Positions 1 through 64,000 of a DNA stretch of 64,000 nucleotides are shown here, in pieces. Origin of the DNA: Chara braunii (Eukaryota > Plantae > Charophyceae); NCBI GenBank assembly GCA_003427395.1, contig BFEA01000010.1:2621202-2685201 (forward strand), read 5' to 3'. The position numbers and the translations under genes were made by a program. The first letter of the stretch is position 1. Each line of letters begins with the position of its first letter. The notes under the pieces were generated by a model. The model was not told the origin of the DNA, did no database searches, and was given only the letters and a program-made list of their open reading frames with translations.

Positions 1-451
1 CACAGAAGGGTAACGTCCACAGACCATCTGGAAGGTCTGGAAGCGACTCTTGAATCGTTGCTCTACAGCGGCCCAGAGGCCAAGTGGGCCGCTGCACTTT
101 CATCCCTTGCCGAATCAGCAGTACCCAGTCTCGGTCTCACTCAATCTAGTCAGCGAGTACCGTATGAGACCGTGTGTACTGGTCCTGGTCAGTCAGAGCC
201 CAGTCCACCGAGTACTGTATGGGATTGTGTATGCTCAGGGCAAATGGAAAAGGGTAGGCAGGGGCGGACATGGCCGCCATAGCTTTAGCAGTAAGATGGC
301 GTAGTGTGCGTGTGCACAGCAAGTAGCATGTAGGATATTCAAGGCGAGTCACTGTATCCTGAACAGGGAGTCGCACGAGCGCTGAGTCACCATAGTCATT
401 GAAAGTGAGCCCGTCTCTGAGTTGTCATATCTCTGAGTTTTGAGTGGGCGC
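1..451 (-). repeat. E2 3' LTR, distal visible part (continues beyond window)
   Basis: Aligns with 35229-~35675 and resumes at 8536 after the solo-LTR insertion. Confidence 0.85.
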
Positions 452-1414
452 TGTCGTGGCAAACACCCTTACAAGGGTATTTGCCGTTGTTTTGAAAGGT
501 CGCGCTGGGTCCGACCTTGGCCACAGAAACGTGCCGATAGGACGAGTTCTGACGGTACTCGCGTCTTAGTAATTTGTTGAAAGCGATTTGATTAAGCTAA
601 GTATGCTGAGGTTAGAGAGTGTGTGGGCATACTCTTTTGAGTATGCGATTGTCGTAATTAGCGATTGCGGTCGGATTGACGGCCAACACAGAAACCGGCC
701 CCTTTGGGCAAAGATACAAGGCATCGGGGGATTAAACTTTGATAAGCAAGTGTCATATGCGTCTTATGTGCGGGCGCGATAGTTGATTTTGTAAGTAAGA
801 CTGGTTGTTTTGTTACCAGTATTGAGAAAAGTCAGTTGAACTTCGTTGTCAAATCGATGGCGGCTCGGTGTAAAGTAGTGCCCGCAACGGCAACGAGTAT
901 TAGGAGTAAGGGCCTTAGTACTACCGAGGCAGCTCATTAGGCCATCACTAGTAGGGGCTCCGCATACCGAGTGCGAAGATCGCGGCCCTGGGGCCAGCGG
1001 CGCGACCGAGTAGGGGGAGAGCCTACTTGAATATGTATGGTAGGCCTACCTGGTGGCGGATACTACTTGAATGAAGTTCCACGTGCGATTGTGTCAGGTT
1101 TGGGTTTAGCCCTATTGGTTACGACATTCACCTTCACCAGGGAGATCCGGGGATTGAGGCTAGCAAGCAACGATAGAGTAGAAGAGCGCAATTGGAAGAG
1201 ACTGAGGGGTTGAGGGTCCTTAGGGACTATCCCCCTTGGTTTTGCCGAACGGGTCCAGCCGGGGTCTAACTGGCGAAACCAAGAGGGCGCCGGCGGGGCC
1301 TCGTTGTCGTCGGTTCTACTAATTTCATTTTTGATATGTTTTTACTTGTATTTTTTATTTTTATTTTTCTTCTCTTCAATCCCGTCTTGAACCAAGCAGG
1401 AAAACTGGCTCTGG

Positions 1415-1945
1415 GACCGACGGCGAAAAAGTACCGCAAGGAAGGATGAAAGGAACCTTGAAAGAAAGAAAAGAACGCTTGAAATTGTTGAGCGATGAGC
1501 GGATGGAGAGAAGTCGTGTACCCATACCTGGTCGAGGGCAGACGGCGACTTGGTCGTCCCCATCATTGGCCAGTACGCTGGGTGCCTGCCAGCATGGGTT
1601 GCTGTGACAGCATTGCATTGGGGAATGATTGGAACTTTCCCCCACGGGTGGCCGTCACGGCAGCCGATGACCTTGAGTACGCGCCTCTTTTAGCAGTAAC
1701 GTTCGGGGTCCTGCGTACTCGGGGTGATGACAAAATTCCTCTATCCTACCCGTCTTGAAAGCACAGACCGAAGGGGCCAACGTGTCGGTGAGCCTGTGGG
1801 TGCAAAGCCCTCGAAGCAGCCGGATCCCGAGTGGCAGGGATCTCCGGCAGATGCACCGTCCGCTAGCCAGGATCTGCTGTTGGAAGGCTTGAGTGTGAGC
1901 AGGCCCGTGGGACCCGAAAAATAGTGAACTGTGCCCGGGCAAGGC
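1415..1945 (+). pseudogene. Diverged fragment of 28S/25S LSU rRNA (around D2-D3)
   Basis: Conserved LSU blocks in the correct order: GACCGAcgGCGAAaAAGTACCGC..GATGAAAgGaACcTTGAAA..GCTTGAAATTGT, then ACCCGTCTTGAAAgCACaGACC, then GGGACCCGAAAaATaGTGAACTgTGCC. Confidence 0.85.
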
Positions 1946-1989
1946 ACAGTCTAACAGCTAAGATTTGCTGTAAAGAGGTTTGAGTGTGA

Positions 1990-2837
1990 ACAGGTCTGCG
2001 GGATCAGTACCATTGGGCCTAGCTTAGTTGGCACACCCGCAGACTGTTGAAAAACAGCTCTGCAGGATCAGTGCCACCGGGCCTGGCTCAGTTGGTACAC
2101 CCGCAGAGTGCTGAAAACCAGGTCTGCGGGATCAGTGCCACTGGGCCTAGCTCAGTTGGTACACCCGCAGACTGCTGGAAAACAAGTCTGTGGGATAAGT
2201 GCCACTGGGCCTAGCTCAGTTGGTACACNNNNNNNNNNNNNNNNNNNNNNNNNNNNNNNNNNNNNNNNNNNNNNNNNNNNNNNNNNNNNNNNNNNNNNNN
2301 NNNNNNNNNNNNNNNNNNNNNNNNNNNNNNNNNNNNNNNNNNNNNNNNNNNNNNNNNNNNNNNNNNNNNNNNNNNNNNNNNNNNNNNNNNNNNNNNNNNN
2401 NNNNNNNNNNNNNNNNNNNNNNNNNNNNNNNNNNNNNNNNNNNNNNNNNNNNNNNNNNNNNNNNNNNNNNNNNNNNNNNNNNNNNNNNNNNNNNNNNNNN
2501 NNNNNNNNNNNNNNNNNNNNNNNNNNNNNNNNNNNNNNNNNNNNNNNNTGGAAAACAAGTATGTGGGATAAGTGCCACTGGGCCTAGCTCAGTTGGTACA
2601 CCCGCAGACTGCTGGAAAACAAGTCTGTGGGATAAGTGCCACTTGGCCTAGCTCAGTTGGTACACCCATGAACTGTTGAAACCAGGCCTGTGGGACCGAA
2701 GCCACAGGGCGTGGCGCAGTTGGTACACCCGCGGAGTGCTGAAAACAGGCTTGTGGGACCAGCTCCCGTAGGCCAAGCTCAGGTGGTATACCCACGAGCT
2801 GCTGAGATACAGGCTGGGGTTCGAATCCAGGTACAGT
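1990..2837 (+). repeat. 64-bp tandem array with tRNA-like A box (includes assembly gap 2229-2548)
   Basis: GGGCCTAGCTCAGTTGGTACAC or variants at 2015, 2079, 2143, 2207, 2580, 2644, ~2707 and ~2771. Each unit has the stem CCCGCAGAC..GTCTGYGGG. Confidence 0.85.
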
Positions 2838-2862
2838 CAAAAAAAAAAAAAGAAAAAAAAAA
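2771..2862 (+). ncRNA. tRNA-derived SINE-like unit (A box, B box, A-rich tail)
   Basis: AGCTCAGGTGG at ~2776 and GGTTCGAATCC at 2818, at tRNA-like spacing, followed by an A-tract at 2838-2862. Confidence 0.7.
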
Positions 2863-2875
2863 GGGGCTACCAACA

Positions 2876-3085
2876 GGCCTATGACTCGGTTGGTACACCC
2901 GTGCACTGTTGAAGTACAGACTTGAGTTCGAATTCCAGTGGGAGCAGATGTGTAAAATACTGCAGTCTTGACTACCAAGGCCCGGTACCTGGCCCGCGAC
3001 CGGTGCTGCATCAACGGGCCTAGCACGATTGGTACACCCCTGAACTATTGAAATACAGACTCAAGTTCGGGTCCAGATACAATCA
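2876..3085 (+). ncRNA. Two further degenerate tRNA-like A/B-box units (~2876-2945, ~3016-3085)
   Basis: TGACTCGGTTGGTACAC..GAGTTCGAATTC and TAGCACGATTGGTACAC..AAGTTCGGGTCC. Confidence 0.6.
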
Positions 3086-3134
3086 GGTGAACAAAATAAA
3101 ATAACCCTGAATTACTGGGGACTGGTCCCCTTCT

Positions 3135-3231
3135 GTCCTTCGGGACATCCGTTAAAATTGGAATGATACAGAGAAGATTAACATGGACCCTGCGGAAGGA
3201 TGACACGTATAAATCGAGAAAAAGGGGGTCC
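3135..3231 (+). pseudogene. U6: Near full-length U6 snRNA-derived copy
   Basis: GTCCTTCGGGACATCCGTTAAAATTGGAATGATACAGAGAAGATTAACATGGACCCTGCGGAAGGATGACACGTATAAATCGAGAAA follows plant U6. The ACAGAGA box (3168-3174) is intact but the AGC triad reads AAC. T-runs follow at ~3247-3258. Confidence 0.92.
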
Positions 3232-3505
3232 GACAATCTCAATAGGTTTTTGTTTTTCTGGTCAGTGCCTGTCGGACCAAAGGGTGATTTGCGTTGGGAA
3301 AGGCAGAGGGGATAACGTGGGGCAAGAGGGAGATGAAAGAGATGGTGCAACGAAGAGAAAAGGGGAAGAAAACGGAGTGAAGAAAGCACATCTTGGGCGT
3401 TTGCAATGAATTTTTGTGGAGGAAGATGCTAGACTGAATTTTTCTGCTATGGCGAACCTGATTCTATAGTCAGAATGGCCGAAAAGTTAGTGGAATAGGA
3501 GCTAG

Positions 3506-3880
3506 AAGAAAAAAGAGCTGCTCGGGTGGAGTCGAGGAGAAAGAGAGGAAGGGAGAACGGGAGCAAAAATTGTGTAGCTCACTCGTTTCTCAACGGAAAC
3601 GAGCGAGTGAAGAGTCGAAACGGGGTTTTTTTAGCACTGGGAATCCATTGGCGAAGTCAGATTTCAGGTATAGTGGATCGTTTTCGCGCTACAGAGAAAA
3701 GAGCTGTGCGGGTGGAGTCGAGGAGAAAGGGAGGAAGGAAGAATGGGAGCAAAAATTGTGTAGCTCACTCGTTTCTCAACGGAAACGAGCGAGTGAAGAG
3801 TTGAAACGGGGGTTTTTGAGCACTGAGAATCCATTGGCGAAGTCAGATTTCAGGTATAGTGGATCGTTTTGTGCTACAGA
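3506..3880. repeat. ~187-bp direct duplication inside LTR1
   Basis: Two near-identical copies, each with the hairpin CTCGTTTC..GAAACGAG. Confidence 0.85.
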
Positions 3881-5679
3881 GGTAAGATGCTGCGCGGTGG
3901 GACGTATTTTTCAAATATTCATGGGGAAATTTCATTTTCTTTTTGCAGTTTTGGTGAATAAGGCAGCAGGCACACAAATCAGGCAACGAGTAGATGCAAG
4001 CGCTACACACACAGAGAGAGGAAGAGACTCTCCTGGCATGCGGACTCCTACGTAAGACTAGGATGTATCTTCCCACTCTTTAGCGGGAGATTCATTCTCA
4101 TTTTGTACATTTAGTGAATGGTGGAGCTATGACCATGCTATACTCATCTTGCAGTTATACCGGTCCATGCTCACGAGTGGCCCCTGCGTGGTGTTCCTTT
4201 CAGTCGTAGCCTCCTCCTCTAAGTTGGTGTTCACGGCCCTACGTGCCAAAGCCCGATTAAAGTCGGAGCTATTTTCATCGAATTCTTAGTGATCTCCCTG
4301 CTCTTCTCGTAGGTTTTTTCACCTGCTTCATTACAGTGGCTTCCATCCTCTGACTGCGGATGCCCACTCTGCAGTCGCTCCCTCGTCCTCTCCGTAGTCA
4401 GATTAAGTTGTTGATTGCTGTGTTTGTTTGAAGTCGTCCCGCTGTATCAAAGGAGAGAGGTACTGGAATCTGATCGGGATCCGGACCAGATACAGGGAGG
4501 GAAAAGAGGTCAAGAGAGAAAGAGAGAGGTAGGCAGGGGGCGTGTGAAGATTGAGGCCAGCTAGAAACAGAAAGGGAAACCAGCACTAGGAGGTGTCCTC
4601 ACCTAGTAAGTTGGGTAATGATACTTGGCCAACAAGCATAGCAAGAATTAACAGATTGAGAACTCTTTTCTAGATCGTATGGGTGTCAAGGAGCACGTCA
4701 TTGGGTATCTGTAGTAGCTGCAGTAGTTTGAGTTGTTGTCTGCTCAGCAAGATACAGAGGTTGCTATATCTAAGACCTTGTGTTGCTACTGTTGAAGGCC
4801 GAGTTGCTGTCATTGAGACTGTTGCTGCTGCAGCTGGTTTGGGATTGCTGTTTCAGCAGGCCGACTCTTACGACGGGTGTGACGTTAGCTACATGGACAT
4901 TGGGCTACCGGGGTTCCAGTGGATTAGGCCACAGCCTGGGTTACTGTTTCGTCTCCTTGCTCGGGTTGCTGATTTCCTTCAAGGCACTGATGCTGCTCTT
5001 CGAGAAAATGGTAGTTGCTACCACCGTCCCTGAGCTCGGATGTTGTTCATAATACGCATGATTGCAATCCGGATGGCCCTTGTCTTCAATCCTTTGGTGG
5101 TGGATGGTTGTTCGTGGATGGTGGAATGACATGACCCAGTTAGCTTGACTAGTAGGGAGGAATCCGGCTTGCTGAACGATTGCGGCAGCTGCTCCGGCTG
5201 GTGAGATTGCAACCCACAGACTGCATCAAGGCCTAGGTGGGAGTATGCCCCCGCCACTTGGGGGAGCTCCACCGGAGTTTGGAGTTGACTCTGAGGGTGG
5301 GGAATACTGAGGTAACTATGTTGACCATTTTGTATACTCGGTATTGTTACCCCTACCTGTACAACTCACTAGTTTGACTGATACCTATGCATGCACCCCT
5401 ATTTTGACTTTTGTCTGTTTTATTTCAGGAAAAAAGTCAGGTTAAAGTAAAGAAATGTGTGTATAAATTCAGATATTATTATACTGTTTGACTGAAATCA
5501 GATTTGTGTGGCTAGGAAAATCAGCCTGACTAACAGTTTGCCTGCGATTGTCTGGGCTTAAAAAGGCTGGGCATTATGTCCACAAGGGACTCGCTCAGCG
5601 CTTTGTTTACTTTGATTGCTTGGAGGACCTGACAATGTTTCCATTAGGGATTGGTCAGGTCACTCTGATTGTGGGGGTT

Positions 5680-6235
5680 GTTTGCCTGGACGGTGAAACT
5701 GGGACCCAAGGCAGGATTCGGGTCGCCTTGTTGTTTGCCTGGATATTGAAACTGGGACCCTGGGCAGGACTCGGGTCGCTTTGTTGTTTACTCGGACATT
5801 GAAACTGGGACCCTGGGCAGGACTCGGGTNNNNNNNNNNNNNNNNNNNNNNNNNNNNNNNNNNNNNNNNNNNNNNNNNNNNNNNNNNNNNNNNNNNNNNN
5901 NNNNNNNNNNNNNNNNNNNNNNNNNNNNNNNNNNNNNNNNNNNNNNNNNNNNNNNNNNNNNNNNNNNNNNNNNNNNNNNNNNNNNNNNNNNNNNNNNNNN
6001 NNNNNNNNNNNNNNNNNNNNNNNNNNNNNNNNNNNNNNNNNNNNNNNNNNNNNNNNNNNNNNNNNNNNNNNNNNNNNNNNNNNNNNNNNNNNNNNNNNNN
6101 NNNNNNNNNNNNNNNNNNNNNNNNNNNNNNNNNNNNNNNGACATTGAAACTGGGACCCTGGACAGGACTCGGGTCGCCTTGTTGTTTGCCTGGACATTGA
6201 AACTGGGACCCTGGGCAGGACTCGGGTCGCCTTGC
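5680..6235. repeat. 53-bp tandem array inside LTR1 (gap 5830-6139)
   Basis: GAAACTGGGACCC recurs at ~5695, 5748, 5801, 6146 and 6200. Confidence 0.85.
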
Positions 6236-8535
6236 TTAACTCGTTTGCTTGGCCTTGGAATTAAAAAAAAAAAAAAAAAAAAAAATGGACATAAAAGGAA
6301 CTAGATGTATAATAGGATTGGAGTTGGAGAAATAAAATTAAACAAATAAGATACGAGACATTGCACATGATAGAAGCAGAAAAGAGAAATGAATATTCTT
6401 TTGAATTTGAGTCTCGCTTCAGTGATTGCTACTGTTTGGTGAATTCTTTTGCTTTGTCATTTTGATAGTTTAGTCTCTTAGAGATCGCTTATGCTTGAGC
6501 GACAGACAGGTAGTCGCATATGTCTGGTCTTGTTTGAGGTCTTTAGTGGTCACTCGCTGAAGGATAAGCTGACTGTTGGATTAGTAGGAATTTTGGGAGC
6601 CTCCGTTCTTAAGGGAGAATGCTGCCGAAATTTCTGATAAATTTACGAAGTCAGTCAAAACCTGTGAGTCTTTTGAGGTTAGACTTAGGATTGTCTTTGG
6701 GATTAGTAGAGATTTTTGAAGCCTTCCTTACTAATGGCAGTGCTGCCGAAAATTCTACTAAACCCAAGGAAGTCGAGGTTAAGTAACTTTTAGCTCAGGA
6801 GTTTATTTAGATTTGAATTTGTATATTTTCTGTGGGCTCACCCCTTTAGGGAAGATGCTGCCCAAATTTTTGCTATTTTTACGTCGTTACTGGGCTTTAT
6901 AGATAGAGGAAGTGCGATACGGAGTTCTTCTCCGGTAATGCGACAGATGGTGGCTACGTTATTTATGACGCAGGTTATAGCTACCTAAGGGAGATTATGT
7001 GTGATAAGCTTCATCAATTTTCTGCTATCACTGAATAGCAGGTCAGTTAGTCGATCGAACTGATCGATCTACGACTCAGCCATGCCCATCGTGATACCCA
7101 TGCCATGATGCTTGGAATCTCCCTGCTATAATGACATTCCCTCAAAATGATAACCTTTCTATCCCTCTTACCTATCTCCTTGAAATGACCATGAAAAAAG
7201 TTGAGAAAGCTGAATAGAAAGTGGGGGTATGCCATTGTTAAAAGAGGGGGTCGGTAGAAGGGGCATGTGGGATATGAATTGGGAGAGAAAGGGTTGACCA
7301 CGGAGTGGTATTTTGTGTACGAATGTCAATGGGATTTTGTGTGGATGCAGGTTGGTATTAGAAGCAAGGAACCGCTCCTCGAATAATAATGCTTTGGAAT
7401 GATGTGCTTAAGGCGAGTAGCAAGAATCAACTCGGGACTGTGAGAATGACTTACCCTGGCTTCCCTCGAGAGTCTCTCTATTCCCTTATAAACCCCTGAT
7501 CTGCACCTTGGATTCCTGATGTTGACCTTGAAAATGGACGTAGCGATTGTGTGAGAGAGATGGTCTTGGAAAATGCTACGGAATTTTCTTCTCTCTCCGA
7601 GTGATGGTCCTCTGAACCATCATGTGATCGTTACGCTTATCCTTATCGTGGTTGAAAGCTGGATTGGACAGTCCGCGACGGGTAAGAGAACACAGTCATC
7701 TGCGGTGTAAGCTCTCCCTCGCGACAGACGCTCTTCTGAGCCCTACACGTGAGACGCGAGAGGCTTGAGGGTCGGTGATCACTCTTAGTGGTCGTCTTCA
7801 ATATTAAAAGGCTAAACTCTTTGGGGAGCAAGCAAGCCAACACCTAAGTGTCTAAGGCACTCCTCGGTTCCATCGAGAAGTGTGCGGTTATGATTACTCC
7901 GTAAAACACCATTACGGAAAAAAGGGGTTTGTTTTCAAGCTTCATGGCTTCGATATGATTAAATCGGTTCCTTCCATTTTATATTGAGTACTTGATCAGA
8001 TTCTGTGAAGAACAGGATGNGAAAAATTATGGGTAGTTCCGTCAANGGACTAGGCGATGATCCAATTAAGTTTATCAAGTTTTCTTCGAGCGGAGGACTA
8101 CCGCGTGGTCACCTAATCGTCCTAGTCGACCGACGTATGGCCCCGTTTAGGAACTCAGCCAGCCTATGACGAGGGTATGCGTTCGGGTTCGATCCAGGCG
8201 TTAGCTGCACGTGCCCCTATGCTACAGCGAACGAGCAAACACCCTCGGTTGGCCTACCTCTGCGACTGCATCATAAGAGCTCTCGCACGTGGGTCAGTAG
8301 CTCGGCAGGGATACGCCCACCCACAGGATGGTGACAACTCCCAACGGGTGGAGGTAAGTTGTGCCTCACGCAGCCTCTGTCCTGTCGCAGGAGCGCGCGA
8401 GAGGTATGGCTGGCCCACTCGGCCAGAGCGGCACCAGGGCGCGCGTTTGTTTTCCGCGCGTCCGTCAAGCCCCGCCTAATCCTGCGTGACAAACGCCGGG
8501 AGGGTCCCACTTGCGCGGGATCGATGCGTACGAAA

Positions 8536-8645
8536 GTGCGTGTTGCCAGTTTGTTGCGCAATTGTTTGTATGTATGTAAAGTGTGAACGAAGTCAAATCA
8601 AACCCCTTTATTGCCACTACTACTACTACTAATAATAATATAAGG

Positions 8646-8697
<52 letters not shown>

Positions 8698-9983
8698 TAA
8701 TAATTAGTAGTAGGACTCTGATCAGTAGCAGCTTCGGAAAGCGAACAACACTATATACACAAGACCAAATATTCGTGACCCAGGACCAGCAGTAGGATCG
8801 CATGACGGAATTCACCAGATACAGGCACCCTAAGAGTTCACAATTGATAATGCTGAAACAGTCCTATCACCAAAAGGAACCAGAATTGTTATCTTATCAG
8901 GTTTTGTGGTTGCTTGCAACCTTCCTACCTCACAGCCTGTGCGCGGTTCGCGTATTCATCAGGCTACGTCCGTCTGTCCCCGCATGTCTGTTTCCGTATG
9001 CCTCCTCCTGTTTGTCTGTCCACATTCGTACCCTCAGACCATTATATTCTCATCTGTCCACGTCCATCGTCCTGTCTGTACGTGAGTGCTTGGGTGAGGA
9101 GTGTGTGTCTGTATGTTTGTTCGTTTGTTAGTGTTTGTCTGCCGGAATGACCTTGTCTGCATGTCTAACCGACTGTGTCATAGGTACGACCGTGTCTGTC
9201 GGCTTGCCCGATTGTCTGTGTATGCCTGGGATGTCTATGTTTGTCCATTCCCCTCTCTGCGTCTGTTTGACGTTCTGCCTGTCGAAGTTTGTCCGCCCGT
9301 GGTTGTTTAACCGACTATGTTTGCCTATCTGGTCGGCTGTCCGTGTCAACCAGACTGTTTGTGTCGTTGACTGTATATGCTTGTCCGCTGCTGCCCGTAC
9401 CGCGTCTCTACTACAGTTTGTATCCATTTGGTGTAGTTTGTGTCTGATGGTTCGTCTGTCCGAATGAGTCTGTTGGTCCTTCTACATTGTCCGTGTCGTG
9501 CCAACTCACAAAGTCGGTGGTACCAGTCCAGCTAGTCCCAGTCTGGTCCAATAAGTACCACGGGGATTGTGAACACCGTGGGTTGTTGGTAAAGGCAGAC
9601 CAACGAATCTCCGAAGTAGCGACAACCATTCATCCACTTCCGCGTGAGCCATGCAGAAGCGCTACCTCAATGACTAGTGCAAGGAGGTCTGCAGAGAGCC
9701 TGGAGCCGAAGTAGGCGAGGCGGTAGCATAGCCATATCTGTAAGTGGTGGCTGTTACCACAGCCGTCATAACTGTAGTTGTTGTACAGTGCGTGTGTGAT
9801 AACAGGGTGACCCTGTATATGAGAACAAAGAGAGTCGTGTAGCGCTGAATCGCCATGACTATTTGCATTGAACTTGAATCAGAACTGTGTTCTCGGTTTA
9901 CCATTCTCAGAGATCTGAGTGCGCACTTGTCGCTTGTTTGTTGTGCCACCCGTTTATATCCATGAGTCTACCTATAAGATAAC

Positions 9984-10054
<71 letters not shown>

Positions 10055-10063
10055 TAATCAGTC

Positions 10064-10097
<34 letters not shown>

Positions 10098-10952
10098 TCA
10101 TTTCGGCGTACTTCAGGAATCAAACAACGTTATCTCCACAAGACCAGATAGTCGTGACCTCGAACCAACAGCAAGATTGCACCCCGAGATTCACCAAGTA
10201 AGAGTACACCGAAAAATTGGCAATGCTGAATAGTCCTATCATCATCATCAACGAAGAACCAGAATTGATATCCTATCTGGCGCTCGGCGCCCAGACTACA
10301 TGTGATAGATCCTAACTAGCTTATACTACAATGCAGAAGTTCACAACAACAACTTCTCGAAGTACGAGCGTACAACGGCCAATGCCGCATGCTTTCAGCA
10401 TCAGACATGTTCCCACGTCTCACTCACAACTTCGTTTTCAAATGCTCAGCATGCCATGTGGCCCGAAGGATCAAAGCCTGAATTAACAAGTTATTATTGT
10501 TCGAGATTTAATAATAATAATAATTATTATTATAATAACAGAAGCAATAATATATAATAATAATAATAATAAACAATAATACTAATAGTAAACCAACTAC
10601 CTTACCCGCCTGATTCCGTCGTGCCGGGCGCAACCCTGCCACGTCGCTGGCCTAAGGGTTTCTGCCCTTTACACACGGTGAGTTTCGGGTAAGGCTAGGC
10701 GAGTGCTCTCTCCCTCTCTTCTCCCTCTCTTCTCACTCTCCTTCCTTCTTTTTCTTCGCGTATTTTCTCTTTTCTACTTTCATTCCAGCCTTCCTCCAGC
10801 CCATCTTGTTTACCTTCTTCACTTTCAACAGTCACACAGACTCCGATCTATGTCTCTTGTGATCACAGCGACTGACTCAGAAAAGTCAGGACGAAAATGA
10901 TAGTTTTGCGGACTGAGAGGCTTTGACCGGCGGCAGTTCATAAACAACAAAA

Positions 10953-11004
<52 letters not shown>

Positions 11005-11482
11005 GAGCGCAAACAATAAACAGAAAATCAAGTCGTGAAATCACACAGGTGTCCAGGTAGTCGTGTCCAAGCAGGGAATACAAATACGTCGAGAAACAAT
11101 CCATATAGAGCAGTACAACGAAGTAGTGAGCCCATGTCCAAGCCCGTAGGCCACTCTATCACAGTATCAAAAGTCGCTCTCTGCTTTCCGGCGCTTGACG
11201 CCCAGCCTACTCTACCTGACTAACCTACCTACAGTCGGTTCACGCAGCAAGATCACTTCAACTCTCGAAGACCAATGTACATGGCTGTCAACACCATCCC
11301 CGACCTCTCTTCACGTACCAGGTACGTATCACGTCACCCTCAATCACACCTTGATAGCCTCCCCACTCGCCTCATTCCAGAAGACCTCTAGATCGCCCGT
11401 TGTACCCCTGACACCTCGATCATGCGACGTCAAATACGGCCCCTCGAGGGCTCGTTCCTCACAAATAATAACGATAATAATG

Positions 11483-11526
<44 letters not shown>

Positions 11527-51524: not shown

Positions 51525-52387
51525 GAATTCCATGTTTCAGAGGGCCTCAAGTGAATGATTTCCTGGATGAGTATGAATTATTTGGGCTCAGTTATGGCTG
51601 GACAGATAAGCAACGACTCAAGCACCTTCTATCTTACTCTCACTGACTCGAGGTTGATTGTCCAAGAATTGATGGAAGGAGCCACTACATGGGAAGATGT
51701 CAAAGAAAGAATGAGAAAATAATTTGAGAAGGACTCTGTTCCAACTACTACCAAGGATCTCCTCAATATCAGACGAGCTAAGTATGACACTTGCAATGTT
51801 TTTCTCCAGACTTTTATCAGAACAACAAGAAGGATACCATATCTGGATGAAGCCCAGAGATGTCATATATTTCTGACTAATTTTACTGACACTGAAAGGC
51901 AGGCAGTCCTAACTCAACACTATCCTCTCAGATAGGATGAAATGGTTGCAATTGTCAGAGCTCTGCCTATGGTCTCTCATAAAAAGTGGTCATTGGATCA
52001 GATCAGTACGTTGGCCAAAGACTGGGAGACAGAGAATGGTCTATGCAGAGGGAACAATCCAAATGCTGATAATATTATTCAGAGGGTTATGACTAACTAT
52101 ATGCCTGCCAATCATGCTATGAATGAGAAAGGGAAGAAAAAGACAAAGAGTGATGATGATGATGAGAGTGATGATGATGATGATGACTATGGTAAAAGAG
52201 GGGATTCCTCCAGATCCAGGAAGAATAGAAGGAAAGGTGGAAAAAATAACAGAGAAAGAAGAAAATATGATGAACGACCAAGAAAGAGTTTTGTCTGCTA
52301 TTATTGTGGTGAAGGAGGTCACACTACCACTTACTGTAAACCGCTGGAGGAGGATGTGAAGAGTGGGGTGGCGAAGAAGGATGCAAT
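51525..52387 (+). pseudogene. gag: E3 gag, truncated by E4
   Basis: FRGPQVNDFLDEYELFG..W..KQRL capsid-like start and knuckle CYYCGEGGHTTTYC. Confidence 0.8.
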
Positions 52388-52904
52388 GCCGGCTTGCTCC
52401 TGTCTTCTTGGCATGCTGACGTGGCAGCTGCCATGCGCTATCGCTGATGTGGCTACTGCCACGTGTATCATTGGCTGACGTGGCTGTTGCCACGTGTGTT
52501 ATGACTGGGACTACGTAATCGACATTGCTGTTTTGTTTCATCATCACTTCAGGAGGAGATCAGGACTGTGGAGAGTTCGTGATACGTACCTAGTTATCTT
52601 CATGTCGACATTGCTCCAGTGCTGATGTGGGACTGATTAGACGTGCCACGCAGCACATTGAAGCTATTTCAGATACTCGTTCAGACTATTATTATTGAGG
52701 TGGTAGTGAGGAGGAAGCCCGGAGCAGGAGTGGGCATTGTACTTCCTCTCCTTTGTCTCATCTCCCTCCTCTCTCTTCGTCTGTGTATGATTACCTCACC
52801 TCATTCTGTCTGGTATGATTTTGACTATTAGTAATCATCAGTTGATGGACATTTATCTGAGCTTGCATTGTTGACAACTGTCTTCACGTTCTGGGTTCAT
52901 TGCA
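52388..52904 (+). repeat. E4 5' LTR (probably 5'-truncated)
   Basis: Matches 58311-58829. Confidence 0.85.
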
Positions 52905-52907
52905 ATT

Positions 52908-52919
52908 TGGTATCGGAGC
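52908..52919 (+). promoter_or_regulatory. E4 primer-binding site, tRNA-iMet
   Basis: TGGTATCGGAGC vs canonical TGGTATCAGAGC, 3 nt after the LTR end. Confidence 0.88.
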
Positions 52920-54382
52920 TATTCTCCCGACGACGACATTTGTATGTGGGTACGCGCCAGGTGGCGCGCAGGTAAGTAAGGTTGAGTGGGTGATGACGTG
53001 GCAAGGGATACGCTGGGGGTATTGACGTGACACATACCTCTCTCGCGAGAAGACATTATCGGGGTTTGCTGACGAAGTACAGATTTACTGGCGAGAAGAC
53101 CTGACCGGAGCAGTTGACAGGGTAGAGACCCTGTTGGCGAGAAGACATCCCTACCACGCTGATGACGTGGCAGTAGGGATCGCGACAAGGGATACTGCAC
53201 GCCAGCCAGGATCCCGATAGTGACGTGGCATCGCGATCCCATGCTGACGTGGCACATATAGTGTTGCGTCTAAAGACTCTGTTGATTGCTGATGTGGCAG
53301 TTTTTGTACTGCTGACACGCGTCAGGGTCTACTACAGATGTTCACGTGGCTTTGGGGAACAAGACTGACTGCTGATGTGGATGGAAAGAGTCATCACACT
53401 TGTTCTATGACGTGGTGACTACCTACTGACGTGGCAACAGACCCTTTGGCTGACGTGGCATGATCTGACGGGCTGGACGGCGACGACATCTCAACGTGAC
53501 ACGCGGAAGTAGCACGTGGTGAGGATCGGACTACACATTTGCTGACGTGGCATCCCATCATTGACAGACTGGACAGAGTGCTGACGTGGCAACATTTGCT
53601 ATGTTGGCACTCCCGGGATGACACGTGGCAGGCAGGATACTGCCAAGTAAGAGGTGCACTCTAAAGACGACGACAGTATAACTGACTGGACTAATTGCAC
53701 AGCTGTAGTGCCAGCTGTTAGGGAGAGTGAGTGATCGCACTCACATCAAGAAGACACAGCAGACTGACGAAGGTTGCTGACAAACTGTTTTGTGATTGTT
53801 GTTGGCATACTTACCTGTTGTTGTTGTGTGTGGTGTTTGCATACTTACTTGTGTGTTGTATCTGCCTGAAGTGGTACCTGTATACTCTTGTTTATGACGT
53901 CATCACACAAGCAGACAAAGAATAGCAATAGTTAGAAATAAAAATAATTGTATCTAATTCTTTTTCCTTCAGTGATGAGAAATCTTGCTGTTATAGATCA
54001 GTGCGGCCGTGGAATTTATTATTGTTATTAAGTATTTATTGTGCGGCAGACGCACATTACAATGTCTCATTTCTGGAATTGTTTGAAATTGCCGGCTCTC
54101 ACTCGTTTCATTCCTTTCTTTTTTTTCCCAGTCTCCCTCACCTTTGGTATTGATGAGGGGACTCCTGACCCCCGAACCAGACAGCAAGTTGAAGAGCGAA
54201 AAAGAGTCTTGATTAGTCATTTGGATCAACTGGTATTTCCATGACGCTGGTGTTGAAGTAGAGGCACACGTTCGTGCCCACTTGGATTTGAAAGCAATTC
54301 ATGTTGCTATCGAATCAGCTGAGACTGGCACCGACGTCTTTAAAGTTCAGAATGAACTCATCAAGTGTGACTTGCAAAGATC

Positions 54383-55241
54383 TCATAACAGAAGGAAGAG
54401 AAAAAAGTCGATGTGACTGAAGAAACCGTGGATGAGAAAATCAGACAATTGGAAGAAGCACTTGAGAAAGTAAAAAAAAGGAAACAAGAAATGAGAAGAC
54501 GTAAAGAAAAAAATGTACAGCAAGAACAAAAAGTGGAAGAAATTAGACAAACTGTCATTCATACTGAAGGGGAAGAATAGGCAATTTCTTTGGCCCAACT
54601 TGTGACTTACCTTGCTCACATAGAGATGAAAATTGACACAGACTAATGCACGGATTGATGATATGGCCGCGGGATTACAAACAATCACGAACCTGGTCAA
54701 AGGAAAACAACATGTGACGGAGGAAAGCGAAAACGGAAAGGAAAAGAAGTCGAAGAAATTGTTGGGAGACGTAATGAAGTCTCTCAAGGTAGAAATAGAG
54801 AAGACAGAAAAAAAACCAAAAACAAAGAAACGGGAGTCTTCGAGTCCGCTGTCTTCTCCACCAAGCTCCCCTCCTTCCTCTCCACCTCCGAAGTCTTCGA
54901 AGCTGCGAGTCAAGCTAAGTGCGGAACCGGAGAAACCAAAAAGGAAAGAAAAGATAAAGATGAAATTGCCATTCACGTTTTGCAACAAGAAAGACGAAAA
55001 CTTGCTGCTCTGGATCGCGAAAATCCAAACGTATTGCAGTACGGCCCCTGTCGAACCCGAGTCCCAGGTTGCTTTCTCTACCTCTTGTCTAGGGGGGGAA
55101 GCGAAGGAATGGGTATTGGCCGAAGCCAACACTGCGGGGTTTGATGACATTGGTGAATGGGCCTCAACACTGAACTTGAAGCAGTTCCTTGACAAAGTAA
55201 AGGAACGCTTCCTTCACAAGACAATCAACAGGAATAACTGA
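54383..55241 (+). pseudogene. gag: E4 gag fragment
   Basis: Coiled-coil N-part, then ENLLLWIAKIQTY..LGGEAKEW..FLDKVKERF. Joins directly to pre-RT sequence at ~55227. Confidence 0.75.
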
Positions 55242-55244
55242 ATG

Positions 55245-58010
55245 TGCTATCAAACACACAATTGAAATTATTCCTGGCAGTAAGATTCCCAAGGGCCCTA
55301 TCTATCGAATGCCTCCTAGAGAACTTGAGGAATTAAGAAAACAATTGCAGGACTTAACAGAAAACGGATGGATTCGCCCAAGTTCCTCTCCTTATGGTGC
55401 CCCTGTCTTATTTGTGCCCAAAAAGGAAGGTGAGTTACATCTCTGTATTGATTATAGAGGGTTGAATGTCGTCACTGTTAAGAATGCCGAACCTCTTTCA
55501 CGAATTGACGACTTACTTGACCAGTTACAGGAATGCAGGTACTTTAGCAAGATCGACTTGAAATCTGTGTACCACCAGATCGAGGTGGAACCCTCCGATC
55601 AGCATAAGACCGCTTTCCGAACCAGGTATGACCAATACGAGTTCATGGTAATGCCCTTCGGATTAACGAATGCCCCTGCTACTTTTCAAAGGTCAATGAA
55701 TGACTTGTTTCGTAAATGGTTGGATAAGTTTGTTATTGTCTATCTCGATGATATTATAGTGTATAGTAAAACACTAGATGATCATGAGAAGCACCTTCGT
55801 CTGGTGCTAGGGAAGTTGCGTGAGGGCAACTTCAAGATCAATCCTAAGAAGTCCGAGTTTCGTAAGTCCGAAGTGTTATACTTAGGACACATAGTAAACG
55901 AAGAAGGTCTAAGGCCGGAAGAGAAAAAAATTTCAGCAATTAGAGATTGACCACAATGTAAGTCTATAACTGAATTGCGATCTTTCCTTGGTTTAGCTAG
56001 TTACTACAGGAACTTTGTTAGGAACTTCTCACTGATTGCTGCACCAATGCGAAGATTGTTAAAGAAAGAAACTATTTGGTTGTGGGATAAGGATTGTGAG
56101 TCTTCCTTTCGGAAATTGAAGTATGCCCTGACTCACCACCCCGTCCTTAAGATTGTTGACCCGTCTTTGCCTTTCATTGTCACTACTGACGCAATTCAGT
56201 ATGGGATTGGAGTTGTTCTCCAGCAGGATGACGGCAAGGGCAACAGGCCCATAGAGTTTATGTCTGCATGACTGTCGTCGGAAAAGGTTGCCAACTCCAC
56301 CTATGAAAGGGAGTTGTATGCCTTAGTCTATGCACTAAACACATGGAAGCACTACTTATTAGGGAGACACTTTACTGTGTATTCAGACCACTCTACTCTG
56401 AAGTGGATAAAGACATAGCCTAGGTTCTCTGATAAGCTGGTACGATGGTCTGCGTTTATTGATACCTTCGATTTTGAGTTGAAAATGATCAAAGGTAAGA
56501 GTAATGTGGTCGCAGACGCATTGTCCAGACGGAGTGATTTCTTTGGTGCAATTGTCTCCTACTTGGATGTTGGGAATGACATGAAAGACCAGATTCGCCA
56601 AGGATATGCTACTGATCCTATCTGGAAACCAATCATGGATATCCTTGTACGAGATCCATCCCAACTACCCAACTATAGATTGACTGATGGATTGTTGTTC
56701 TTGATGGACCAAACCGAACAAAGATTGTGTATTCTTCATAAGGAAGAGATTAAGAGTGTATTGATTGGTAAATGTCACGATTCTGAGGGTCATTTTGGTT
56801 TCAAGAAAACATATGCTGAAGTCAGAGAACGTTTCGAATGGAAGGGACTTAAAGAGGATGTACTAACATATGTTCGTACATGTCTAGTGTGTCAGAGAAA
56901 CAAGTCGTCGCATGAGAACCCCCTTGGACTTCTCAAGCCATTACCTATACCAAGCGAACCAGGTGAGTCTATCTCAATTGACTTTAAAAGTCGCAATGGT
57001 AATAGTCAAGTGAGGGTAATTATGGATCGTTTCTCTAAATATGCTATGTTTGTTCCCTTACCAGCAGAAGCGCGGACTAAACTTGTCATTCAAAAATTTC
57101 AGATGCGATGGGTCACTGAGTATGGGTTCCCTAAAACCATTGTGTCTGATCAAGATGTCAGGTTCACCAATCTGCCATGACAAAAGCTGATGGAAGCTTA
57201 TGGCACACGGCTGACCATGTCGTCAGGGAGGCATCCCGAAACGAATGGTCAGACTGAACAGATGAACCGTCTGTGCCAACAGCTTTTGCGTATGTATATT
57301 AGACCCGATCAGATTGATTGGGGTGAGAACTTACCCAAAATTGCAAGTGCATATAATAATAGTGTTCATACTTCCACTGAACGAACCCCGAATGCACTTC
57401 ACAAAGGGTGGAAGCCTAAACGTCCCATTGACATACTAAACCGGGACCAGAGTCTAAGGTTGCCCCAGGGACCTGAGAATATGCAATCTTGTTTCAGGAG
57501 GACATTCAGAAAGTTAAAGATAATCTAAGGAAAGCTCAACTATGGATGATTGAACAAGCCAACAGGCACCGTCAACCGTCTACCTTCAAAGAGGGTGATT
57601 TGGTTTGGGTAAAATCTAAAACGTTTTCACTAGAAGAAAATGTCTCCCAGAAATTGCTACTTGTCTATTTTGGAACCTGGGAAGTTCTCAAGGTAATTGG
57701 CGATGTAGAGGGACCGTCTTATCGAGTTGATATCCCCCCTTATCTCAAAACATATCCTGTCTTTCATGCGTCCAAATTGTTGCCTTACGTAGAAGGAAAT
57801 GAGTTTCCATACAGACCCTCTATGATTCCACCAGACATGGATGACGGATACGAGGTTGACAGGATCATAGAGCATGGGTACTTCTTTACGGGAGGACGTG
57901 GACGACCTCAGAAGCAGTTCAAAGTACGTTTTAAAACTCAAGCACCATCTGAGGACAAGTGGTTTAGTAAACGAGAACTACTTGAAACTGCTCCTGATAT
58001 TATTGCTTCT
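55245..58010 (+). pseudogene. pol: E4 pol: RT, RH, IN and chromodomain (protease missing; stops)
   Basis: SPYGAPVLFV, CIDYRGLN, MPFGLTNAPATFQ, YLDD; RNase H VTTDA..GIG; IN CHD..GHFG..CLVC and HPETNGQTE; chromodomain YEVDRIIEH..FKVRFK..DKW. Confidence 0.95.
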
Positions 58011-58310
58011 ACACTCACTTGTTGTGCGAAGGTACCCAGACAGCATCCAGGGCGGAGGGAATTTGGTTTCAGGCCAATCTAGGCCATCATTTGCATTAAG
58101 ATCTGGACGGCTGAGGGATACAGCATCCAGGGTCCAGCCCCCGCGTCAACACTACATAAGAGCTGACTCCCTCGCTTTGACATTCATTCTGTCTTGCGTT
58201 GATGCTGACTTCACGCGTTGACTTCAACGCTGACTCAACGATGTAACGCTGGCTCGACGTTGCGACGCTGGCATTGTGACTTGGCAAGGCGCTGCTAGTC
58301 CGGCATGGTG

Positions 58311-58829
58311 GCCGACTTGCTCCTGTCTTCTTGGCATGCTGACGTGGCCGCTGCCATTCGCTATCGCTGATGTGGCTGCTGCCACATGTATCATTGGGTA
58401 ACGTGGCTGCTGCCATGTGTGTTATGACTGGGACTACGTAATCGACATTGCTGTTCTGTTTCATCGTCACTTCAGGAGGAGATCAGGACTGTGGAGAGTT
58501 CGTGATACGTACTTGGTTGTCTTCATGTCGACATTGCTCCACTGCTGATGTGGGACTGATTAGACGTGCCACGTGGCACATTGACGCTATTTCAGATACT
58601 CGTTCAGACTATTGATTATTGAGGTGGTAGTGAGGAGGGAGGCTGAAGCAGGAGTAGACATTGTACTTCCTCTCCTTTGTCTCATCTCCCTCCTCTCTCT
58701 TCGTCTGTGTATGATTACCTCACCTCATTCTGTCTGGTACGATTTTAGACTATTAGTAATCATCAGCTGATGGACATTTATCCGGGCTTGCATTGCGGAC
58801 AACTGTCTTTATGTTCTGGGTTCATTGCA
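58311..58829 (+). repeat. E4 3' LTR (true start may lie upstream)
   Basis: Matches 52388-52904. Confidence 0.85.
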
Positions 58830-59331
58830 CTCTCATCTAATTAATTCCAAAAAAAATTATGTTTCGGATTTTTCAAAACAAGCGGACAATTTTCGCAGTT
58901 TTGTTGTTAATTATTCATTATTATCATTATCATTATTCATTTGCAGTCTGGAAATTCGATTTTTTATTATTATTAATGATTTCGAATTTGAGAGGGATTG
59001 GGAGACCTACTGAACTTGCAAAGTCGGGTTTCTATTCCTCGAAAATGTTTTTGCAAAGTTCAATCTTTTCTTTTTTTTGATTAGTGGCTCATTATCTGGG
59101 CAATCAACCCCACCCCCCACCTATGTTGTTGCACCCTCCTTTCTTCCCTTCTCATCTGTCTCCGGGTACCCCCTATTGTGGCATCGGTGAGTTGCCACAT
59201 CAGCAGGCCACGTCAGCAGACCATGTCAGCAGTGACACGTCGGCCGACAGCAGTGCTACGTCAGCAACAGGGAGTGCCACGTCAGTAGGTCCCCGGTCTG
59301 GTCTATACTCACGCACTGTCAAACAGCCGTC

Positions 59332-61548
59332 ATGGACCAGAAGCCAAGAGAAACGGCCGAGACCTATCAGGCCCGGATGCTGGTTTTGATTACTGAAGCC
59401 AAGCAACGCCATATGCGGTAGCAGCCGCAAAGAAGAAGAAGGTTGAGAATGCCGAGAAGGCACGTCTGCTGGCGGTAGAACAACAGCGCCAGCGCAATGA
59501 GGCAGCAACAAAGGCTGCCGATGAAGAGCACAGTCAACGACGTGAGAAGCTATTCAGCGATGAGAGAGATCTACTTACTATGGCAGCGGAATGGCAGGCG
59601 GAGGCCGAAAGTGGCGAACTCAGCGACAACGGACCATGAATCTCGCTGTTGCTCTCCCACCTCATGGACCTCCTGGCAAAGTGAATTGCGCAACAGGAGG
59701 ACATCCATAGCCTCGACGGCCAGGTCAAGCAAGTCAACAGCCGTCTACAACAGCTGAAGCAACGACCCGACGAGCCGTCGCCACCCACGTCGCCAGCTCC
59801 TCCAATACTGTAGATCGCCTCGACGCCTTCGAGATCAACGTCGAAACACTCACGGACGGCGCACAAGCACAGCAAGTGGTTACTCCACAACTTGAGTAGT
59901 GGATCTGCGTTGCCGCCGTTGGCCCAAACACGTCAACACGCGAGACAATTCTGAAGTTCGATGGGCAAGAGATCTTCTGCGACTCCACGAAGACAGACCC
60001 AATTCCATGGTTTCGCCTATTCGAGCTGAAGTTAGAGCTTCACCACACAAACGAAGCCAAGAAGCACGCGTATTTGTACTCCCGATCTGGGGGTGCGTGC
60101 CAAGCATGGTTGGGCAATCTGCTGTCCACCTACGAAGTGGTGGTCTCCGACTTGCCCACCAAAATCAGCAAGGCTGATCTGAAGGCCGCGTGGCATAAGC
60201 GGTTTCAAATTGAGCCGTTGAAAGTAATGGACAAGTTGATCAAGTTCCACCAAAACACGCTGCTAAGTGAAGATTGGATTGTCGAGTTCCAAAGCTGGGC
60301 GGCGACGCCCAGCGTACCAATGGGCTTTCATGCCGTCAAACACTACTTCATCTCGAGGTCGTGTCCGACATTGTCCACCGGGTTGACTCAAGTCGCAGAC
60401 ACTCTCACTGCAACTGCAGAGCTCTTATACAAGGCCCCGCAGATCATCGTCACAAACATGGAGGCCAAGAACCTCAACCGTTCGCTTGCGGCAGGCCCGA
60501 TCAAAGAACAACATCGGCCGAAAGTGACCGTGGTCGTGGCGGCAACGCCGATTGACCCTTCAAGCGAAGCTGCATCTGCCAATGAGGGGGACAGACTCGC
60601 AGCCGCCCGGGATGGTGACCGCCCCGGCAAAGGCTGAGGATGCGGCAAATCGAAGACAAACACCACGTCAAAACCTGGCCCAGACGCAGCAGCTGAAGAA
60701 CCATGGAACCATTATGGTCTCTCAGAACACGTATACAAGCTACGCACGAGATTCCGTTGTTGTTTGTGGTGCAACAACGATCTCCACGAAAGAGTGGGTT
60801 GTCCTTTGAAAGGCAACGACAAATCGGAAAAATGAGCACCGCCGAGAGTGAGTCGACGACACTTTCGACGCCTTCGGAACCGGTTGCTACGCATGCGACT
60901 GCCCTTCGTTCCGAGGCACGTGTGGAAGTCGATAGTCCTCCCATCTTATATTCGTATGAGGACTATGTTGCCCGACTCATTCCTACGTTGGGCACTCATG
61001 CTCAAGGACAAGATGTGTGTGCGGTATCTTCTCTGTCCGGCAACGGCGACTTATCGTCTTCAAGTGGTTCTTCATGGGACTCGGCGCACGAGTTCAACAT
61101 AGGTGTATTGGACCCGCTCACATCCGAGGATTGCACATGGCTTCCTCTCCTCACCACTGGCCGCTTGCCAGGAACGCAATGCGTATCATTATGTGCTCAT
61201 CTTCATACATACTTATCCTTCTATGCACCACCAACTTCGCTGACGGATGACGAAGTTGAGGTGGGGGACATCCTTGCGTATGTTTCCAAGGTGGCCAACG
61301 AGTTTCGCAAACAGGGGTATGATGACAATAACGCCTTTATACAAGCAGGGGTACGATGATAATAACGCCTTTGGGCAAGCGTCCTGCAACGCTTTGCTGG
61401 ATAGCGGCACGACTCACAATTTCATGAGTCATGCCTTTATGAAAAGGGTTGGCCTTGGCGCACAAGCTCGGAGGAAGGCAAACCCAATGGCGATCAAGTT
61501 GGCGGACGGAAAGATGCAGCAACTTCTCGACCGCTACATCGAGGCCGT
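59332..61548 (+). pseudogene. gag: E5: Ty3/Gypsy gag-protease fragment
   Basis: Coiled-coil N-terminus, capsid-like PWFRLFELKL..AWHKRFQ, knuckle CLWCNNDLHERVGC, and protease ALLDSGTTHNFM, cut off at ~61548. Confidence 0.8.
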
Positions 61549-62698
61549 TGTAGGGCCAAGCCCCAGTAGACTTTCGAGCCTTAGTCGACCCCAATGCGGG
61601 TCCCAGTTGGCTCGGCCCGCTCACGCTCATGCTCAGGGCGCGGACCATTCGTCCCGAGGTCACCCCCACCTAGTGCTTTGAGACGGACGGGGGTGGGCCA
61701 TCGCGTGACAGAGCTTTGACATTGGGGATGTAGCTCAGCCCTCACGCCGGGTGGTAGTCTCGCTGGTCATTCCGTAGCGCTGATTTTTTTTATTCTTTGT
61801 TGTGTTCTCAAGCAATTGCTCCTTCCAATACGCAGGCAGTCCAGGGGTTGTTTGAGAGTTTTCTTCTTTTGTGCGCAGGCTAAGCGTCATCCTTAGACCA
61901 CGCACCATTTCCCTAAACCTTGTGTTCCCACAGCGTCATCGGGGCGCGGCGAAGCCGTCCTCCCCCTCGCCTTTATGCACCCCTCGGGTCTCATAATTCA
62001 CACTCAACTTATTGAAGCAGGCCCCTTAGTCTTTTCGGGGCCTTTACATGCATGCACACATAACTTCACATTCCCCTTGACAAGATCGTACTTCATTTCC
62101 TCATTTACACTCCACTTCTCAAACGCAAAGACCATTTCCATGGGTTGGCTTTATGCTAAGGCCCCGTAGCCCTTTGCCCCTCTTCTCTTTTCATTTTGAT
62201 GCCCGGTTCCTCTCGGCCCTATCCCGCTCAAGGCATCCTTAGCCTTCACTTACCTGCACAATCCCACACAAAGCAAAGATCCATGCAATCCCCCGTTGGG
62301 GGTCAACACATAGCCCTTCCCACATGGCTATCCTTTTCATACTCTTTGACTGTTCTTTCTTTTCTTTCCTTGCTCAATCAACCCATCCTCTTCTCATAGT
62401 CATGCAGTCGGGGAAATCGTGGAGTCACACTGACCTTGTCTCAAGCTTTTACTCTTTCAACTTTTTCAAAAAATCTCACATTTCCAAGTTTCTACAAAGG
62501 TCCCGTTCCTTTCCTTCTTTGTGGCACAAGGGACCGGCAGCCCTCCCCTTGCCCCCTTTCTCCACCAAGTGAGGGCCGAGTTCGTTTACCGTTCGTTCCC
62601 TGGCAATGTAACAAGTGAGGGGAAAGGTTAGTCACATGCCAAGAAGGGAGGAGAAGAGGGAGAAAGGAGTGAAGGTCAAGGGTCTAGGGAGAGAAGGA

Positions 62699-62699
<1 letters not shown>

Positions 62700-62793
<94 letters not shown>

Positions 62794-63025
62794 NNNNNNN
62801 NNNNNNNNNNNNNNNNNNNNNNNNNNNNNNNNNNNNNNNNNNNNNNNNNNNNNNNNNNNNNNNNNNNNNNNNNNNNNNNNNNNNNNNNNNNNNNNNNNNN
62901 NNNNNNNNNNNNNNNNNNNNNNNNNNNNNNNNNNNNNNNNNNNNNNNNNNNNNNNNNNNNNNNNNNNNNNNNNNNNNNNNNNNNNNNNNNNNNNNNNNNN
63001 NNNNNNNNNNNNNNNNNNNNNNNNN

Positions 63026-63072
<47 letters not shown>
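62700..63072. repeat. (GA)n microsatellite with gap
   Basis: Direct observation. Confidence 0.95.
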
Positions 63073-63074
<2 letters not shown>

Positions 63075-63179
63075 AAAGTTTCCTATCCTAATCAACCTTA
63101 CTACTTCACCCATCCTACCGGCCTACCTAAGGTCCCTCGTGCCCCTTGGAACCCTCCTTTGCCCACGACCCTTGGGTGG

Positions 63180-64000
63180 TGGAAGGAGATGGTGGAGAAG
63201 GATGGTGCAAGATGGTTGGCTATGGTGGATGGGTGTAGGAGATGGTAGAGGAGGAGGGTGCAAGGTGGTTAACTATGGTGGACGAGTGTAGTGGATTATG
63301 GAGGAAGAAGGCCCAAGGTGGTTGGCTATGGTGGATGGGTGAAGGAGATGGTGGAGGAAGAAGGTGCAAGGTGATCGGCTATGGTGGATGGGTGAAGGAG
63401 GTGGTGGAGGAAGAAGGTGGAAGGTGTTTTGGGTTGTCCTTTGGACATCCCGACAAGGCGGAAAGCTATGGTGAATGGGTGAGGGAAATGAAAGAGGAAG
63501 AAGGTGGATGATGGTTGGCTATGGTGGATGGGTGAAGGAGATGGTGGAGGAAGAAGGTGGATGATGGTTGGCTATGGTGGATGGGTGAGGGAGATGGTAG
63601 AGGAAGAAGGTGCAAGGCGACCGGCTATGGTGGATCGGTGAAGGAGATGGTGAAAGAAGAAGGTGCAAGGTGACCGGCTATGGTGGATGGTTGAAGGAGA
63701 TGGTGAAGGAAGAAGGTGGATGATGGTTGGCTATGGTGGATGGGTGAAGGAGNNNNNNNNNNNNNNNNNNNNNNNNNNNNNNNNNNNNNNNNNNNNNNNN
63801 NNNNNNNNNNNNNNNNNNNNNNNGATGGGTGAAGGAGATGGTGAAGGAAGAAGGTAGATGATGGTTGGCTATGGTGGATGGGTGAAGGAGATGGTGGAGG
63901 AAGAAGGTGCAAGGTGACCGACTATGGTGGATGGGTGCAGGGGATGGTAGAGGAAGAAGGTGCAAGGTGACCGGATATGATGGATGGGTGAAGGAGATGG
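63180..64000. repeat. 53-bp G/A-rich tandem repeat
   Basis: Unit GGCTATGGTGGATGGGTGAAGGAGATGGTGGAGGAAGAAGGTG.. recurs every 53 bp to the window end. Confidence 0.92.

Follow-up and report, generated by a model that had tools for sequence, protein, structure and literature searches.

A 28S rRNA fragment, SINE-like heads and a U6 copy in one orientation inside an 8-kb solo LTR of Chara braunii

Within a 64,000-nt stretch of Chara braunii contig BFEA01000010.1 (hereafter, the window), 28S rRNA, tRNA-like units and U6 snRNA had been read from the letters as standing in one row and one orientation inside an LTR. How did sequences from such RNAs come to lie together in an LTR, and do they do anything for it? 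We confirmed the arrangement, which comprises the following features.

448..451 and 8536-8539, + strand: target-site duplication (TSD), GCGC on the left and GTGC on the right
452..8535, + strand: solo LTR, 8,084 bp, counting two gaps whose sizes are estimates, starting TGTCG
452..480, + strand: LTR start motif, 24 of 29 letters identical to the outer element's LTR
1198..1247, + strand: stable, high-copy hairpin (-24.8 kcal/mol; depth 7,500-11,800 in bin 1146-1239)
1321..1380, + strand: T-rich spacer, 15% GC, five T5-T6 runs
1381..1945, + strand: decayed 28S/25S rRNA fragment including expansion segment D2 (Rfam RF02543, model ~317-853)
1956..2003, + strand: local duplicate of the 28S end (source 1865-1912), 36 of 48 letters identical
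2004..2838, + strand: 64-bp tandem array, 7 to ~13 units, with a 320-N gap at 2229-2548
2839..2862, + strand: A-run, 24 nt with one G (A-rich loose ends precede dispersed heads)
2863..2960, + strand: SINE-like head 2 with a short body, A and B boxes degenerate
3003..3085, + strand: SINE-like head 3, A and B boxes degenerate
3125..3240, + strand: near full-length U6 snRNA copy (RF00026, 76 bits; gathering score 44)
3247..3257, + strand: two T5 runs (starts 3247 and 3253), a possible Pol III stop
14431..28847, - strand: internal region of an outer Ty3 element, with protease, RT, RNase H and SH3 (Pfam)
28848..41626, - strand: 5′ LTR of the outer element, carrying the empty site

The solo LTR and the element that hosts it

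Self-comparison of the window revealed an empty site for the insert: positions 1-446 and 8536-14430 align to 35229-41626, where the insert is absent. The solo LTR sits in the 3′ LTR of the outer Ty3 element, and the empty site at ~35670 in that element's other LTR. A 4-bp TSD is the sole reading that gives equal lengths for the filled and empty sites. A 5-bp TSD (GAGTG/AAGTG) was rejected, as it would leave the LTR without its TG start and call for one more 4-bp indel. The 5′ TG is exact and the 3′ end reads CGAAA, versus CGACA at the homologous end of the outer LTR, as in a worn copy. Collinearity with the outer element's LTR is found at both termini and in one stretch between them. We also rejected 452-1126 as a separate short LTR (ending ACGACA), because the far end of the insert matches the outer LTR end; a second copy of this segment is absent from the window. 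The empty site, the TSD and the homologous termini bear out the ~8-kb solo LTR proposed from the sequence alone. The genome holds very many copies of its start motif (bin 394-487 has a summed contig depth of ~25,000).

All 21 homologues of the outer element's proteins come from Chara braunii (best 63% identical). The two outer LTRs are K2P 0.038 apart, which therefore sets an upper limit on the age of the solo-LTR insertion. Pattern, alignment and Rfam scans detected no 28S, U6 or tRNA-like array in the outer 5′ LTR. Rfam scans of 452-1330, 3270-5800 and the outer LTR gave nothing credible (miRNA, CrcZ and isrG were far below threshold), and the scans of LTR regions had no 5S rRNA match. Protein searches with open frames across the cassette and LTR gave no related protein; the lone match, an unrelated repeat protein (P0022), was rejected as it had no tblastn match to the window.

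Composition of the cassette

Scanned alone, 1250-2050 matched RF02543 with 74.9 bits (E 1.4e-17); in an 8.7-kb scan the score was 29 bits (E 7e-4), under the gathering score of 50. LSU homology starts at about 1376-1395, as placed with the help of an unrelated locus (L001) found by an LSU core pattern, and ends at about 1945. The ~530 nt of LSU rRNA first described are thus a fragment of ~560 nt, above the Rfam threshold when scanned alone. By eye, 17 of the 79 RF02543 model pairs are non-standard. Reads of rRNA on 1522-1803 are mostly <95% alike to the LTR piece, and in one loose end 9 of 30 letters differ from host rRNA. Among the 13 substitutions listed between host and LTR, 11 run from G/C to A/T and 9 are C>T or G>A. 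At 1617, 1625 and 1636 the DNA contigs hold the window's allele and the rRNA reads the host letter, which makes up 0/249, 7.8/282 and 7.8/248 of the depth in contig set X1 and 0 in X4. Judged by these comparisons, the 28S piece is host-derived and carries alleles specific to the LTR family. The D2 pattern had 0 matches in metagenomes. The score of the 28S-end duplicate was reached by 0 of 1000 shuffles.

The array has a period of 63-64 at 1989-2228 and 2549-2804, on either side of the gap, and nine units with an A-box fit within three mismatches, versus 0 in 100 shuffles. The sequences flanking the gap are identical at 51 of 52 letters; therefore, the array has at least 7 and at most about 13 units. 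The tandem A-box array first described is real, but its "at least 8" units require gap edges that do not overlap, and otherwise there are 7. Each unit is a chimera in which the first ~47 nt (5′) of a SINE-like tRNA head are joined to ~17 nt of the 28S end. We identified seven exact A-boxes and one exact B-box, at 2819, which closes the last array unit (the box consensus is consistent with section 3.5 of PMC10886601). The A/B-box end unit with an A-tail therefore holds for its B-box and A-run, but this run may be either the tail of that unit or A-rich sequence flanking the following head. Likewise, the two further A/B-box units are present as heads 2 and 3, but with worn boxes. Several array units fold as twin hairpins, with stabilities relative to shuffles of z -2.2 to -6.1 in four of seven units and -1.1 to -0.1 in the other three. 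Compared with the unit that most resembles the SINE, expanded units have a more perfect second hairpin (p about 0.02-0.035, post hoc). The array units had no covariation (covariation term +1.37).

We rejected the array units as tRNA genes: ARAGORN and the Rfam tRNA model gave 0 matches, the unit folds are not cloverleaves, and the heads are instead dispersed at high copy. Contig depth in bin 2650-2743 is 40,000-66,000 with diverse flanks, as is typical of SINE2 heads, and the dispersed heads have A-rich 5′ loose ends (agreement ~0.43) and continue into the B-box. By these resemblances, the tRNA-like part most likely derives from a very abundant dispersed SINE-like repeat, not directly from tRNA genes. 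The description as three host RNA classes thus stands for 28S and U6, but the third is most likely a repeat. The head pattern had 0 matches in viral, metagenome and prokaryote collections.

The U6 match covers model positions 1-105 of 105, so the near full-length copy claimed at first sight is upheld. In the Rfam alignment the box that we take to bind the splice site is intact; what are presumably the catalytic triad and the internal stem-loop are altered, and the 3′ end has diverged. With substitutions in the triad and stem-loop, the copy does not have the sequence of a functional gene. By eye, 4 of about 52 highly conserved positions differ from the model, where 1-2 differences are expected from the age of the insertion; this excess leans towards capture before the solo-LTR insertion. 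The U6 5′ end and its upstream flank form a short palindrome (3117-3130) in the fold of the junction. The T-runs noted at the cassette end are present, and that at 3247 is the first run of T4 or longer past 1691, with none in 1692-3246; a T4-free stretch as long occurred in 390 of 2000 shuffles and is not significant. In the covariance-model check of the sequence-only reading, U6 and LSU (scanned alone) were significant and tRNA had no match.

Copies of the cassette elsewhere in the genome

We compared the window, up to 3100, with RNA reads and with contig sets X1 and X4, both from one DNA sample; the contig evidence comprises 16 of 14,533 pieces, together with 40 of the 293 rows of differences, 15 of the 238 joints and 24 of the 1,328 loose ends. 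Among those 16 pieces, none spans the whole cassette. Contig depth over the LTR 5′ part is 81-83 (X1) and 97.5-99 (X4). At 2977 and 2997 it is 71 in both sets, and record 8 (2901-3046) has 51.5; unique-looking contigs have 6.7-17.5, and depth does not equal copy number. X4 record 12 (1263-1413, with 12 differences and 5 gaps) spans the junction between LTR and 28S in another, diverged copy, and X4 record 15 (1979-2137, at depth 29) extends into the array. Because of the depth, the LTR-specific alleles and the bridging contigs, we infer that the 28S piece and the array are not unique to one LTR copy. The suggestion of a family module is therefore supported for the LTR, 28S, array and two heads, up to 3046. 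Judged from the contigs, these parts exist in roughly 5-10 close copies.

Simpler arrangements were also detected. One joint (1914>3029) leads from the 28S end to a single head with 22 letters between them. At others (1243>2650/2651 and 1244>2645/2646) the LTR hairpin is followed by a head within ~35 nt, with no 28S. Neither the cassette nor its blocks are flanked by a TSD; the best repeats are 7-8 nt and T-rich or chance-like. Lacking its own TSD and a 3′ A-tail after U6, the cassette does not look like a stand-alone retrocopy.

From the observed order of parts, solo-LTR setting, multi-copy state up to 3046 and chimeric array unit, we lean towards stepwise capture of sense-strand ncRNAs into a giant Ty3 LTR, followed by amplification as passengers. 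A SINE-like head would have arrived behind the LTR hairpin, and a 28S fragment would have been added ahead of it. A 64-bp stretch over the 28S/head junction, where both sides share a short ACAG word, may then have been duplicated in tandem. More heads and then U6 would have joined, after which a subfamily of about 5-10 close copies may have spread, one of them recombining to a solo LTR. The likeliest route of capture would involve abundant ncRNAs that were co-packaged, either through a switch of the reverse transcriptase to them or through ligation; alternatively, LINE-made retrocopies could have inserted in the LTR. The first route would force sense orientation, and every part of the cassette has the orientation of the LTR (a probability by chance of 1 in 8 to 1 in 32, depending on the number of independent pieces). 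Retroviral particles are described as packaging pre-snRNAs, pre-tRNAs and SINE RNAs (PMC4931115), and sense chimeras of LINE-1 with U6 and 28S are reported in PMC13174262. Age and decay (the divergence of 28S from the host, its drift to A/T and its broken pairs) would favour passengers. So do the related outer LTR, which does without the cassette, and the intermediates that join hairpin to head and 28S to a single head. The exact boxes, the absence of a T4 run in 1692-3246 and the above-shuffle folding of expanded units count against passengers. None of the capture junctions was found to have a diagnostic scar.

A functional Pol III module, similar to Cassandra or Helenus, is a distinctly less probable but serious alternative. 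The A-boxes and B-box would recruit TFIIIC for a ~0.5-kb hairpin-rich RNA ending in the U6 copy, or could act as an insulator that holds the LTR open. The seven exact A-boxes, the one exact B-box and the first T4+ run past U6 make a Pol III role possible, as do the twin hairpins, stabler than shuffles in expanded units, and the heads behind the same LTR hairpin in relatives that lack 28S. TRIMp3 elements provide a precedent (PMC10886601). The RNA data are two oligo-dT runs, of which about 6% and 12% were read, from a strain that may differ; such libraries can miss Pol III RNAs. In one run, bin 2744-2837 had a slight sense excess (depth 4.6 versus 0.4 antisense), but the other run had 0 there, and reads over the head are balanced between strands (238/258). 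RNA depth in the LTR-specific bins 582-1051 was 0-1.3, and at 1625 at most 3 of 11,627 oligo-dT reads lack the host letter, that is, carry the LTR 28S allele. Moreover, T4-free stretches are common in shuffles, heads 2 and 3 have broken boxes, and the array units do not covary. Neutral template-switch mutation can also yield hairpin perfection, which weakens the folding argument. According to Kojima (PMC10886601), Pol III processivity caps such elements at about 1.3 kb; an element with 8-kb LTRs would therefore have no Pol III genomic RNA. A narrower version, slightly less probable again, is an LTR-built Pol III ncRNA gene in which a multiplied SINE promoter yields a twin-hairpin array RNA ending in a dead U6. 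If true, 28S and U6 would be its co-opted components, and a Pol III module would be seen for the first time in LTRs of several kilobases instead of miniature TRIMs.

It is unlikely that a composite retroposon (28S, heads and U6), assembled elsewhere by LINE machinery, entered an ancestral LTR in one event and perhaps persists outside LTRs. The cassette has T-rich sequence on both flanks, which have 6-7-nt words in common, 28S-like contigs 11-15% diverged are present, and SINE28, SINEU and U6/28S-LINE chimeras are known (PMC5786205, PMC4494074, PMC13174262). The 28S bins are also deeper (108-450) than the LTR 5′ part, but plain LTR at 833-861 reaches 301-411 in X1 versus 99 in X4; depth is inflated by contig overlap, so the excess is unreliable. 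No clear TSD and no A-tail past U6 were detected, and the simpler intermediates occur in the LTR setting.

Transcription by Pol III or host-RNA mimicry had been offered as possible functions, and neither received positive support: oligo-dT signal is absent, 28S pairs are broken and U6 has lesions. We consider mimicry, with the RNA acting as a U6/U4 or Lsm decoy or as rRNA-like camouflage against silencing, very improbable. A near full-length U6 whose triad is dead and whose splice-site-binding box is intact could suit a decoy, and every piece is sense, but identity of 28S to the host is low and patchy, its LTR allele is without RNA in the oligo-dT reads, the family is small and the U6 3′ end has diverged. 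An assembly chimera, or independent recent insertions into a single LTR copy, is scarcely credible despite the 320-N gap inside the array, as contigs bridge the LTR-28S junction and reach into the array, alleles are family-fixed and the U6 differences lean to an older capture.

Comparison with known elements

To our knowledge, small-RNA sequence in LTRs is known solely from miniature elements (Cassandra, Helenus and Ajax). The Chara locus represents such a capture in an LTR of several kilobases, where the RNA comes from three sources and a single genome retains traces of intermediates. Even as a passenger, the cassette would record host RNAs met by a plant-lineage LTR reverse transcriptase, and it offers a possible route to the birth of TRIMp3 and to LTR gigantism; if active, the Pol III module would constitute an LTR-encoded RNA gene of a new type. 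LTR-borne pseudocopies are among the U6 and rRNA annotations of the Chara genome, which calls for caution. In the literature searched, no LTR was found to combine 28S, tRNA-like and U6 sequence, nor did we find an account of the Chara elements.

Helenus and Ajax (TRIMp3; Kojima 2024, PMC10886601) likewise have tRNA- or SINE-derived A/B-box sequence in the LTR with no functional tRNA. That paper proposes an origin by SINE entry into the LTR, and solo LTRs occur. Helenus elements, as described there, measure 311-1263 bp, have LTRs no longer than 323 bp and carry a single RNA class, whereas the Chara LTR has 8.1 kb, three classes and a chimeric array; it shares the A/B-box sequence of TRIMp3 but not the miniature size (<~1.3 kb). 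The sole plant Helenus in PMC10886601 is from Selaginella, with 5-bp TSDs. Cassandra also has host structural-RNA sequence fixed in a green-lineage LTR, but its conserved 5S promoter is described as tracking the host gene and driving transcription (PMC10853983, PMC10946416, PMC10886601). The Chara LTR, in contrast, has no 5S, and its 28S piece is decayed, with no internal promoter.

SINE28 and SINEU resemble the cassette in amplifying 28S or snRNA sequence within a retroelement through sequential additions, but are described as non-LTR elements of mammals and crocodilians, with SINEU derived from U1/U2 (PMC5786205, PMC4494074, PMC10946416). The table of rDNA in transposable elements of PMC10946416 lists 28S under SINE28 alone, with no LTR element. 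LINE-1 chimeric retrocopies, which arise by ligation or template switching, also join sense full-length U6, 28S of 50-482 nt and tRNA halves to a retroelement; in the account of PMC13174262 they are one-off, TSD-flanked and at LINE 5′ ends, whereas the Chara cassette is inherited within an LTR family. Ogre is likewise a plant Ty3 element with very long LTRs, given as 1.9-6.5 kb in PMC6431247, compared with 8.1 kb and about 12.8 kb for the two Chara LTRs.

Composition of the cassette

The sequence-only reading placed a 28S rRNA fragment, a tandem A-box array and a U6 snRNA in one LTR, and this combination is real. The features concerned are:

1-41626, minus strand: outer Ty3 element (Pfam)
452-8535, plus strand: 8.1-kb insert carrying the cassette
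1381-1945, plus strand: 28S fragment
2004-2838, plus strand: 64-bp array
2863 and 3003, plus strand: two further tRNA-like blocks
3125-3240, plus strand: U6

U6 lies above the Rfam threshold at 76 bits. The LSU fragment, with homology from ~1376-1395 to 1945, scored 29 bits in a wide Rfam scan versus 74.9 bits when scanned alone. The A-box motif is matched by nine array units, compared with none in 100 shuffles. A 320-N gap interrupts the array and its edges agree in 51 of 52 letters, so the array comprises 7 to ~13 units, where at least eight had been counted. No tRNA was called in the cassette by ARAGORN or Rfam, and the units are heads (tRNA-like 5′ parts) of a dispersed repeat. This was seen in two genomic contig sets (X1 and X4) placed on 300-3100, both from one sample that may be the assembly's source. 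Summed contig depth in bin 2650-2743 is 40,000-66,000, versus 6.7-17.5 in unique-looking contigs, and the contigs there have varied A-rich sequence upstream of 2645 and a B-box continuation downstream of 2681. Thus, what the array repeats is the head of a dispersed, high-abundance element, for which a tRNA-derived SINE is the simplest candidate; two more such heads are the blocks at 2863 and 3003.

This very abundant SINE-like family (2645-2681) is flanked 5′ by A-rich sequence and has a tRNA-like head with canonical A- to B-box spacing; its 5′ end pairs with the family's own A-box. In the anticodon position stands a triplet that would presumably read Asn. No description of the family was found in the literature searched.

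The array unit is chimeric, with ~47 nt of head and ~17 nt of 28S end. Positions 1956-2003 duplicate 1865-1912 (36/48 identical, 0/1000 shuffles), and the 28S end also aligns with the spacers in the last units. We infer that the array formed locally, once 28S and head had been joined. The solo LTR grows by tandem duplication at several sites; further repeats occur at 3507-3897 (186 bp, two copies) and 5677-6234 (a 53-bp array, a 310-N gap, then an A-run).

Copies elsewhere in the genome

The suggestion of a fixed family module held for 452-3046, up to the U6 boundary, where contig depth, shared alleles and bridging contigs indirectly support a multi-copy module. Collapsed contigs over the 5′ part of the LTR have depths of 81-99; depth is 71 at 2977 and 2997, and 51.5 for record 8 (2901-3046, three differences). 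At 1617, 1625 and 1636 the DNA contigs (depth 92-282) carry the window alleles almost without exception, and the letters in rRNA reads are different. The LTR-28S junction is bridged by X4 record 12, whose 12 differences and five gaps in 151 letters mark it as another copy; X4 record 15 runs into the array at depth 29. Close copies probably number ~5-10, alongside older ones with 11-15% divergence (records 6 and 13), depth not being copy number. Simpler relatives join the 28S end to one head (1914>3029, X4 depth 18.5) or the LTR hairpin (1198-1247) to a head without 28S (1243>2650, X1 depth 22). These results draw on 16 listed pieces (of 14,533), 40 difference rows (of 293), 15 joints (of 238) and 24 loose ends (of 1,328); none of the 16 pieces, within 300-3100, spans the whole cassette. 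U6 has four changes at ~52 highly conserved positions (by eye) versus 1-2 expected from the insertion's age, an indirect hint that it may also belong to the module.

The motif 1095-1128 ends in ACGACA, which matches the LTR start perfectly as a 6-bp inverted repeat; the motif 1198-1247 is a strong hairpin. Both are high-copy and lie ~75 nt closer together in other contigs. The pair is possibly a conserved LTR signal or a trace of a shorter ancestral LTR.

Origin, function and known relatives

We lean toward stepwise capture by an ancestral LTR. A SINE head, the 28S fragment, more heads and U6 would have been taken up on the sense strand, with a stretch spanning the 28S/head junction duplicated locally in tandem, and the LTR would then have spread with the cassette as a passenger. 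Capture at the RNA level is favored because every piece is sense to the LTR (by chance 1 in 8 to 1 in 32). Retroviral particles package pre-snRNAs, pre-tRNAs and SINE RNAs (PMC4931115), and full-length U6 and 28S fragments both occur as sense chimeras with LINE-1 (PMC13174262). The process resembles the proposed birth of TRIMp3 elements, in which a SINE enters an LTR (PMC10886601).

A Pol III module, the leading alternative, is less probable. In its favor, the sense strand has seven exact A-boxes and one exact B-box, and the first run of four or more T past 1691 lies directly behind U6, yet such a T4-free stretch arises in 390 of 2000 shuffles. Twin hairpins form in 4/7 units (z -2.2 to -6.1); among 111 background fold windows of the insert five reach -2.5, three of them in the array. 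The second hairpin, in which the head pairs with a 28S-derived arm, is more perfect in expanded units (post hoc p 0.02-0.035), but neutral template-switch mutation of near-palindromes can likewise perfect hairpins. The claim that the cassette gives Pol III transcription or host-RNA mimicry leans negative on RNA depth, 28S drift and U6 lesions. RNA depth is 0-1.3 in bins 582-1051 in two oligo-dT runs (~6% and ~12% read), libraries that Pol III RNA could escape. Reads at 1625 without the host rRNA letter number at most 3/11,627 in one run (X6) and 0/73 in the other (X5); those on 1522-1803 are true rRNA, mostly <95% alike. Among 13 listed host-versus-LTR substitutions, C>T or G>A account for nine, and 11 change G/C to A/T; 17 of 79 28S model pairs are non-standard (by eye), 15 of those pairs falling within an expansion segment that aligns poorly. 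U6 is changed once in what we take to be the catalytic triad and twice in the presumed internal stem-loop, and array units have no net covariation (+1.37; two-sided change in 3/23 pairs). The related outer LTR has no cassette.

A composite retroposon entering once is improbable; no TSD, which the sequence-only reading had linked to a chimeric SINE or retrocopy, was found around the cassette or any of its blocks. A decoy or mimic is very unlikely. An artefact or a set of private insertions is scarcely credible.

The cassette is undescribed as far as we searched: no LTR with 28S, tRNA-like and U6 parts was found in the open literature searched. In the parts of these sources available, 28S in a TE is listed for SINE28 only (review PMC10946416), and SINEU and SINE28 are non-LTR (PMC4494074, PMC5786205), whereas this cassette is LTR-borne. 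It is not Helenus (311-1263 bp; PMC10886601), given the 8.1-kb solo LTR, nor Cassandra, which tracks its host gene (PMC10853983); 5S and such tracking are absent here.

The solo LTR and the outer Ty3 element

Judged by sequence, the insert 452-8535 is a solo LTR, sense on the plus strand, of a family related to that of the outer element. It begins TGTCG, shares its initial 29 nt with the outer LTR (24 identical) and, in the same order, a middle stretch (E 0.007) and 8218-8431 (75%); its flanks are GCGC/GTGC. It splits the outer element's left LTR (1-446 matches 35229-35673; 8536-14430 matches 35675-41626) and was inserted after that element, whose two LTRs differ by K2P 0.038 across 6,276 sites.

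The outer Ty3 (28848-41626 plus 1-14430, minus strand) seems to have ~12.8-kb LTRs, a 14.4-kb internal region and a total of ~40 kb. LTR identity extends over 6.3 kb within the window; the remaining length is inferred from a TG...CA end at 28848, the insert-end homology and a primer site behind it, which we take to be of tRNA-Asp type. Ogre LTRs are given as 1.9-6.5 kb, compared with 8.1 kb for the solo LTR, and Burro elements as >30 kb (PMC6431247). The RT/RNase H frame (20139-21098) has homologues that are all Chara braunii proteins (21/21, top identity 63%), which marks the genome as Chara-type. Besides gag-pol, the internal region (14431-28847, minus strand) has open frames at 16600-17526, 17831-18595 and 25753-27372, with no credible Pfam match for the first and third. 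The outer LTR also contains a 71-bp tandem array (31037-32001 and 33147-33350); the ~1.1 kb of unlike sequence between (32001-33147) is probably a nested insertion.

A record from the viral collection (L001, 1-1026) starts with ~160 nt of eukaryotic LSU rRNA followed by unrelated sequence. A second, small Ty3 lies at 52388-58829, with 517-bp LTRs that are 93% identical and RT at 55201.
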